Origin: an uncultured Microthrixaceae bacterium
GTDB lineage: Bacteria; Actinomycetota; Acidimicrobiia; Acidimicrobiales; Microtrichaceae
Length of the DNA: 64,000 nucleotides
Direction: 5' to 3'
Assembly (NCBI GenBank): GCA_964420125.1
Contig: CAYQQQ010000019.1
Span: 1 to 64,000, forward strand
Shown: positions 1 to 64,000 of the stretch, one piece after another
Layout of the letters: every line of letters begins with the position of its first letter
Position numbering within the stretch: the first letter of the stretch is position 1
Program-made: the position numbers and the translations under genes
Notes under the pieces: generated by a model
What the model was told of the DNA's origin: nothing
The model's input: only the letters and a program-made list of their open reading frames with translations
The model's database searches: none

Positions 1-881
1 GCGTCGCGCGGGCGATGCGAGCGTTCCCCGGCCTCGATGCCGCCATGGCCTGCGGTGATGTCTCCTACGCCAAGGCCCGTGTGCTGGCCGCGCATCTCGA
101 CCACGACAACGCCGCCGCGTTGATCGCCATCGCGCAGCGCACCCCCGCAGGGCGCCTCGGCGCAGCGATCGCCGCGTGGTCCCAACGCCACGACGACCCC
201 GACACCATCCGCGCCCGTCAACACCAGGGCCGGTCCTGCTCCTGGCGCTGTGACCCCGACGGCATGGTCACCCTCACCGCCCGCATGACCCCCCACGTCG
301 CCGCCGCGGTGTGCGCGGTGATCGACACCCACGTCCTGCACACCGATCACGCACCGGCAGCAGTCGCGACCCCGCCGGCTCACGGACCAGATGCTCCCGC
401 GGGAGTCGCCGCAGCCGCCACGCCCGCTCCGGGCACCGCTCCCGCGGGAGCCATCCCGTCTCGGCCGACGCTGGCCCAACAACGCCACGACGCGCTCGCG
501 CACGCCGTCGCCCACGGCGGCCAGATCACCACCGAAGTCCTCGTGCACGTCACCGCCGACGGCAACCACCTCACCGACGGCACCCCGCTCTCGGACCACG
601 CCGTCACCCAACTCCTGCCCGACGCCCACATCGCCCTGCTCCTGCACGACACCCGAGGCCACCCCATCGACGCCTCCCCCCGACGACGCAACCCCACCCG
701 CCGCCAACGCCGCGTCCTCGACGCCCGCCAACACGAATGCGCCCACCCCGGCTGCACCTGCCGAACCTTCCTGCACTACGACCACATCATCCGCTACACC
801 GACGGCGGCACCACCACCCTCGACAACCTGCAGCGCCTCTGCGGCCCCCACAACCGAGCCAAAGAACCCCACCCAAGATGA
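1..881 (+). CDS. HNH endonuclease, DUF222 (13E12-repeat type) family; 5' end cut by window edge
   Basis: Frame open to nt 1; C-terminal HNH signature CAHPGCT...HYDHIIRYTDGGTTTLDNLQRLCGPHN in the ORF 15..881 translation. Confidence 0.7.
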   Translation, partial: VARAMRAFPGLDAAMACGDVSYAKARVLAAHLDHDNAAALIAIAQRTPAGRLGAAIAAWSQRHDDPDTIRARQHQGRSCSWRCDPDGMVTLTARMTPHVAAAVCAVIDTHVLHTDHAPAAVATPPAHGPDAPAGVAAAATPAPGTAPAGAIPSRPTLAQQRHDALAHAVAHGGQITTEVLVHVTADGNHLTDGTPLSDHAVTQLLPDAHIALLLHDTRGHPIDASPRRRNPTRRQRRVLDARQHECAHPGCTCRTFLHYDHIIRYTDGGTTTLDNLQRLCGPHNRAKEPHPR

Positions 882-972
882 TCGCCGCCGTCACCCGCGT
901 TCTTCCGGACATCGCGGCGGCGCTGGGGTCTACGGTGAGGGCGACGGCTGGGGCCAACAGGAGGTCGAGTCG

Positions 973-1788
973 ATGATCCACAGCAGATACCTGCGATGCT
1001 CCGGCGTCGCGTCGCTGCTCGTCCTCACCATGGTGCTCGCCTCCTGCGGCGGTGACGACGAGGGCGACGACTTCACGGCCAAGGAGACCACCACCACGGA
1101 GGCCGAGAGCACCACGAGCGAGTCCGAGGGAACCACGACGACGTCGGACGACGAGGCATCTCGGGATCAGTCCGGGACCGGACCCTGGGCCGCCACCGCC
1201 GCCGACCTCCGCGGCGAGGTCGGCACCACACGGGAGTTCGACTGTCCCGCCGGAGGCGAGCCGGGGAGGGTCTGGGGGGTGAACGTGTACACCGACGACT
1301 CCTCGGTGTGCACCGCCGCGGTGCAGATGGGGCTCATCACCTTCGATGACGGCGGCAGCGTGACCATCGAGATGCTCGACGGCCAGGACAGCTACCAGGG
1401 CGCCGAGGCCAACGGGGTGACGTCGATCCGCTACTCCTCGTGGGGAGGCAGCTTCGAGTTCCCGTCGGCCACCCCGCTGGAGGTCTCGTCCCGGATCGAG
1501 TGGAACGCGTCGGCCCGCGACGTCGCCGGAGCCACGACCGACGGCACCCTCACGGTGGACTGCCCGCCGGACGGCACGGCCGGCAGCTTGTGGGGGACCG
1601 ACACCTACACCGACGACTCGTCGGTGTGCACCGCAGCGGTGCACACCGGTGTCATCACCTTGGCCGACGGGGGCGAGGTCACCTTCTCGATGCTCCCTGG
1701 CGAAGAGAGCTACGAGGGGAGCACGGCCAACGGCGTCACCTCCAACGAGTACGGTGCCTGGAGCGGGAGCTTCCGCGTGGACTCGTGA
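973..1788 (+). CDS. Lipoprotein with two tandem LCCL domains
   Basis: AGGAGG 10 nt before ATG 973; signal peptide with LASCGG lipobox; two copies of the LCCL consensus (FDCPAGGEPGRVWGVNVYTDDSSVCTAAVQMGLI... and DCPPDGTAGSLWGTDTYTDDSSVCTAAVHTGVI...). Confidence 0.8.
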   Translation: MIHSRYLRCSGVASLLVLTMVLASCGGDDEGDDFTAKETTTTEAESTTSESEGTTTTSDDEASRDQSGTGPWAATAADLRGEVGTTREFDCPAGGEPGRVWGVNVYTDDSSVCTAAVQMGLITFDDGGSVTIEMLDGQDSYQGAEANGVTSIRYSSWGGSFEFPSATPLEVSSRIEWNASARDVAGATTDGTLTVDCPPDGTAGSLWGTDTYTDDSSVCTAAVHTGVITLADGGEVTFSMLPGEESYEGSTANGVTSNEYGAWSGSFRVDS

Positions 1789-1813
1789 CGGCGAAGCGGG
1801 CGCGACGCCCGCC

Positions 1814-4180
1814 TCACTGCTTGGCCAGGAACACCGCGAGGAGGTCCTCGTCGGTGTCGTACAGCTCGCCGGAGGTGTCGACCACCACGTCGTGCAGGGT
1901 GCCGGTGAAGGGGAACGGCGCCCGGTAGGTGGCGGGTTCGACAGAGTCGAAGGCGGCGTAGCCGCAGCTCATGCCGAGCACCCCGATCATGATGGGCGTG
2001 GTGAACTCCCACTCGGCCGCGCCGGCCAGCCGGTCGTCGAACCAGAGCCTGGCCAGGCCGCCTGGCCCCCGCCCGTTGAGCAGGTCGATGCCGGTCGTGG
2101 GCTCGAACTCGAAGCGCAGCGCCACCTCGCCGGAGGGCAGCGCGTCGGCGGAGCGGACACCGAAGCGGCGGAGGCCCACGTAGTTGTGCACGAAGCGGAG
2201 GTGACCGTCGTCCACGAAGAAGGCGAACCCGGCGTGACGGCTCCCTTGTGTGAGCAGGATCCCCTCTGCTCCTGCCTCGGGGATCTCGCCCCGGGCGGTG
2301 ATGCTGTAGCTGCGGTTGACGAGCCGGGGTGCAGCGGCGAAGGCCAACGGTGCTCCGCCGGGGTAGAAGGTGGTGCGGTCCCGTCGGCGGGCGACCTTGG
2401 GCCGGGTCGCGGCGAGACGGCTCAGCTCGGCCGCGGCGATGGGCAGCACCCCGTAGGTGCCGGCCTCGGCGTACCAGCGCTGCACCATGTCGCGGAGCCG
2501 GCCTGGCTCCTGGGCTGCCAGGTCGTGGATCTCGGAGGGGTCGGCGCGCAGGTCGTACAGCTCCCATCCGGTGGCATCCAGCTGGTCGAGGACGGCTCCG
2601 GTGAGGGGTTGACCGAACCGGCGACCTTCGGCCTCGCCCTCGGCGAAGCTCGGACCGGGGAAGGGGCAGACCGCCTTCCAGCCGTCGTGGTAGAGCGACC
2701 GGTGGGCGAGCATCTCGGAGTACTGGGTGAGGTGCCGGCTGGGGGCGTCGGGTTCGTCGAAGGTGTGGGCGAAGCTCACCCCCTGGATCGGGGACTGCGT
2801 GACGCCCCGGATGGTCTCGGGGGGCTGGAGCTCGAGTGCGTCGAGGAGGGTGGGGACGAGATCGATGGCGTGGCAGTACTGGTCGCGGACCTCCCCGGCA
2901 GCCGAGATCCCCGCCGGCCAGGAGATCAGGCAGGGGTCGGTGATGCCGCCCCGGTAGGTCTCCCGCTTCCAGCGCCGGAACGGGGTGTCGCCTGCCCAGG
3001 CCCAACCCCAGGCGTAGTGGCAGAAGGTGTCAGGGGAACCCCACTGGTCGTAGTGCTCGAGGTTGTCCTCCAACGTCTCGGCGACCATGTTGAAGAAGAG
3101 CGTCTCGTTGAAGGTGCCGTGCACGCCTCCCTCGGCGCTGGCGCCGTTGTCGGAGATCACCACGACGATGGTGTTGTCGAGCTCGCCGGTGCGCTCGATG
3201 AAGTCGATCACGCGGCCGAAGTGGTGGTCGGTCTGCTCGATGAAGCCGGCGTAGACCTCCATCTGGCGGGCGTACATGCGGCGGGCGTCCTCGGAGAGGG
3301 TGTCCCAGCCGGGCACGTCGGGATCGCGCGGAGGGAGCTCGGCGTCGGGGGCCACGATGCCGAGGGCCTTCTGGCGTTCCAGCACCAGCTCCCGGTAGCG
3401 ATCCCATCCGTCGTCGAAGCGGCCGCGGTACCTCGCGATCCACTCCGGCTCGACGTGGTGGGGGGCGTGACCGGCGCCAGGCGCGTAGTAGAGGAAGAAC
3501 GGCTTGTCGGGGGCGGTGACGTGGGCGTCCTGGAGGAACTCGATGGCCCGGTCGGCGAGGTCGATGTTGAGGTGGTAGCCCTCCTCGGGGGTCCGCGGAG
3601 GTCGGACCGGGTGGTTGTCGTGGACCAGGTCGGGGTACCACTGATCGGTGTCGCCGCCGAGGAACCCGTAGAAGCGCTCGAACCCCCGTCCCAGCGGCCA
3701 GCGGGTGAACGGCCCGGCCATCGTGGTCTCCTCCGGCGGGGTGAGGTGCCACTTGCCCACGGCGAAGGTGTTGTAGCCGGCCTCCAGCAGCGTCTCTGAG
3801 AGGAAGCCGTGCTCGAAGCCCATGATCCCGTTGAGGGCGGGGTAGCCGATGGACAGCTCGGTGATCGCACCGAGACCGAGGGTGTGGTGGTTGCGACCGG
3901 TGAGCACGCAGCCACGCGTGGGGGAGCAGAGCGCGGTGGTCTGGAAGTTGGAGTAGCGGAGCCCTCTCTCGGCCAGCCGGTCGAGGGTGGGGGTCTGACA
4001 GGGCCCGCCGAAGACGGACATCTGCCCGTATCCGACGTCGTCCCACACCATGACCACCACGTTCGGGGCCCCCTCCCGGGCGCGGTTGGGCGCCGGCCAG
4101 GCGGGTTCGGACTCGTCGAGGGTGCGACCGATCACCCCCGGGAACCGGCTACCGGGCGGATACTCCTCGGGCTCGAACAT
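1814..4180 (-). CDS. Arylsulfatase-family type I sulfatase (788 aa), no signal peptide
   Basis: CSPTRG (C-x-P-x-R formylglycine motif), metal-binding DD/GKWHL motifs; full-length sulfatase fold in translation. Confidence 0.85.
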   Translation of the reverse strand: MFEPEEYPPGSRFPGVIGRTLDESEPAWPAPNRAREGAPNVVVMVWDDVGYGQMSVFGGPCQTPTLDRLAERGLRYSNFQTTALCSPTRGCVLTGRNHHTLGLGAITELSIGYPALNGIMGFEHGFLSETLLEAGYNTFAVGKWHLTPPEETTMAGPFTRWPLGRGFERFYGFLGGDTDQWYPDLVHDNHPVRPPRTPEEGYHLNIDLADRAIEFLQDAHVTAPDKPFFLYYAPGAGHAPHHVEPEWIARYRGRFDDGWDRYRELVLERQKALGIVAPDAELPPRDPDVPGWDTLSEDARRMYARQMEVYAGFIEQTDHHFGRVIDFIERTGELDNTIVVVISDNGASAEGGVHGTFNETLFFNMVAETLEDNLEHYDQWGSPDTFCHYAWGWAWAGDTPFRRWKRETYRGGITDPCLISWPAGISAAGEVRDQYCHAIDLVPTLLDALELQPPETIRGVTQSPIQGVSFAHTFDEPDAPSRHLTQYSEMLAHRSLYHDGWKAVCPFPGPSFAEGEAEGRRFGQPLTGAVLDQLDATGWELYDLRADPSEIHDLAAQEPGRLRDMVQRWYAEAGTYGVLPIAAAELSRLAATRPKVARRRDRTTFYPGGAPLAFAAAPRLVNRSYSITARGEIPEAGAEGILLTQGSRHAGFAFFVDDGHLRFVHNYVGLRRFGVRSADALPSGEVALRFEFEPTTGIDLLNGRGPGGLARLWFDDRLAGAAEWEFTTPIMIGVLGMSCGYAAFDSVEPATYRAPFPFTGTLHDVVVDTSGELYDTDEDLLAVFLAKQ

Positions 4181-4287
4181 GCGCGTGCTCCTGGCTTGGA
4201 TCCGACCACTTTAGTCGAGTGGTAACCCTCGAGGTCGGCGGTAACGGAGGGGCGCAACGGCGAGCTGCGGCATCGGAGGACGCCACA

Positions 4288-5016
4288 TCAGCCTGCACCG
4301 TGATGGTCTGCAGAGAGCCAGTCCCGCACCTCCGCGGCCGGACCGTCCTGCACGAGCTCGCCGTCGGAGAGCACCAGACCGCGCTGGAAGCCGTCGATCA
4401 CGGCCGGATCGTGGGTGGCCACGATGAGGGTGGCTCCCTCCTGGTGGGCTTCTGCCAGGAGCTCCAACATGGCGGCGCGGCCGGACGCGTCGAGACCCAC
4501 GAAGGGCTCGTCCACCAGCAGCACCGAGAAGGGCCGGCAGAGGGCTACGGCGATCGCCGTCTTCTGGCGCAGGCCGCGGCTGAACTGGCTGGGGAGCTGG
4601 TCGCGGCGGTCCACGAGCTCCAGTCGGACGAGCAGGTCCTCCAGCAGGTCCTCGTCCTCCGAGCCTCCGTGCAGCCGGGCCACGTAGCGGAGGTGCTCGT
4701 CGACGGTGAGGTCGTCGTAGAGCACGGGTGTGTCGGGGAGCCACGAGCGGTTGGCCCGGGCCCCGAGGGAGCCAGGTCCCTCTCCGTGGATGCGGACCTC
4801 ACCACCGGTGGGCTCCGACGTGCCGGCGAGGAGGTTGAGGAGGGTCGACTTGCCCGACCCGTTGTGGCCGACCAGCACCACGGACTCCCCGGACATCACC
4901 TCGAGGTCCAGCGGGGCGAGGGCGACCACGTCGCCGTAGTCCTTCTCGAGGTCCTCACAGGCCACCGCGGGCACCTCCCGGCGCCTACCCCCGCCGGTCC
5001 CGCTCTTGCGACTCAT
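4288..5016 (-). CDS. ABC transporter ATP-binding protein
   Basis: Walker A GHNGSGKST, signature LSQFSRGLRQK-like, Walker B LLVDEP, H-loop THD; start ATG 5016 overlaps upstream stop (ATGA). Confidence 0.85.
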   Translation of the reverse strand: MSRKSGTGGGRRREVPAVACEDLEKDYGDVVALAPLDLEVMSGESVVLVGHNGSGKSTLLNLLAGTSEPTGGEVRIHGEGPGSLGARANRSWLPDTPVLYDDLTVDEHLRYVARLHGGSEDEDLLEDLLVRLELVDRRDQLPSQFSRGLRQKTAIAVALCRPFSVLLVDEPFVGLDASGRAAMLELLAEAHQEGATLIVATHDPAVIDGFQRGLVLSDGELVQDGPAAEVRDWLSADHHGAG

Positions 5017-6647
5017 GCGGATGCACCTCCACCCATCGACTCGGCCATCGACCGGTGGATGTCGGCGCGGAACCTCACCCAGCCGAAGACCAGGGCCACG
5101 AGGATCCACACCGCGACCCCGACGTTGAGCACGACGAGCTCGGGAGTCGCGGAGGTGGTGCGGCCGGCCACCAGCAGCGGCGCGAACCCGAGCATCGCCA
5201 CCAGCGGAGGCCACGCGGTGCGCAGGACCAGGCGGGGCCCGGCGACCTCCGGGGTCAACAGCGCCCCCGACGTCTCGGGGGTCGACCCGGACAGCACGCT
5301 GATGGCCGCACCGGCGACCGCTGCGGGCCCTGCGATGAGGACCCCGACCACACCCAGGGTCAGCACGTCCGCAGTCGGATCCACGGCCCAGGCCACGCCG
5401 ACGCCGACCGCGCCCGCCAGGACCATCACCAGGCAGGGCGCGACGAGGTGGCGCAGGTGGAGCTGTCCGAGGGGGACCGGGAAGCCGGCGGTGAGGGTGG
5501 GGTGGTCGATCTCCTCGGCCAGCGGCTCGGTGGCGTCCAGCGCCGCCACGAAGGTCGCCACCCCGGCCACGACGACCAGAGGTGTGGTGCCCGACCACAT
5601 CCCGCGCGCGGCCAGCGCGGCCACGGCGCACAGCACGACGACCCGGACCACTCGGATCGCCGGCCAGTGGGCGATGCTCTGGAGGTCGCGTCCGAGCACC
5701 GGCTGCCGGGAGCTGAGGAGGCGTGGCACGGGGAACCACCGGCGGTTCCTCGGGAGCTCCGAGGCGAGCTGGCGGCGCAGCAGCACGACGGAGCGGAGGT
5801 CCTGCACGGTGACCGCGAAGCGGAGCTGGCCGACCAGCTGGGTCCGCCGTCGGGCCGCCTCGATCGACAGGCCGCCGATGGCGAGGGTGCCGGCGGCGGC
5901 CAGGGAGAGGGCCACGAGGACGCCGCCGAGCCCCACGGTGCCCGAACGCAGCGGCCACAGCGCCAGCCGAGCGACCTGGGTGGTCGGGGCGTTCGGCACC
6001 CTGACCGGGGGATCTCGGAGGTAGGTGCTGACCAGCGACGCGGTGGCCCACGCCAGCAGACCCCAGGACACCGCCCAGGCGATGACGCCGGGGACACGCC
6101 GAGAGGAGGTGACCAGGGCGGCACCGAGGCCCATGGTGAGCAGGGTCGCCCCGAAGAGGGCGCCGACCGCCACCCACTCGGTGTTGGAACCCGGGAGGCG
6201 TTGGGCGGCCAGCGAGCCCGCCAGGCCGAACGCCAGAGCTCCACCGAGCGCGCCGTAGCCGAGCACCTCGATGCTGGGCCTGCGCAGCGTGGCACCACGG
6301 CTCACCGGGGCCAGGAGGAGGTGGTGGACGTCCGGCGCTTCGAGCGCCAAGGGTCCGCCGCGACCGCCGGAGCGGACACCGGCGACGAGCACCACCGCCA
6401 CGAGCAGTCCCAGCCACCCGGGAGCCTCGTCCGCCACCTGGGCCGCGGCCTGCGCCGTGAGCTCCTGGTCGCCCACCCAGCCGGCCAGCATCATGGCCAC
6501 CACAAGGCAGAACAGGGCCGTGGTGTAGACGCGGTAGGCGAGGTCCCCCCACTGGGTGTCTCCCAGGCGTCGGCGGCGACGGGTCGCACGCAGCTCGGCC
6601 ACAGCGGCCCACGTGGTCGGTTCGGGAGGGGGTTCGAGGGGGAGCAT
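5013..6647 (-). CDS. Polytopic membrane protein, putative ABC-2-type permease partner
   Basis: Long hydrophobic translation with >10 predicted TM segments; 4-nt overlap with downstream ATPase; start chosen at internal ATG 6647 (MLPLEPP...), the upstream part of the ORF is Arg-rich low complexity. Confidence 0.55.
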   Translation of the reverse strand: MLPLEPPPEPTTWAAVAELRATRRRRRLGDTQWGDLAYRVYTTALFCLVVAMMLAGWVGDQELTAQAAAQVADEAPGWLGLLVAVVLVAGVRSGGRGGPLALEAPDVHHLLLAPVSRGATLRRPSIEVLGYGALGGALAFGLAGSLAAQRLPGSNTEWVAVGALFGATLLTMGLGAALVTSSRRVPGVIAWAVSWGLLAWATASLVSTYLRDPPVRVPNAPTTQVARLALWPLRSGTVGLGGVLVALSLAAAGTLAIGGLSIEAARRRTQLVGQLRFAVTVQDLRSVVLLRRQLASELPRNRRWFPVPRLLSSRQPVLGRDLQSIAHWPAIRVVRVVVLCAVAALAARGMWSGTTPLVVVAGVATFVAALDATEPLAEEIDHPTLTAGFPVPLGQLHLRHLVAPCLVMVLAGAVGVGVAWAVDPTADVLTLGVVGVLIAGPAAVAGAAISVLSGSTPETSGALLTPEVAGPRLVLRTAWPPLVAMLGFAPLLVAGRTTSATPELVVLNVGVAVWILVALVFGWVRFRADIHRSMAESMGGGASA

Positions 6648-6733
6648 CGGCGGTCCCAGGACCGTACTTCGGCCCGGCCCCCGGCTCCACCTCCACCGCG
6701 GAGCGGCGTGAGGGTCCCGGTAGCCTGAGCCCG

Positions 6734-7489
6734 GTGACCGCCGACGAGCTCCCCGACGTGCCGCAGCCGTCGGCCAGGGCGCGGGAGCTGGCCTGCCTGA
6801 TCCAGCAGCACGTCGACCGCTTCGTCGACGACGACGCCGCCGATCCGGACGACCTCGCGGAGTTCCTCGACCGCCTGCCGCGCCAGGAGCGGGCACGGGT
6901 GGTGCGCGCTGCGTTCGAAGCCCTGCCCTCGCAGCGCCAGTGGGAGGTGCTCGAAGCCGTGTTCGGTGACGCGGAGATCGCCGAGTACCTGTGCGCGGAG
7001 CACGAGCGTCGTCGTGCCTGGCTGGCGGGGGAGGCGTCGCTGGTGTCGCTGGTGGAGGACGCCCGCTCCCGTGGCTCGATCGACCTGGCCTCGGTGGTCA
7101 GGGGTACCGAGGTGGTCCTGGGTCTGTTCCGCTCCGGCGACGTGGCCGCCGCGGCCGATCGAGGCCCGCGTTCGGACGTGTGCGCCCGGCGGGTGGTGCT
7201 GAGGGTCGCCGCCGAACACGGGGAGCTGCGCGTGATCGAGGACACGTTCAACCCGCGCGGGGGTCTGTTCGTCACCCCGGAGTACGACGCGCAGGTGTGG
7301 CAGTCCGAGCGCTGGCCCAGCCACACCCTGGTGCGGGTGGGGGCGATCGGGCCGGCAGAGGAGCTGGAGCCTGTGCTCTTCCCCGGGGCCCGACTGGATG
7401 CGGAGTACGACGCCCGGGTGCACCGGGGCCGGCTGCACCTCGGCTTCGCGCTGATCGGGGGCCACGACGTGTTCACTGGGGTGCGATGA
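6734..7489 (+). CDS. Hypothetical protein (acidic, no recognisable domain)
   Basis: Strong GC3 bias, protein-like composition, GTG start 6734, divergent from permease operon. Confidence 0.5.
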   Translation: MTADELPDVPQPSARARELACLIQQHVDRFVDDDAADPDDLAEFLDRLPRQERARVVRAAFEALPSQRQWEVLEAVFGDAEIAEYLCAEHERRRAWLAGEASLVSLVEDARSRGSIDLASVVRGTEVVLGLFRSGDVAAAADRGPRSDVCARRVVLRVAAEHGELRVIEDTFNPRGGLFVTPEYDAQVWQSERWPSHTLVRVGAIGPAEELEPVLFPGARLDAEYDARVHRGRLHLGFALIGGHDVFTGVR

Positions 7490-7573
7490 GGTCGCGACGA
7501 CGGCCCCGAATTCGCACGACCCGGAGGTCGCATGGGCCTACGCTCGGCTCCGGTGCTCTGAGAGGCAGGTGAC

Positions 7574-9628
7574 GTGATGGATGGACTGGCCGTGCTGATC
7601 GCGGTGGGTGTCGTGGGGCTGCTGGTGCTGCTGATGCTGCTGCTGAGCTTCCACTCGATCGGGCCCTCCGAGATCGGTCTGGTGACGAAGCGGATCGGCC
7701 GCAAGCTCGGCGAGGACCAGCTGATCGCCCTGAACGGCGAGGCGGGCTACCAGGCCGACCTGTTGATGCCAGGGCTCCGACTCAAGGTGTGGCCGGTGTT
7801 CAAGGTCGAGCGCTACCCGTGGGTGCAGGTGCCCCCGGACCACATCGGGTTGGTCATCGCCCAGGTGGGCCATGCGCTGCCGACCGGCCACAAGTCGGCG
7901 ATCTACCGCCCCGAGTTCGGCAACTTCGCCGACCTGCGGGCCTTCCTCTCCGGCGGAGGCCAGCGGGGCGTGCAGCGACCGGTGCTGCCGCCGGGCACGA
8001 CGGTGCCGATCCACCCCGTCGGCTTCGTGGTGACCACGAGCAGCCAGATCTTCGGCAAGGTGATCTCCGACACGACGCTCTCGGCGGTCGACCAGGTCGA
8101 TCCTGCCGCGCTGCGGGTCACCAACATCACCCCCCAGGGCGACAAGGACATCGTGGGCGTCGTGACCACCCTCGAAGGTCCACCGTCGGCCGACATCGCC
8201 AGCCGCATCAGCGGGTTCTCCGACGTGACCGCCATGGAGCAGGCGGGCACCGGCACCGCCAGCCAGGTGATCCAGGCGGTGCTGCGATCGAAGAACGACC
8301 TGCACGACAACTACCAGAACTTCCAGGCGTTCCTCGACAACGGCGGGTGCATCGGCCTGCAGCACGACCCGCTGCTCTACGGCTCGTACCTGCTCAACCC
8401 CTTCCTGGTGCGGGTCGAGCTGCGGGAGATGCTGGTGGTGCGCCAAGGCGAGGTGGCCGTCATGAAGGCCTACGTCGGCCTCCCCACCGAGGACACCTCG
8501 GGCGCGGAGTTCAAGTTCGGCTCGATCGTGAAGCCCGGCCACCAGGGGATCTGGTCGGAGCCGCTGCGCACCGGCAAGTACCCGCTCAACCCCCGCATCT
8601 ACGAAGCGGAGATCGTCCCCACGTCGATCCTCACCCTCAACTGGTCGCACGCCACCTCGGAGGCCCACAGCCTGGACGAGCGGCTCGCCCCGATCGACGC
8701 GAAGTCGAAGGAGGCCTTCACGTTCAGCATCGACCTGCAGGTGCAGATCCACGTACCCGACACCCGGGCGCCGAAGGTGATCTCGATGGTGGGCACGATG
8801 CAGAACCTGGTCAACGAGGTGCTGCAGTCGGCGGTGGGCAACTACTTCCGCAACAAGCTCCAGACCCTCGGTGCCACCGAGTTCATCGAGAAGCGCGACG
8901 AGGTGCAGAACGCGGCGGAGGGCTACATCCAGCAGTACCTGTCGCGCTACGAGGTGGAGACCCGCGGGGTGTACATCCAGGACGTCGTGTTCCCCGCCGA
9001 CCTCGTGCAGGTGCTGACCAGCCGCGAGATCGCCGCCCAGGAGCGCGCCACCTTCGGCCAGCAGCGCGAGGCCCAGGAGGCGAGGGTGAGCCTGGAGCAG
9101 CAGCGGGGCGTCGCCGACATGCAGGCCCAGCTCGCCCAGGCGAACGTCTCGATCGACATCGAGCGCTCCCGCGCCGAGGCAGCCCGGGCGCGCGCCGATG
9201 GCGAGGCCTCGGTGATCACCGTCACCGGCTCCGCGGAAGCCACGCGCACGCGCGACATCGGCAACGCCAACGCTGCGGCCGAGGAGGCGTTGGGCCTGGC
9301 ACGGGCCAAGGGCTTCGATGCCCAGCGTCGAGCCATCGGCTCCGAGCAGACGGCGCTGGTGGCCACGCTGCGCGAGGTGGCTGCCGGCCACGTGAAGATC
9401 GTGCCGGACATCCAGGTCGGTGGTGGCGGCGGCGTGATGGACGGGGTCGGCGCCCTCCTGATGCGGGCGCTCGCCGACCACGGGCGTGACGGATCGGGCC
9501 CCGAACAGGGCTCCAACGGCGATCGACCCGAGGCCGACGCGGTGCCCGCGGAGTCGCCGCCAGCGGCGGCCCCGGCATCCTCCGCCTCGCCGACACCCCC
9601 GTCGTCCCCGACAGATCCAGCCGCGTGA
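7574..9628 (+). CDS. SPFH/band-7 flotillin-like protein
   Basis: N-terminal TM helix, SPFH core, long Ala/Glu/Gln-rich coiled-coil (EAQEARVSLEQQRGVADMQAQLAQANVSIDIERSRAEAARARADGEA) typical of flotillin/YqiK. Confidence 0.8.
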   Translation: MMDGLAVLIAVGVVGLLVLLMLLLSFHSIGPSEIGLVTKRIGRKLGEDQLIALNGEAGYQADLLMPGLRLKVWPVFKVERYPWVQVPPDHIGLVIAQVGHALPTGHKSAIYRPEFGNFADLRAFLSGGGQRGVQRPVLPPGTTVPIHPVGFVVTTSSQIFGKVISDTTLSAVDQVDPAALRVTNITPQGDKDIVGVVTTLEGPPSADIASRISGFSDVTAMEQAGTGTASQVIQAVLRSKNDLHDNYQNFQAFLDNGGCIGLQHDPLLYGSYLLNPFLVRVELREMLVVRQGEVAVMKAYVGLPTEDTSGAEFKFGSIVKPGHQGIWSEPLRTGKYPLNPRIYEAEIVPTSILTLNWSHATSEAHSLDERLAPIDAKSKEAFTFSIDLQVQIHVPDTRAPKVISMVGTMQNLVNEVLQSAVGNYFRNKLQTLGATEFIEKRDEVQNAAEGYIQQYLSRYEVETRGVYIQDVVFPADLVQVLTSREIAAQERATFGQQREAQEARVSLEQQRGVADMQAQLAQANVSIDIERSRAEAARARADGEASVITVTGSAEATRTRDIGNANAAAEEALGLARAKGFDAQRRAIGSEQTALVATLREVAAGHVKIVPDIQVGGGGGVMDGVGALLMRALADHGRDGSGPEQGSNGDRPEADAVPAESPPAAAPASSASPTPPSSPTDPAA

Positions 9629-9634
9629 GCTGAC

Positions 9635-11149
9635 TCACCCAGAGGTCGTCGGGATGCCGAGGAGCTCGAGCGCGGCGGCCAGGGTGGCGCCGCGCTCGCC
9701 GGAGGTGTCGAGCGTGAGCGCCTCGGTCCACGGCTCGGCCCGGGCCGCCAGCGCGCGGGCGATCCCGGGGGTGGCGTCGGATGCGCCGGCGGCTGCGGCA
9801 CCCTCGGGTGCGCCGAGGCGTCGAGCGACCCGCTCCGACGCCACTGCGGGGTCCAGCTCGCAGCGCAGCTCGTGCAGCTCCGAGTGGGTGGCGACGGCCA
9901 CCTGGCGGGCCCAGGTGCGGTGCTCGCTGGTGGTCCAGCTGGCGTCGAGCACCACCGATTCGCCGAGGTGCAGCAGGTGCTCGGCCCGGCGCATCAGCTC
10001 GCGGTAGGTGCGCTCCGTCACCTCCGGGGCGTACAGGCCGTGGTCGAGGGAGGCGCCTCGATGATCGGAGCGCGCCACGCCCTCGAGGTCCTTGCGCAGC
10101 TCGTCGGAGGAGAGCGTCGTCGCCCCCAGGGCATCGGCGACGGCGGCGGCCACGGTGGTCTTGCCCGTGCCGGGAGCGCCGCCCACCAGCACGAGGCGCA
10201 CGGTGGCGGCCCGCAGGTGGTCGAGGCACTGGTGGAGTCGGAGGCGGGCCTCGGCTGCAGCCTCGCGGCACTGGTCGTCGTCAACCTGGAGGGAACGCAG
10301 GCCCCGGACCTTGGCCCGAACGAGGGCCCGCTGTGCGACGTAGAAGTGCAGGAGGGAGCGGGGGTGGTGCTCGGCGGTGAGCTCGTCGTAGGTGCGCACG
10401 AGCTCGTCGGCGGCGCCGGACCCGCCGGGGAGCGCCTCCAGGTCCATGGCGAGGAAGGCGAGGTCGGCCAGCACGTCGCCACGTCGCAGGTCGTCGTCGA
10501 AGGCGAGGCAGTCGAGGATGCGGGGCCCGTCCGGGAGGCAGAAGATGTCATCGGCCAGCAGGTCGCCGTGGCCGTCCACCACGTGGCCCTGCGCGATGCG
10601 GGCCTCGAACAGAGGGTCCCGGGCGTCCAGGTAGTCGAGCGCGCGCTGTCGGACCTCGGCGAGCAGACCCGGATCGTGCACCGGCCGCCCGTCGCGGACC
10701 TGTGCGGTCATCTGGTCGAGGTTCTCCGCCGTCCAGAGCTGTCGCAGCCATCCCACCCGGGCGACCCGGGCGGCGCCGGGGTCGGCGGGGAGCGACGCGT
10801 GGAAGCGGGCGAGCACCCGGGCCACCTCACGCACGCGGTCGACGAGCTCGTCGGAGCCGGCCAGCGCGCTGAGCCGCCGCGACGAGGGAAGTCGCCGCAT
10901 GACGATCATGTGGTCGACGACCTCCCCCCGCTCGAGGATGGGGCTCACGCCGAGGTAGACGTCGGGGCTGAGCCGGCAGTTGAGGGCCACCTCCCGGTGG
11001 CAGGCGCGAGCGCGCAGCTCCATCGAGGAGTAGTCGAGGAACTCGGTGCGGATGGGCTTGAGGATCTTGAAGGCCCGATCCGAGGTGAAGAACACCCAGG
11101 AGATGTGGGTCTCCGCCACCGCTGCGGCCGGGGGAGGCGTCGATGCCAT
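9635..11149 (-). CDS. Bifunctional phosphotransferase (APH-like kinase fold) / P-loop ATP-binding protein
   Basis: N-terminal APH-like region with HGDLLADDIF catalytic motif; C-terminal Walker A GGAPGTGKTT. Confidence 0.75.
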   Translation of the reverse strand: MASTPPPAAAVAETHISWVFFTSDRAFKILKPIRTEFLDYSSMELRARACHREVALNCRLSPDVYLGVSPILERGEVVDHMIVMRRLPSSRRLSALAGSDELVDRVREVARVLARFHASLPADPGAARVARVGWLRQLWTAENLDQMTAQVRDGRPVHDPGLLAEVRQRALDYLDARDPLFEARIAQGHVVDGHGDLLADDIFCLPDGPRILDCLAFDDDLRRGDVLADLAFLAMDLEALPGGSGAADELVRTYDELTAEHHPRSLLHFYVAQRALVRAKVRGLRSLQVDDDQCREAAAEARLRLHQCLDHLRAATVRLVLVGGAPGTGKTTVAAAVADALGATTLSSDELRKDLEGVARSDHRGASLDHGLYAPEVTERTYRELMRRAEHLLHLGESVVLDASWTTSEHRTWARQVAVATHSELHELRCELDPAVASERVARRLGAPEGAAAAGASDATPGIARALAARAEPWTEALTLDTSGERGATLAAALELLGIPTTSG

Positions 11150-11158
11150 GATCGGACC

Positions 11159-12409
11159 TTACGGCTGGGCAGGGGCGCCCGGATCGGCGCCCACGGCTTC
11201 GCCTGGAGCGGGTTCCGAGCCGGGCGGGGCCTGCTCGCCGGTGGTCGTCACCGCGCCGAGGAGCCCGAACCCGCTGAGGGGGAACACCAGCACCGAGAGC
11301 ATGCCGGCCGCCAGCAGCGCCGTGGCGTTGTCCGGATGCATCCGATCGGTGGTGAGGCCGATCTCGGTGATCACCACGATGAGGGGCAGGGCGGTGGCCT
11401 GGAGGAACACCAGGGCCCCGCGGTGGCGGAGGTCGAGCACGCCTCGGTAGGCGAGGAGCGCCGGAAGCCCGCGCACGACCAGCAGCAGCGCCAGGAAGCC
11501 CAGAGCGCGCAGGATGAGCGTCGGCTGCTCCACCAGCGCCGCTGCGTCGAACTTCATCCCGCTGACGATGAAGAACACGGGGATCAGGAACCCGAAGCCG
11601 ATCGACTCCAGGCGGGGCATCAGCGCGGCGTCCTCCGTGTGGCGCAGCGCCAGGCGGGCGATCAGGCCGGCGCTGAACGCGCCGAGGAGGGTGTCGAGGC
11701 CCAGGTCGGCGGCGAGCACCACCATGAGGGTCACCATGAGCAGCACGACCCGCACCGGGAGCTGGGCGGAGGTGGTGAGGTGCCGCTGCATCATGGCGAT
11801 CCACCGGGGCGGGTGGGGTCGGCCCGCCACCCAGGCCAGGGCGAGGGCGACGAGCACGAACGCGACCATGAGGAGGGCCTCGTGCAGCGGGCTCTCGGAG
11901 CTCAGCAGGAGAGTCACCGCCAGGATCGGTGCGAACTCGCCGACGGAGCCCGCCGCGGTCAGCAGGGAGCCGAAGGACGTGTGCAGCAGGCCCCGGTCGC
12001 GCAGCATCGGCATCAGCGTGCCCAGGGCGGTGGAGGTGAGGCACAGGCCGACGAGCAGCCCGGAGACGACGGCGCCTTCGACCATGAGCACGCCGCCGAC
12101 CGCCAGCGCCAGCGCCAGGGTGATCGCCCAGGAGATGCCGGCCCGGCGCAGCGGGGTGCCGCGGATCTCGGTGAAGTCGATCTCGTAGCCCGCGAGGAAG
12201 AACAGGAAGGACAGCCCCAGCACCGAGAGGTAGGCGATGAAGTCGCCGACCTCCGCGAGGTCCAGGACGTGGGGGCCGATGAGGATGCCGAGGAGGAGCT
12301 CGAAGAGCACGCTGGGCACCCGCCAACGGCGGAAGAGCTCGGCGACGATGGGGGCGGCCACCGCGGCAGCGGAGATGACCAGCAGGGATCGTGCGGTGTC
12401 GCTGTCCAC
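11159..12409 (-). CDS. Cation:proton antiporter (CPA1/CPA2 Na+/H+ exchanger family)
   Basis: About 12 TM helices, typical N-terminal helix LLVISAAAVAAPIVAELF; start placed at GTG 12409 because upstream ORF part is Arg/Ser/Pro-rich low complexity. Confidence 0.75.
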   Translation of the reverse strand: MDSDTARSLLVISAAAVAAPIVAELFRRWRVPSVLFELLLGILIGPHVLDLAEVGDFIAYLSVLGLSFLFFLAGYEIDFTEIRGTPLRRAGISWAITLALALAVGGVLMVEGAVVSGLLVGLCLTSTALGTLMPMLRDRGLLHTSFGSLLTAAGSVGEFAPILAVTLLLSSESPLHEALLMVAFVLVALALAWVAGRPHPPRWIAMMQRHLTTSAQLPVRVVLLMVTLMVVLAADLGLDTLLGAFSAGLIARLALRHTEDAALMPRLESIGFGFLIPVFFIVSGMKFDAAALVEQPTLILRALGFLALLLVVRGLPALLAYRGVLDLRHRGALVFLQATALPLIVVITEIGLTTDRMHPDNATALLAAGMLSVLVFPLSGFGLLGAVTTTGEQAPPGSEPAPGEAVGADPGAPAQP

Positions 12410-12441
12410 CGTCGACAGCCTACGGGGGTCATGATGGGTAC

Positions 12442-13845
<1,404 letters not shown>

Positions 13846-13930
13846 GCCGTCGGGGGAACTGCGGCGGGGGAGGGCGTGTCGCCCACGGGCGACCTGTAGC
13901 CTGCGCTCGACGACCAGGAGGCTGACCAGG

Positions 13931-14386
13931 ATGAAGGTGCTGATCGGAACCGACGGATCCGACGACGCGGTGGCGGCTGCCGCGGAGGGGGTCCGGTTGC
14001 TCGCGCCGCCCGAGAGGATCGTCGTGGCGTGCGTCGTGGAACCTCCCGGCGAGGTCACCGCAGGGGCCGAGTCGGGGTTCGCCGGAGGGATGGCCAGCCC
14101 CGGCGAGGTGGATCGGGCCTGGAACGAGGCCCGCAAGGAGGCCGAGGCAGCCCTCGCCCACACGACGGCGGTGCTCCCGCAGGGCGCTCCCGTGGAGACC
14201 GCGACCCCGCTGGGCAGCCCCGGTCCTGCCCTGGTCGACTTCGCCGAGGAGATCGGTGCCGACGTCATCGTCGTGGGCTCGCGGGGCCAGGGCGCGCTGA
14301 AGCGCCTGCTGCTGGGGTCGGTGAGCAGCCACGTCCTGCACAACGCGCCCTGTGCGGTGGTGGTGGTGCGCCCCCACGACAGCTGA
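13931..14386 (+). CDS. Universal stress protein (UspA family)
   Basis: AGGAGG-like RBS before ATG 13931; [13 protein letters not shown] ... [36 protein letters not shown]. Confidence 0.8.
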
Positions 14387-14398
14387 GCTCGACCGGCG

Positions 14399-15352
14399 AT
14401 GGGCACCAGGTTCGAGGAGACGGCGGAGCAGCTCCTGGCAGGGGGACCGCAGCTGGGTCGCACCGATGCGGTGGTCGTCAGCCGCCGGGGCGAGGTGGTG
14501 CTGGAGCTCTACGGCGAGGGCGTCGACCTCGACACGCCGCTGCGGAGCTGGTCGATGGCCAAGAGCATGTTGCACGCTGCGGTGGGCATCCTGGTGGGTC
14601 GCGGCCAGCTCGAGCCCTGGGCACCGGCGGCGGTCCCGGAGTGGCAGGCACCGGGTGATCCCCGAGCGGAGATCACCTTGGCGCAGCTGCTGGAGATGCG
14701 GCCGGGTCTCCGCTGGGCGGAGGACTACGTGGACGGCCACAACTCCGACGTGATCGAGATGCTCTTCGGCCGCGAGTGGACCCCGGTCGCCGACACCGGC
14801 GGGTTCGCGGCGTCGATGGAGCTGGTGGCGGTGCCGGGCAGCACGTTCAACTACTCCAGCGGCACCACCAACATCATCTCGCGCCTCGTGCGTGATGTCG
14901 TCGGCGCCGACGACGACTACCGCCGATGGCTGCGGGAGCACCTCTTCGATCCGGTGGGCATGACGTCGGTCGATCCCGTCTTCGACGAGGCCGGCACCTG
15001 GATCGCGTCCTCGTACGCCAACTGCACCGCCCGCGACTTCGAGCGGTTCGGCCGGTTGTACCTCGACGGTGGCCGTGCGGGTGGCGTGCAGGTGGTGCCG
15101 TCGGAGTGGGTGCGCACGGCGACGGAGGCGGTGTCGAGCGACGAGGACGGCAAGCGCTACTCCTGGCACTGGTGGGTGCTCGACACCACGCCGTGGGAGG
15201 TGTTCCACTGCGCGGGCTACCAGGGGCAGTACATCCTCGTCGTCCCCGCCCTGGATGCGGTGGTGGTGCGCACCGGGGAGACCGACGCAGGGCTGCGTCC
15301 CCACCTGGTCGGCGTGCTCGGGGAGCTGATCGGCGCCCTGGCGGACGACTGA
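14399..15352 (+). CDS. Serine hydrolase, beta-lactamase-related family
   Basis: S-x-x-K motif SWSMAKS, YSSG-like second motif; class C beta-lactamase/esterase-like fold. Confidence 0.8.
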   Translation: MGTRFEETAEQLLAGGPQLGRTDAVVVSRRGEVVLELYGEGVDLDTPLRSWSMAKSMLHAAVGILVGRGQLEPWAPAAVPEWQAPGDPRAEITLAQLLEMRPGLRWAEDYVDGHNSDVIEMLFGREWTPVADTGGFAASMELVAVPGSTFNYSSGTTNIISRLVRDVVGADDDYRRWLREHLFDPVGMTSVDPVFDEAGTWIASSYANCTARDFERFGRLYLDGGRAGGVQVVPSEWVRTATEAVSSDEDGKRYSWHWWVLDTTPWEVFHCAGYQGQYILVVPALDAVVVRTGETDAGLRPHLVGVLGELIGALADD

Positions 15353-15368
15353 GGGCGCCCGGGCCCTC
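15351..15368. terminator. Candidate bidirectional terminator hairpin between convergent genes
   Basis: GAGGGC-gcccgg-GCCCTC perfect 6-bp stem lying exactly between stop codons at 15350-15352 and 15372-15374; no U-tract (common in high-GC actinobacteria). Confidence 0.3.
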
Positions 15369-15371
15369 GTC

Positions 15372-17642
15372 TCAGCGGCTCGGCTCGTCCGCCGGAGGCT
15401 CCGCGGACCCCGGCAGCCCGACCGGCGTGACCTCGACCGGCACCGCGGTGAGCACGGCGTTGCCCGAGAGGGGATCCAAGGTGCCCGCGTCGGTGAGGAC
15501 GTTCACGTTCACCCCGGGATGCTGGGAGGCGACCTTCATGCGGGTCCCGGAGGCGTCGTGTCCCCAGCCGTGGGGCAGGCTCACCACCCCCGCGGCCATG
15601 GAGTCGGAGATCTCCACGGGAGCCACCACCTGGCCGACCCGAGAGCGCACCTCAGCTGTCGAGCCGTCGGTGAGCCCGAGCCGCTCGGCGTCCTCGGGGT
15701 GGACCTGGAGCGTGCAGCGCAGCCGGCCCTTCACCAGCACCTCCACGTTGTGCATCCAGGAGTTGTTGGAGCGCAGGTCGCGGCGACCCACCAGGACCAG
15801 CCGAGGCCGCTCGCGAGCGGCGGCCCCCAGGAGCCGGTCCAGGTCGGCGAGGATCGGTTCGGGCGCGAGCTCCACGGCACCGCTCGGGGTGGAGAGGATG
15901 TCGGGCAGCTGCGGCACCAGGGGTCCCAGATCGATGCCGTGGGGGTGCCGGGCGAGGTGCTCGAGGGTGAGGCCGTCGGGCACGGCTCCGAAGCGGTCCC
16001 CGTGCTGGCCGCTCCTCAGCAGGACCTCGAGGGCTCGGTCCGCCGGGTGGGTGGCCCACAGGTGCGCACGCAGGTCGGCGGGGTCGCGCCCCTCCATCTC
16101 CGGGCCGCCCTTGCCGACGGCGTCCCTGAGCAGCGTGTCGAGCACGAGGTCGTAGACGACCGTCGGATCGGCGTCGGCCCCCATCCCCATGGCGATGAGC
16201 GCCAGCCTGGCGAGGATCTCCGTCTCCTCAGGCCCCTGAGGGTCGTACAACGGCGGCGACCAGTTGGCGACGTTGCGGACCGAGAGGGCGTAGAAGGCCA
16301 GGTCGTAGTGGCTTCTGGCCAAGGGTCCGGGAGGGGGCAGGATCACGTGGGCGTGGCGGGTGGTCTCGTTGAGGGCGGGGTCCACGCTGACCATCAGGTC
16401 CAGCGATCCCAGGGCACGCTCGAGCTGCTCGCTCTGGGGCGTGGACCTCGCCGGGTTGCCGCCGACGGTGAACAGCGCCCGCAGCTGTCCGGGTCCGGGT
16501 GCGAGGATCTCCTCGGCCAGGCAGGCGACGGGGAGCTCGCCGTTGGCCTCCGGCCGGGCGCTGACCCTGCTCGCCCACCGACCGGTGAGGTAGCCCCGAC
16601 CTCCCGGGCGGGAACGGGCCTTGAGGTGCGCCGGAGAGGGCCACATCGCCCCGCCCGGGCGGTCGAGGTTGCCCGTCAACACGTTCAGCAGGTCGACGGC
16701 CCAGGCGGCGAGGGTGCCGAACTCGGTGGTGTGGGTGCCGATCCGGCCGTAGACGGCGGCGCTCGGCGCGGCGGCGAGCTCCTGGGCGAGCCGCCGGATG
16801 GTGTCGGGGTCGATCCCGGTGGCGGGGGCGACCACCTCGGGGGTGAAGGGGCGCACAGCACCCAGGGCGGCGTCGAGGCCGCGCAGGTGCACCTCGATGG
16901 ATCCGGGGTCGACGAGGTGCTCGGCGTCGAGGACCTGGGCCATCGCGACCAGCAGGAGGGCGTCGGTGCCGGGACGGATGGCGTGGTGCTCGTCGGCGTG
17001 CGTCGCGGTGGCGGTGCGTCGGGGGTCGATGACCACGACCTTGCCGCCTCGGGCGCGGATGGCGGCGAGGCGCCCGGGGAAGTCGGGGGCGGTGCAGAGG
17101 CTCCCGTTCGACTCGTGCGGGTTGGCGCCGAGCAGGACGAGGTGCTGGGTCCGGTCGAGGTCCGGCACGGGGATGGTGAGCTGGTTGCCGAACATCAGGC
17201 CGCTGGCGACGTGCTTGGGCATCTGGTCGACGGTGGAGGCCGAGAAGACGTTGCGGGTGCCGAGTGCCTTGATCAGGGGCCGGCCGAGCAGCACGTTGTG
17301 GTGGCCGTGGGCGTTCGGGTTGCCGAGGTAGATGCCGAGGGCGTCGCGTCCGTGGGCCTCGGCGATCGGCAGCAGCCGCTCGGCGATCGTGGCGAAGGCC
17401 TCGGGCCAGTCGACCTCGTCGAAGGTCGTCCCCCGGCGAACGAGGGGGAGGCGCAGGCGGTCCGGGTCGTCGTGCACCCGGTGCAGCACTGCGCCCTTGG
17501 GGCAGAGGAAGCCGTGGGACAGCACGTCGTCCCGGTCGCCGCGGATGATCCGGACGCTGCGGTCGTCGTCGAGGTGCACTGCGAGGCCGCAGGTGGCCTC
17601 GCAGAGCGGACAGGTGCGGTGGTGAACGGACGGATCGGCCAC
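15372..17642 (-). CDS. Molybdopterin-dependent oxidoreductase (formate dehydrogenase-like, MopB superfamily)
   Basis: N-terminal 4Fe-4S motif CPLCEATCGL...C, molybdopterin oxidoreductase domains, 756 aa. Confidence 0.85.
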   Translation of the reverse strand: MADPSVHHRTCPLCEATCGLAVHLDDDRSVRIIRGDRDDVLSHGFLCPKGAVLHRVHDDPDRLRLPLVRRGTTFDEVDWPEAFATIAERLLPIAEAHGRDALGIYLGNPNAHGHHNVLLGRPLIKALGTRNVFSASTVDQMPKHVASGLMFGNQLTIPVPDLDRTQHLVLLGANPHESNGSLCTAPDFPGRLAAIRARGGKVVVIDPRRTATATHADEHHAIRPGTDALLLVAMAQVLDAEHLVDPGSIEVHLRGLDAALGAVRPFTPEVVAPATGIDPDTIRRLAQELAAAPSAAVYGRIGTHTTEFGTLAAWAVDLLNVLTGNLDRPGGAMWPSPAHLKARSRPGGRGYLTGRWASRVSARPEANGELPVACLAEEILAPGPGQLRALFTVGGNPARSTPQSEQLERALGSLDLMVSVDPALNETTRHAHVILPPPGPLARSHYDLAFYALSVRNVANWSPPLYDPQGPEETEILARLALIAMGMGADADPTVVYDLVLDTLLRDAVGKGGPEMEGRDPADLRAHLWATHPADRALEVLLRSGQHGDRFGAVPDGLTLEHLARHPHGIDLGPLVPQLPDILSTPSGAVELAPEPILADLDRLLGAAARERPRLVLVGRRDLRSNNSWMHNVEVLVKGRLRCTLQVHPEDAERLGLTDGSTAEVRSRVGQVVAPVEISDSMAAGVVSLPHGWGHDASGTRMKVASQHPGVNVNVLTDAGTLDPLSGNAVLTAVPVEVTPVGLPGSAEPPADEPSR

Positions 17643-17663
17643 GGGGCCTCCGGCGGTCGTCGG

Positions 17664-17987
17664 TCAGCTGGCGGCGATGTTCTCGGCAGCCACGACCATC
17701 CGGGCGGTGCCGATGATGGGGGAGATGGCGGTGAGGACCCCGAGGAGCTCGTCGGCGGTCACCTCTGCGTCCATCAGCTCGGTGTTGACGGCCCAGGCGG
17801 TGGGCCCGGAACCCATGGCGGCCATGGCGGCGGCGCGGACGAGGAAGAAGGTCCGGGCGTCGAGCCCGCTGGCCTCGAAGATCCCCTCGTTGAGGTGGGC
17901 GGCGAGGCCGAGGGCTCCTCCGCGGGACTCCAGCAGGGCCCGCACGTCTTCCAGCTCGGTGCGTGCCGCATCGTCGGCGTCGTTCAT
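17664..17987 (-). CDS. Carboxymuconolactone decarboxylase (CMD/AhpD-like) family protein
   Basis: 107-aa tail of ORF 17664..18956 from ATG 17987; GLDARTFFLVRAAAMAAMGSGPTAWAVNTEL...TADELLGVLTAI matches CMD core; immediately upstream of the Mo-oxidoreductase on the same strand. Confidence 0.7.
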   Translation of the reverse strand: MNDADDAARTELEDVRALLESRGGALGLAAHLNEGIFEASGLDARTFFLVRAAAMAAMGSGPTAWAVNTELMDAEVTADELLGVLTAISPIIGTARMVVAAENIAAS

Positions 17988-18143
17988 GGGGGCTCCCGGT
18001 GTGTCGGCGGGCTGCTGCCGGTTCGTCCGGCGGTGGGAGCGTAGCAAGGCCTGACGCGGTCGATGGCTCGCACCCTGACGTGCCCGTTCGGGTGGTGGCG
18101 ACGATCCGGGGTCGGCCTGGGCTGCTGCGGCTACGGTCAGGCC

Positions 18144-19676
18144 ATGGCCCATGATCCCGTCGTCGCCGAGACCGTCCGCACCCGCGACAGCCTGGAGCCC
18201 CACTTCGTGCTGGAGGACCAGGAGGAGCGCGCCGAGGCGCGGCTCGAGGGGTACCTCTCCGCCGGTCGGCGGCCGAACTTCCTGGTGGTGCTCTTCGACG
18301 ACGTCGGCTGGGGTGACTTCGGCTGCTACGGCGGCGGTGTGGCGGTGGGCGCACCCACGCCGAACATCGACCGCCTCGCCCGCCAGGGGACCCTGCTCAC
18401 CTCCTGCTACTCCGAGCCCTCGTGCACGCCGTCGAGGGCGTCGTTGATGACGGGGCGACTGCCGATGCGCCACGGGCTGCTGCGACCGCCGATGTACGGA
18501 CAGCCAGGCGGCCTCGAGGGTGAGGTCACCCTGGCGCAGCTGCTGTCCGACGCCGGGTACGCCACCCAGGCGGTGGGCAAGTGGCACATGGGCGAGAACG
18601 TGCAGTCCCAGCCCCAGAACGTGGGCTTCGACGACTTCTACGGGTTCCTGTCGGTGAGCGACATGTACACGGAGTGGCGCGATCCCTACTTCTTCCCCGA
18701 GATCGCCTACAGCGAGGAGCGCACCGAGTGGGTGCAGAACCTGCCGTTCAACACGTGCTTCGTGCACGCGGAGAAGGGCGGTGAGACGGAGAACGTGGAA
18801 GAGGTGACGATCCCGGTGCTCTCCGAGCTGGACCAGCGATGGACGGACTACTCGCTGCAGTTCATCCGGAGGATGGCGGAGCCGCCTCCGCCGCAGCGGC
18901 GCCCGTGGTTCCTGTACCACTGCACGCGGGGCGCTCACTTCGACAACTACCCCCACGAGCAGTTCCTCGGCTCCTCACCGGCGAAGCACCCCTACAAGGA
19001 CACGATCGTGGAGCTCGACGACATCGTCGGCCGGCTGGTGGCCGAGCTGGAGGCCACTGGGCAGCTGGAGGACACGTTCATCATCGTCACCTCCGACAAC
19101 GGACCGGAGATGGAGACGTGGCCCGATTCGGCGTACTCCCCGTTCCGCAGCGCGAAGGGCTCCACCTGGGAAGGGGGCCAGCGCGTGCCGGCCGTGGTGA
19201 GCTGGCCGGGCATGATCCCCGAGGACCGCGTCAGCGACGGGATCGTCCACCAGATGGACCTGTTCAACACGCTGCTGCGCTGGGCCGGAGCCGGGGACCG
19301 CGTCCCGGAGGACCGCTACATCGACGGCGTGGACCAGACGTCGTTCCTGCTGGACCACGACGGCCACTCGAATCGGAAGTACCTCTACTACTGGCTGACG
19401 AACGTCTTCTCGGCGCTGCGGGTGGGGGAGTGGAAGTTCATGGTCGCCTCCACCACCGACGACGACCGCGACGTGATGAACATCGGCGGGTTCACCGGGG
19501 TCACGCAGAAGTACAGCCACGGCCGGCTGTACAACCTGTACCTCGATCCGAAGGAGTCGCGCAGCTACCTCATCCGCAAGCTCGCCTACGTGGACAGCTT
19601 CACGGGCGGCATCGCGCAGCACCTGATGAGCTTCGGGCGGTTCCCGCCGAAGCAGCCGATCGCCGCCATGCAGTGA
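18144..19676 (+). CDS. Sulfatase (type I, arylsulfatase family)
   Basis: CTPSRASLMTG formylglycine motif, DDVGWGDFGCYGG metal site, GKWHMG; start at ATG 18144. Confidence 0.85.
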   Translation: MAHDPVVAETVRTRDSLEPHFVLEDQEERAEARLEGYLSAGRRPNFLVVLFDDVGWGDFGCYGGGVAVGAPTPNIDRLARQGTLLTSCYSEPSCTPSRASLMTGRLPMRHGLLRPPMYGQPGGLEGEVTLAQLLSDAGYATQAVGKWHMGENVQSQPQNVGFDDFYGFLSVSDMYTEWRDPYFFPEIAYSEERTEWVQNLPFNTCFVHAEKGGETENVEEVTIPVLSELDQRWTDYSLQFIRRMAEPPPPQRRPWFLYHCTRGAHFDNYPHEQFLGSSPAKHPYKDTIVELDDIVGRLVAELEATGQLEDTFIIVTSDNGPEMETWPDSAYSPFRSAKGSTWEGGQRVPAVVSWPGMIPEDRVSDGIVHQMDLFNTLLRWAGAGDRVPEDRYIDGVDQTSFLLDHDGHSNRKYLYYWLTNVFSALRVGEWKFMVASTTDDDRDVMNIGGFTGVTQKYSHGRLYNLYLDPKESRSYLIRKLAYVDSFTGGIAQHLMSFGRFPPKQPIAAMQ

Positions 19677-19694
19677 TGCCTCAGCGGCCTGTCG

Positions 19695-19982
19695 TCACTC
19701 GACGACCTCGACGTCGAACTTGGCGGTGTCGCCCTCGACGCTGGTGATGGTCATCTTCACCTTGGCGGTCTCTCCGGCCACGGTGACGTCGCAGGTCATC
19801 GTCTTGTCGACCTCGGCGTCGATGTCGCCCGGGCAGGAGACCTCCTCGGGTGCTTCGCCGATCTCCTCCTCGAGCACGGCGGAGATCTGCGTCTCCGCCT
19901 CCTCCTGGCTCATCTTCGAGGCGCAACCGGCGAGCAGCAGCGCAGCGGCGCAGGTGGCGAGGGCGATGGGAACTCGTTTCAT
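19695..19982 (-). CDS. Small secreted lipoprotein
   Basis: MKRVPIALATCAAALLLAGCAS lipobox signal; 95 aa acidic protein. Confidence 0.6.
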   Translation of the reverse strand: MKRVPIALATCAAALLLAGCASKMSQEEAETQISAVLEEEIGEAPEEVSCPGDIDAEVDKTMTCDVTVAGETAKVKMTITSVEGDTAKFDVEVVE

Positions 19983-20050
19983 GGGGGACTCCGGTGTCGG
20001 GACGCTGGGGTCGTGTCACAGGTCGGTGCCACCCTACGGCCTCGGCGAGC

Positions 20051-20869
20051 TCAGTCGGCGCATCCGCCGTGGTCGTGGTCGTCGTCGCCGTGGGAGCCGT
20101 GGCCGTGGTCGTCGATCACCTGCGGACGACCGTGGTCGTCCACCACGTGTGAGCCGAACGCGGTTCGCAGGTTGGCGGCCACGAGCACCTCGGACGGTGA
20201 ACCGTGGGCGACGACCCGACCGGCGAGGAGCACAACCACGTCGCACTGACGCGCCTCGTCGAGGTCGTGGGTGGACAGCACGACGAGGCGGCCGTCGGCA
20301 CGCTCTCCGGCGACGACCTCCATGATGCGTCGCTGGGAGGGGAGGTCGAGTCCGGTGACAGGCTCGTCGAGCAGCAGCACGTGTGCCTGCGATGCCACGG
20401 CGGAGGCGATGAGCACCCTCTGGCGCTGTCCGCCGGAGAGCTCGCTGAAGGTGTGGTCGCGCAGCTCTGCCACCTGGAGGCGGGTGGCTGCGGCCTGCAC
20501 GGCGGCGCGGTCCTCGGAGCGGAACCGACCCAGCAGGCCGAGGTGTCCGTAGCGGGACATGTCCAGGACCTCGCCGGCGGTGAGGGGCATGAAGCGGTGC
20601 TGGTGCTGGTGCTGAGCGACGTAGGCGAAGCGGATCCCTTCGCCGTGGAGGACGGCACCCGAGGCTGGGGACAGCAATCCGGCGATCAGGCGCAGCAGCG
20701 TGGTCTTGCCCGAGCCGTTGGCACCCACGAGGGCGATCGAGGTGCCGCCGTGGAGGTCGAGCGTGGTGGCGGACAGGGCAGTCCGGGAGCCGAAGGCCGC
20801 CGAGGCGTCGCGCAGCTCGACGAAGGGCTCGGAGCGGAAGCGCTCAGGGTCGAGGGGACGTCCCACCAC
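20051..20869 (-). CDS. znuC: Metal (Zn/Mn) ABC transporter ATP-binding protein
   Basis: Walker A GANGSGKTT, LSGGQRQR signature, LLDEP, STHD; C-terminal His/Asp-rich tail (HGHGSHGDDDHDHG); start at GTG 20869 (alternative GTG 20866). Confidence 0.8.
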   Translation of the reverse strand: MVGRPLDPERFRSEPFVELRDASAAFGSRTALSATTLDLHGGTSIALVGANGSGKTTLLRLIAGLLSPASGAVLHGEGIRFAYVAQHQHQHRFMPLTAGEVLDMSRYGHLGLLGRFRSEDRAAVQAAATRLQVAELRDHTFSELSGGQRQRVLIASAVASQAHVLLLDEPVTGLDLPSQRRIMEVVAGERADGRLVVLSTHDLDEARQCDVVVLLAGRVVAHGSPSEVLVAANLRTAFGSHVVDDHGRPQVIDDHGHGSHGDDDHDHGGCAD

Positions 20870-20909
20870 GTGATGGTCCCACAGGTGTGAGCTCCGTCCC
20901 GGCTTGTTC

Positions 20910-20926
20910 TTGAGAATCACTCTCAA
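20910..20926. promoter_or_regulatory. 17-bp inverted repeat TTGAGA-ATCAC-TCTCAA in znuC/znuA divergent promoter (candidate Zur/metalloregulator operator)
   Basis: Only AT-rich patch in the region; 6-bp arms perfectly complementary; about 41 bp from znuC start and about 35 bp from znuA start. Confidence 0.4.
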
Positions 20927-20960
20927 TATCCTATGGTACGACCACGAGGACGAGGCGATC

Positions 20961-21992
20961 ATGGGCACAACGATGGAGCGAGCAGGCACAGTGCGCAGGG
21001 CCCTGCGGGCGGCCACCGCCGTGGCGGGGATGGGCTGCCTGCTGGCGGCATGCGGGGGGGATGGAGGTGAAGGCGACGGCTCCGCCACGCCGCAGATCGT
21101 GGCCACCAACAGCATCTGGGCCGATGTGGCGACCAACGTGGCGTGCGACGGCGCTGCCGAGGTGATCTCGCTGCTGCCACCCGGCACCGACCCCCATGCC
21201 TACGAGCCCTCGATGGCCGACCGGACCCGTCTGCAGGACGCATCGCTGGTGGTGGTGAACGGGCTCGGCCTCGAAGCCGGCCTGCAGGACACGCTCGAGT
21301 CGGTCGAGGCCGACGGCGTGCCCGTGTTCGTCGCCGGTGACCACGTGGAGGTCCGTCCCCTCACCGAGGGCCCGGCGGACGGCGCCGAGGGAGGTTCCTC
21401 CGACGCGGACGAGCACGAGGGCGATGAGGACGCCTCGCACCAACACGACGAGGGGGATCCCCACCTGTGGCAGGATCCGACCCGCACCTCGGAGGTGGTG
21501 ACCGCCCTCGGCGAGTCCCTGGTGGAGGAGGCCGGCCTGGACGCCGACACGGTGCAGCGCTGCGTGGAGCGCTACACATCTGAACTGGCGACCCTCGACA
21601 CGGATGTCGACGCCATGGTGGCGGCGGTGCCGGCCGAGCGGCGGGTGCTCGTGACCAACCACGACGCCCTCGGCTACTTCGCCGACCGCTACGGCTTCGA
21701 GGTCCTGGGCACCGTCATCCCCGGCCCGGGGACCCTGGCGGAGACCAACCCCGCAGAGATCGAGGCGCTGGCCCAGGCCATCGAGGAGGCTGGCGTGCCC
21801 GCCGTGTTCGCAGAGGAGCAGCACTCGGACGCGGATGCCCGCGCCCTGGCGGATCGGGTCGGCGACGTGGAGGTGGTCACCCTCTACACCGACGCGCTCG
21901 GCGAGGGGGGTTCGGGCGCCGAGACCTACGTGGCGATGATCCGCCGCAACGGTGAGCTCATCACCGGCGCGCTCGGCGGAGAGGGGTCGTGA
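20961..21992 (+). CDS. znuA: Metal ABC transporter substrate-binding lipoprotein (ZnuA/TroA family)
   Basis: LLAACGG lipobox; His/Asp/Glu-rich loop SSDADEHEGDEDASHQHDEGDPH typical of Zn-specific ZnuA; TroA-like fold. Confidence 0.85.
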   Translation: MGTTMERAGTVRRALRAATAVAGMGCLLAACGGDGGEGDGSATPQIVATNSIWADVATNVACDGAAEVISLLPPGTDPHAYEPSMADRTRLQDASLVVVNGLGLEAGLQDTLESVEADGVPVFVAGDHVEVRPLTEGPADGAEGGSSDADEHEGDEDASHQHDEGDPHLWQDPTRTSEVVTALGESLVEEAGLDADTVQRCVERYTSELATLDTDVDAMVAAVPAERRVLVTNHDALGYFADRYGFEVLGTVIPGPGTLAETNPAEIEALAQAIEEAGVPAVFAEEQHSDADARALADRVGDVEVVTLYTDALGEGGSGAETYVAMIRRNGELITGALGGEGS

Positions 21993-22052
21993 GGGGGCAT
22001 CGTCCCGCCGTGGTGGCACCTCGACCTGTCGCGCCTGCGCGACGATGACGGC

Positions 22053-22919
22053 GTGGAGGTGCTGACCGATCCCTGGGGCTGGTGGATCGAGCCGTTCACG
22101 GCCAACCCCTTCATGCGCAACGCGCTGTGGGCGGGACTGCTGGTGGCGCTGTGCACCTCCATCGTCGGCACCTGGGTGGTGTTGCGAGGGATGGCGTTCC
22201 TGGGCGACGCGCTCGCCCACGGCGTCCTCCCGGGCATCGCCATCGCCTTCGTGCTCGGCGTGAACACCACCGTGGGCGCGTTCGCCGCCGCAGTGGTGAT
22301 GGTGCTGGGGATCAACTTCGTTCGCTCCCGCTCGTCGCTGCCGGAGGACACCTCGATCGGCGTGCTCTTCGTCGGGTTCCTGGCGCTGGCGGTGGTGGTG
22401 ATGTCCGCCAGCTCCGGGGCCTACAGCGGGGACCTCAACCGCTTCCTGTTCGGGTCGGTGACGGGGGTGGACCTGGGAGACCTGGGACGCCAGGCCGTGG
22501 CCTCCGCGCTCGCCGTCGCCGGTGTGGCGCTGTTCTACCGGGCCTTCCTGGTCATGACCTTCGACGAGACCCAGGCGCAGCTGCTGGGCCTGCGACCGAG
22601 GTTGGCGCAGATCGTGCTGCTCGTGCTGCTGGCGCTCACGATCGTCGCCTCCTTCGAGGTCGTGGGCAACCTGCTGGTGTTCGCCTTCCTCGTCGCCCCG
22701 CCGGCGGCGGCCACGATGCTCGTGCGGCGGGTCCCCTGGATCATGGTCACGGCACTCGCGCTGGGCTCGGTGTCGGTGGTGCTCGGCCTCCTCGTCAGCT
22801 ACCACCGCTCCACCGCCGCGGGCGCCACGATGGCGCTGGCGTCCGTCCTGCTCTTCGTGGTCGTGCTGGCGCTGAGCAGCGTCCGACGCAACCTTCGAGC
22901 CGACTCGAAGGCGGGGTAG
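22053..22919 (+). CDS. znuB: Metal ABC transporter permease (ZnuB family)
   Basis: About 8 TM helices, conserved DALAHGVLPGIA motif of ABC-3 permeases. Confidence 0.85.
   Translation: MEVLTDPWGWWIEPFTANPFMRNALWAGLLVALCTSIVGTWVVLRGMAFLGDALAHGVLPGIAIAFVLGVNTTVGAFAAAVVMVLGINFVRSRSSLPEDTSIGVLFVGFLALAVVVMSASSGAYSGDLNRFLFGSVTGVDLGDLGRQAVASALAVAGVALFYRAFLVMTFDETQAQLLGLRPRLAQIVLLVLLALTIVASFEVVGNLLVFAFLVAPPAAATMLVRRVPWIMVTALALGSVSVVLGLLVSYHRSTAAGATMALASVLLFVVVLALSSVRRNLRADSKAG
22892..22911. promoter_or_regulatory. CueR/MerR-type dyad CCTTCGAG-ccga-CTCGAAGG upstream of merR-copA-copZ
   Basis: Perfect 8-bp inverted repeat (CCTTC...GAAGG arms as in E. coli CueR boxes) lying within the last codons of znuB; TAGCCT -10-like hexamer overlaps znuB stop, 7 nt before the MerR ATG. 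Confidence 0.45.
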
Positions 22920-22929
22920 CCTGGGCCTG

Positions 22930-23328
22930 ATGCGCATCGGAGCTGTCGCCGAGGCCGCCGGGACCACGCCCAGCACCATCCGCTACTACGAGTCCGTCGG
23001 GCTGGTGGCGCCGCCGCCGCGCAGCGCCGCCGGCTATCGGGACTACCCGGACGAGGTGCTGGGGCGGCTGCAGTTCATCCGTGACGCACAGGCCAGCGGA
23101 CTGACTCTCGCAGAGATCCAGTCGGTGCTCGAGCTGAAGGACGCCGGCCGCCGCAGCTGCGAGCACACCGCTGCACTCCTCGAGCGACACCTGGCAGAGC
23201 TGGACGAGCAGATCGAGCGTCTGCAGCTGGCCCGGGTGGAGCTCGCCCGGCTCGCCGGCAGGGCGAGGGCCCTCGACCCGTCGGAGTGCACCGATCCGCA
23301 CCGGTGCCAGGTCATCGAGGGGCCTTGA
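22930..23328 (+). CDS. MerR-family metalloregulator, CueR-like
   Basis: N-terminal [28 protein letters not shown]; C-terminal Cys pair ECTDPHRC (C-x7-C as in Cu(I)-sensing CueR). Confidence 0.85.
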
Positions 23329-23341
23329 CCTTCGAGTCGAC

Positions 23342-25711
23342 TTGAAGGTCTACGATGAGGGCGTGGAGGCCAGGACCACACCTGCTGCGGGCCGGAGCGT
23401 TCCGGGTGAGGACCCCGGGCTCCTGACGGTGCGCACCGACCTGCCCGTCGAGGGCATGACGTGCGCCGCCTGCGCCAACCGGATCCAGCGGCAGCTCGGC
23501 CGTGTCGAGGGGGTGCGGTCGGCCAACGTGAACTTCGCCAGCGGCTCCGCCACCGTGGAGCACGCCCCCGAGGTGGCGGACGAGGTGCTGCGGGCGACCA
23601 TCGAGTCCCTGGGCTACTCGGTGCCGGACGTGGTGGATCACGAGGCCGCCGAGGCCGATCGCGAGCGCGACCTGTGGCGGAGGTTCGTGGTGGCCTGCGC
23701 GCTGAGCCTGCCGGTGGTGGCGGTCTCGATGGTGATGAGCCTGCAGTTCGACGGCTGGGAGTGGGTGGCGTTCGCCCTGAGCACCCCGGTCGTGTGGTGG
23801 TCGGGATGGGGCTTCCACGCAGCGGCGTGGACGAACCTGCGACACGGCGCCACCACCATGGACACGCTGGTGTCCATGGGCACCCTCTCCGCGTGGACGT
23901 GGTCCACCGTCGTGCTGGTGGGGGGAGTCCTCTCCTCGGGATCGGACGCCGTGGACATGGCCGGGATGGACATGGGTGGCGGGGGAGCAGGGCACGTCTA
24001 CTTCGAGAGCGCGGCGGTCATCGTCACGCTGATCCTGCTGGGCAAGTGGTTCGAGGTGCGCTCCACCCGCCGCTCGGGCGACGCCCTGCGAGCCATGGCA
24101 GAGCTCTCCGCCCGCACGGCGCGTCTGCCGGACGGCTCCGAGGTCCCCGTCGACGACCTGGTCGTCGGCGACCGCTTCCTGGTGCGACCGGGGGAGAAGG
24201 TCGCCACCGATGGCGTGGTGGTCGACGGCAACGGGGCGGTCGACGCTTCCATGGTCACCGGTGAGCCGCTGCCCGTGGAGGTCGGCCCCGGCGACCAGGT
24301 CATCGGCGCGACCGTCAACACGAGCGGATCGCTGGTGGTCGAGGCCACCAGGGTGGGCGCCGGCACGACGCTGGCCCAGATCACCCGCATGGTCGCCGAG
24401 GCCCAGGGGTCCCGGGCCGAGGTCCAGCGCCTCGCCGATCGAGTCTCGGCGGTGTTCGTCCCCACGGTGATCGTCGTGGCCGTGCTCACCCTGGTGGGAT
24501 GGTCGGTGAGCGGTCACCCGAGCGACGAGGCCTTCACCTCGGCGGTGGCGGTGCTCATCATCGCCTGTCCGTGCGCCCTCGGCCTGGCGACCCCGCTGGG
24601 GATCATGGTCGGCACCGGCCGGGGGGCCCAGCTCGGCGTGATCATCCGTGGCGGGGAGGTGCTCGAGCAGACCCGCACGGTGGACACCATCGTGCTCGAC
24701 AAGACGGGCACCGTCACCGAAGGTCGCATGGAGGTGGTGGAGGTGGTCGCCGCCGACGGCACGACGCTGACCGGTGGCTCCGCGTCGGCGGTGGAGCTGC
24801 TGGGACTGGCCGGCGCGGTGGAGGACCGCTCCGAGCACCCGATCGCCCGCGCCGTGGCCGAGGCGGCTCGTCGGATCGACCCCGTGGGGCAGCTGGCGGA
24901 GGTGGAGGGCTTCGAGAACCGCGCGGGGCTCGGGGTGCGCGCGTGCGTCGCGGGCACCACGGTGGTGGTCGGCAGGAGCAGCCTGTTCGAGGAAGTTCCC
25001 GATGCCCTCCACTCGGTGGCCGAGGGGCATCAGGCCGCGGGTCGCACCGTGGTGTTCCTCGGGTGCTCGCCGGAGGAGCAGCGGGTGGCGGGCCTCGTGG
25101 TGGTGGCAGATCGCATCAAGGTCGGCGCCGGCGAGGCGATGGCGGACTTCGTCGAGCTCGGGCTGCGCTCGGTGCTGCTGACCGGGGACCAGCGGCGGGC
25201 AGCGGAAGCCGTCGCCGAGGAGGTGGGCATCACGGAGGTGATCGCCGAGGTCCTTCCGGAGGAGAAGCTGGCGGTGGTCCAGGGCCTCCAAGGTGACGGT
25301 CACGTGGTCGCCATGGTCGGCGACGGGATCAACGATGCGCCGGCGCTGGCGGCAGCCGACCTGGGCATCGCCATCGGCACGGGCACCGACGTGGCGCGAG
25401 AGGCATCCGACATCACCGTGGTCACCGGCGATCTGCGGGCCGTGGCGGACGCGATCGCCCTCGCCCGGCGCACGCTGTCGGTGATCAAGGGCAACCTGTT
25501 CTGGGCGTTCGCCTACAACGTGGCGGCCCTGCCGCTGGCCGCCCTCGGGATCCTGAACCCGATGATCGCCGCAGCCGCCATGGGGTTGTCGTCGGTGTTC
25601 GTGGTGACCAACAGCCTGCGCCTGCGCCGGTTCACCGGCTTCCGGACGCTCAACCCCGGGGCGCGGCGCGACGACGCGCGTCCCGTCCCCCCACCCAAGG
25701 AGGAACCATGA
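23342..25711 (+). CDS. copA: Copper-translocating P1B-type ATPase
   Basis: N-terminal HMA domain [14 protein letters not shown] transmembrane motif, DKTGT phosphorylation site, GDGINDAP; TTG start at 23342 (alternative GTG starts in frame). Confidence 0.9.
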
Positions 25712-25917
25712 CCACCCGCGTCTACGACGTGCCGGGAATCAGCTGCGACCACTGCCGAGCTGCCATCGAGGGCGGCGTCGCCCCCCTCGCCGGCGTCGAG
25801 TCGGTGGAGGTCGACCTGGACGCTCGCTCGGTTCGGGTGACCGGCGGCGACGACGACGCCATCCGCGCCGCCATCGACGGGGCCGGCTACGACGTCGCCG
25901 GCGTCGCGGTGCTCTGA
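25708..25917 (+). CDS. Heavy-metal-associated domain protein (CopZ-like chaperone, atypical SCDHC site)
   Basis: 69 aa, ferredoxin-like HMA fold, metal site [12 protein letters not shown] instead of canonical MxCxxC; ATGA overlap with copA stop. Confidence 0.7.
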
Positions 25918-26000
25918 GGCACGCTCGACCCGGTCGGCACGGTCGGGAGCACGCCGGATCGCTCGCCGCCCTCGCCGACGCGGCCGCGCCCGGGCCGCCG

Positions 26001-27338
26001 TCAGCGCCGACTCCAGAACCCTCCCTCGTCGGCATCAGGAGCGAATCGGTCCCATTCCGGATCGGGCTCGGTCCCCGGAGGATCCTCCGCCGCTGTGGCC
26101 TCGTGTCGGGCGTGAGGCCCTGTCGGGCCGGCCGGCACCGCGTCGTGGTCCGGGTGCGGAACTGCGCGGGGAAGGCCCGCACCGCCGTGGTCGTGCCCGT
26201 GGGCGTCGTCGGCGGGGGTGAGGGCGAGCGCCGCCAGCGCCGTGGTGATGGGCACGGAGAGGACCAGGCCGATCGAGCCCACCAGCATCCGCACGACCTC
26301 CACGGCCACGATCTCGCCGGTGAGGATGCGGGCGACCGGAACGGTTCCCTGGGCGAAGAGCAGCACCAGCGGTAGGGCGGCACCGGCATAGGCGAGGACC
26401 AGGGTGTTCACCGTGGAGGCGACGTGATCGCGTCCGACGCGGATCGCCTCCCCGTAGAGGGCCCTGGGCGACAGCTGGGGATCGGCCCGCCGCAGCGCCG
26501 CCACCGTGGAGACCTGCGTCACGGTGACGTCGTCGAGCACGCCGAGCGCGCCGACGACGATCCCCGCCACGAGCAGGCCACGGAGGTCGAGTGCCCCGGC
26601 GGTCACCCTGAGGATCCGCGCCTGTTCGTCGGCGAGCCCGCTCAGGGAGGCGACCGACGCCGCGGCCAGCGCCAGGAAGCAGATCAGCAGCAGGCTCACC
26701 AGGGTGCCCGCGAGCGCCACGGTGGTGGCCATGTTGAGCCCATGGGCGAGGTAGAGGGCCAGCACGGCGATGAGGACGGTGCCTGTCAGGGCCACCGGCA
26801 CCGCTGGCTGGTCGCGCAGCAGGGAGGGGACCACGAAGGCCACCAGGATCAGCACGCTGGCAGCAAGGCCGAGCAGCGCCCGCACGCCCTGCCAGCGTCC
26901 GAAGGCCACGACGACGACCACGAACACGAGCGCGAGCCAGAGCAGCGGGGCGGTGCGCTGGTAGTCCCAGAACACGTAGCGGTAGGGAGGGGGGCTGCTC
27001 GGCACGTCGAGCACCACGACCTCGTCGCCCACCGCCACGTCGGGGCGGCTGAGGTCGTCCTCGGCGGCGACGAACTCACCCTCGGAGCCCACGCCGGCGC
27101 CGGAGGTGATCTCGATCTCCGCGTAGGTGCACTCGGTGCGGGCCACCACCTCCATGCTCTCGCAGGGCTCGGTGCGCAGGCCGGTGACCACCGCGTTGAC
27201 GAACGTGCCCGGTTGCACCATCGACTCCGGAGGCTCCCCCCTCGGCCAGAAGGCGGCCAGGCCGGCCAGGGCGGCCACGCTCAGGGCGACGACCGACCAC
27301 ACCAGACCCTGTCGCAGGGGACGGCGGTGCTCGGACAT
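26001..27338 (-). CDS. YibE/F-family integral membrane protein
   Basis: Start ATG 27338 (MSEHRRP...); N-terminal periplasmic segment followed by about 8 TM helices, YibE/F-like topology; C-terminal His-rich tail. Confidence 0.7.
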   Translation of the reverse strand: MSEHRRPLRQGLVWSVVALSVAALAGLAAFWPRGEPPESMVQPGTFVNAVVTGLRTEPCESMEVVARTECTYAEIEITSGAGVGSEGEFVAAEDDLSRPDVAVGDEVVVLDVPSSPPPYRYVFWDYQRTAPLLWLALVFVVVVVAFGRWQGVRALLGLAASVLILVAFVVPSLLRDQPAVPVALTGTVLIAVLALYLAHGLNMATTVALAGTLVSLLLICFLALAAASVASLSGLADEQARILRVTAGALDLRGLLVAGIVVGALGVLDDVTVTQVSTVAALRRADPQLSPRALYGEAIRVGRDHVASTVNTLVLAYAGAALPLVLLFAQGTVPVARILTGEIVAVEVVRMLVGSIGLVLSVPITTALAALALTPADDAHGHDHGGAGLPRAVPHPDHDAVPAGPTGPHARHEATAAEDPPGTEPDPEWDRFAPDADEGGFWSRR

Positions 27339-27390
27339 GTCGACAGTCTGGTCGAGGTCGCCAGGAGCGGCGATGCGGGGGCGGCTCTGC

Positions 27391-27744
27391 TCAGGCGTCG
27401 AGGTACTTGCGGAACTGCTGGCCGACCACCATGGACTGCCCCATCCGCGCCACCCACTGATGGGCGGCTGCGGTGAACACGACAGGATCGTGGCCCATCT
27501 CTGCAGCGATCTGCGCCATGTCCTCCTCGGTGGTGACCCCACGCGCCTGGGCGGCCTTGGCGACTGCGGCGTACTCGGGCAGGCCGATGCCGTCGATCGG
27601 CTGGAGCAGGGGATCGTCGGCGTCCAGGGGCTGCGTGGAGGGGCCGCCGAGGAAGGAGGGGTCCACGGGCATCCCCTTGACGCCGATCTGGCCCTCGCCG
27701 GCGGCTTGCGTGCGCATCTTCTTGAAGAACCCCATCGTGGGCAC
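27391..27744 (-). CDS. Hypothetical protein (117 aa)
   Basis: GGAGGTG RBS 6 nt upstream; strong GC3 bias; MPTMGFFKKMRTQAAGEGQIG... Confidence 0.5.
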   Translation of the reverse strand: MPTMGFFKKMRTQAAGEGQIGVKGMPVDPSFLGGPSTQPLDADDPLLQPIDGIGLPEYAAVAKAAQARGVTTEEDMAQIAAEMGHDPVVFTAAAHQWVARMGQSMVVGQQFRKYLDA

Positions 27745-27789
27745 CTCCGCGGTGTGGTTTCGGGGGGACCCCCACCCTAGGTGGCGGGC

Positions 27790-28641
27790 TCAGCTGGGTC
27801 GCGGCAGGAGTGCCAGCTGGCGCGACTGTCCCACGAGCGTGCCAGCGCTGTCCCAGATCAGGCCGTCCTCCTCCAGGAACCCTCCCGTCACGAACCGCGT
27901 GGTGAACTCGGCGGAGAGGAGGCCGGGCGCGGGACGGCCCCGGAGGTGGGCGGTGAGCTCGAGGGTCGGCACCCATCCCAGGGGCAGGTTGGCGTTGAAA
28001 GCGGTGGGCGGGAAGGCATCCAGGGCGCACAGGAGCGCGATCGTGTCGACGGGCTCGCCGTCGGGCAGCCCGAACCACCCCCGGACCCGTGCCTCGCCGC
28101 TCGGTGAACCGTGACCGAAGCCCGCGTCGTCAGGGTGCAGGCGAAGGTCGACGCGGTGCATGAACGAAGGGAGCTGCCCTTCCGCCAGGGGAGGGACGCC
28201 CTGGCAGCCATCCGGTGGCGGGAGCTCCGGCGGGGAGCCCTCGACCAGCATCGGCGCTCCGGCGTCGGAGAGGTCTCCGAAGGTGCCGAGCGTGGTGAGC
28301 ACCGGCTTCCCCTGCGCGCGGAGCTCCGCTCGGGCGGTGGAGAACCTCCCCCCGACCCGCACGGTCGTCACCTCCACCACGAGTGGGCCCTCCTGGCCGG
28401 GTGACAGGAAGTGGCCGGTGACGCTGACAGGATCCGGCCGTCCGAGCTGCTCCGCCATGGCGCGCGCGGCGATGGACAGCAGGTACCCGCCGTTGGCGTT
28501 CCCGCCGATGTCCCATCCCTCGGACACCGCCGCGCTCCAGCGTCGGGTCGGCCCGCCGGAATCGAGGGCGGCGACCATGGTGGCACGTCGGAAGGCACCG
28601 TCGGGCTCGTCGGCGAGCGGAGCAGGTGGGTCGGGGGCCAT
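27790..28641 (-). CDS. Acyl-CoA thioesterase (TesB-like hotdog-fold family)
   Basis: 283-aa tail of ORF 27790..29841 from ATG 28641; GGYLLSIAARAM motif and double hotdog organisation; the upstream ORF part is His/Arg low complexity read out of frame against the neighbouring gene. Confidence 0.7.
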   Translation of the reverse strand: MAPDPPAPLADEPDGAFRRATMVAALDSGGPTRRWSAAVSEGWDIGGNANGGYLLSIAARAMAEQLGRPDPVSVTGHFLSPGQEGPLVVEVTTVRVGGRFSTARAELRAQGKPVLTTLGTFGDLSDAGAPMLVEGSPPELPPPDGCQGVPPLAEGQLPSFMHRVDLRLHPDDAGFGHGSPSGEARVRGWFGLPDGEPVDTIALLCALDAFPPTAFNANLPLGWVPTLELTAHLRGRPAPGLLSAEFTTRFVTGGFLEEDGLIWDSAGTLVGQSRQLALLPRPS

Positions 28642-28724
28642 CGGGGAGACACTAGGGGGATCCGTGGGGCCCCTCTGACTCGCGACGGGCCTGACACCGG
28701 CGGTCGCGACCGCACCCGGCCGGG

Positions 28725-31406
28725 CTACCGCCGTTGCGGGCGAGGGCGGAAGGGGTTGCCCAGGAGCAGCAGGCTGCCGAGCAGGACGGCGCAGCCACCG
28801 ATCAGCAGCAGCACCGAGGTGCTGCCACCCGTGAACGCGAGGCCGCTGTCCGCAGAGGGGGCTTCGGTCGTCGTGGTGGTCGAGGAGCTCTGCGTGCCGG
28901 CGACCGTCGCAGGGGGTGCGCTGCTCGAGGAGCTCGAGGTCCCTGCCGGATCCGTGGTGGTGGTCGTGGACGTGCTGGAGGGGTTCGTGGCGCTCGGCGC
29001 CGCCACGGTCGTCGTCGTGGTGGACTCGGCCGTCGGGACACTCGTCGCCGGCTCGATGGCGGTCGACGTGGTGGCGGTCGACGTGGTGGTGGTGGTGGTC
29101 GTTGCCTCGGTCGTCGTCGTGGTCGTTGCCTCGGTCGTGGTGGTGGTGGGTTCGGTCGTGGTGGTCGTCGTGGTGGGTTCGGTGGTCGTGGTGGTGGTGG
29201 ACCCTGTCGGGCAGTCGGGTACCGCGCCCACGAGGTCCAGGTGGGCCATCGCCGAGGAGCTGTCGTGTCCGTCGGGGTCGGTGGCTTCCACCACCGCCAG
29301 GTTCACGATGTGCGAGGGGACGGGGCAGTCGAGCTCCACCGCCGTGCGCAGGCAGAGCTGTGGATCGGGTCCGCTGAAGGACACCTCCACCGTGGGCACA
29401 CCGGCGTCCCAGGAGCCGGTCCCGGTGGCGTTGACGGTGGCGACGAAGGTGTAGGCGGCCGTCGGCGACAGCTTCGAGAGGTCGATCTCGTCGCCGGCGG
29501 TGCTCACGTCCTCGAAGCCGGGCACCGGGTCGCCGTCCTGGAGGACGGTGAGGTGGAAGTCGTCGAGCTCGGATGCGTCGACGCCCCGGAGGCGGGCCCG
29601 CTGCCAGGCGAGCACCGGTTCTGAGGCGCAGTAGTACTGCAGCGGAACGGGGACCTCGATGGTGGAGGCCACCCGGAGGCACGGCGTGGATCCCGTCACG
29701 GGATCCAGCGTGAACAGCCAGCCCTGGTCGCCGAGGCCCCAGATGCAGCCCGCATCGTCGCGTTCGAAGCCGTACAGGGAGAGTCCTCCGGAGTGGACCT
29801 GCGGGAAGGAGCTGAGACCACCGGCGCCGAAGTCGGTGCACGGGCCGTCGGTGGCAGGGTCGTAGCAGAGGGCCCAGGAGTTGACCTTGTTGGCGTTCTG
29901 GCCCCGGGGCGAACCGACCGAGACGGGCAGGAGCAGGGTGCCCGTCGCGGTGCGCACCTCCTCAGCGGAGATGTAGACCGGTTGCTCGTAGCTGAACCCG
30001 GGGGAGACCTTCGTGGGAGCTGCAGCGATCATGGCCGCCAGGCCGGGCGGGATCAGCCCAGGAGCCAGCCCACCCGTGCTGTCGAAGCAGTGCACGGACC
30101 GGCTCTTCAGCTGCGGCACCGAGGCTGGTCCGCTGTCGCTGGAGATGATGAACGCCGGGTCCACCACCGCGAGGTTGATGCACGGGCTGCCGGGAGCGTC
30201 GGGGTTCTCCATGAGCGCGGAGACGAAGCGCAGCAGCTCCGACCCGTCGGTCCCCGGTACGGCGGGCACCGTCCACCCGGCACACGGGGTCCCGTCCGCC
30301 TCGACGCAGAAGATCCGGGTGCCGACGGCATCGAAGGGCAGCAGCGTCTCGGTCGAGCCGTAGTCCACGGTGAAGTAGGACCGGGTGCCGGCGGTCTGGG
30401 TGTGGACCCAGGCGGCTCGCCCCTCCGAGACCACTGCGTAGTCCCATGCCGGGAGTCCGACGGAGTTGAGGTCGTGCACGCCGCAGGAGCTCATCGACGC
30501 AAGGTCGAAGCAGAGGGACTGCACCGCGGAGGTTCCCGCCGTCGAGCGCGCCGCCAGCATCAGCAGGTGGTCGCCGACGCGGGAGACGCCCCCGACGGGC
30601 GCCCGGCTGATCTTGGCGGGGCCGGCCCCCGCCCTGACGGTGCCGAGGGAGTACCACCGGGATCCACATGGGGCGTCGCTGGGGAGGTCGAAGCAGAAGA
30701 GGCCCGCCTCGTCGTTGGTGGTGGCCGGCCGGTCGACCGTCGCCGGTATCCACAGGCGCTGCTGCTCGTCCACCAGCGCCCGCAGCGATCCGGGGGTGTA
30801 CAGATCCCCCGCCGCATACACCGAGAGGTCCTTGGGGTAGCCGGGACATCTCGACCCGTCCGACCGCAGGCTGCAGGTGAGATCCGCCTCCCCGATGCCG
30901 CTGTGGTGGTACACGTTGAACACTCGGTCCGCGGTGATGATCGGTATCCACCCATCGCCACCTGTCTGGGCGGTGGTGGCGTTGCGCGACGGCTCGGGCA
31001 GCTCGCTGGCCCCGCCCCGGCCGCCGGGCGGGGTGAGCGGGGAGGTGGCCCGCACGGCGGCGGTGGACGCGCCGCCCGCCCCGTCCCAGGGCCCGTCGGT
31101 GCCGGCGTCGGAGTACTCGACCTCCCAGCCCGGCGGTCCCTCCACGCTCCCGGACACGAGTTGCTGGCCGGCGCCGAGGGTGTCGGTCACCCGGAGGGTG
31201 GCCGGCAGGTCGCCGTCGTTGCCGAGGTCGACCACCCAGGAGACGGAGTCGCCGTCGGCCACCTCGGTCGGGGAGCCTGTGCGGTCGGCTGCGCCCTGCT
31301 TGGACGCGCTGGGCGCCGGCTGCGCGGCGCTGAGGGAGGACAGCGCCACCCCCAGTGCAACGGCCAGCCAGATCGCCCCCGCTCTGTGCCATCGCCCCGG
31401 CACCAT
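28725..31406 (-). CDS. Sortase-anchored cell-surface protein (LAFTG sorting signal, Thr-rich stalk)
   Basis: N-terminal signal peptide; large Cys-paired extracellular region; about 120-aa Thr/Ser-rich linker; C-terminal LAFTGG + hydrophobic segment + RPRPQRR tail (LAxTG class E sortase substrate). Confidence 0.8.
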   Translation of the reverse strand: MVPGRWHRAGAIWLAVALGVALSSLSAAQPAPSASKQGAADRTGSPTEVADGDSVSWVVDLGNDGDLPATLRVTDTLGAGQQLVSGSVEGPPGWEVEYSDAGTDGPWDGAGGASTAAVRATSPLTPPGGRGGASELPEPSRNATTAQTGGDGWIPIITADRVFNVYHHSGIGEADLTCSLRSDGSRCPGYPKDLSVYAAGDLYTPGSLRALVDEQQRLWIPATVDRPATTNDEAGLFCFDLPSDAPCGSRWYSLGTVRAGAGPAKISRAPVGGVSRVGDHLLMLAARSTAGTSAVQSLCFDLASMSSCGVHDLNSVGLPAWDYAVVSEGRAAWVHTQTAGTRSYFTVDYGSTETLLPFDAVGTRIFCVEADGTPCAGWTVPAVPGTDGSELLRFVSALMENPDAPGSPCINLAVVDPAFIISSDSGPASVPQLKSRSVHCFDSTGGLAPGLIPPGLAAMIAAAPTKVSPGFSYEQPVYISAEEVRTATGTLLLPVSVGSPRGQNANKVNSWALCYDPATDGPCTDFGAGGLSSFPQVHSGGLSLYGFERDDAGCIWGLGDQGWLFTLDPVTGSTPCLRVASTIEVPVPLQYYCASEPVLAWQRARLRGVDASELDDFHLTVLQDGDPVPGFEDVSTAGDEIDLSKLSPTAAYTFVATVNATGTGSWDAGVPTVEVSFSGPDPQLCLRTAVELDCPVPSHIVNLAVVEATDPDGHDSSSAMAHLDLVGAVPDCPTGSTTTTTTEPTTTTTTTEPTTTTTEATTTTTTEATTTTTTTSTATTSTAIEPATSVPTAESTTTTTVAAPSATNPSSTSTTTTTDPAGTSSSSSSAPPATVAGTQSSSTTTTTEAPSADSGLAFTGGSTSVLLLIGGCAVLLGSLLLLGNPFRPRPQRR
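29079..29204 (-). repeat. Degenerate tandem codon repeat encoding TTTTTTEP/TTTTTEA units
   Basis: Repeated ggtcgttgcctcggtcgt / ggtggtggtgggttcggt units on the + strand within the surface protein gene. Confidence 0.5.
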
Positions 31407-31464
31407 GGCCGCACAGCTTGCCCGTTGATGAACTCCGGGTCAATCGATGGCATCTCGAGGTGCG

Positions 31465-31869
31465 TCAGGCACCCTCGAGCGACGTCGGCGGAGGGTCGTC
31501 CGCGCCGGCCGCGTGCACGTCGCCGGAGGACGCCTCGGACATCCTCTGATGGACCCAGGCCACGCTGCCGGGATCGCCCTGCGATTCCGACCACCCGGAG
31601 AACGCACCCTCGACGCGGTCCAGGCCGTGGATGACGCCCAGCACCTCGACGGTCACCTCGTCGGCAGGGAGGTCGGGCACGAGCGTGTCGCCCAGGGGGT
31701 CCATGACCAACGGCTCGCCGGCCTCCCGCATCAGGTAGACCTCGCCGGTGTCCTCCACCCAGTTGAGCTCCCAGCGCACTCCACCGGGATCGGTCCAGTC
31801 GCTGCCGAAGGAGTACTCCTTGGATGCTCGGCGGGCCGGGTTGGCGTCGTAGAAGTGCTCGATGTCCAC
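31465..31869 (-). CDS. Hypothetical protein (134 aa, acidic)
   Basis: Protein-like composition, GC3 bias; MDIEHFYDANPARRASKEYSFGSDWTDPGG... Confidence 0.5.
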   Translation of the reverse strand: MDIEHFYDANPARRASKEYSFGSDWTDPGGVRWELNWVEDTGEVYLMREAGEPLVMDPLGDTLVPDLPADEVTVEVLGVIHGLDRVEGAFSGWSESQGDPGSVAWVHQRMSEASSGDVHAAGADDPPPTSLEGA

Positions 31870-31941
31870 CCCGACATCCTGCCATCCCCCGAGGCGCCGC
31901 CGGTGCAGGCGGTCGTCGTGCGCCGTCGGAGGGCCCGACCG

Positions 31942-34350
31942 TCACACGAGCTCGGGTTCCCGCTCCTCGCCGCGCTCGTCGCCCCGGTGCGGATCCAGCT
32001 CCTGGGCCAGGATCTCGTCGACCTCGGCCGTCGTGCCCTCGACGTTGACGTGGGGCAGGATCCGCTCCAGCCACCGGGGCAGCCACCAGTTCCGCGCACC
32101 GAGCAGCTCCATGGTCGCCGGCACGAGCAGGAGCCGCACGATGGTGGCATCGATGAGCACGGCGGCGGCCAGGCCGAAGCCGAAGATCTTCACCGCACGG
32201 TCGGTCTCCAGCATGAAGCTGCCGAACACGAAGACCATGATCGCCGCTGCGGCGCTGATCACCTTGGCGGTGGCGGCAAGACCGTCGGCCACCGACGTGT
32301 TGGCGTCACCGGTTCGCAGCCACTCTTCCCGGATCCGGGAGAGCAGGAAGACCTCGTAGTCCATGGAGAGGCCGAACACGATGGCGAAGAGCATCATCGG
32401 CAGGAAGGGCTCCACCGGAGCAGCGGAGATCCCGAACGCGGGGATCACGCTTCCCCAGCCCCATTGGAACACGGCGACGGTGAGCCCGTAGGCGGCACCG
32501 ATCGACAGCAGGTTCATGATGACCGCCTTCACCGGGACCAAGAGGGACCGGAACACGACCATCAGGAGCAGGAACGACAACCCGAGCACGGCGACGAAGA
32601 ACAACGGGAGCCGTGTGGCCAGGTAGTCCGAGATGTCCACGGTGACGGCGACGAACCCGGTCAACAGGACGTCGAGCCCGGAGTCGTCGGTGGCGGCGGG
32701 AAGCACGTCGTCGCGGAGGTGGTGGACGAGCTCGGTGGTGGCCTCGTCCTGGGGCGAGGTCGTGGGGATCACGCGCCACATCACCGCGGTGGCCTCGGCC
32801 GGTGGGTCGGAGTTGACCAGCTCCAGGGTGTTGGGGATGGCCGGGGTGACCTCGGCCACGCCGGGAGTGGCCGCCAGGGCGTCGCTGACGGGCTGCGCGA
32901 CGGCGGGGTCTGCGCCCTCGGGGAGCGTGGCGATCAGCAGGAGCGGACCGTTGTGGCCGGGGCCGAAGGCGGCGGCCAAGAGGTCGTAGGCTTGGCGGCT
33001 GGTGGAGTCCTCGGGCAGGTTGCCGTCGTCACCGAAGCCGAATCGCAGGCTGAACATGGGGATCGCCAGACCGAGCAGGACGACGGAGCTGATGATCGTC
33101 ACGGTCCACGGACGGGCCTGGACCAGGCGGCTCCAGCGATAGGCGAAGGTCTCGCGCAGCGGCTTGTCCTTCGTCGTGGGAACGGTCTTCGAGAGGGGCG
33201 TGGAGAACTTGAACAGCGCCGAGAAGACCGACACGACCACCACGAGCGCGGCCACGACCAGCGCCACCATGGACACCGCCGGCAGGGCGAGGCCGATGCC
33301 GATCAGCGCCACGGCGACGCCGCCGGCGAGCAGCAGGCCTCTCCAACGCGTGACCTCGATGTGGCGGCCTGCGAAGCCGAGCAGCGCCGGAAGGAGCGTG
33401 AGCGAGGCCACCATGGTGGCGGCCACCGTGACGGCCGAACCCACGGCCAGTCCGTTCACGAAGCCGATCCGCATGATCAGCATGCCGAGCAACGAGATCA
33501 CCACGGTGAGGCCGGCGAAGAGCACGGCTCTCCCCGAGGTGTCGATGGCGATCCCCACGGCCTCCTCGACGGGGTGCCCGGCGCGCAGCTGCTCCCGATA
33601 CCGGGTCACGATGAACAGGGCGTAGTCGATGCCCACACCCAGGCCGATCATGATGCCGAGGGTGCTGGTCGACTCGGGCATCGTCATGAGGTTCGAGGCC
33701 AGGAGGACGATGGTGGTTCCGGCGCCGATCCCACCGAGCGCGACGAGCACGGGCAATCCCATGGCCATGACGGAGCCGAAGGCGAGGATCAGGATGAAGA
33801 TGGCGAAGGCCAGGCCGAGCATCTCGGAGTCCGGCTGCTCGAAGGTGCTGAAGAGCTCACCTCCGTAGTCGATGTCCGTTCCCTCGATCGTGGGGGCGAA
33901 GCCCTTCACCTCGGTGCCGAAGCCCTCCATGGAGTCGCGGTTGGGTTCTCCGGCGAGCTCGATGTCGGCATAGGCGACGTGTCCGGCGTAGCGGCCCCTG
34001 GAGGAGATCTGGGTGGCGCCGGTCGGAGCGAAGGGGGAGCGGACGGTCGAGCCGTCGATGCTGTCGACCTCCGCCAGGAACTCCTCGAGCTCCGCCACCA
34101 GCGCAGCGTTGGAGATGGGCCCATCGGAGCGGAAGACGATCGTGCCCCGGGCACCGGTGCCGACGCCGTCGAAGTTGGCATCGAAGATGTCCCCGCCCCT
34201 CGTGCTCTCGAGCTCGGGGAGATCGAAGGAGCTGCGGATGTCGCTGCCGGCGGTCTGCGCCGCCACTCCCAGCCCGATCAGCACGGCGAGCCAGATCGCC
34301 ACCACGACCCAACGACGCGTGGCGCACCAGGTTCCCATTCGAGCGAACAT
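31942..34350 (-). CDS. MMPL-family RND transporter
   Basis: Two 6-TM bundles with large extracytoplasmic loops, MMPL topology; GGGAG RBS before ATG 34350. Confidence 0.85.
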   Translation of the reverse strand: MFARMGTWCATRRWVVVAIWLAVLIGLGVAAQTAGSDIRSSFDLPELESTRGGDIFDANFDGVGTGARGTIVFRSDGPISNAALVAELEEFLAEVDSIDGSTVRSPFAPTGATQISSRGRYAGHVAYADIELAGEPNRDSMEGFGTEVKGFAPTIEGTDIDYGGELFSTFEQPDSEMLGLAFAIFILILAFGSVMAMGLPVLVALGGIGAGTTIVLLASNLMTMPESTSTLGIMIGLGVGIDYALFIVTRYREQLRAGHPVEEAVGIAIDTSGRAVLFAGLTVVISLLGMLIMRIGFVNGLAVGSAVTVAATMVASLTLLPALLGFAGRHIEVTRWRGLLLAGGVAVALIGIGLALPAVSMVALVVAALVVVVSVFSALFKFSTPLSKTVPTTKDKPLRETFAYRWSRLVQARPWTVTIISSVVLLGLAIPMFSLRFGFGDDGNLPEDSTSRQAYDLLAAAFGPGHNGPLLLIATLPEGADPAVAQPVSDALAATPGVAEVTPAIPNTLELVNSDPPAEATAVMWRVIPTTSPQDEATTELVHHLRDDVLPAATDDSGLDVLLTGFVAVTVDISDYLATRLPLFFVAVLGLSFLLLMVVFRSLLVPVKAVIMNLLSIGAAYGLTVAVFQWGWGSVIPAFGISAAPVEPFLPMMLFAIVFGLSMDYEVFLLSRIREEWLRTGDANTSVADGLAATAKVISAAAAIMVFVFGSFMLETDRAVKIFGFGLAAAVLIDATIVRLLLVPATMELLGARNWWLPRWLERILPHVNVEGTTAEVDEILAQELDPHRGDERGEEREPELV

Positions 34351-34520
34351 GCAGCTCCCGTCAGCGGACGTCGGCGGGCCGCGGGCAGCTCTCCACCCGC
34401 CGGCGCGCCACCGGTCAGTCTGGTGAACCGCGGCGCATCGTCGCAACGAGAGCGCGCAGTGACATCTGGCTCACCGCCGACGACCGTGCTCCTCCGGCCG
34501 CTCACCAGAGGGTGCGCTGC

Positions 34521-35891
34521 TCACACCGGGTGGGCGATTGGCAGCGAGATCTCGACGCGTAGACCGCCTCCCGGGTTGTCCAGCAGCTCGAGATCACCAC
34601 CGGACGCGGCCACGAGCTCGTCGACGATCGCCAGGCCCAGTCCGCTGCCATGGCTGTCGGACCCGCGCCAGAAGCGCTCGAGGGCGGCGGCCTTGGCGCC
34701 GTCGTCGAGGCCGGGGCCGTGATCGGCCACGGTGAGCACCACGCGGTGCTCGTGGTGGTCAAGCCCGATGTCCACGACGGATCCGCGGGGCGCGACGCGG
34801 ATGGCGTTGTCGAGGAGGTTGTCGAGGATCTGCTCGAGGCCGGAGGGGACGACGAGGGCCCACGTGGGGCCTCCGGGGAGCCGGGCACGCAGCTCGATGC
34901 CGTGCTCCTCGGCCACGGCCGACCAGATGTCGGCGCGGTGGGTGACGACCTCGCTCAGCTCGGTCGGTGCGGCGGCGGGCGGCCCCTCCGCCCGGGCGAG
35001 CCGGAGCAGGTCCTCCACGAGCATGCCCAGACGCTCGCTCTCGGCCGTCGCGGCGTCGAGGTCGACGGGGTCGACGCCCTCCGGCGTCCGCGCGGCCTGC
35101 TCCAGGTTCTCGAGCCGGAGTCGCAGCGCCGTGAGCGGTGTGCGCAGCTGGTGCGAGGCGTCGGCGACGAAGCTGCGCTGCTCTGCCATCATGTGCTCGA
35201 GTCGGGCGGCCATGTCGTTGAGGGTGTGCCAGAGCACGTCGATCTCGACAGGGGCGTCGGGGTCGACGGGGCCGACCCGGAGGTCGCCGGCGGCGAACCG
35301 ACTCGCGGTGGCCTCCATCCGGCGCAGCGGTCGGGTGATCCATCGAGCGATGGTCCAACCGATCCCGGTCACCGCTGCCAGCACGGCGATCGCCACGAGG
35401 ACCAGGCCGGCCCAGAACCGCCGGACTCGCTCGGTCACCTCGTGGCGGTCGAAGGTGACCCGCACCGCGCCCAGCACGCTGGAACCGGAGCCGACAGGTA
35501 CCGCGACGTACAGGAGGTCGGTCTCGAGGGTGTCGCTGCGACGCGTGCCGCTGGAGCGACTGCCCCGGAGCGCTTCGGCGACCTCCGGCCGCGTGGAGAG
35601 GTCCCGGGGCACCGACCCGTCGGTGTCCACCAACGACGTGCCCGCAGCATCGGTCACCACCACCCTGGCGCCGGTGCGCTCCGCGTAGCGTCGAGCTGCC
35701 GCAGGATCCGGCGCGGCGCCCTGCTCCAGGGCATCCTCGTAGACCATCGCCAGCACCGACGCGTCACCGGTGAGGGCGTTCGTGAGCCGCTCGTCCTCGC
35801 GCTGCGCGTAGAAGATCCCGAGGGGCACCTCGAGGACCACCAGCACCAGGGAGGTCAAGGTGAGGAAGCTGAGGAGGATGCGGCGGGTCAC
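34521..35891 (-). CDS. Sensor histidine kinase
   Basis: Two TM helices, HAMP, HisKA H-box ADASHQLRTPLTAL, HATPase N/G boxes; GTGA overlap with response-regulator stop. Confidence 0.8.
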   Translation of the reverse strand: MTRRILLSFLTLTSLVLVVLEVPLGIFYAQREDERLTNALTGDASVLAMVYEDALEQGAAPDPAAARRYAERTGARVVVTDAAGTSLVDTDGSVPRDLSTRPEVAEALRGSRSSGTRRSDTLETDLLYVAVPVGSGSSVLGAVRVTFDRHEVTERVRRFWAGLVLVAIAVLAAVTGIGWTIARWITRPLRRMEATASRFAAGDLRVGPVDPDAPVEIDVLWHTLNDMAARLEHMMAEQRSFVADASHQLRTPLTALRLRLENLEQAARTPEGVDPVDLDAATAESERLGMLVEDLLRLARAEGPPAAAPTELSEVVTHRADIWSAVAEEHGIELRARLPGGPTWALVVPSGLEQILDNLLDNAIRVAPRGSVVDIGLDHHEHRVVLTVADHGPGLDDGAKAAALERFWRGSDSHGSGLGLAIVDELVAASGGDLELLDNPGGGLRVEISLPIAHPV

Positions 35892-36541
35892 GAGGCCAGC
35901 CGGTAGCCGACGCCGCGGACCGTCTCGATCAGCTCCGGGGACAGCTTGCGTCGCAGCGAGGCGATGTGGACGTCCAGGGTCTTGGTGGAGCCCCACCAGT
36001 CGTGGTCCCACACGTCGCGCAGCAGCTCCTCACGGGTGACGACGGCCCCGGGGTCGGTGGCCAGGGCGACCAGCAGGTCGTACTCCTTGGGGGTGAGGGC
36101 CACCTGGCGGTCGTCCAGCTCCACAGTGCGGGTGCGGGTGTCGATGCGCAGGGGAGGGTGCTCGATGACCTCGGCGCGGCCGTGTGCGGGCGTGGAGCTG
36201 CGACGCAGCACCGCCCGCACCCGCGCCACCAGCTCCCTGAAGCCGAACGGCTTGACGATGTAGTCGTCGGCGCCGCTCTCCAGCAGTCGGACCCGATCCG
36301 TCTCGTCGCCGCGGGCGGTCACCACGATGATCGGGACGTCCGCCTCGGATCGCAGCACGCGGCAGACCGAGTGTCCGTCGATGTCGGGCAGTCCGAGATC
36401 CAACAGGACGAGGTCGTAGTCGCTCGCAGCCAGCGCATCGGCACCGGTTGCCACGGCCAGCACCTCGAAGCCCTCCCGGCGCAGGCCGGTCACCAGCGGT
36501 GCGGAGATCGACGGGTCGTCTTCGACGACGAGCAGTCGCAT
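35888..36541 (-). CDS. OmpR-family response regulator
   Basis: MRLLVVEDD receiver domain, DLGLPDIDG, winged-helix C-terminus GVGYRL. Confidence 0.9.
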   Translation of the reverse strand: MRLLVVEDDPSISAPLVTGLRREGFEVLAVATGADALAASDYDLVLLDLGLPDIDGHSVCRVLRSEADVPIIVVTARGDETDRVRLLESGADDYIVKPFGFRELVARVRAVLRRSSTPAHGRAEVIEHPPLRIDTRTRTVELDDRQVALTPKEYDLLVALATDPGAVVTREELLRDVWDHDWWGSTKTLDVHIASLRRKLSPELIETVRGVGYRLAS

Positions 36542-36580
36542 GGAAAGAGGATCCCACGCCGTCGTGACGTCGAGGCAGAT

Positions 36581-36599
36581 CCTTTGCCAAGCCTTTACC
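36581..36599. promoter_or_regulatory. Direct repeat CCTTTGCC-n3-CCTTTACC (11-bp phasing) in the divergent promoter between the RR-HK operon and the ApbE operon
   Basis: Two 8-bp repeats one helical turn apart, the geometry used by OmpR/PhoB-type regulators; 40-58 bp upstream of the RR start codon. Confidence 0.3.
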
Positions 36600-36606
36600 C
36601 CGCTCT

Positions 36607-36635
36607 GGGGTACCCCTCACGCGGGGCCCCGTACC
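36607..36635. promoter_or_regulatory. Perfect palindrome GGGGTACCCC followed by GGGGCCCCGTACC
   Basis: Two GC-rich self-complementary motifs sharing GTACC, in the same divergent intergenic region. Confidence 0.25.
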
Positions 36636-36697
36636 TTCGAGGAGCAGAGCCGGAGAACCTCCCGAGATCCACCACCAACCGGTTCGGAAAGGACGTC

Positions 36698-37270
36698 ATG
36701 ATCTCCAGAACCGCACTCGTGACGGCCGCTGCGGCCACCGCGGTGGTCCTGGCCGGGTCGTTCGCCATGGGGGCCAACCTCGGGGTGTTCGACTCCCCGA
36801 ACGACGCCGCCGCGGTCGGACAGCTCGACCTCGCAGACGCCCAGGCCGCACCCACCGCCACCGGACCCGGCGACGCCGGCTCCGGTGAGATCGCCTCCTG
36901 GAGCACCCAGGACTACGACGTGGACGGCGCCGGCATCGTCTCGCTGCGGTGGCAGGACGGGGCGATCGAGGTCGCCCGTGCCCAGCCGGCCGACGGCTGG
37001 AGCGCAACGGTGCAGCCGTCGGGCAGCGCCGAGGCCGCGACGGTGGACTTCACCGACGCGGACGGCACGGTGCACCGCTTCGGCGCCCAGCTGCACGCCG
37101 ACGGCTCGGTGCAGGCCGCGGTGGTGACGCTCCCACCCGCTGCCGCCGCTGGCGGCGGCTCGTCCGAGGGCGGAGAGCGCGAAGGCGACGAGCACGAAGG
37201 CGACGAGCACGAGTCCAGGGAGCACGAGGCCGAGGAGCACGAGTACGAAGGTGGTGAGGACGATGACTGA
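36698..37270 (+). CDS. Secreted protein with acidic His/Glu-rich C-terminal tail
   Basis: RBS GGAAAGGA, signal peptide MISRTALVTAAAATAVVLAGSFAMGAN; C-terminus EGDEHEGDEHESREHEAEEHEYEGGEDDD encoded by a short tandem repeat. Confidence 0.6.
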   Translation: MISRTALVTAAAATAVVLAGSFAMGANLGVFDSPNDAAAVGQLDLADAQAAPTATGPGDAGSGEIASWSTQDYDVDGAGIVSLRWQDGAIEVARAQPADGWSATVQPSGSAEAATVDFTDADGTVHRFGAQLHADGSVQAAVVTLPPAAAAGGGSSEGGEREGDEHEGDEHESREHEAEEHEYEGGEDDD

Positions 37271-37604
37271 GGCAGCCCGCACTGCCGCCCGGAACCCCGG
37301 TGGTCGCCGAGCCCCGCACCCGGCACAGGGGGCGCGCATCGCCGCGGCGGGCTTCGGCACCGCCGCCACCTTGGTGCTCGTCGGGGCGATGTCGATGGAC
37401 GAGTCGGCCCGGAGCGGCCTCCCGACGCCGGATGCCACCTCGAGTGTGATCATCCTGCCTCCCCGAGGTGCCGCGTCGACCACTGGCGGGAGCACCCCGC
37501 CGGTGGTCCTTCGCAGCGAACCCTCCACGAGGGTGGTCTCCGGCGGTCCCACGGCCGCCCCGCAGCCGCTGCGTGTCGACGCCACCACGTCGGGGAGCCG
37601 TTGA
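37251..37604 (+). CDS. Small hypothetical membrane-anchored protein
   Basis: One predicted TM helix (IAAAGFGTAATLVLVGAM); overlaps previous gene by 20 nt and next gene by 4 nt; moderate GC3 bias. Confidence 0.35.
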   Translation: MVRTMTEAARTAARNPGGRRAPHPAQGARIAAAGFGTAATLVLVGAMSMDESARSGLPTPDATSSVIILPPRGAASTTGGSTPPVVLRSEPSTRVVSGGPTAAPQPLRVDATTSGSR

Positions 37605-38479
37605 TGGACGAGGCGGTGCGCCGGCTCCGTGGCCGGGCGATGGCCAGCTCTGTGGAGGTCGTGGTGGTGGACGGCCCCCACCAGGCCGAGCGGTGGGCCG
37701 CAGCGCGCATCGACCAGCTGGAGCAGCGATGGAGCCGCTTCCTGCCGCACAGCGAGATCACCCGACTCAACGCCGCAGCCGGCGCGACGGTCTCGGTGCA
37801 CCCCGACACGAGTTGCCTCCTCTCGGCGATGTTGCAGGGATGGCACCTCGGCGGAGCCCGGTTCGATCCCCGCGAAGCCGGCGATGGCACCGGGGCACCG
37901 TCGGCCATCCGGCCGCTCGATGACGACCTGACGCTCGACCAGCTCGAGGGGACCGCCTGTCTGGCGCCAGGGGTCACCCTCGATCCGGGAGCGATCGGCA
38001 AGGGCTTGGCAGCAGACCTCGTCGTGCAGGAGCTGCGGCGCATGGGGTGCCGGGGTGCGCTGGTGGGCATCGGCGGCGACCTCAGCGCGTCAGGAGCGCC
38101 ACCGGAGGGGGAGCGCTGGCGCGTCGAGGTGGAACCCGTCCTCGGTGACGTCGACGAGCCGCCGCTCCGGTTGGACATCGAGGGTGGGGGAGTCGCCACC
38201 TCCAGCGTCCTGCACCGCCACGGCGAGCTGGCCGGCCTGCCGCGGCAGGACCACCGTGCTCCCCGCGCAAGGGTGCCGGTCGGGCCCGCGGACCTGCTCA
38301 GCGCGACCGTGGTGGCTCGATCGGGATGGCTGGCGGAGGTGCACGCCACGGCCGCCCTGCTCGCCGGGGAGTCCGGCGCCGTCCGGCACCTGAGAGCTCA
38401 CGGCCTCACCGGTGTGCTCCAGACGTCGGAACAGGTCCGAGTGGTCGAGCTCGACTCCAGCGGGTCACGGTCGTGTTGA
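37601..38479 (+). CDS. apbE: FAD:protein FMN transferase (ApbE family)
   Basis: ApbE core LDPGAIGKGLAADL, GALVGIGGDL; TTG/ATG start 37601/37604. Confidence 0.8.
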   Translation: MMDEAVRRLRGRAMASSVEVVVVDGPHQAERWAAARIDQLEQRWSRFLPHSEITRLNAAAGATVSVHPDTSCLLSAMLQGWHLGGARFDPREAGDGTGAPSAIRPLDDDLTLDQLEGTACLAPGVTLDPGAIGKGLAADLVVQELRRMGCRGALVGIGGDLSASGAPPEGERWRVEVEPVLGDVDEPPLRLDIEGGGVATSSVLHRHGELAGLPRQDHRAPRARVPVGPADLLSATVVARSGWLAEVHATAALLAGESGAVRHLRAHGLTGVLQTSEQVRVVELDSSGSRSC

Positions 38480-39060
38480 GCTCTCAGCTCTGGTGGTTCC
38501 TCGGTCGTGCCTCGGGGATCGTGGGATGGTGGATGCTCACCGCCTCGGTGCTGATCGGGATCGTCGTCGCGAGCGACCTGTTCTGGCAGCGGCGCCGCCC
38601 GAAGTGGCTGCTGGACCTGCACCGCGGCCTGGCGGGGCTCACGCTGGCCTTCGTGGGGCTGCACCTGCTGGCGCTCCTCGGCGACAGCTACCTGGAGCTC
38701 GACCTCGCGGACCTCCTGGTGCCGTTCGCCGCGTCGTGGCGCCGAGGGGCGGTTGGGCTGGGTGTCCTCGGCTTCTGGGGTCTGGTGGCCATCCAGACGA
38801 CATCGGCGATGATGCACCGCCTGCCTCGTCGCTGGTGGCGGGCCGTGCACCTCGGCAGCTACCCGGTGTTCGCCATGGTGGCCCTGCACGGAACCCTGGC
38901 GGGCACCGACGCCGCCCGTGGTTGGTACGTCGCCGGCACGACGCTGGCGCTGGCCGCGGTGATGGCGGGTGGGATCTACCGGATCCTGCAGCGTCGCTCC
39001 CGCCAAGCGGCTCTGGCGGATCGGGGGCGGCTCGGTCGAACGGCGGGCACCGGGAGGTGA
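38473..39060 (+). CDS. Ferric-reductase-like transmembrane heme-binding protein (MsrQ/YedZ-like)
   Basis: 6 TM helices with paired His residues (LDLHRGLAGLTLAFVGLHLL; MMHRLPRRWWRAVHLGSYPVFAMVALHG) characteristic of the FRD bis-heme domain; GTG start overlaps ApbE stop. Confidence 0.65.
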   Translation: MLSSQLWWFLGRASGIVGWWMLTASVLIGIVVASDLFWQRRRPKWLLDLHRGLAGLTLAFVGLHLLALLGDSYLELDLADLLVPFAASWRRGAVGLGVLGFWGLVAIQTTSAMMHRLPRRWWRAVHLGSYPVFAMVALHGTLAGTDAARGWYVAGTTLALAAVMAGGIYRILQRRSRQAALADRGRLGRTAGTGR

Positions 39061-39138
39061 CCGGGTGAGTTCGACCCGGGAGGGGCCCCGGCGTGGTCGG
39101 GTTGCAGCATCGGGGGACGTCGTCGATGGGCGGCGCGC

Positions 39139-40221
39139 TCAGGTGGGCTCGGTGCCGAGGTAGATGCCCACCGCCCGAGCCGTGTGCACGAGGGGGTCGT
39201 CCGGGCGAACCCCGACCGCCCCGGCTGCCACCACTTCGGACAACGGCACCGCCTGCACGGAGGTGCCCTGCTGGGCGACCATGGTGTCGAAGCGGGCCTC
39301 GGCCACCAGATCGACGGCGTAGGTCCCGAAGGCAGTGGCCAGGATGGCGTCGTAGGGGCTGGGTTCGCCGCCCCGTTGCAGGTGGCCGAGCACCGTGGAG
39401 CGAGCTTCCACTCGGCCGTCGGTCGCCGCCTCCAGCGCGTTGGCCACGGCCTCTCCGACCCCCCCGTAGTGGTGGCGCCCGCCGCGATCGACGGTGCCCA
39501 CCGTGCCGCCCTCGGGGGCTGCGGCCCCCTCGGCGACGACCACCAGGGCGAAGACGTGGCCACGCTCCCGGCGGGTCGCCTCGACGGTGTGGAGCAGGTC
39601 CTCGAGGTCCCAGCGCAGCTCTGGGATGAGGATCGCATCGGCTCCACCGGCGATCCCGGCCGACAGGGCGAGATGACCCGCGCCCCTGCCCATCGTCTCG
39701 AGGACCATGACGCGGTCGTGGCTCACCCCGGTGGTGCGCAGCTGGGCGCACGCCCGGGTGACGGTTCGCACGGCGGTGTCGAAGCCGATGCTGCGATCGG
39801 TGAGGGCGACGTCGTTGTCGATCGTCTTGGGGATCCCGACCAGGCACCAGCCTGCGCCGCGTGCGTGCTCCTGGAGGATCGCCAAGCTGCCGTCACCACC
39901 GATGGCGATCAGGGCATCCAGACCGAGCTCGGCGTAGCCCGCCTCGACCTCTCCGGCGACGGCGTCGATGGGCTTGTTGATCGAGCCGAGGATGGTGCCA
40001 CCCGTGCTGAGCATGGGGTCGAACCCGTTCAGGTCGAGCACGGCGGGCGTGAGCGGTCGCGCCCGCCGCGTCGCCAGGCCGGCGACCGCGTCCTCGATGC
40101 CCACCACCTCGTAGCCGTAGCCGCGCACCGCTCGTCGGGTGATCGCCCGGATGGCCGGATTGAGCCCCGGGCAGTCGCCGCCGCTGGTCATGACCCCGAC
40201 TCGTCGGATGGATCGCGCCAT
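39139..40221 (-). CDS. pfkA: 6-phosphofructokinase
   Basis: MTSGGDCPGLN, IGGDGSL, MGR motif region; 360 aa. Confidence 0.9.
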   Translation of the reverse strand: MARSIRRVGVMTSGGDCPGLNPAIRAITRRAVRGYGYEVVGIEDAVAGLATRRARPLTPAVLDLNGFDPMLSTGGTILGSINKPIDAVAGEVEAGYAELGLDALIAIGGDGSLAILQEHARGAGWCLVGIPKTIDNDVALTDRSIGFDTAVRTVTRACAQLRTTGVSHDRVMVLETMGRGAGHLALSAGIAGGADAILIPELRWDLEDLLHTVEATRRERGHVFALVVVAEGAAAPEGGTVGTVDRGGRHHYGGVGEAVANALEAATDGRVEARSTVLGHLQRGGEPSPYDAILATAFGTYAVDLVAEARFDTMVAQQGTSVQAVPLSEVVAAGAVGVRPDDPLVHTARAVGIYLGTEPT

Positions 40222-40299
40222 GGGCCCAGTCTGGCCGCTGCGCTGCGCGGGGTGGGGCAGGACCGCTCGAAGTCCCCCGGGAGGGGCGCTCCGTGTCGC

Positions 40300-41514
40300 T
40301 CATGCTCCATCGAGGCCGTCGGGAGGAGGGTCCCCGATCCCGGTGAGCGCGTGCAAGGCGACGACCGGAAGGCTCACGGCTGCGCCGAGCATCAGCGCCG
40401 CACCGGTCCCGACGGCGGCGAAGACCGCGGCGAAGAGCAGGGGTCCGCTGGCCTGGCCGAGACGCACCGCGGACACCCAGACGGCGAGGACGGTGCCTCT
40501 CTGCGCCGCTGGAGCCCGCGCCGCGGTGGTCTCCTGGAGGGACGGCACGGTGAAGCCCTCGGCGATGCCGTAGAGGAGCAGACCCCCGAGTGCGCCGGGG
40601 ACGACCCGCGCCCATCCCGTGATCAGCAGCGCCACGCCGAACAGCACGCCTCCGGCGACCAGCAGGGTTCGGAGCCCGAGGTGCTCCCGCAGGCGTGCCA
40701 GGTTGAGCGACACGAAGGTCGCAGAGAGCGCCGGCACCGCCAACAGGAGGCCACGGGCCCCTGCGCCCAGGCCGAACTCCCGCTCGAGGTGCACCGGGAG
40801 CACCGTGAGGAAGAGGCCGAAGATCATCACGAAGATGAGGAAGCCCGAGAGGATCGTGGCCGCCATCACCGGCGAGCGCAGCGTGACGGCGGCGTCGCGC
40901 AGCTGGCTGCCCAAGGTGCTCTCTGCGTGCGGCGGTCGCAGGTCGTCGAGCTCCCTCCACGCGACCCAGGCCGTGAGCAGCGCCAGCACCGATGGTGCCT
41001 GGGACAGCCGCCAGGAGCCGAGCACGGCCAGCATCCCGGCCAGGGGAGGCAGCACGGCGAGCCCGCCGGTGAGCACTGCAGCGTTGCGGCCCACCTGCCG
41101 CACCCGCTCCTGACCGCTCCAGTGGTCACCGATGAGCACCACCGCCAGGTTGATCAGCCCAGCCGAGCCGAACCCCATGAGGAGACGGGCGGCCACCAGC
41201 ACCCAGTAGCTGGAGGCGGCCACGGCCAGCGCGCTGGCCAGGCCGAAGATCGCGAGGCACGGGACCACGACCCTTCGGCGGCCGAGCCGGTCGGCGAGGA
41301 TGCCGATCACCGGGGCAGCGACCACCCCGGGCAGGGAGGCGGCGGCCACCACCAGACCGGCGGCGGCGTCGGGTCGGCGGAAGTCGTCGATGATGTCGGG
41401 CAGCACGGGGGAGATCAGGGTGTTGGCCGTGATGCCGGAGAGGGTGATGGCCCAGATCAGCGCCGGCCGGGGGCACCTGCCCGGCCACTCGGCGGTGGTC
41501 GCAGAGGCCTCCAT
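40300..41514 (-). CDS. MFS transporter
   Basis: 12 TM helices, MFS motif GILADRLGRRR between TM2 and TM3. Confidence 0.8.
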   Translation of the reverse strand: MEASATTAEWPGRCPRPALIWAITLSGITANTLISPVLPDIIDDFRRPDAAAGLVVAAASLPGVVAAPVIGILADRLGRRRVVVPCLAIFGLASALAVAASSYWVLVAARLLMGFGSAGLINLAVVLIGDHWSGQERVRQVGRNAAVLTGGLAVLPPLAGMLAVLGSWRLSQAPSVLALLTAWVAWRELDDLRPPHAESTLGSQLRDAAVTLRSPVMAATILSGFLIFVMIFGLFLTVLPVHLEREFGLGAGARGLLLAVPALSATFVSLNLARLREHLGLRTLLVAGGVLFGVALLITGWARVVPGALGGLLLYGIAEGFTVPSLQETTAARAPAAQRGTVLAVWVSAVRLGQASGPLLFAAVFAAVGTGAALMLGAAVSLPVVALHALTGIGDPPPDGLDGA

Positions 41515-41623
41515 GGGGCCCCTACGGTATCCCCGACTCCCGGGTCACCTCGACGGTGGAGCCGTTAACCTGGAGTTCACCGGACGGATACCCTGCGATC
41601 CGTCCGGATCGACAGCGGGGGGT

Positions 41624-42811
41624 GTGCTCGTGGAACCGACGGCGGGAACCGACGGCGTGCGTTCGAGAGGTGTGTCGCGACGGGACCTCCTGCGCGCGGG
41701 CGGTGTGGCGGCGCTCGGCGCAGGGGTCGTCGCCGGCTGCGCGCCGCCGTGGAACGGACCAGGACTGGTCCTGCCCGGAGCCGCAGGCGCGCTCGACCTG
41801 CTCCCGGGCTTCACCGCGAGGGTCATCGCCCTCGGCGGCCACGCCATGGTCGGCGGCTACCAGTACCCGGTCTTCCCCGACGGGGCGGCCACCTTCCCCG
41901 ACCCTGCGGTCCCGGGAGGCTGGTACCACGTCGTCAACAGCGAGGTCCCGGGAGCCGGCGGGGTCTCCTCGATCCGATTCGCCCCCGACGGGACGATCCT
42001 GGGCGGCCGGAGCATCCTGCGCTACACCAGCATGAACTGCGCCGGGGGCCCGACGCCGTGGGGGACCTGGCTCAGCTGCGAGGAGCAGGAGGGCGGTCGC
42101 GTGTGGGAGTGCGATCCGACCGGTGCCGCCGCCGCCGTGCCCCGCCCAGCGCTGGGCGCGTTCGTGCACGAGGCCGTCGCCCTGGCACAGGACCACCGCG
42201 CCTACCTCACCGAGGACCGGCCCGACGGGGGGTTCTACCGGTTCACGCCGGACACCCCGGGCGACCTGGGCAGCGGGGTCCTCGAGATCGCCACCGGGAC
42301 CGCTCCCGGCCCCGTCACCTGGGTGCAGGTGCCTCGCCCGTCGGCGTGGGACGGCCCGACCCGCAAGCAGGTTCCCGGCACCATGCGCTTCAACGGTGGA
42401 GAGGGCGTCGACACCGACGGCGTGCGGGTGTGGTTCAGCACAAAGGGCGACAACCGGATCTGGGAGTACTCCACCGCGTCCCATGAGGTGGCGCTGCGCT
42501 ACCAGGCCGGCCGTCCGTCACTGCTGGCGGGCGTGGACAACCTCCACTACGACCCGTCGTCCGGGGTGCTCCTCATCGCCGAGGACGGCGACGACATGCA
42601 GCTGGTGGCGCTGTTCCCCGACAGCTCGCTGACCGTGGTCGTGCGGGTCCTGGGCCACGATGGTTCCGAGGTCACCGGCCCCCGATTCAGCCCGGACGGC
42701 TCCCGGCTGTACTTCAGCTCCCAGCGTGGTGGCGCCGGACCGACCGGCGCCCACTTCGGCGTCACCTACGAGGTGAGCGGCCCCTGGGACGACCTGCTCG
42801 GCCGCGTCTGA
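41624..42811 (+). CDS. PhoX-family (DUF839) phosphatase with Tat signal
   Basis: Twin-arginine motif SRRDLLRAGGVAALGAG; PhoX hallmark NCAGGPTPWGTWLSCEE; start GTG 41624 chosen (in-frame ATG 41513 would overlap the MFS start). Confidence 0.7.
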   Translation: MLVEPTAGTDGVRSRGVSRRDLLRAGGVAALGAGVVAGCAPPWNGPGLVLPGAAGALDLLPGFTARVIALGGHAMVGGYQYPVFPDGAATFPDPAVPGGWYHVVNSEVPGAGGVSSIRFAPDGTILGGRSILRYTSMNCAGGPTPWGTWLSCEEQEGGRVWECDPTGAAAAVPRPALGAFVHEAVALAQDHRAYLTEDRPDGGFYRFTPDTPGDLGSGVLEIATGTAPGPVTWVQVPRPSAWDGPTRKQVPGTMRFNGGEGVDTDGVRVWFSTKGDNRIWEYSTASHEVALRYQAGRPSLLAGVDNLHYDPSSGVLLIAEDGDDMQLVALFPDSSLTVVVRVLGHDGSEVTGPRFSPDGSRLYFSSQRGGAGPTGAHFGVTYEVSGPWDDLLGRV

Positions 42812-42830
42812 GCGCGCGCCGCTCGCTCAG
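42808..42830. terminator. Candidate bidirectional terminator hairpin
   Basis: CTGAGCG-cgcgccgct-CGCTCAG 7-bp stem spanning both convergent stop codons. Confidence 0.3.
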
Positions 42831-44107
42831 CGCAGGTCGGCGACGTAGCCCTTCGGCGTCGGCTCCCCGTATCCCCGGTAGCCGTCCGGCACCAGCAGCA
42901 CGAGCCGACCGTCTCGCCAGCTGGCCTGCACCCGCGCTGCGGCAGAGCTGCACAGGAAGCCGGTGCACCGCTCGGCCGCAGATCCCTGCAGCCGTTCGAC
43001 GAGCACCGTGCGCTCGGCCGGTTCCACCGACCAGGGCTCGCGCTCGCCCCGGGAGACGGCGAGGAGGTCGTCGGGTCGGTAGATCCAGGCCGAGAGCCGG
43101 TACCCGGCGGCGTGGTAGCCCTTGGCGCCCGAGTACACCGAGACGATCCCACCGGGGCCCTCGTCGGGCTCGCCGTACCAGGTGGGGCCCACGCCCTCCA
43201 CCACGAGGGCCAGCACGCCCTCGACGGTGGCCGTGCGGATCCACTGCATGGAGCTCACCTTGTCGCCCACCCACCAGCCGGGTGCCGGATGGTCGGCGCG
43301 GTGGTAGAGGAGGGGGAGGGCTCGAACGTCCACCCTGGGGTCGAGCAGGCTCGGTTGGTCGAGCGCCCAGAGGTTCGGCCCCCACCGACCCGTCGCTGCT
43401 CCCGAGGTCCCCTGTTGACCTGCCAGGTAGTCGATCCCCTCGGCCCGCAGCGACGGGGGAGCGTAGGAGAGGTAGCCGCCGATGCGCTGGGAGACGGCGT
43501 CGGGGTGGTCGACGTTCCACAGGCCGTGGTGGGCCGGCGCCGCGTCCGCCTGCCACCATCCGAGGGAGTCCCAGTCGGTGGCGGTGGCGTTGTACCACTG
43601 GTGCTCGGTGAAGTGGACGCGCTCGTCGACCTGCAGCAGACCCCCCAACTCGAAGCTCTCGCCGCCCACCCAGCCCCGGGGCAGCATCCCGCCGGTGACG
43701 TCGGCGAAGGCCCCGACCTGGGTGCCGGCCCGGCCGTCCAGCGTCGGCGGGAGCCGGACCTCGCCGACGCGATCGGCGTAGTCGTGCCCGTCGACGAGGA
43801 GGTTGCCGTCCTCGAGTTGGGCATGGATGCCGCTGGAGTAGCCGAAGCGGTCGTGGGGGCCGGTGCCGGAGCCGGCGGGCACCAGGAACGTGCCCCGGAA
43901 CCCCGCCTCGACGTCCGCCCAGCTCAGCAGGCGAGGTGGCGACGTGGGAGGTGAGGTGGGGCTCGGCGGGGGGACGGAGGTGGTCGGTGCTCCCACCGGG
44001 GCACAGGCGGCGCCGAGCATGCCGAGGCAGAGCACTGCCGCCAACCCGACGCGTCGACCCACCCTGAGGTGATCGGCGTGACGGGTCCCCGAGCTGAAGC
44101 GTGACAT
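42827..44107 (-). CDS. Secreted hypothetical protein (signal peptide, Pro/Ser linker)
   Basis: Start ATG 44107 (MSRFSSG...), signal peptide GLAAVLCLGMLGAACAP, PPPSPTSPPTSPP linker; no recognisable catalytic motif. Confidence 0.55.
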   Translation of the reverse strand: MSRFSSGTRHADHLRVGRRVGLAAVLCLGMLGAACAPVGAPTTSVPPPSPTSPPTSPPRLLSWADVEAGFRGTFLVPAGSGTGPHDRFGYSSGIHAQLEDGNLLVDGHDYADRVGEVRLPPTLDGRAGTQVGAFADVTGGMLPRGWVGGESFELGGLLQVDERVHFTEHQWYNATATDWDSLGWWQADAAPAHHGLWNVDHPDAVSQRIGGYLSYAPPSLRAEGIDYLAGQQGTSGAATGRWGPNLWALDQPSLLDPRVDVRALPLLYHRADHPAPGWWVGDKVSSMQWIRTATVEGVLALVVEGVGPTWYGEPDEGPGGIVSVYSGAKGYHAAGYRLSAWIYRPDDLLAVSRGEREPWSVEPAERTVLVERLQGSAAERCTGFLCSSAAARVQASWRDGRLVLLVPDGYRGYGEPTPKGYVADLR

Positions 44108-44217
44108 CGGCGAGGTCCGGGCGTGGTCGGTGCGCATTCGGCGGTGCCCCCAGCACTTGTTAGGCATCCCTTAGACCAGTACGGTTAGCTGACGAGTCAA
44201 CAACCGAAGGAAGTGCC

Positions 44218-45264
44218 GTGACCACACTACGACGACGACTCCTCCCGGCGACGCTGATGGTCCTCCTGTCCGTGGCGAGCGCCTGCGGCACCGAGGAGGG
44301 CTCGGACGCCGACCGGGATCCCGCTGGGAACGAGGACGCGTTGGTGCTCTACAGCGGTCGCAGCGGCGACCTCGTGGGCCCGCTGATCGAGCAGTTCAGC
44401 GACGACACCGGCATCGAGGTGGAGGTGCGTGACGGCAGCTCGGCGGAGCTGGCAGCCCAGCTGCTCACCGAGGGCGATGCCTCGCCCGCCGACGTCTACT
44501 TCTCCCAGGACGCCGGGGCGCTGGGTGCGGTGGGCAAGGCGGGCCTCCTCGCGCCGCTGGACGAGGAGCTGCTCGCCCGGGTCCCCGAGGCGTATCGGGC
44601 ATCGGATGGCTCGTGGGTGGGCACCAGCGGTCGCGTCCGGGTCCTGGTGGTCAACCCCGAGCTGGTGTCCGAGCCGCCCGACACCATCGACGAGCTCCTG
44701 GAACCCGAGTGGAAGGGACGGATCGGCTTCGCCCCGTCCAACGCCTCGTTCCAGGCGTTCGTCACAGGCTTGCGGGTGGCGCGTGGCGAGGACGGGGCCC
44801 GTGAGTGGCTCGAGGCGTTCTCGGCCCAGGAGCCGGTGGCCTTCGAGAACAACGTGGCGATCCGCGACGCCGTGGATGCGGGGGAGATACCACTCGGTCT
44901 GGTGAACCACTACTACCTGCTGGAGAAGGTGGCGGAGGAAGGCGAGGAGAACGTGACGGCTCGCAACCGCTTCATGGCCGCCGGTGACGTCGGCGGCCTG
45001 GTGAACGTGGCCGGGGTCGGGGTGCTGGCCTCCTCCGAGCAGACCGAAGCGGCGCAGGAGCTGGTGGCCTACCTCCTGGGCCGGGAGGGGCAGGCGTACT
45101 TCGCCCAGGAGACCTTCGAGTACCCGCTCGTCGCCGGGATCGAGCCGGCCGAGAGCCTGCCGCCGCTGGAGACGCTGGAGCCTCCGCAGATCGACCTCTC
45201 CGACCTCGACTCGTTGGAGCAGACCCAGCAGCTCCTGGCCGAGGTGGGGCTGCTGACGAGGTGA
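44218..45264 (+). CDS. fbpA: Iron(III) ABC transporter substrate-binding lipoprotein (FbpA/AfuA family)
   Basis: Lipobox LSVASACG; SBP family 1 fold with FbpA-like conserved Tyr/Glu region; GTG start. Confidence 0.8.
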   Translation: MTTLRRRLLPATLMVLLSVASACGTEEGSDADRDPAGNEDALVLYSGRSGDLVGPLIEQFSDDTGIEVEVRDGSSAELAAQLLTEGDASPADVYFSQDAGALGAVGKAGLLAPLDEELLARVPEAYRASDGSWVGTSGRVRVLVVNPELVSEPPDTIDELLEPEWKGRIGFAPSNASFQAFVTGLRVARGEDGAREWLEAFSAQEPVAFENNVAIRDAVDAGEIPLGLVNHYYLLEKVAEEGEENVTARNRFMAAGDVGGLVNVAGVGVLASSEQTEAAQELVAYLLGREGQAYFAQETFEYPLVAGIEPAESLPPLETLEPPQIDLSDLDSLEQTQQLLAEVGLLTR

Positions 45265-46835
45265 GCCCACGGTCCGCGACCCTGCCGCAGCCGGTGTCGG
45301 AGCCGATCCGTCGCCGGCGTCGCGGCGGACCGCCGCTCATGCTCCTGGCGCCGGCGGCAGTGGCCGCAGCCGTCGCGTTGGTGCCCCTGTGGTACCTCGT
45401 CGATCGGGCCGTGGAGCAGGGCTGGTCGACGGTGGCGGACGAGGTGGTCACCTCCCGGACGCTCTGGCTGCTGGTGCGCAGCCTCGCGCTGACCGGGGTG
45501 GTGACCGGCGCCTGCCTCCTGGTGGGGGTGACCGCCGCCGTGCTGGTGGTTCGCACCGATGTGCCGGCGCGGCGAGCCTGGCAAGTGGTGCTGGCGCTCC
45601 CGCTGGCCGTCCCGTCGTTCGTCGCCGCCCTGGCATGGGTGTCGTGGTGGCCCTCGATGGGTGGGTTCTGGGCAGCTGCGCTGGTCCTCACGCTCGTGGC
45701 CTACCCGTTCGTGTTCCTCCCGGTGGCCGCCGGACTCCGCCGCACCGACCCCGCCCAGGAAGAGGTGGCTCGCTGCCTCGGACGCTCTCCGGCGGCGGCC
45801 ACCTTCGATGTGGCCCTCCGGCAGGTGCGCCCGGCGGCGGCAGCGGGTGCGCTGCTGGTGGCCCTCTACGCCCTGTCGGACTTCGGGGCGGTGGGGACGA
45901 TGCGCTACGAGGCCTTCACCTGGGTGATCTACGGCGCCTTCAGGGCAGGCTTCAACCCGTCCAGGGCGGCCATCCTGGCCTGCCTGCTGGTGGTCGTCGC
46001 CCTGGGGGTGGTCTGGGCCGAGTCGGCGGTGCGGGGGAAGCCGTCCTTCGCCCGGGTCGGCTCCGGAGCGCCGAGACCGCAGCACGTCCTGCAGCTCGGG
46101 CCGTGGCGTTGGCCGGCGCTGGGGTTCCTGGTCGCGGTTGCCGGCCTGGCAGTCGGCTTCCCGGCGCTGAGCCTGGTGGTGTGGTTCCGTCGCGGCCTCT
46201 CCGCCGGCATCGACTGGGGAGAGCTGTCGAGCGCACTGGGGGCCACGCTGCAGGTCGCCGGCCTCGGAGCGCTGGCGACGATGCTGCTGGCCGTGCCGCT
46301 GGGGATCCTCTCCGCGCGACATCGCTCGGCCGGAGTCGGCCTGCTCGACCGGTCGGTCTACGTGGCCCATGCCCTCCCGGGGATCGTGGTGGCGATGAGC
46401 CTGGTCTTCGTGGGCGTCACCGTCCTGCAGCCCCTCTACCAGCGCACGCCGATGCTGGCGCTCGCCTACGCCGTGCTGTTCCTCCCGCTCGGTGTGGGCT
46501 CGGTGAGGGCCTCGGTCGAGCAGTCGCCGGTGGCGCTGGAAGAGGTCGCGCACGCCCTCGGTCGGGGGAGATGGGGGGTGCTGCTGCGCGTCACCCTTCC
46601 GCTGGCTGCACCGGGGATCGCCTCGGGCACCGCGTTGGTGCTGCTTGCCGCGATGAAGGAGCTGCCGGCCACGCTGCTGCTGCACCCGACCGGGATGGAG
46701 ACCCTGGCCATGGACCTGTGGTCGAAGTCCTCCGTGGGTCGCTACGCGGCGGCGGCGCCGGCAGCGCTCGCTCTCCTCGTGGTGGCATCGGTGCCGACCT
46801 GGATCCTGACCCGAGCGTCGAGGGAGATCGGGTGA
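45261..46835 (+). CDS. fbpB: Iron ABC transporter permease (FbpB-type, duplicated TM domain)
   Basis: About 12 TM helices, two EAA-like loops; GTGA overlap with fbpA stop. Confidence 0.85.
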   Translation: MSPRSATLPQPVSEPIRRRRRGGPPLMLLAPAAVAAAVALVPLWYLVDRAVEQGWSTVADEVVTSRTLWLLVRSLALTGVVTGACLLVGVTAAVLVVRTDVPARRAWQVVLALPLAVPSFVAALAWVSWWPSMGGFWAAALVLTLVAYPFVFLPVAAGLRRTDPAQEEVARCLGRSPAAATFDVALRQVRPAAAAGALLVALYALSDFGAVGTMRYEAFTWVIYGAFRAGFNPSRAAILACLLVVVALGVVWAESAVRGKPSFARVGSGAPRPQHVLQLGPWRWPALGFLVAVAGLAVGFPALSLVVWFRRGLSAGIDWGELSSALGATLQVAGLGALATMLLAVPLGILSARHRSAGVGLLDRSVYVAHALPGIVVAMSLVFVGVTVLQPLYQRTPMLALAYAVLFLPLGVGSVRASVEQSPVALEEVAHALGRGRWGVLLRVTLPLAAPGIASGTALVLLAAMKELPATLLLHPTGMETLAMDLWSKSSVGRYAAAAPAALALLVVASVPTWILTRASREIG

Positions 46836-47986
46836 GCACCGTCGCTGCCCCCGGGGCGCAGGGCGATGCCTGCGACGTCCGGGACGTCCCCGCCCTCGAC
46901 ATGGCAGGCATCCGCTTCGCCTTCCACCCGCCGGACGCCGTCCTGGACGGGGTGGGCCTGGAGGTCCGTGCCGGGGAGCTCGTGGCGCTGCTGGGCCCCT
47001 CGGGGTGCGGCAAGACCACGTTGCTGAGGTTGGTCGCCGGCCTGCTGCGACCGGATTCGGGCACCATCGCCCTGAACGGGCGGGTGGTGGCGGGCCCCGG
47101 GATCTGGGTGCCCACCGAGGGACGCGGCATCGGGCTGGTGCCACAGGAAGGCGCGTTGTTCCCTCACCTCGACGTCGGTCGGAACGTGGGGTTCGGGCTC
47201 CGGGGGATGCCGAGGACGCAGCGCGATGCCTGCGTCGCGGAGTGCCTCGATCTCGTGGGCCTCGGCGGCAGCGCCCGTCGTCGGCCGTCGGAGCTCTCTG
47301 GGGGCCAGCAGCAACGGGTCGCTCTCGCTCGGGCACTGGCACCGGGGCCGGCGGTGATCCTCCTCGACGAGCCCTTCTCCGCGCTCGACGCGGGCCTCCG
47401 CGCACAGCTGCGGGACGAGGTGCGCGAGGTGCTGCAGGCTGCCGATGCGGCGGCGCTCCTGGTCACCCATGACCAGGAGGAGGCGCTGAGCTTCGCCGAT
47501 CGCGTGGCGGTGCTGCGGGAGGGCAGGCTCGCACAGGTCGCCGACCCGGTCACGCTGTACGAGCGCCCCTCCGACCTGGAGGTGGCCGAGTTCGTGGGGG
47601 AGTCCGTGGTGATCCCGGCGGTGCTCGACCCCACCGGGAACGGCTCGGCCCGGAGCATCCTGGGAGACCTCGTCGTATCCGACACGGGCACCGAACCCTC
47701 CAGCGGGGCGGTCTGGGCGGTCATCCGTCCCGAGCAGCTCGAGCTGCACGAACCCGGGGTGGCGTCGGGTGCTCCCGCAGCGGTGGTGTCGTGGACCTAC
47801 TTCGGCCACGACGCGCTCGTGCGGCTTCGCCTCGACGCACCGGAGGCGAGCGGTGCCGAGGTGCTGGCCAGGATCCAGCACCACCGGCGGGTGGAGCGCG
47901 GCATGCGGGTCACGGTGACGGTGACGGGCTCCGTGCCGGTTTTCGCCGACGGGAGGATCCCGCCGGAAGATGACGCGAGCCGGTAG
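46832..47986 (+). CDS. fbpC: Iron ABC transporter ATP-binding protein (FbpC type with C-terminal TOBE domain)
   Basis: Walker A GPSGCGKTT, LSGGQQQRVALARAL, ILLDEP, THDQ; GTGA overlap with permease stop. Confidence 0.85.
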   Translation: MSTVAAPGAQGDACDVRDVPALDMAGIRFAFHPPDAVLDGVGLEVRAGELVALLGPSGCGKTTLLRLVAGLLRPDSGTIALNGRVVAGPGIWVPTEGRGIGLVPQEGALFPHLDVGRNVGFGLRGMPRTQRDACVAECLDLVGLGGSARRRPSELSGGQQQRVALARALAPGPAVILLDEPFSALDAGLRAQLRDEVREVLQAADAAALLVTHDQEEALSFADRVAVLREGRLAQVADPVTLYERPSDLEVAEFVGESVVIPAVLDPTGNGSARSILGDLVVSDTGTEPSSGAVWAVIRPEQLELHEPGVASGAPAAVVSWTYFGHDALVRLRLDAPEASGAEVLARIQHHRRVERGMRVTVTVTGSVPVFADGRIPPEDDASR

Positions 47987-47995
47987 CGTGAGCGC

Positions 47996-48301
47996 ATGGG
48001 TTGCGGCTGCCTCATCGCGTTGTTCGCAGTGCTCTCGCCCCGCCTCGCCATCTTCCTGACCTGGCTGTTCACCGATCGCCTCTCCGACGCGCTGGACTCG
48101 TTCTGGTGGGGCCTTGCGGGGTTCCTCTTCCTCCCGTGGACCACCCTCGTGTACGCCTGGGCCTACCAACCGGTGGTCGGTGTCAGCGGCTTCGGCTGGT
48201 TCCTCGTGGTCTTCGCGTTCGTGGTGGACATCTCGTCCCACCTCAGCGCCTTCCGTGCCCGAGACCAGGAGCGCCTCCGCCGCAGCGGCACCGGCGGGTG
48301 A
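47996..48301 (+). CDS. Small membrane protein (3 TM, 101 aa)
   Basis: GC3-biased ORF; three hydrophobic helices with Trp-rich turns. Confidence 0.45.
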   Translation: MGCGCLIALFAVLSPRLAIFLTWLFTDRLSDALDSFWWGLAGFLFLPWTTLVYAWAYQPVVGVSGFGWFLVVFAFVVDISSHLSAFRARDQERLRRSGTGG

Positions 48302-48320
48302 TCGCTCGCGGCGCCGCCCT

Positions 48321-51300
48321 TCAGCGCAGCCGCAGGGTGACCAGCTCGAAGGGGACCAGCATCAGGGAGAGCCCTCCGTGCTCGACGGCGATCGCCGCCG
48401 AGCCCTCCTCGGGCTCCTCCAGGAGGTTGCATCGTCGAGCCTCCCGTCGGTGACCGTCCACCTCGATCGTCGTGTCCACGTGGCTGCCGGTGGCCTCCCA
48501 CAGGCGCACCACCAGATCTCCGGAGCCGTCGTCGGCGAGCTTCACCGCGGCGACCTGCACGCGCGGGTCCCCGACGCGCACCAGCGGTGCCGGCGGATCG
48601 CCGGCACCGCAGCCGGGGACGACGAGCAGAGGGGTGTTCAGCGCCTCGGCCTCTGCCAGCACGTCGTGCAGCCCGGATCCGTGCGGCAGCAGGGAGATCG
48701 TCACCTGGTGGAGACCGTGGTCCGCTTCGGGATCGGGGAACCTCGGCGCCCGCAGGAGGCTCACCCGCACCCGGGTGGATCCGGGTGGGGTGTCGGGCCC
48801 GGGATGCAGGCTGTGGCCGTAGCGTCCGTCGTTGAGCACGGCCACGCCGGCGTCGCCTTCGGAGAGGTCGACGTAGCGGTGGGCGCAGACCTCGAACTTG
48901 GCGTCGTCCCAGGAGGTGTTCGTGTGGGTGGGGCGCCGCTGCAGGCCGAACTGGATCTCGCACGCCGCCGTCTCGGCGTGCACGGCGAGCGGGAGGTCCA
49001 GCGCCAGGTAGCGCTCGGACTCCCGCCACTCGACCGACACCCGGACGTCGACCCGGGGGCTTCCCGCCCGCAGCACGACGTCGCGGGTGAGGATGCTGCC
49101 ACGGCCGAACTGCCACGCCGTGCGAACCCCGCCCACCAGCGGGCCGGTGTCCACCAGTCCGATGGTGTCGGCGAGCGGCATGGGCGCAGCCAGGCGCCCC
49201 GTCCACTGCTCGAGGTCCCAGGCGTCGAACTCCACCGGGTGGTCGGCGGCCAGCACCAGCTGGGCTCCTGCGCACCCTTGCGGGATGAGCTCCCGGTTCC
49301 GCACGCAGTCCCGCAGCGACACCATCTCTCCACGGTGGTCGAAGTGGATCTCGACCAGGCCGTTGGAGAGGTGGCCCATGGAGGCCGTGACCGGCTCGGG
49401 CACCTCCAGCGGCTCGAGTCGGGCCACGCCCAGGCCCGGCACCCGCACTCGCATCGCGACCTCCGAGCTGGCGAGCATCTGGGTGCCAACCTGGACGGAG
49501 CCTCCGGACGGCAGCCCGGCGGCCTCGAGGAGGTCGGGATCGACCGCGATGATCTCGTCGCGGTCCTGCGTGGCGGCGTTGGCCACCAGCAGGCCGTCGC
49601 CCAGACCGCCCACGGCGGACATGGCGAGGTCGTCGGCCTCCGTGAGGACTCGCCGGAGGTCGGCTTGTGCGTCCTCGTAGACCCAACCGATGGAGGAGCC
49701 GGGCAGCACGTCGTGGAACTGATGGAGCAGCAGGGTCTTCCACAGCTCGTCGAGCTCGGCAGCGTGGGTGTCGTCCTCCGCCGTCGCCAACCAGAGCTCG
49801 GCAGCCCGCAGCGCGCCTTCGCATCGGCGGTTGGCGACCTTGGTGCGGGCCTGGGAGGTGAGCGTGCCGCGGTGGGTCTCGAAGTAGAGCTCGCCACGCC
49901 ACACGGGCACGGGGGAGGTGGCCGCCTCCGCCTCGACGTGCTCGAAGAACTCCGAGGGGGACTCGATCACGACCCGGGGCATCTCCGCCAGGTCACCGAG
50001 GCGGTCGACGCGATCGAGCATCTCCCTGGTCGGCCCTCCTCCGCCGTTGCCGTAGCCGAAGGGCATGAGGGAGTGGTCCGACCAGTAGTGGTCGCGGAAG
50101 CTCCTCACCGCGTGCGCCAGCTCGTTGGGGGCGATCTCGGCGTTGTAGGTGTCGACCGGGGGGAAGTGCGCCATCACCCGCGACCCGTCGATGCCTTCCC
50201 ACCAGAAGCTGTGGTGGGGCAGCTGGTTCTGCTTGTTCCAGCTCAGCTTCTGGGTGACGAACCGCCGGCAGCCGGCTCCGAGGTAGATCTGGGGGAGGGA
50301 GCCCGGATAGCCGAACACGTCGGGGATCCACACCTCCTCGCAGCGCCGACCGAAGCGCTGCTCGAAGAACCGCTGGCCGTGGACGAGCTGGCGAACGAGC
50401 GACTCGCCGGAGGGCAGGTTCATGTCCGCCTCCACCCACATGCCGCCGACCGGGACCCACTGTCCGTCGGCGACGGCTCGCCGGACCCGCTCGAAGAGCT
50501 CGGGGTGGTCGGCTTCGATCCACGAGTACTGCACCGCCTGTGAGCAGGCGAAGCGGTAGTCGGGACGCTCGGACATGAGGTCCACGGCGTTGGCGAACGT
50601 GCGGGCGGCCTTGCGGCGGGTCTCCCGGAGCGGCCAGAGCCAGGCCGTGTCGAGGTGGGCATGGCCGATGGCGCTGATCCGATGGGTGCCGGGAGCCGAA
50701 CCGAGCGCGAGTCCGGGCGCCAGCTCGGCGCGGGCTGCAGCGGCGGTGGCGCCCACGTGGTCCAGGTCCAGCCGGTCGTAGGCGCGCTGGAAGAGGTGCT
50801 GGAGGCGCTTGCGGCGAGGGTGCTCGACGGGGAGCGTGCGCATCACGCCGTCGAGGGCCCGGATGTCGAGCACCAGGTCGTGCACCTCGTCGTCGAGCAC
50901 CACCAGGTAGGCGCCGCCGAACACGTACTGGGGGGTGTCACCGGCGGTGGAGCGCGAGCCCATCGGGCTCGGAGAGAAGCCGGCGGTGAAGTCAGGGTTG
51001 GCCGCAGCCTCGACATCGGCCCGGATGCGGCCCTCGCGGGTGACGAGATCGAGGGAGACGCCCCGCCGGCGCGGGTGCAGTCCCGCCACCACCACGCCGT
51101 CCACCCAGAGCGTCCCCTCGGCGGAGAAGCCGGGCATCGCGCCGTAGCCGAGCTCCACGAGCAGCTCGGCACGGCCCGGGGGCAGCTCCTCGGGGAGCTC
51201 GGCGTCGATCCGGAACCAGGTGGTGCCCCATGGAGGGCCCCACGGCGTGCCTGACGCGATCGGTTCGTGGACCGCTGCTGCCGCCTCGGTCAGGCTCACG

Positions 51301-51425
51301 GGCTCGCCGGGCGCATGCCATGCGGTCACCGGGAGCTCCATCCGCAGACGGGTCTCTGCTGGGAGGATCCGCTCGTTCAGCTCCCGGATGATCCGGTTCT
51401 CGAGGATGGCGCGGTTGTCGTGCAC
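48321..51425 (-). CDS. Alpha-mannosidase, glycoside hydrolase family 38
   Basis: GH38 N-terminal catalytic signature AIGHAHLDTAWLWP, 1034 aa, no signal peptide. Confidence 0.85.
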   Translation of the reverse strand: MHDNRAILENRIIRELNERILPAETRLRMELPVTAWHAPGEPVSLTEAAAAVHEPIASGTPWGPPWGTTWFRIDAELPEELPPGRAELLVELGYGAMPGFSAEGTLWVDGVVVAGLHPRRRGVSLDLVTREGRIRADVEAAANPDFTAGFSPSPMGSRSTAGDTPQYVFGGAYLVVLDDEVHDLVLDIRALDGVMRTLPVEHPRRKRLQHLFQRAYDRLDLDHVGATAAAARAELAPGLALGSAPGTHRISAIGHAHLDTAWLWPLRETRRKAARTFANAVDLMSERPDYRFACSQAVQYSWIEADHPELFERVRRAVADGQWVPVGGMWVEADMNLPSGESLVRQLVHGQRFFEQRFGRRCEEVWIPDVFGYPGSLPQIYLGAGCRRFVTQKLSWNKQNQLPHHSFWWEGIDGSRVMAHFPPVDTYNAEIAPNELAHAVRSFRDHYWSDHSLMPFGYGNGGGGPTREMLDRVDRLGDLAEMPRVVIESPSEFFEHVEAEAATSPVPVWRGELYFETHRGTLTSQARTKVANRRCEGALRAAELWLATAEDDTHAAELDELWKTLLLHQFHDVLPGSSIGWVYEDAQADLRRVLTEADDLAMSAVGGLGDGLLVANAATQDRDEIIAVDPDLLEAAGLPSGGSVQVGTQMLASSEVAMRVRVPGLGVARLEPLEVPEPVTASMGHLSNGLVEIHFDHRGEMVSLRDCVRNRELIPQGCAGAQLVLAADHPVEFDAWDLEQWTGRLAAPMPLADTIGLVDTGPLVGGVRTAWQFGRGSILTRDVVLRAGSPRVDVRVSVEWRESERYLALDLPLAVHAETAACEIQFGLQRRPTHTNTSWDDAKFEVCAHRYVDLSEGDAGVAVLNDGRYGHSLHPGPDTPPGSTRVRVSLLRAPRFPDPEADHGLHQVTISLLPHGSGLHDVLAEAEALNTPLLVVPGCGAGDPPAPLVRVGDPRVQVAAVKLADDGSGDLVVRLWEATGSHVDTTIEVDGHRREARRCNLLEEPEEGSAAIAVEHGGLSLMLVPFELVTLRLR

Positions 51426-51471
51426 CGCCAGAAGCTAGACGGTGGGTGGCACGCCCATGGCGGCGGCGCAC

Positions 51472-51780
51472 CTACCAGAGGGCGCTCAGGACCCACACCG
51501 ACACCATCCCCGCAAGGAGGGTCCAGCCGGCCGAGCGGGTCCGGAGGGCGACGACGGCAGCCATCGCCGCAGCGACATACCACGGCCCGAAGGGTCGAAG
51601 CTCGCCGTGGTCGAACACGAGCGCGTTGGCGACGAGCGCGGACAGCACGGCTGCGGGGATCAGGCGCAGCGTGGACTCCACCCGTGGGGGCATCGTGGTG
51701 CGAGACGCGGCCAGGATCACCGACGCCCGCAGCACGTAGGTCCCGGCGGCCACGGCGATCAGCTCCCAGAGGAAGGTCAC
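51472..51780 (-). CDS. azlD: Branched-chain amino acid exporter small subunit (AzlD family)
   Basis: 102 aa, 3-4 TM; GTGA overlap with azlC stop. Confidence 0.6.
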   Translation of the reverse strand: MTFLWELIAVAAGTYVLRASVILAASRTTMPPRVESTLRLIPAAVLSALVANALVFDHGELRPFGPWYVAAAMAAVVALRTRSAGWTLLAGMVSVWVLSALW

Positions 51781-52514
51781 GGCGACGTCGCCCTCGGGGT
51801 CCGCTCGTCGCCCGGCGTGGCGGGCGGTGGTTCGGCGAACGCTCCTGCCAGGATCCCGGCGAGGGCTCCGAGGAGGATGTTGGTGCCCGGTGGGAGACCG
51901 GCGAGCACCAGGGTGACGGTGACCGAGACCGTTGCGGCGACCCAGGCGGGTCGCCGGTTGAGCGCCGGAACCACCAGCGCGGTGAACATCAGGGGGATGA
52001 TGAACCCCAGCTGCAGCGAGTCGGGGATCTCGGTTCCGGCGAGGATGCCGAGCACGGTGCCGATCTGCCAGAGCACGAAGAGCACGGCCGCGGCCCCGAG
52101 GTAGAACCAGCGGCGCGTCAGGGGGTCGTGGTCCTGGTCGAACTCCAGCAGGGACAGGGTGGCGGCCTGGTCCGTCATGAGGTGGGGCAACGTCCAGCGC
52201 CAGGGCCGGGGGAACTCGGCGAAGGAAGGTGCGAGGGCGGCCGAGTAGAGCACGAAGCGGGCGTTGATGATCAGCGCGGTGCCGACCACCACCACGAACG
52301 CGGCATCGCTCTGGTGGAGCTCGAGCAGCGAGAGCTGGGAGGCGCCGGCGAACAGGAAGATGCTGGCGCCGCCACCGACCCACGCGTTCACGTCGCTCTG
52401 GGACACGGCCACCCCGTAGACGACCCCGAAGGGGAAGATCCCCAGGGCGAGGGCGAGCGCGCGGCGCACCCCTGCCCGGAACGCGCCCCCGGCGCGGGTG
52501 GACCTGACGCTCAC
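51777..52514 (-). CDS. azlC: AzlC-family branched-chain amino acid transport permease
   Basis: AzlC topology and motif FPFGVVYGVA...ASQLSL. Confidence 0.75.
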   Translation of the reverse strand: MSVRSTRAGGAFRAGVRRALALALGIFPFGVVYGVAVSQSDVNAWVGGGASIFLFAGASQLSLLELHQSDAAFVVVVGTALIINARFVLYSAALAPSFAEFPRPWRWTLPHLMTDQAATLSLLEFDQDHDPLTRRWFYLGAAAVLFVLWQIGTVLGILAGTEIPDSLQLGFIIPLMFTALVVPALNRRPAWVAATVSVTVTLVLAGLPPGTNILLGALAGILAGAFAEPPPATPGDERTPRATSP

Positions 52515-52586
52515 GAGCCGCGCCTCGGGACGGACATGGCGGTCAGTCTCACACGTCAGGCCCCGGCGACGGGTGCCGCCGGGGCG

Positions 52587-52994
52587 TCACTCGGCGTGTC
52601 GCCAGACGGTCTCGGTGAGCTCGGCCCGCCGGCGGTTGACCAGCGTGTTCAGCCAGAGCTGGAAGGCTTCGCTGACCTGCACGTAGACCACGCCGTAGTA
52701 GGCCCAGGCCGGATCGGAGCTGGCGAGCACCCGGCGGATCCGTGCCTGGAACCACCGGTCGCGGTCGAGGTGGACCTCGACCGTCGAGCCGGCGCCCAAC
52801 GCCGGGTTGGCGGCAGCCAGGACCGCTGCACCGCTCATGGAGACGTTGCGCACGTAGCCTCTGTCCCGCACCGCGGGGTCGAGCGCCTTGCGCTGCGCAC
52901 GCGTCAGCTTGAGCGGTCGGGGGCTCCGCCAGGTGACGGGGATGTCGCCGACGTCGAAGCGCTCCCCGATGCGCCGCTCGAAGGGCATGGTCAT
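52587..52994 (-). CDS. PilZ-domain protein (stand-alone)
   Basis: RxxxR (RRIGER) and N-x-S-x-x-G (NVSMSG) c-di-GMP binding motifs; 135 aa from ATG 52994. Confidence 0.65.
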   Translation of the reverse strand: MTMPFERRIGERFDVGDIPVTWRSPRPLKLTRAQRKALDPAVRDRGYVRNVSMSGAAVLAAANPALGAGSTVEVHLDRDRWFQARIRRVLASSDPAWAYYGVVYVQVSEAFQLWLNTLVNRRRAELTETVWRHAE

Positions 52995-53088
52995 CCATCG
53001 GCGGAGATGCCCCGAAAGTGAGCCAGACGCGCTGGGCGTGGAGAGGTGGACGGCGCAGAGCTCCCACGGATGCGGCGCGGAGCCCCGC

Positions 53089-53967
53089 TCAGAGCCCGAG
53101 CTCGGTCCCCAGCCGGTCGAGCGCCATGCGGGCCAAGGGGAGCTGCACCCCGAGCTCGGTGCCGAGCTCGAGGGCCAGGGCGAGGTCCTTGGTGCCGAGG
53201 GAGCGGACGTGGTCGAGGGTGGCGTGCCAGTCGTCGGTGGGCGCCATCGGGGCCGTGGTGTCCCGCAGCATGATCGCCCCGGGGCCCCCGGTGACCGCAT
53301 CGCTGTGGCGTACGACGCGCGCGAGCTCGGCGAGCGGGATGCCGGCGGCCTCGGCGAGGCGCTGGGCCTCGCCCGCGGCGGTGAAGGCCACGAAGTGCAG
53401 CAGGTTGCGGGCCAGCTTGGTGGTGGTCCCGGACCCCAGGGGGCCCGTGTGCACGAGCAGGGAAGCCCATCGAGCGAACGGCTCGCGCACCAGCTCCACC
53501 GCCCGGGGGCTGCCCCCGACCATGACGGCGAGGGAGCCCTCGTGCGCGCCGAGGAACCCTCCGCTCACGGGGGCGTCGATCAGGTGCACGCCCACCTGCG
53601 CCGCACGTTCGCCCACGGCGTGGACGGTCTCCGGGCGGATGGTGGAGTGGATGGCCACGACGCTGCCCGGCCGTGCACCGCGCAAGACCTCGTCGGCGAC
53701 GCGGCGGACCTGCGCGTCGTCGAGGACCATGACAGAGACGATGCCGCAGGAGGCGGCGAGCTCGGTGTTGTCGGAGGCGACGACGGCGCCATCGGAGGCG
53801 AACGGGGCGGTGGCCGCCTCGCGGATGTCGGCGACCACCAGTCCGGCCGGCCAGCCGAGGAGGTGGCGCGCCATCGGTGCACCGATGCTGCCGAGACCGA
53901 TGAAGCCGATCGGGCGCCGGAGGACCTCGTCGGCGGGTGGGTTCTGGTCGCCGGGCGGGTGGCTCAT
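53089..53967 (-). CDS. NAD(P)-dependent oxidoreductase, 3-hydroxyisobutyrate dehydrogenase family
   Basis: Rossmann GFIGLGSIGAPMA, HIBADH-like C-terminal domain. Confidence 0.8.
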   Translation of the reverse strand: MSHPPGDQNPPADEVLRRPIGFIGLGSIGAPMARHLLGWPAGLVVADIREAATAPFASDGAVVASDNTELAASCGIVSVMVLDDAQVRRVADEVLRGARPGSVVAIHSTIRPETVHAVGERAAQVGVHLIDAPVSGGFLGAHEGSLAVMVGGSPRAVELVREPFARWASLLVHTGPLGSGTTTKLARNLLHFVAFTAAGEAQRLAEAAGIPLAELARVVRHSDAVTGGPGAIMLRDTTAPMAPTDDWHATLDHVRSLGTKDLALALELGTELGVQLPLARMALDRLGTELGL

Positions 53968-55433
53968 GCCGGCTCGGCCACGGTCTTGGTCTGCAGGTAC
54001 TCCTCGAATCCGGCGACGCCCATCTCGCGGCCGAGCCCGGAGTGCTTGTAGCCCCCGAAGGGGACGTCACCTCCGTACCAGATCCCACCGTTGATGCTCA
54101 TCGTCCCCGTGCGCACACGGCGGGCGAAGGCCCAGGCGCGCTCGGGGTCTGCGCTCATCACCGCTCCCGACAACCCGTAGGGGGAGTCGTTGGCGATGCG
54201 CAGCGCGTCCTCGTCGCCGTCGTGGGGGATCACCACCAGCACGGGTCCGAACACCTCCTCGCGAGCGACGCGCGCGTGGTTGTCGAGCCCCGTGACGAGG
54301 GTGGGTTCGATCCAGAACCCCACGTCGCGGTCGGCCGGGCGGCCACCGCCGGTGGCGAACGTGCCGCCATCCTCCTCGGCGAGGCGGAGGTAGCCCTCGA
54401 TCCGCTCGCGCTGCCTTGCCGAGATCACGGGGCCGCAGACGGTCGCCTCGTCCGTGGGATCCCCGCAACCCACTCCGGACATGAGGGCGGCCATCTGCTC
54501 GACGAGGTCGTCGTGGAGGTGGCGGGGGACGAGGATGCGGGTGGTCAGCGCACATCCCTGGCCGGCATGGGTGCACCCGGCGAGCCCGGCGAGCATCGCG
54601 GACGTGCCGATGTCGGCGTCGTCGAGCACCACGAAGGCGGACTTGCCGCCGAGCTCGAGGAAGACCTTGGTCAACGTCGGTGCGCCGTCGGCCATCACCT
54701 TGCGCCCGGTGGCGGTGGAGCCGGTGAAGCTGACCATGTCGACCCTCGGATCCCGGCTGAGCATCTCCCCGAGCACCGGATCGGAGGAGGTCACGACGTT
54801 CAGCACGCCGGGTGGCAGATCGGTCTCCTCGGCCGCGATGCGGGCGAGCGCGGTGGCGCAGGCCGGGGTGTCGGGCGCGGGCTTGAGCACGACCGTGCAT
54901 CCGGCTGCGAGCGCCGGCGCGACCTTCGAGAGGTTGATCTGCCATGGGTAGTTCCACGGGGTGATCGCTCCGACGACCCCGAAGGGCTCCTTGAGGACGA
55001 TCCTCCGCGAGTCCACGCCGAACGCCCGGCGTGTGCCCAGGTCCTCCTCCCACGCGTAGCGCTCGGCCAGCTCTGCGCAGAACTCGATGTCGCCAACCGG
55101 TCCCGTGAACTGGGGGCCGTCGACCAGGAACCGGGGTGCGCCGACCTCGGCGATCGTGAGCTCGCGCAGCTCCTCGGCGTGGGACTCCAGGGCGGACTGG
55201 AGCTGGCGCAGGCAGCGCACCCGGAGGCCCACGTCGTCGGTCCAGCCGCCGGCGTCGAACGCCTGTCGGGCCGAAGCGATGGCGCCGTCCATGTCGGCGG
55301 GACCGCCGTCGGCGACGTGGCCGAGGACCTCCTCGGTGGCGGGGTTGGCCGTCGGGTAGGTGGCGCCGGAGCCGGCCGGCAGCAACTTGCCGTCGATCAG
55401 CAGCTCGGCGGGGATGGACGTGGGGCTGCTCAT
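53964..55433 (-). CDS. Aldehyde dehydrogenase family protein
   Basis: ALDH motifs FTGSTATGRKV, ELGGKSA, catalytic Cys region GQGCALTTR; start at ATG 55433 preceded by GGGAGG. Confidence 0.9.
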   Translation of the reverse strand: MSSPTSIPAELLIDGKLLPAGSGATYPTANPATEEVLGHVADGGPADMDGAIASARQAFDAGGWTDDVGLRVRCLRQLQSALESHAEELRELTIAEVGAPRFLVDGPQFTGPVGDIEFCAELAERYAWEEDLGTRRAFGVDSRRIVLKEPFGVVGAITPWNYPWQINLSKVAPALAAGCTVVLKPAPDTPACATALARIAAEETDLPPGVLNVVTSSDPVLGEMLSRDPRVDMVSFTGSTATGRKVMADGAPTLTKVFLELGGKSAFVVLDDADIGTSAMLAGLAGCTHAGQGCALTTRILVPRHLHDDLVEQMAALMSGVGCGDPTDEATVCGPVISARQRERIEGYLRLAEEDGGTFATGGGRPADRDVGFWIEPTLVTGLDNHARVAREEVFGPVLVVIPHDGDEDALRIANDSPYGLSGAVMSADPERAWAFARRVRTGTMSINGGIWYGGDVPFGGYKHSGLGREMGVAGFEEYLQTKTVAEPA

Positions 55434-55503
55434 GGATGGACCTCCCATGCGGGGCGGGACGGCGTGGTGCGCGCTGTCGGTGAGAGGGTGCGGGTGGGTC
55501 GGC

Positions 55504-56280
55504 TCACGACTCGATCCTCAGGGGTGCCTCGGGCTCGAGCTCGATCAGGGTGAGGTGCGTGCCACGCGGTGCGCCCACCGCGGCCGCCACTGCCCCGGCG
55601 ACCCCGTCGGGGTCGAGGAACCCGTCGTGGCGGAGCAGCCCGTGGTCGGCCCACTCCCGCATGATGACGGGCATCTGCTCGGGAGGGAAGCCCCTGCCCA
55701 TCTCGGTGAGCGTCGGGCCGGGGCGGACGATGGAGCAACGCACTCCTGTGCCCTCCAGCTCCAACTGCATCGCCCGCCCGAGGCCTTCGAGCCCCCACTT
55801 GGAGCTCACGTAGCTGGACATGGACGGGCGGGGGATCCGGACCACGTCCGAGCTCACCAGCACGACGTCACCACGCGTCCTCGACACCATCCCTGGCACC
55901 ACTGCGGCGACGAGCTGCTGCACTCCGAGCAGGTTCACCTGCACCTGGCGGGCGAAGTCCTCGGTTGCGGTGAGGTGGGCCTTCGAGGGGAGCACGTCAC
56001 CGGCGACCGACACCAGGACCTCGATCGCTCCCAGCGCCGCTGCCGCTGATCGCTCGGCCGAGTGCACCGAGGTGGGGTCACCGAGATCGAGCGGGACGAC
56101 CGCCACCGCTGCACCTTCGGCACGGAGCTCCTCTGCGAGCGACTCCAGCCGCTCCACCCGGCGCGCGGCGATCGCGACCGGATGGCCCTCCTCTGCGAGG
56201 CGGCGCGCGACGGCTTCGCCGATCCCGCTGGAGGCACCGGTGACGAGTGCCGGTCGACGGGCAGGGTGCACGAGGGTCAT
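55504..56280 (-). CDS. Short-chain dehydrogenase/reductase (SDR)
   Basis: TGASSGIG cofactor motif, catalytic Y-x3-K (YVSSKWG); start ATG 56280 overlapping P450 stop. Confidence 0.85.
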   Translation of the reverse strand: MTLVHPARRPALVTGASSGIGEAVARRLAEEGHPVAIAARRVERLESLAEELRAEGAAVAVVPLDLGDPTSVHSAERSAAAALGAIEVLVSVAGDVLPSKAHLTATEDFARQVQVNLLGVQQLVAAVVPGMVSRTRGDVVLVSSDVVRIPRPSMSSYVSSKWGLEGLGRAMQLELEGTGVRCSIVRPGPTLTEMGRGFPPEQMPVIMREWADHGLLRHDGFLDPDGVAGAVAAAVGAPRGTHLTLIELEPEAPLRIES

Positions 56281-57491
56281 GCCCTGCGGAGCTCCACGGT
56301 GGAGGGGAGGGCGGCGAACCCCCGGACGTTGACCGAGTGCACCCGCTCGACCCCCTCGGCGTCGATCTCCCAGTCCGAGATCCTCGACAGCAGCTCCTCG
56401 AGGCAGATGCGAGCCTCCAGGCGGGCCAGGGACGCGCCCATGCAGAAGTGGCGGCCGACGCCGAAGCTCAGGAGATCGGTCGTGTCGCGTCCCACGAGGT
56501 AGCGGTCGGGTTCGGGGAAGACCTCGGGATCGCGGTTGGCGGAGCCCACGAGCAGCAGCACGCGGGCCCCTTCGGGGATCACCCGACGGTGCAGCTCGAC
56601 CTCGGTGGTGGTGATGCGGGCCAGCATCTGCGAGGAGGTGTCGAAGCGCAGCGTCTCCTCCACCCACGCGGGGATGGAGGTGGGGTCGGTGAGGACCTTC
56701 GCCTTCTGGTCGGGGTTGCGCCAGGCCCAGTACCAGGCGTTGCCCAGCAGCTTGGTGGTGGTCTCGTTGCCGGCCACCACCATCAGGAAGAGGAACCCGA
56801 CGATCTCGTCGTCGCTCAGGCGGTCCCCGTCGACCTCGGCCTCCAGCAGCGCCGTGGTGAGGTCGTCGGTCGGCGTCGCCCGACGCTCGGCGATCATGTC
56901 CGCGTAGTACCCGACGAGCGTGAGCGCTGCCTCCACTCCGCTCGGCGGGACGTCCTCGACGCCCTCCTCCCGGTGCACGACGAGGTCGGCGAGCCGGCGG
57001 AGCTCGGCCCGGTCGTCCACCGGTACACCGATCAGCTCGGAGATGACGTCCATGGGGAGGCGGCCGGCCAGATCGCCGATCAGGTCCAGGCGGGGTGCGT
57101 CGAGGGCGGTTCGCAGGTGCTCCCTCGCGATGGCGCGGATGTGGTCCTCCATCTCGGCCACCCGCCGGGGCGTGAACCCTCGGCTCACCAGCGCGCGCAT
57201 CCGGGTGTGGCGGGGTGGATCCATGGCGAGGAAGGACATCGTGCGGTGCGCATGGGGGCCGCAGGCTGCGGGATCCAGGGTGACGCCATGGCTCGAGGAG
57301 TAGGTGGCGGAGTCTCGGAAGGCGGCCGCCACGTCGGCGTGGCGCGACAGCGCCCAGAAGTCGTTCTCCTCGTTGCGGTACACGGGAGCTTCCGAGCGGA
57401 GCCTGGCGTAGGTGGGGTAGGGATCCTCGTGGATGGCGTAGTGGTACGGGTTGTAGGCGACGTCGTCCCGGTCGCGATCGAGCAGGGTCAT
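56277..57491 (-). CDS. Cytochrome P450
   Basis: Heme-binding FGVGRHFCMGASLARLE, ETLR, AGNETT I-helix motif. Confidence 0.9.
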   Translation of the reverse strand: MTLLDRDRDDVAYNPYHYAIHEDPYPTYARLRSEAPVYRNEENDFWALSRHADVAAAFRDSATYSSSHGVTLDPAACGPHAHRTMSFLAMDPPRHTRMRALVSRGFTPRRVAEMEDHIRAIAREHLRTALDAPRLDLIGDLAGRLPMDVISELIGVPVDDRAELRRLADLVVHREEGVEDVPPSGVEAALTLVGYYADMIAERRATPTDDLTTALLEAEVDGDRLSDDEIVGFLFLMVVAGNETTTKLLGNAWYWAWRNPDQKAKVLTDPTSIPAWVEETLRFDTSSQMLARITTTEVELHRRVIPEGARVLLLVGSANRDPEVFPEPDRYLVGRDTTDLLSFGVGRHFCMGASLARLEARICLEELLSRISDWEIDAEGVERVHSVNVRGFAALPSTVELRRA

Positions 57492-57492
57492 G

Positions 57493-58128
57493 TCAGGCTC
57501 CTCCCGACTCCGGGATGGGTCGTGATGGTGGCGGCGCGATGATCAGCGCGGCCGCTTCGCGCAGGCGAGCGGGGACCTGGTCGTAGTCGAGCACGCCGAT
57601 GCCGGCTTGGAGGAGCACGCCGGAGAAGACCGCTCCCAGGGTGCGCAGCGTCGCAGCCGAGCCGTCGGGGCCCAGCGCGGCGCGCAGCAGCACCGTGGTG
57701 TGGGCGGCGATGGCGTCGCGGAGCCTGCGCACCTCGGGGTCGTCGGCCAGCACGGCCACGGTGCACGCAGCGGAGAGCTCCGGTTCGTCCGCCACGAGCA
57801 GACCCACCCGGGTGAGGACCTCGGCTGCTCGCTCTGCGGAGCCCTGCAGGTCTTCCTCGGATGGTGCCTCGAGACGCTGGAGGCGTTGCCAGTAGACCTC
57901 GGTCACGAGGTGGTCCTTGGAGGCGAAGTACGTGTAGGCGGTCGCCGGTGCCACCCCGGCGCGCCGGGCCACGTTGCGCACCGTCAGCCCGGCGTAGCCG
58001 ACCGCTCGCAGCTCCTCGACCGTGGCGTGGGCGAGTCGGGCGACCGTGTCGGCCTGGCGGGGGCTCAGGTGTCGCCGTGGCGACACCGACCGAGGTGTCT
58101 GAGGGAGCGCCGCGCCGGAGCTGGACAT
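57493..58128 (-). CDS. TetR-family transcriptional regulator
   Basis: TetR HTH region LTVRNVARRAGVAPATAYTYFASKDHLV; 211 aa from ATG 58128. Confidence 0.75.
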   Translation of the reverse strand: MSSSGAALPQTPRSVSPRRHLSPRQADTVARLAHATVEELRAVGYAGLTVRNVARRAGVAPATAYTYFASKDHLVTEVYWQRLQRLEAPSEEDLQGSAERAAEVLTRVGLLVADEPELSAACTVAVLADDPEVRRLRDAIAAHTTVLLRAALGPDGSAATLRTLGAVFSGVLLQAGIGVLDYDQVPARLREAAALIIAPPPSRPIPESGGA

Positions 58129-58135
58129 GTGTCCA
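58122..58135. promoter_or_regulatory. Perfect palindrome TGGACA-TG-TGTCCA centred on the TetR start codon (candidate TetR operator)
   Basis: 14-bp perfect inverted repeat; flanked by outer GTGTCTG...CAGACAC repeat. Confidence 0.4.
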
Positions 58136-58214
58136 GACACTAGTCCGGCAGGCGTCGACCGGGGGAGTCGCCGCACGCAGCTCTTCGGGGCGGACCGGAG
58201 GGTCGCCCTGGGTG

Positions 58215-58577
58215 TCAGCCGGCCGTGGCGCTGAGCTGTGCGCGCACCTCGTCCATGTCGAGCTCCTGTGCCTGGCGGATCAGGTCCTCCAGCCCGGCCT
58301 CCGGCAGCGCGCCCGCCTGGTTGTAGAGCAGGACGCCGTCGCGGAACACCATCAGCGTGGGGATGGACATCACGCCCAGGGAGCCCGCGAGCGCCTGCTC
58401 GGCCTCGGTGTCGACCTTGGCGAAGACGATGTCGGGATGGGCCTCCGAGGACTTCTCGAAGATGGGTCCGAACATGCGGCAGGGGCCGCACCAGGATGCC
58501 CAGAGGTCGACCAGCACCGTCCCGTCGGCGGCGACGGTCTGCTCGAAGTTGTCGGCGGTCAGCTCGATCGTGGCCAT
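58215..58577 (-). CDS. trxA: Thioredoxin
   Basis: WCGPC active site, 120 aa, thioredoxin fold. Confidence 0.9.
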   Translation of the reverse strand: MATIELTADNFEQTVAADGTVLVDLWASWCGPCRMFGPIFEKSSEAHPDIVFAKVDTEAEQALAGSLGVMSIPTLMVFRDGVLLYNQAGALPEAGLEDLIRQAQELDMDEVRAQLSATAG

Positions 58578-58644
58578 GTGTCGTTCTTCCTGTCGTCGGT
58601 GGTCGCGGTGTCCGTTGCACCGGATCCTCCAGGATGAACCACCG

Positions 58645-58658
58645 TACCCCATGGGGTA
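58645..58658. promoter_or_regulatory. Perfect 14-bp palindrome TACCCCATGGGGTA in the trxA / monooxygenase divergent promoter (CsoR-family-operator-like)
   Basis: GC-rich TACCC...GGGTA pseudo-palindrome architecture resembling CsoR/CstR operators and the motif upstream of the CsoR-family gene at 63323. Confidence 0.4.
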
Positions 58659-58729
58659 TTCCCGCAGCCGCGCACGGACCTGTCGGGCTGACGGCTATCC
58701 TCCCGCCGGTCCCGAACCAGGAGCTGCCC

Positions 58730-60259
58730 GTGAGCTTGGACCACCTCCCAGCCGAGCCTGAGGCCGGCACCGAGGGAGTCGAGCGCGTGAGGTCGGTCGA
58801 CGTGGCGATCGTCGGTGCCGGCGCCGGGGGGTTGTGCATGGCGGCCCGCCTCCGTGAGCAGGGCATCGAGGACCTGGTGATCCTCGAGAAGTCCGACGGG
58901 GTCGGAGGCACCTGGCGCGACAACACCTATCCGGACGCCGCCTGCGACGTCCCCTCCCATCTCTACAGCTTCTCCTTCGCCACCAAGGCAGACTGGAGTC
59001 GCAAGTGGGCCAAGCAGCCGGAGATCCTCGGCTACTTCGAGCACGTCGTCCAGCGCTACGACCTGGAACGCCACCTCGAGCTGCGCACCGAGGTCGCGGA
59101 GTGCCGGTGGCTCGACGCGGCGCAGTGCTGGGAGCTGCGCACCGCAGCCGGTCCTCGGTTGCGCGCCCGGGTGGTGATCTGCGCCCTCGGCCAGCTCAAC
59201 GTGCCGTACATCCCCGAGCTGCCGGGCCTCGGGGACTTCGACGGCACGGTGTTCCACTCGGCGCGCTGGGACCACGAGCACGATCTGCGTGGCGAACGGG
59301 TGGGTGTCGTCGGCGTCGGGGCCTCGGCCATCCAGTTCGTGCCGCCGGTGGCCGACGTCGCCGCGTCGGTCACGCTCTTCCAACGCAGCCCCAACTACGT
59401 GGGGCCGAAGCGGGACAGGGAGTTCCGTCGTTGGGAGCGGTGGGCCTTCGCCCGCGTTCCGGGCGTGGCGCGCCTCTACCGAGGGTCCATCTACTGGCGA
59501 CACGAGGCTCGCTTCGCCCTCATGCGCCGCAACTCGCTCCTCGGCCGGCTCCTGCAGGAGGCCTTCCGGCGTCGCGTCCGGGAGCTGGCCGACGACCGTC
59601 TCCCGATGGAGGCCCTGATGCCGGCGTACGCGCCCGGGTGCAAGCGCGTGCTGATCGCGGATCGTTGGTACCCGACGCTACGGCGCGAGAGCGTCGAGGT
59701 CGTCACCTCGCCGGTGCGACGAGTCGTCCCGACGGGGATCGAGTGCGACGACGGTCGTCGATTCCCGCTGGACACGCTCGTGTTCGGCACGGGCTTCCGC
59801 ACCACGGACTTCCTCACCCCGATCCGGGTGACCGGGCGCGACGGTGCAGATCTCGACGCGCTGTGGGCGTCGGGTGCGGCGGCCTACCTCGGCATGGGCA
59901 TGCCGAGGTTCCCGAACCTCTTCCTGCTGTACGGGCCGAACACCAACCTCGGGCACAACTCCATCCTGTTCATGATCGAGCAGCAGGTGGGCTACGTGCT
60001 CGCCGCCCTGGAGCAGCTGCGCCAACGGGGGGCGACCTCCATGGAGGTCACGGACGGGGCGATGGCGCGCTGGGAGCGCGAGGTGCGTCGCCGAGCGGAG
60101 GAGACGGTGTGGGCCGAGGGGTGCGGCAGCTGGTACACGACCGACGACGGTCGACTCACCAACAACTGGGTGGGTCGCACGACGGAGTACCGGCGCCGAC
60201 TGCGCCGCCCGCGCTGGACGGACTGGTCGTTCCACGTCGGCAAGCCGAACCTCAGCTGA
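58730..60259 (+). CDS. Type I Baeyer-Villiger / flavin-containing monooxygenase
   Basis: FAD GxGxxG AIVGAGAGG, BVMO fingerprint FDGTVFHSARWD, second Rossmann VGVVGVGASA; CCAGGAG RBS before GTG 58730. Confidence 0.8.
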   Translation: MSLDHLPAEPEAGTEGVERVRSVDVAIVGAGAGGLCMAARLREQGIEDLVILEKSDGVGGTWRDNTYPDAACDVPSHLYSFSFATKADWSRKWAKQPEILGYFEHVVQRYDLERHLELRTEVAECRWLDAAQCWELRTAAGPRLRARVVICALGQLNVPYIPELPGLGDFDGTVFHSARWDHEHDLRGERVGVVGVGASAIQFVPPVADVAASVTLFQRSPNYVGPKRDREFRRWERWAFARVPGVARLYRGSIYWRHEARFALMRRNSLLGRLLQEAFRRRVRELADDRLPMEALMPAYAPGCKRVLIADRWYPTLRRESVEVVTSPVRRVVPTGIECDDGRRFPLDTLVFGTGFRTTDFLTPIRVTGRDGADLDALWASGAAAYLGMGMPRFPNLFLLYGPNTNLGHNSILFMIEQQVGYVLAALEQLRQRGATSMEVTDGAMARWEREVRRRAEETVWAEGCGSWYTTDDGRLTNNWVGRTTEYRRRLRRPRWTDWSFHVGKPNLS

Positions 60260-61808
60260 GCGGCGCCACCATCGCCTCCACCACCGACGGGCCCTCCACG
60301 GCGAACGCCGCCTCGAGCTGCTCGGTGAACTCCTCGGCGGTGGTGGCGCGGGACGCGTGCGCGACGCCGCAGCCCTCGGCCAGCGCCACGAAGTCGAGAT
60401 CGGGTCGGTCGATCCGCAACATGGCGTTGGCCCGCTCGCCGTCGCCGGTGGCACCGACCCGATCGAGCTCCATCTTCAGCACGGCGTAGGCGCTGTTGTT
60501 CAGGATCACGGTGGTGACGTCGAGTCCCTCGCGGACCTGTGTCCACCAGGACTGCAGCGTGTACATGGCGCTGCCGTCGGCCTGCAGGCTGAAGACCTTG
60601 CGGTCCGGGCAGGCGATCGCCGCGCCGGTGGCCACCGGCATGCCGTAGCCGATCGCTCCGCCGGTCAGGGTCATCCAGTCGTGGGGCGGGGCGCCGGCGG
60701 TCATCCCGGCGACGAACAGCCCGGTGGTGTTGCCCTCGTCGGCGACGATCGCATCCTCGGGCAGCAGTGCCCCCACGGCGGCCGCCATGGTCTGCGCTGT
60801 GAGGGCGCCTGTCGGCCGCTCGGGTCGGGATGCGGGAGCCGCAGGTGCCTCCGCATCGCCAGCGAGGAGGTCGGCCAGCTCGGCCAGGGCGGTAGCCGAA
60901 TCGTCACCGGGGAGGCTGAGGTGGTGCACCGTGCAACCGGCGGGAACCAGCTCCGAGGGCTTCTCCGGATAGGCGAAGAACGACACCGGGGCGCTGGCTT
61001 CCACGAGGATCAGGTGCTTGAGGCCGTCGAGCTGCATCTGCGCGAACTCCGCGAGGTAGCCCAGGCGTTCCGCAGGGACGCGGCCTGCTCCGCGCTCGTA
61101 GCGCGCGGGGAAGGTCTCCGCGAGGAGCTTGGCTCCGGTGGCGGCGGCGACGCGGCCGGCGTCGGCCAACGGGCCTGCCAGGCAGGCGGTGCCGCCGACG
61201 AAGAGGCCGCACGGCTCGCCGCTGCGCAGGATCTTGGCCACCTCTTCCAGCCGCCCCGACTCCACGGGGTTCGCCCGGGGGACGGGGAGGGGGGCGGCCG
61301 GCCCACCGGAGGGGAGCCAGCTGGCATCCGCCGGCAGGATCAGGGTGGAGATCTGCCCCGGAGGACCGTGGGCGGCGGCGACCGCCTCCGCAGCGTCTCG
61401 AGCGACGTCCTCGGGGGAGTTGCTGCGGCGGACCCATCCCTCGAGGCTGGCGGCGATGGAGGCGATGTCCGACTGCAGCGGCGCGTCGTAGCGGGCGTGG
61501 TAGGTGGCGTGGTCGCCGACGACGTTCACGACGGGAGTGCGGGCGCGGCGTGCGTTGTGGAGGTTGGCCAGGCCGTTGCCGAGCCCGGGACCGAGGTGCA
61601 GCAGCACGGCCGCGGGTCGTCCGGCCATGCGTCCGTAGCCGTCCGCCGCGCCGGTGGCCACCCCTTCGAAGAGGGCGAGCACCCCACGCATCTCGGGCAC
61701 GTCGTCGAGGGCGGCCACGAAGTGCATCTCCGAGGTGCCGGGGTTCATGAAGCAGGTGTCGACTCCGGAGTCGATCAGCGTGCGGATGAGTGCGTTGGCG
61801 CCGTTCAT
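60252..61808 (-). CDS. Thiamine-diphosphate-dependent enzyme (benzoylformate decarboxylase / acetolactate synthase-like)
   Basis: Three-domain ThDP enzyme architecture; ThDP-binding GDG-type motif (LQADGSAMYT...NN). Confidence 0.85.
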   Translation of the reverse strand: MNGANALIRTLIDSGVDTCFMNPGTSEMHFVAALDDVPEMRGVLALFEGVATGAADGYGRMAGRPAAVLLHLGPGLGNGLANLHNARRARTPVVNVVGDHATYHARYDAPLQSDIASIAASLEGWVRRSNSPEDVARDAAEAVAAAHGPPGQISTLILPADASWLPSGGPAAPLPVPRANPVESGRLEEVAKILRSGEPCGLFVGGTACLAGPLADAGRVAAATGAKLLAETFPARYERGAGRVPAERLGYLAEFAQMQLDGLKHLILVEASAPVSFFAYPEKPSELVPAGCTVHHLSLPGDDSATALAELADLLAGDAEAPAAPASRPERPTGALTAQTMAAAVGALLPEDAIVADEGNTTGLFVAGMTAGAPPHDWMTLTGGAIGYGMPVATGAAIACPDRKVFSLQADGSAMYTLQSWWTQVREGLDVTTVILNNSAYAVLKMELDRVGATGDGERANAMLRIDRPDLDFVALAEGCGVAHASRATTAEEFTEQLEAAFAVEGPSVVEAMVAPLS

Positions 61809-61835
61809 GTTGGGTGTGCTCCGCTGCGGTGGGGG

Positions 61836-63209
61836 TCAGAAGATGGTGTCGGGGTTCATGATGCCCTTCGGGTCGAAGGCGGCCTTGATCCGGCGCATGA
61901 GCGCCAGCTTGGCGGGGTCCTCGAGGGCCAGGAGGTGGTCCCGCTTGGCGTGGCCGATGCCGTGCTCGGCGGAGATGGCGCCCCCGAGGGCGATGCCGGC
62001 TTGGAGGAGGTCGTGCATCACGCCCTCGCGCACCTCGGCATCGCCGTTGCAGAACACCCCGAGGTGCACGTTGCCGTCGCCGGCGTGGCCGCAGCCCGCG
62101 ATCCAGGCTCCGTAGCGAGCGCCGATCTCCGACACGCTCGCCATGTACTCGGGGATCCTGGCCCGGGGGACGACGACGTCCACGACCTCGTCGGCGTTGT
62201 TGGCCTTGGAGATCCAGAAGGCCTTCTCGCGGGCGTCGATGAGCTGCTCTGCGGAGTGGGGCGGCAGGACGTACACGTCGAGGGCGCCGAGCTCCCCGAG
62301 CTGGAGTGCCAGGCTCTCGGTGTCCTGCTCCAGGCGGTCCTCGTGGGAGCTCTCCAGCATGACCACGAGGTAGGCCAGCGCGGCTTCGCGGACCTCCTCG
62401 GGGATGCCGAGGTCGAGGCCGACGAAGGCCGTGGCTGCCGCCATCGTCATCATGTCGATGTACTCGAGGATGAGCGGGCCGATCCCGGAGTCGACGATCC
62501 GCGGCACGGCAGCGGTCACCTCCTCCAACGTGGAGAACGGTGCCAGCACGGTTGCCTGGTGGGGGAGCCGGGGCTGCAGCTTGAGGGTGATCTCGGTCAC
62601 CAGGGCCAGGGTGCCCTCGCTGCCCACCACGAGCTGGGTGAGGTCGTAGCCCGAGGTGGCCTTCACGAAGCGCCCGCCGCTGCGAAGGACCTCCCCGCCG
62701 GGGAGCACGAGCTCCAAGCCGAGCACGTGGTGGCGGGTGACGCCGTACTTGACGGCCCGCATCCCACCGGCGTTGGTGTTCACGTTGCCGCCGAGGCTGG
62801 CGGAGTACTCCCCGGGGTAGACCGGGTACACGAAGCCGTGCCGGGCGAGCTCCTCATCCAGCTCGTTGAGGCGTACCCCGGGCTGCACCACCACGACGTG
62901 GTTGTCGGCGTCGACCTCCAGGATGCGGTTCATCCGCTCGAAGCTCACCAGGATGCCGTCGGAACGGGCGATGGCCGCGCCCGAGAGCCCGGTGCCGGCA
63001 CCCCGCCCGGTCACGGGGATCCCGTGCTCGTCGGCCACCCGCAGCACCGCGGCCACCTCCGCGGTGCTCTCCGGGGTCACCACTGCGGCGGGCCGGCACG
63101 CGCTGATGGTGAGGGCCTCGTCGTGGGTGTAGTCCTCGCCGATGTCGTCGCCCATCAGCACGCGGCCCTCGGGGAGGGACGCGGCGAGCAGGCGTTGGAC
63201 GTCGGTCAT
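61836..63209 (-). CDS. FAD-linked oxidase (GlcD / D-lactate dehydrogenase family)
   Basis: FAD_binding_4 motifs GRGAGTGLSGAAI, C-terminal FAD-oxidase domain GISAEHGIGHAKRDHL; AGGAGGA RBS before ATG 63209. Confidence 0.85.
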   Translation of the reverse strand: MTDVQRLLAASLPEGRVLMGDDIGEDYTHDEALTISACRPAAVVTPESTAEVAAVLRVADEHGIPVTGRGAGTGLSGAAIARSDGILVSFERMNRILEVDADNHVVVVQPGVRLNELDEELARHGFVYPVYPGEYSASLGGNVNTNAGGMRAVKYGVTRHHVLGLELVLPGGEVLRSGGRFVKATSGYDLTQLVVGSEGTLALVTEITLKLQPRLPHQATVLAPFSTLEEVTAAVPRIVDSGIGPLILEYIDMMTMAAATAFVGLDLGIPEEVREAALAYLVVMLESSHEDRLEQDTESLALQLGELGALDVYVLPPHSAEQLIDAREKAFWISKANNADEVVDVVVPRARIPEYMASVSEIGARYGAWIAGCGHAGDGNVHLGVFCNGDAEVREGVMHDLLQAGIALGGAISAEHGIGHAKRDHLLALEDPAKLALMRRIKAAFDPKGIMNPDTIF

Positions 63210-63322
63210 CGTGTCCTCCTGGGCGGCGGTCGGAGGGCCAGTCTGCCCCACGCGGCGTGGAGGTTCCCAGCACGGCGGCGAACGCGCCCGGGTCGGTGGG
63301 CACTGGCACGACCCTGCGACTG

Positions 63323-63338
63323 ATACCGTGGGGGGTAC
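63323..63338. promoter_or_regulatory. CsoR-operator-like pseudo-palindrome ATACCGTGGGGGGTAC
   Basis: TACC-N-GGGGGTA architecture matching the recalled CsoR operator form (e.g. B. subtilis copZA operator TACCCTACGGGGGTAT); about 50 bp upstream of the CsoR-family gene. Confidence 0.4.
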
Positions 63339-63388
63339 AAGAGCGGTGGTGTGGGTCGACGTCCCGCACCTGAGGACGAGGAGCGCCG

Positions 63389-63658
63389 ATGGAGATCCCC
63401 GAGGAGGTGCGGGCCGAGCTGCTGAAGCGGTTGCGGCGGGCGGAGGGCCAGGTCCGCGCCGTGCAGCGGATGTTGGACGAGGGCGCGGAGTGCCGGGATC
63501 TCATCACCCAGATCTCCGCAGCCTCGAAGGCCATCGATCAGGTGGGGTTCCGCTTGCTCGCCACCGGAATGGCCCAGTGCGCCGAGGACCCTCGCCGGGC
63601 GGAGGCGGAGGGATACCCCCTCGCGGAGATCGAGCGCCTGTTCACGAAGCTCGCCTGA
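63389..63658 (+). CDS. CsoR/RcnR-family (DUF156) repressor lacking all histidines (two-Cys, CstR-like)
   Basis: DUF156 signature AECRDLITQISAASKAID; Cys35 and Cys64 present but position 60 is Gly and the protein has no His at all. Confidence 0.8.
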   Translation: MEIPEEVRAELLKRLRRAEGQVRAVQRMLDEGAECRDLITQISAASKAIDQVGFRLLATGMAQCAEDPRRAEAEGYPLAEIERLFTKLA

Positions 63659-63659
63659 G

Positions 63660-64000
63660 ATGGCCGAGGGGATCCCGAGCGTCGCACCGGAGTGCGTCCT
63701 CGACCACGTGGAGCCCGGCACCGACCTGGTCGTGCCCCTGGCCAACGGTGAACCGGTGAGCCTGCTGGATGCCGTCGAGTCGGCGGCCGATCGGCTGGAC
63801 GGCGTGCGAGTGCACCAGATGCACGTGCTCCACGAACGCCCCTACCTGGACGGTCGCCACGGCGACCGACTCCGCCACGTGTCGTACTTCCTCTCGCACG
63901 TGACGCGCCCGCACCTCCACCACGGAGGACTCGACTTCGTCCCCACGCACTTCTCGGAGGTCCCCCTCCTGCTCGAGCACACGACGCGGCGCCCGCTGAT
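63660..64000 (+). CDS. Acetyl-CoA hydrolase/transferase-family protein, N-terminal part (runs off window)
   Basis: Open frame from ATG 63660 to window end; N-terminal pattern (DHVEPGTDLVVPLANGEP...YFLSHVTRP) consistent with the AcetylCoA_hydro N-domain. Confidence 0.45.
   Translation, partial: MAEGIPSVAPECVLDHVEPGTDLVVPLANGEPVSLLDAVESAADRLDGVRVHQMHVLHERPYLDGRHGDRLRHVSYFLSHVTRPHLHHGGLDFVPTHFSEVPLLLEHTTRRPL

Follow-up and report, generated by a model that had tools for sequence, protein, structure and literature searches.

A predicted thiol-based CsoR-family repressor of thioredoxin and its operators in uncultured Acidimicrobiia

The 89-residue CsoR-family protein encoded near the end of the window (by which we mean the whole stretch of DNA that was analyzed, 64,000 nucleotides in length) is most likely a thiol-based repressor that responds to persulfides or oxidants and that controls thioredoxin and itself. 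We regard the full model, a nonmetal regulator of the actinomycete x-C-x-C type that acts as a persulfide-released repressor of the thioredoxin gene and of its own gene, as reasonably probable. By analogy with characterized relatives, the inducer would be persulfide and not some other thiol oxidant. The initial annotation had proposed a two-cysteine sensor of the thiol or persulfide type that does not respond to copper, and this proposal was supported by the residues at the sensing positions, by the type of operator, and by the persulfide dioxygenase (PDO), rhodanese, and TauE clusters that surround related regulators. The features of the window that bear on this assignment are collected in Table 1.

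Table 1. Coordinates of the regulator, its candidate operators, and other genes in the window
Feature	Position	Strand	Remarks
Regulator gene, CsoR/RcnR family (PF02583)	63389-63658	+	270-nt ORF, 89 aa, x-C35-G60-C64, no His
Operator 1, ATACCGTGGGGGGTAC	63323-63338		50 bases upstream of regulator ATG; candidate autoregulatory site
Operator 2, GTACCCCATGGGGTAT	58644-58659		thioredoxin/FMO divergent intergenic region, 152-bp gap
Thioredoxin (trx, WCGPC)	58215-58577	-	PF00085, E = 3.4e-25; TIGR01068, 103.6 bits versus cut-off of 96.8
Flavin monooxygenase (FMO/Baeyer-Villiger type)	58730-60259	+	PF00743, PF13738; divergent from trx
Acetolactate-synthase-like TPP enzyme	60252-61808	-	divergent neighbor of regulator
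GlcD-like FAD oxidase	61836-63209	-	divergent neighbor of regulator
Acetyl-CoA hydrolase/transferase, 5' part	63660-64000	+	weak PF02550 match; one base after regulator stop (TGAgATG)
Heavy-metal MerR-family gene	22930-23328		directly precedes P1B ATPase
P1B ATPase, copper-translocating model TIGR01511	23342-25711		533.5 bits versus cut-off of 397

Both its sequence and its predicted fold place the regulator in the CsoR/RcnR superfamily. The translated protein, MEIPEEVRAELLKRLRRAEGQVRAVQRMLDEGAECRDLITQISAASKAIDQVGFRLLATGMAQCAEDPRRAEAEGYPLAEIERLFTKLA, passed the profile threshold of Pfam family PF02583 (Trns_repr_metal, or DUF156; E = 1.9e-22, with 79.9 bits where the cut-off is 22.8), and its ATG start is backed by an N-terminal motif, M-[ED]-[IL]-P, that is conserved among 119 homologs. 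An AF2 model built with 33 homologs had a pLDDT of 91.6 and was all-helical, with two long helices (residues 5 to 30 and 35 to 66) followed by a C-terminal helix with a short break (residues 68 to 73 and 78 to 88). When this model was searched against the PDB, the top matches were all CsoR-family chains, a result that speaks to the family level, since a monomer search does not separate CstR from CsoR and the inter-subunit site lies outside the monomer.

The sensing residues are more informative. The protein has no histidine and only two cysteines, Cys35 and Cys64. In a phmmer alignment with CsoR from Streptomyces lividans (4adz), the segment LLATGMAQC lies opposite LLEEHLRHC, and Gly60, four residues before Cys64, is opposite the Cu(I)-ligand His100. 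The same glycine is opposite the wedge Asn55 (N55) of Streptococcus pneumoniae CstR (LLATGMAQC versus IITENLTEC). The W-X-Y-Z fingerprint of the regulator thus reads x-C-G-C, and the residue before Cys35 is Glu34, where Cu(I)-CsoRs have tyrosine. The initial annotation had described an 89-residue DUF156 protein that keeps C35 and C64, has glycine at the position of the copper ligand, and is devoid of histidine; the translation, the PF02583 match, the alignment to 4adz, and the composition bear out each of these points. It had also called for fingerprint scoring against reference proteins, and the outcome was x-C-G-C with Glu before Cys35 and no His. The alignment to Mycobacterium tuberculosis CsoR, Staphylococcus aureus CstR, and Escherichia coli RcnR and FrmR is illustrative only.

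These residues bear directly on metal sensing. We consider it very improbable that the protein still senses Cu(I), through a two-coordinate bis-thiolate formed by Cys35 and Cys64' without histidine, even though it shares family, fold, and operator architecture with the Cu(I)-CsoRs, has S. lividans CsoR as its best PDB match in both sequence (E = 9.7e-14) and fold (TM = 0.82), and finds its top NCBIfam match in RicR (52 bits). The RicR score is far under the cut-off of 175 bits, the family throughout lacks both the ligand His and the Tyr ahead of the first Cys, and no copA or copZ gene lies beside any locus whose annotation or gene calls were inspected. Moreover, the insensitivity of CstR to Cu(I) in cells has been ascribed to tuning of its affinity for Cu(I) and of its allosteric response (PMC8643695). 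Copper does not appear to be the signal because the regulator lacks the His ligand and the second-shell Tyr that are found in the Cu(I)-CsoR/RicR proteins of S. lividans and M. tuberculosis and has no cop gene nearby. We also tried the regulator as a Cu(I)-sensing CsoR by its defining features (x-C-H-C, Tyr, and copA/copZ) and rejected it on Gly60, Glu34, and the lack of adjacent cop genes.

A further point against copper sensing is that a MerR-family regulator is paired with a copper-type ATPase in the same window. The initial annotation had assigned copper control to a CueR-type MerR protein beside copA. Part of this claim stands: the MerR gene is next to an ATPase that passes the TIGR01511 cut-off, which is the only P1B ATPase in the window, lies 38 kb from the regulator, and has an N-terminal CopZ-like domain. 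The label "CueR-type" was not established, because the MerR-family protein is under the CueR cut-off (84 versus 147) and scores about equally against the ZntR, CadR, and MerR models. This protein has a mid-sequence Cys77 and a C-terminal pair of cysteines; cysteines in mid-sequence are more often a feature of sensors of the MerR, ZntR, and CadR types than of CueR. Separate control of copper by a MerR-family regulator is plausible.

Other members of the superfamily sense formaldehyde (FrmR) or nickel and cobalt (RcnR and InrS), and a sensor of either kind is exceedingly improbable here. It is favored by weak NCBIfam matches to FrmR (34.7 bits) and RcnR (26.7 bits) and by JGI pipelines, which name relatives "FrmR family." Like RicR, however, neither model came near its equivalog cut-off (133 and 138, respectively), and no rcnA or frmA-type neighbors were seen. 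FrmR forms a methylene bridge through Pro2, whereas residues 2 and 3 of the regulator are Glu and Ile. RcnR (H-C-H-H) and InrS (H-C-H-C) need His at the W, Y, and Z positions (PMC8643695), and the regulator has none. The fingerprint of the regulator, with no His and no Pro2, contradicts both identities.

The preferred reading, a nonmetal thiol sensor, draws on operators as well as on residues. The motif ATACCn6GGTAT is the operator of the Streptomyces coelicolor persulfide sensor ScCsoR (SCO0620), as defined by EMSA (PMC7533328). Operators 1 and 2 are the only matches to this motif with at most one mismatch in the 64 kb of the window, where 0.11 sites were expected by chance and none of 100 shuffled sequences reached two. 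Operator 2 contains a perfect 14-bp palindrome, TACCCCATGGGGTA (58645 to 58658), and is 66 bases upstream of the thioredoxin ATG (58577) and 70 bases upstream of the GTG (58730) of the FMO gene. The start of the FMO gene is ambiguous, however, and the alternative ATG at 58634 would put operator 2 inside the open reading frame. Operator 1 has one mismatch to the motif and is weaker than the family consensus described below, with a G at position 6 that is found in 7 of 158 sites and a C at position 16 that is found in 13. Both sites had been pointed out from the DNA alone, the first as a GC-tract pseudo-palindrome upstream of the regulator and the second as a palindrome at 58645 to 58658; the former was located at the position of operator 1, and the latter turned out to be the perfect core of operator 2. 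Additional sites with two mismatches (30734, 46369, and 58083) were dropped, as five sites against 3.2 expected was not significant. A scan for consensus sigma-70 promoters and terminators between 58400 and 64000 found none, which is unsurprising at 72% G+C.

The combination of residues and operator has precedent among actinomycetes. Fakhoury et al. (2021) described a sequence similarity cluster (SSN cluster 3) of 3,175 actinomycete sequences with the x-C-x-C fingerprint, including ScCsoR and Rv1766 of M. tuberculosis (PMC8643695), and this group has been assigned as candidate persulfide sensors (PMC8643695, PMC11672702). Polysulfide frees ScCsoR from DNA, Cys37 and Cys66 are both needed, and the protein autoregulates (PMC7533328). 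A 2024 review in Chem Rev noted that the actinomycete group is without the wedge Asn, which tunes reactivity in structurally characterized CstRs, and called its reactive sulfur donors unknown (PMC11672702). On the evidence of its sequence, its operators, and the neighborhoods of its relatives, the regulator appears to match this group. Its X and Z positions are cysteines, its W, Y, and Z positions lack His, and the wedge Asn is missing; the ATACCn6GGTAT operator is present, including a site before its own gene. A sulfur-detoxification neighborhood was absent from the window locus and present in the family, where 47 of 80 related loci had at least one of Rhd, PDO, TauE, SQR, and DUF302 within 7 kb of the regulator. 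With the ScCsoR/Rv1766 group it also shares the PF02583 fold, the 29-residue spacing of the cysteines (C37/C66 versus C35/C64), and, as seen in plasmid-borne ortholog proxies, Gly rather than His or Asn at Y; the comparison was made via a synteny-matched plasmid protein of S. xanthophaeus that stands in for SCO0620 and Rv1766. Unlike ScCsoR and Rv1766, the window protein comes from Acidimicrobiia and not from Actinomycetes, and unlike the gene for ScCsoR, its gene has no adjoining PDO-rhodanese or TauE genes, its conserved local targets being thioredoxin and the regulator.

The annotated relatives illustrate what such neighborhoods contain. A search of annotated plasmids returned 135 records, all from actinomycetes, in which the best regulators were 40 to 48% identical to the window protein; the top relatives, from Streptomyces and Arthrobacter, were 47 to 48% identical (BLASTP E = 3e-27 and 2e-24). 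An ATG[L/M]xxC motif was common to the window protein and six annotated actinomycete regulators, and the closest annotated relatives, from Streptomyces, Arthrobacter, Mycobacterium, and Rhodococcus, carried the same operators. In Arthrobacter YC-RL1, four operators occupy the space between the regulator and a divergent set of genes for a PDO-rhodanese, two rhodaneses, and TauE. The S. xanthophaeus locus (rhodanese, regulator, TauE-rhodanese-PDO) has the published gene order of SCO0618 to SCO0621, and its regulator has the cysteines (Cys37 and Cys66) published for ScCsoR (PMC7533328). The M. adipatum locus reads regulator-DUF302-TauE-PDO, and that of R. opacus B4 reads PDO-MMPL-regulator-DUF2892-DUF302-TauE-PDO.

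The regulator had initially been called CstR-like, which holds for the class of thiol sensor and not for CstR proper. Like the CstRs of Firmicutes (S. aureus, E. faecalis, and S. pneumoniae), it has the x-C-x-C fingerprint with an acidic residue just ahead of the first Cys, no ligand His, a GC-tract operator of the CsoR type, and relatives that are linked to genes for sulfurtransferases, PDO, and TauE. Identity is low, at about 25% to S. aureus CstR and 23 to 26% to the CstR chains of S. pneumoniae that the fold search matched. In CstR, wedge Asn55 (x-C-N-C) shapes the dithiol site, whereas the regulator has Gly60 in its place; we therefore rejected CstR proper in favor of the actinomycete ScCsoR/Rv1766 type. 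The product also differs between the two reference systems, with a single Cys persulfide reported for ScCsoR versus the bridged polysulfides of CstR.

To characterize the family more broadly, we turned to two larger surveys. In a database of 5.8 billion proteins, 216 relatives were recovered, and among the 120 best of these 216, most were exactly 89 residues long and 63 had no His at all. Both cysteines were invariant in the 119 aligned homologs, 117 of which had Gly in place of the His; the position preceding the first Cys was occupied by E, D, or Q in 117 of the 119 and by Tyr in none. When genomes were scanned, one for each species, at least 591 were found to encode a relative, and the 80 best matches came nearly all from Acidimicrobiia MAGs. 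Across these 80 loci (881 kb) there were 158 operator matches, compared with 5 to 15 in shuffled sequence, and 78 loci had at least one. The consensus derived from them was ATACCCC-nn-GGGGTAT. Apart from the regulator itself (51 loci), the gene most often found next to an operator encoded an MMPL transporter, followed by genes for thioredoxin (9 loci), TPMT/TehB-like methyltransferases (8), SQR-like flavoproteins (7), and TauE (5). Within 7 kb of the regulator, we found homologs of MBL-fold/PDO proteins in 33 of the 80 loci, rhodanese in 35, MMPL in 29, TauE in 15, DUF302 in 14, thioredoxin in 11, and an SQR-like gene in 7.

Several features of the family loci are worth recording in their own right. 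The MMPL (RND-type) gene is often directly upstream of the regulator and in the same direction, with two operators 22 to 35 bp apart (e.g., L005, L011, L012, L021, L062, L068, L078, and L083, at about 4600 to 7000, and plasmids L090 and L093). Operator-linked MMPL genes thus occur both in Acidimicrobiia (29 of 80 loci) and on Rhodococcus plasmids; to our knowledge, no part in the handling of persulfide or sulfite has been described for MMPL transporters. The window has a distant MMPL homolog (32044 to 34347, minus strand) that is 28% identical to the operator-linked MMPL of L012, with no operator nearby. The TPMT/TehB-like SAM methyltransferase gene is directly behind the operator in its 8 loci (e.g., L042, 8281 to 8895), and a homolog is within 7 kb of the regulator in 20 of 80; the regulon may thus include the methylation of sulfide, selenide, or thiols. 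Two or more regulator paralogs were present in several Acidimicrobiia genomes, sometimes 3 to 6 kb apart in one sulfur island and with the same operator consensus (L042, at 3260 to 3523 and 7001 to 7267; L045; L063; L062 and L074 in one MAG; and L011 and L038 in another).

Two observations concern gene calls and genome labels. The 102-residue product called for protein P0019 (L086 and L087; 10001 to 10040) starts 13 codons early, and its extra N terminus (YPIGY) is the translated operator ATACCCCATAGGGTAT. P0040, P0042, and P0094 (MGYQIRR, MGYKLRA) are probably over-extended at the N terminus in a similar way. In MAGs labeled as a Methanoregulaceae archaeon (L005), B. breve (L026 and L047), and Bifidobacterium sp. 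(L067), the regulators were 57 to 64% identical to the window protein and resembled those of Acidimicrobiia loci; these bins are probably mislabeled or contaminated.

Which genes travel with the operators was clearest in five orthologous contigs, whose regulators were 87% (L084), 73% (L094 and L095), and 75 to 76% (L087 and L096) identical to the window protein. The gene order from thioredoxin through FMO, TPP enzyme, and FAD oxidase to the regulator was kept in L084 and L095, which have a perfect operator before the thioredoxin gene and another operator before the regulator; L094 kept the same set of neighbors and both operators. Sites orthologous to operator 1 were present in all five contigs, and the operator stayed beside the regulator even when 0.5 to 3 kb separated the latter from the divergent FAD-oxidase gene. 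The initial annotation had suggested autoregulation from a CsoR-type operator, and this gained ground from the sites before the regulator in 51 of 80 genomes (within 300 bp upstream) and in all five orthologous contigs. Since the operator remains with the regulator in L087, L095, and L096, autoregulation appears to be the conserved function of operator 1, and we infer that it is an autoregulatory site. The FAD-oxidase/TPP operon was rejected as a target of operator 1, since in these same three contigs other genes intervene; although syntenic, the two genes are probably not under the control of this site.

A similar comparison separates the candidates for operator 2. Orthologous sites were found upstream of the thioredoxin gene in L084, L094, and L095. 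The pairing of thioredoxin with FMO was conserved in L084 and L095 but not in L094, where a wax-ester synthase gene lies between the two, the operator is 17 bp upstream of the thioredoxin ATG, and the FMO start is about 1.5 kb from the site. Because the operator stays at the thioredoxin gene in L094, it is thioredoxin and not FMO that operator 2 tracks. Operator-adjacent thioredoxins recurred in nine further family loci. Thioredoxin is thus the most likely regulated target of operator 2 on this comparative evidence, and FMO is a possible second one.

Downstream of the regulator, the acetyl-CoA hydrolase/transferase gene is probably cotranscribed with it in the window. As a conserved partner it was rejected, being absent in L084, located elsewhere in L094, and disrupted on the extended contig, L001. 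A fuller gene was seen on L001 and L095. On L001 (5259 to 6358) the gene is split, with a shift of frame and a loss of about 78 residues compared with the intact 427-residue ortholog of L095; either it is a pseudogene or the assembly is in error here. On contigs whose regulators are identical or closely related, a conserved block also follows the regulator, in which a gene for an Rrf2-family regulator and, after it, genes for a CoxD-like AAA ATPase, a CoxE-like VWA protein, and XdhC/CoxI (molybdo-enzyme maturation) are found at 6384 to 10228 in L001, 10298 to 14093 in L084, and 11645 to 15405 in L095. No operator was found in this Rrf2/CoxD/CoxE/XdhC block in any of the three.

Genes for sulfur oxidation were sought around the regulator itself. 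No PDO, rhodanese, TauE, or SQR homologs were detected by tblastn in the 64-kb window, the gene calls for the next 6.4 kb downstream (L001) included none either, and no sulfur-oxidation genes were present in the 20-kb loci of the orthologous group formed by the window, L084, L094, and L095. Because there are no sulfur genes at the locus, the sulfur link of the window regulator comes from relatives that are 40 to 65% identical to it. Nor does the chemistry alone fix the inducer, given the fast in vitro reaction of CstR with H2O2 (PMC11672702).

Despite the same class and operators, it is therefore conceivable that the regulator has been rewired into a general sensor of thiol oxidation or electrophiles (H2O2, disulfide stress, quinones, or aldehydes) with thioredoxin as its output instead of sulfide detoxification, and we give this reading a modest chance. 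Within the orthologous group, operators are found only at the thioredoxin and regulator genes, the 20-kb loci are those without sulfur-oxidation genes, and thioredoxin is a generic disulfide reductase; the fast reaction of CstR with H2O2 points the same way, and no H2O2-specific CsoR-family sensor has been characterized yet (PMC11672702). Three observations weigh against it. First, DUF302 is encoded directly downstream of the regulator in L087 and L096, and in L096 a rhodanese is also encoded divergently upstream; because these genes adjoin their regulators, the two close homologs are tied to sulfur chemistry. Second, in more distant loci, operator-linked thioredoxin genes sit inside islands with TauE, rhodanese, and DUF302, which makes thioredoxin an ordinary member of the sulfur regulon. 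Third, the sensing residues are equal to those of the sulfur-linked relatives. It is improbable that the orthologous group has been uncoupled from sulfide oxidation to become a dedicated peroxide or disulfide-stress sensor controlling thioredoxin, with the invariant Gly setting a different oxidant selectivity. If true, the group would be a candidate for a ROS- or disulfide-specific CsoR-family sensor, none of which had been characterized according to the 2024 review (PMC11672702).

For the persulfide-responsive repressor that we favor, a mechanism can be proposed from the biochemistry of ScCsoR and CstR (PMC7533328, PMC8643695). The reduced and presumably tetrameric regulator would bind ATACC(C)-n4-6-(G)GGTAT palindromes before its own gene and the thioredoxin gene and repress both. 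Sulfane sulfur, in the form of persulfides or polysulfides, would attack the nucleophilic N-terminal Cys35, which would end up as a persulfide or become linked through a di- to tetrasulfide bridge to Cys64 of a partner subunit. Modified in this way, the regulator would leave the DNA, so that thioredoxin and the sensor rise. Thioredoxin would serve as a persulfide and disulfide reductase, and autoregulation would reset the system.

The x-C-x-C kind of regulator has already been described (Fakhoury et al. 2021, PMC8643695; Chem Rev 2024, PMC11672702) and is partly characterized, and the window alone would add little beyond a well-supported functional assignment. What is new, as predictions from comparative genomics, is an operator consensus, a candidate regulon for an uncultured class, and thioredoxin and the regulator as the only conserved local targets of the orthologous group. 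Annotation pipelines label such proteins "metal-sensitive," "FrmR family," or "copper-sensing CsoR." Their fingerprint, operator, and neighborhoods point instead to a nonmetal thiol or persulfide sensor that is very common in Acidimicrobiia, a largely uncultured class, and the Gly-for-Asn chemistry of the group has been flagged in the literature as an open question. The predicted regulon in these bacteria would comprise thioredoxin, MMPL, rhodanese/PDO, TauE, DUF302, the SQR-like gene, and the TPMT/TehB-like methyltransferase.
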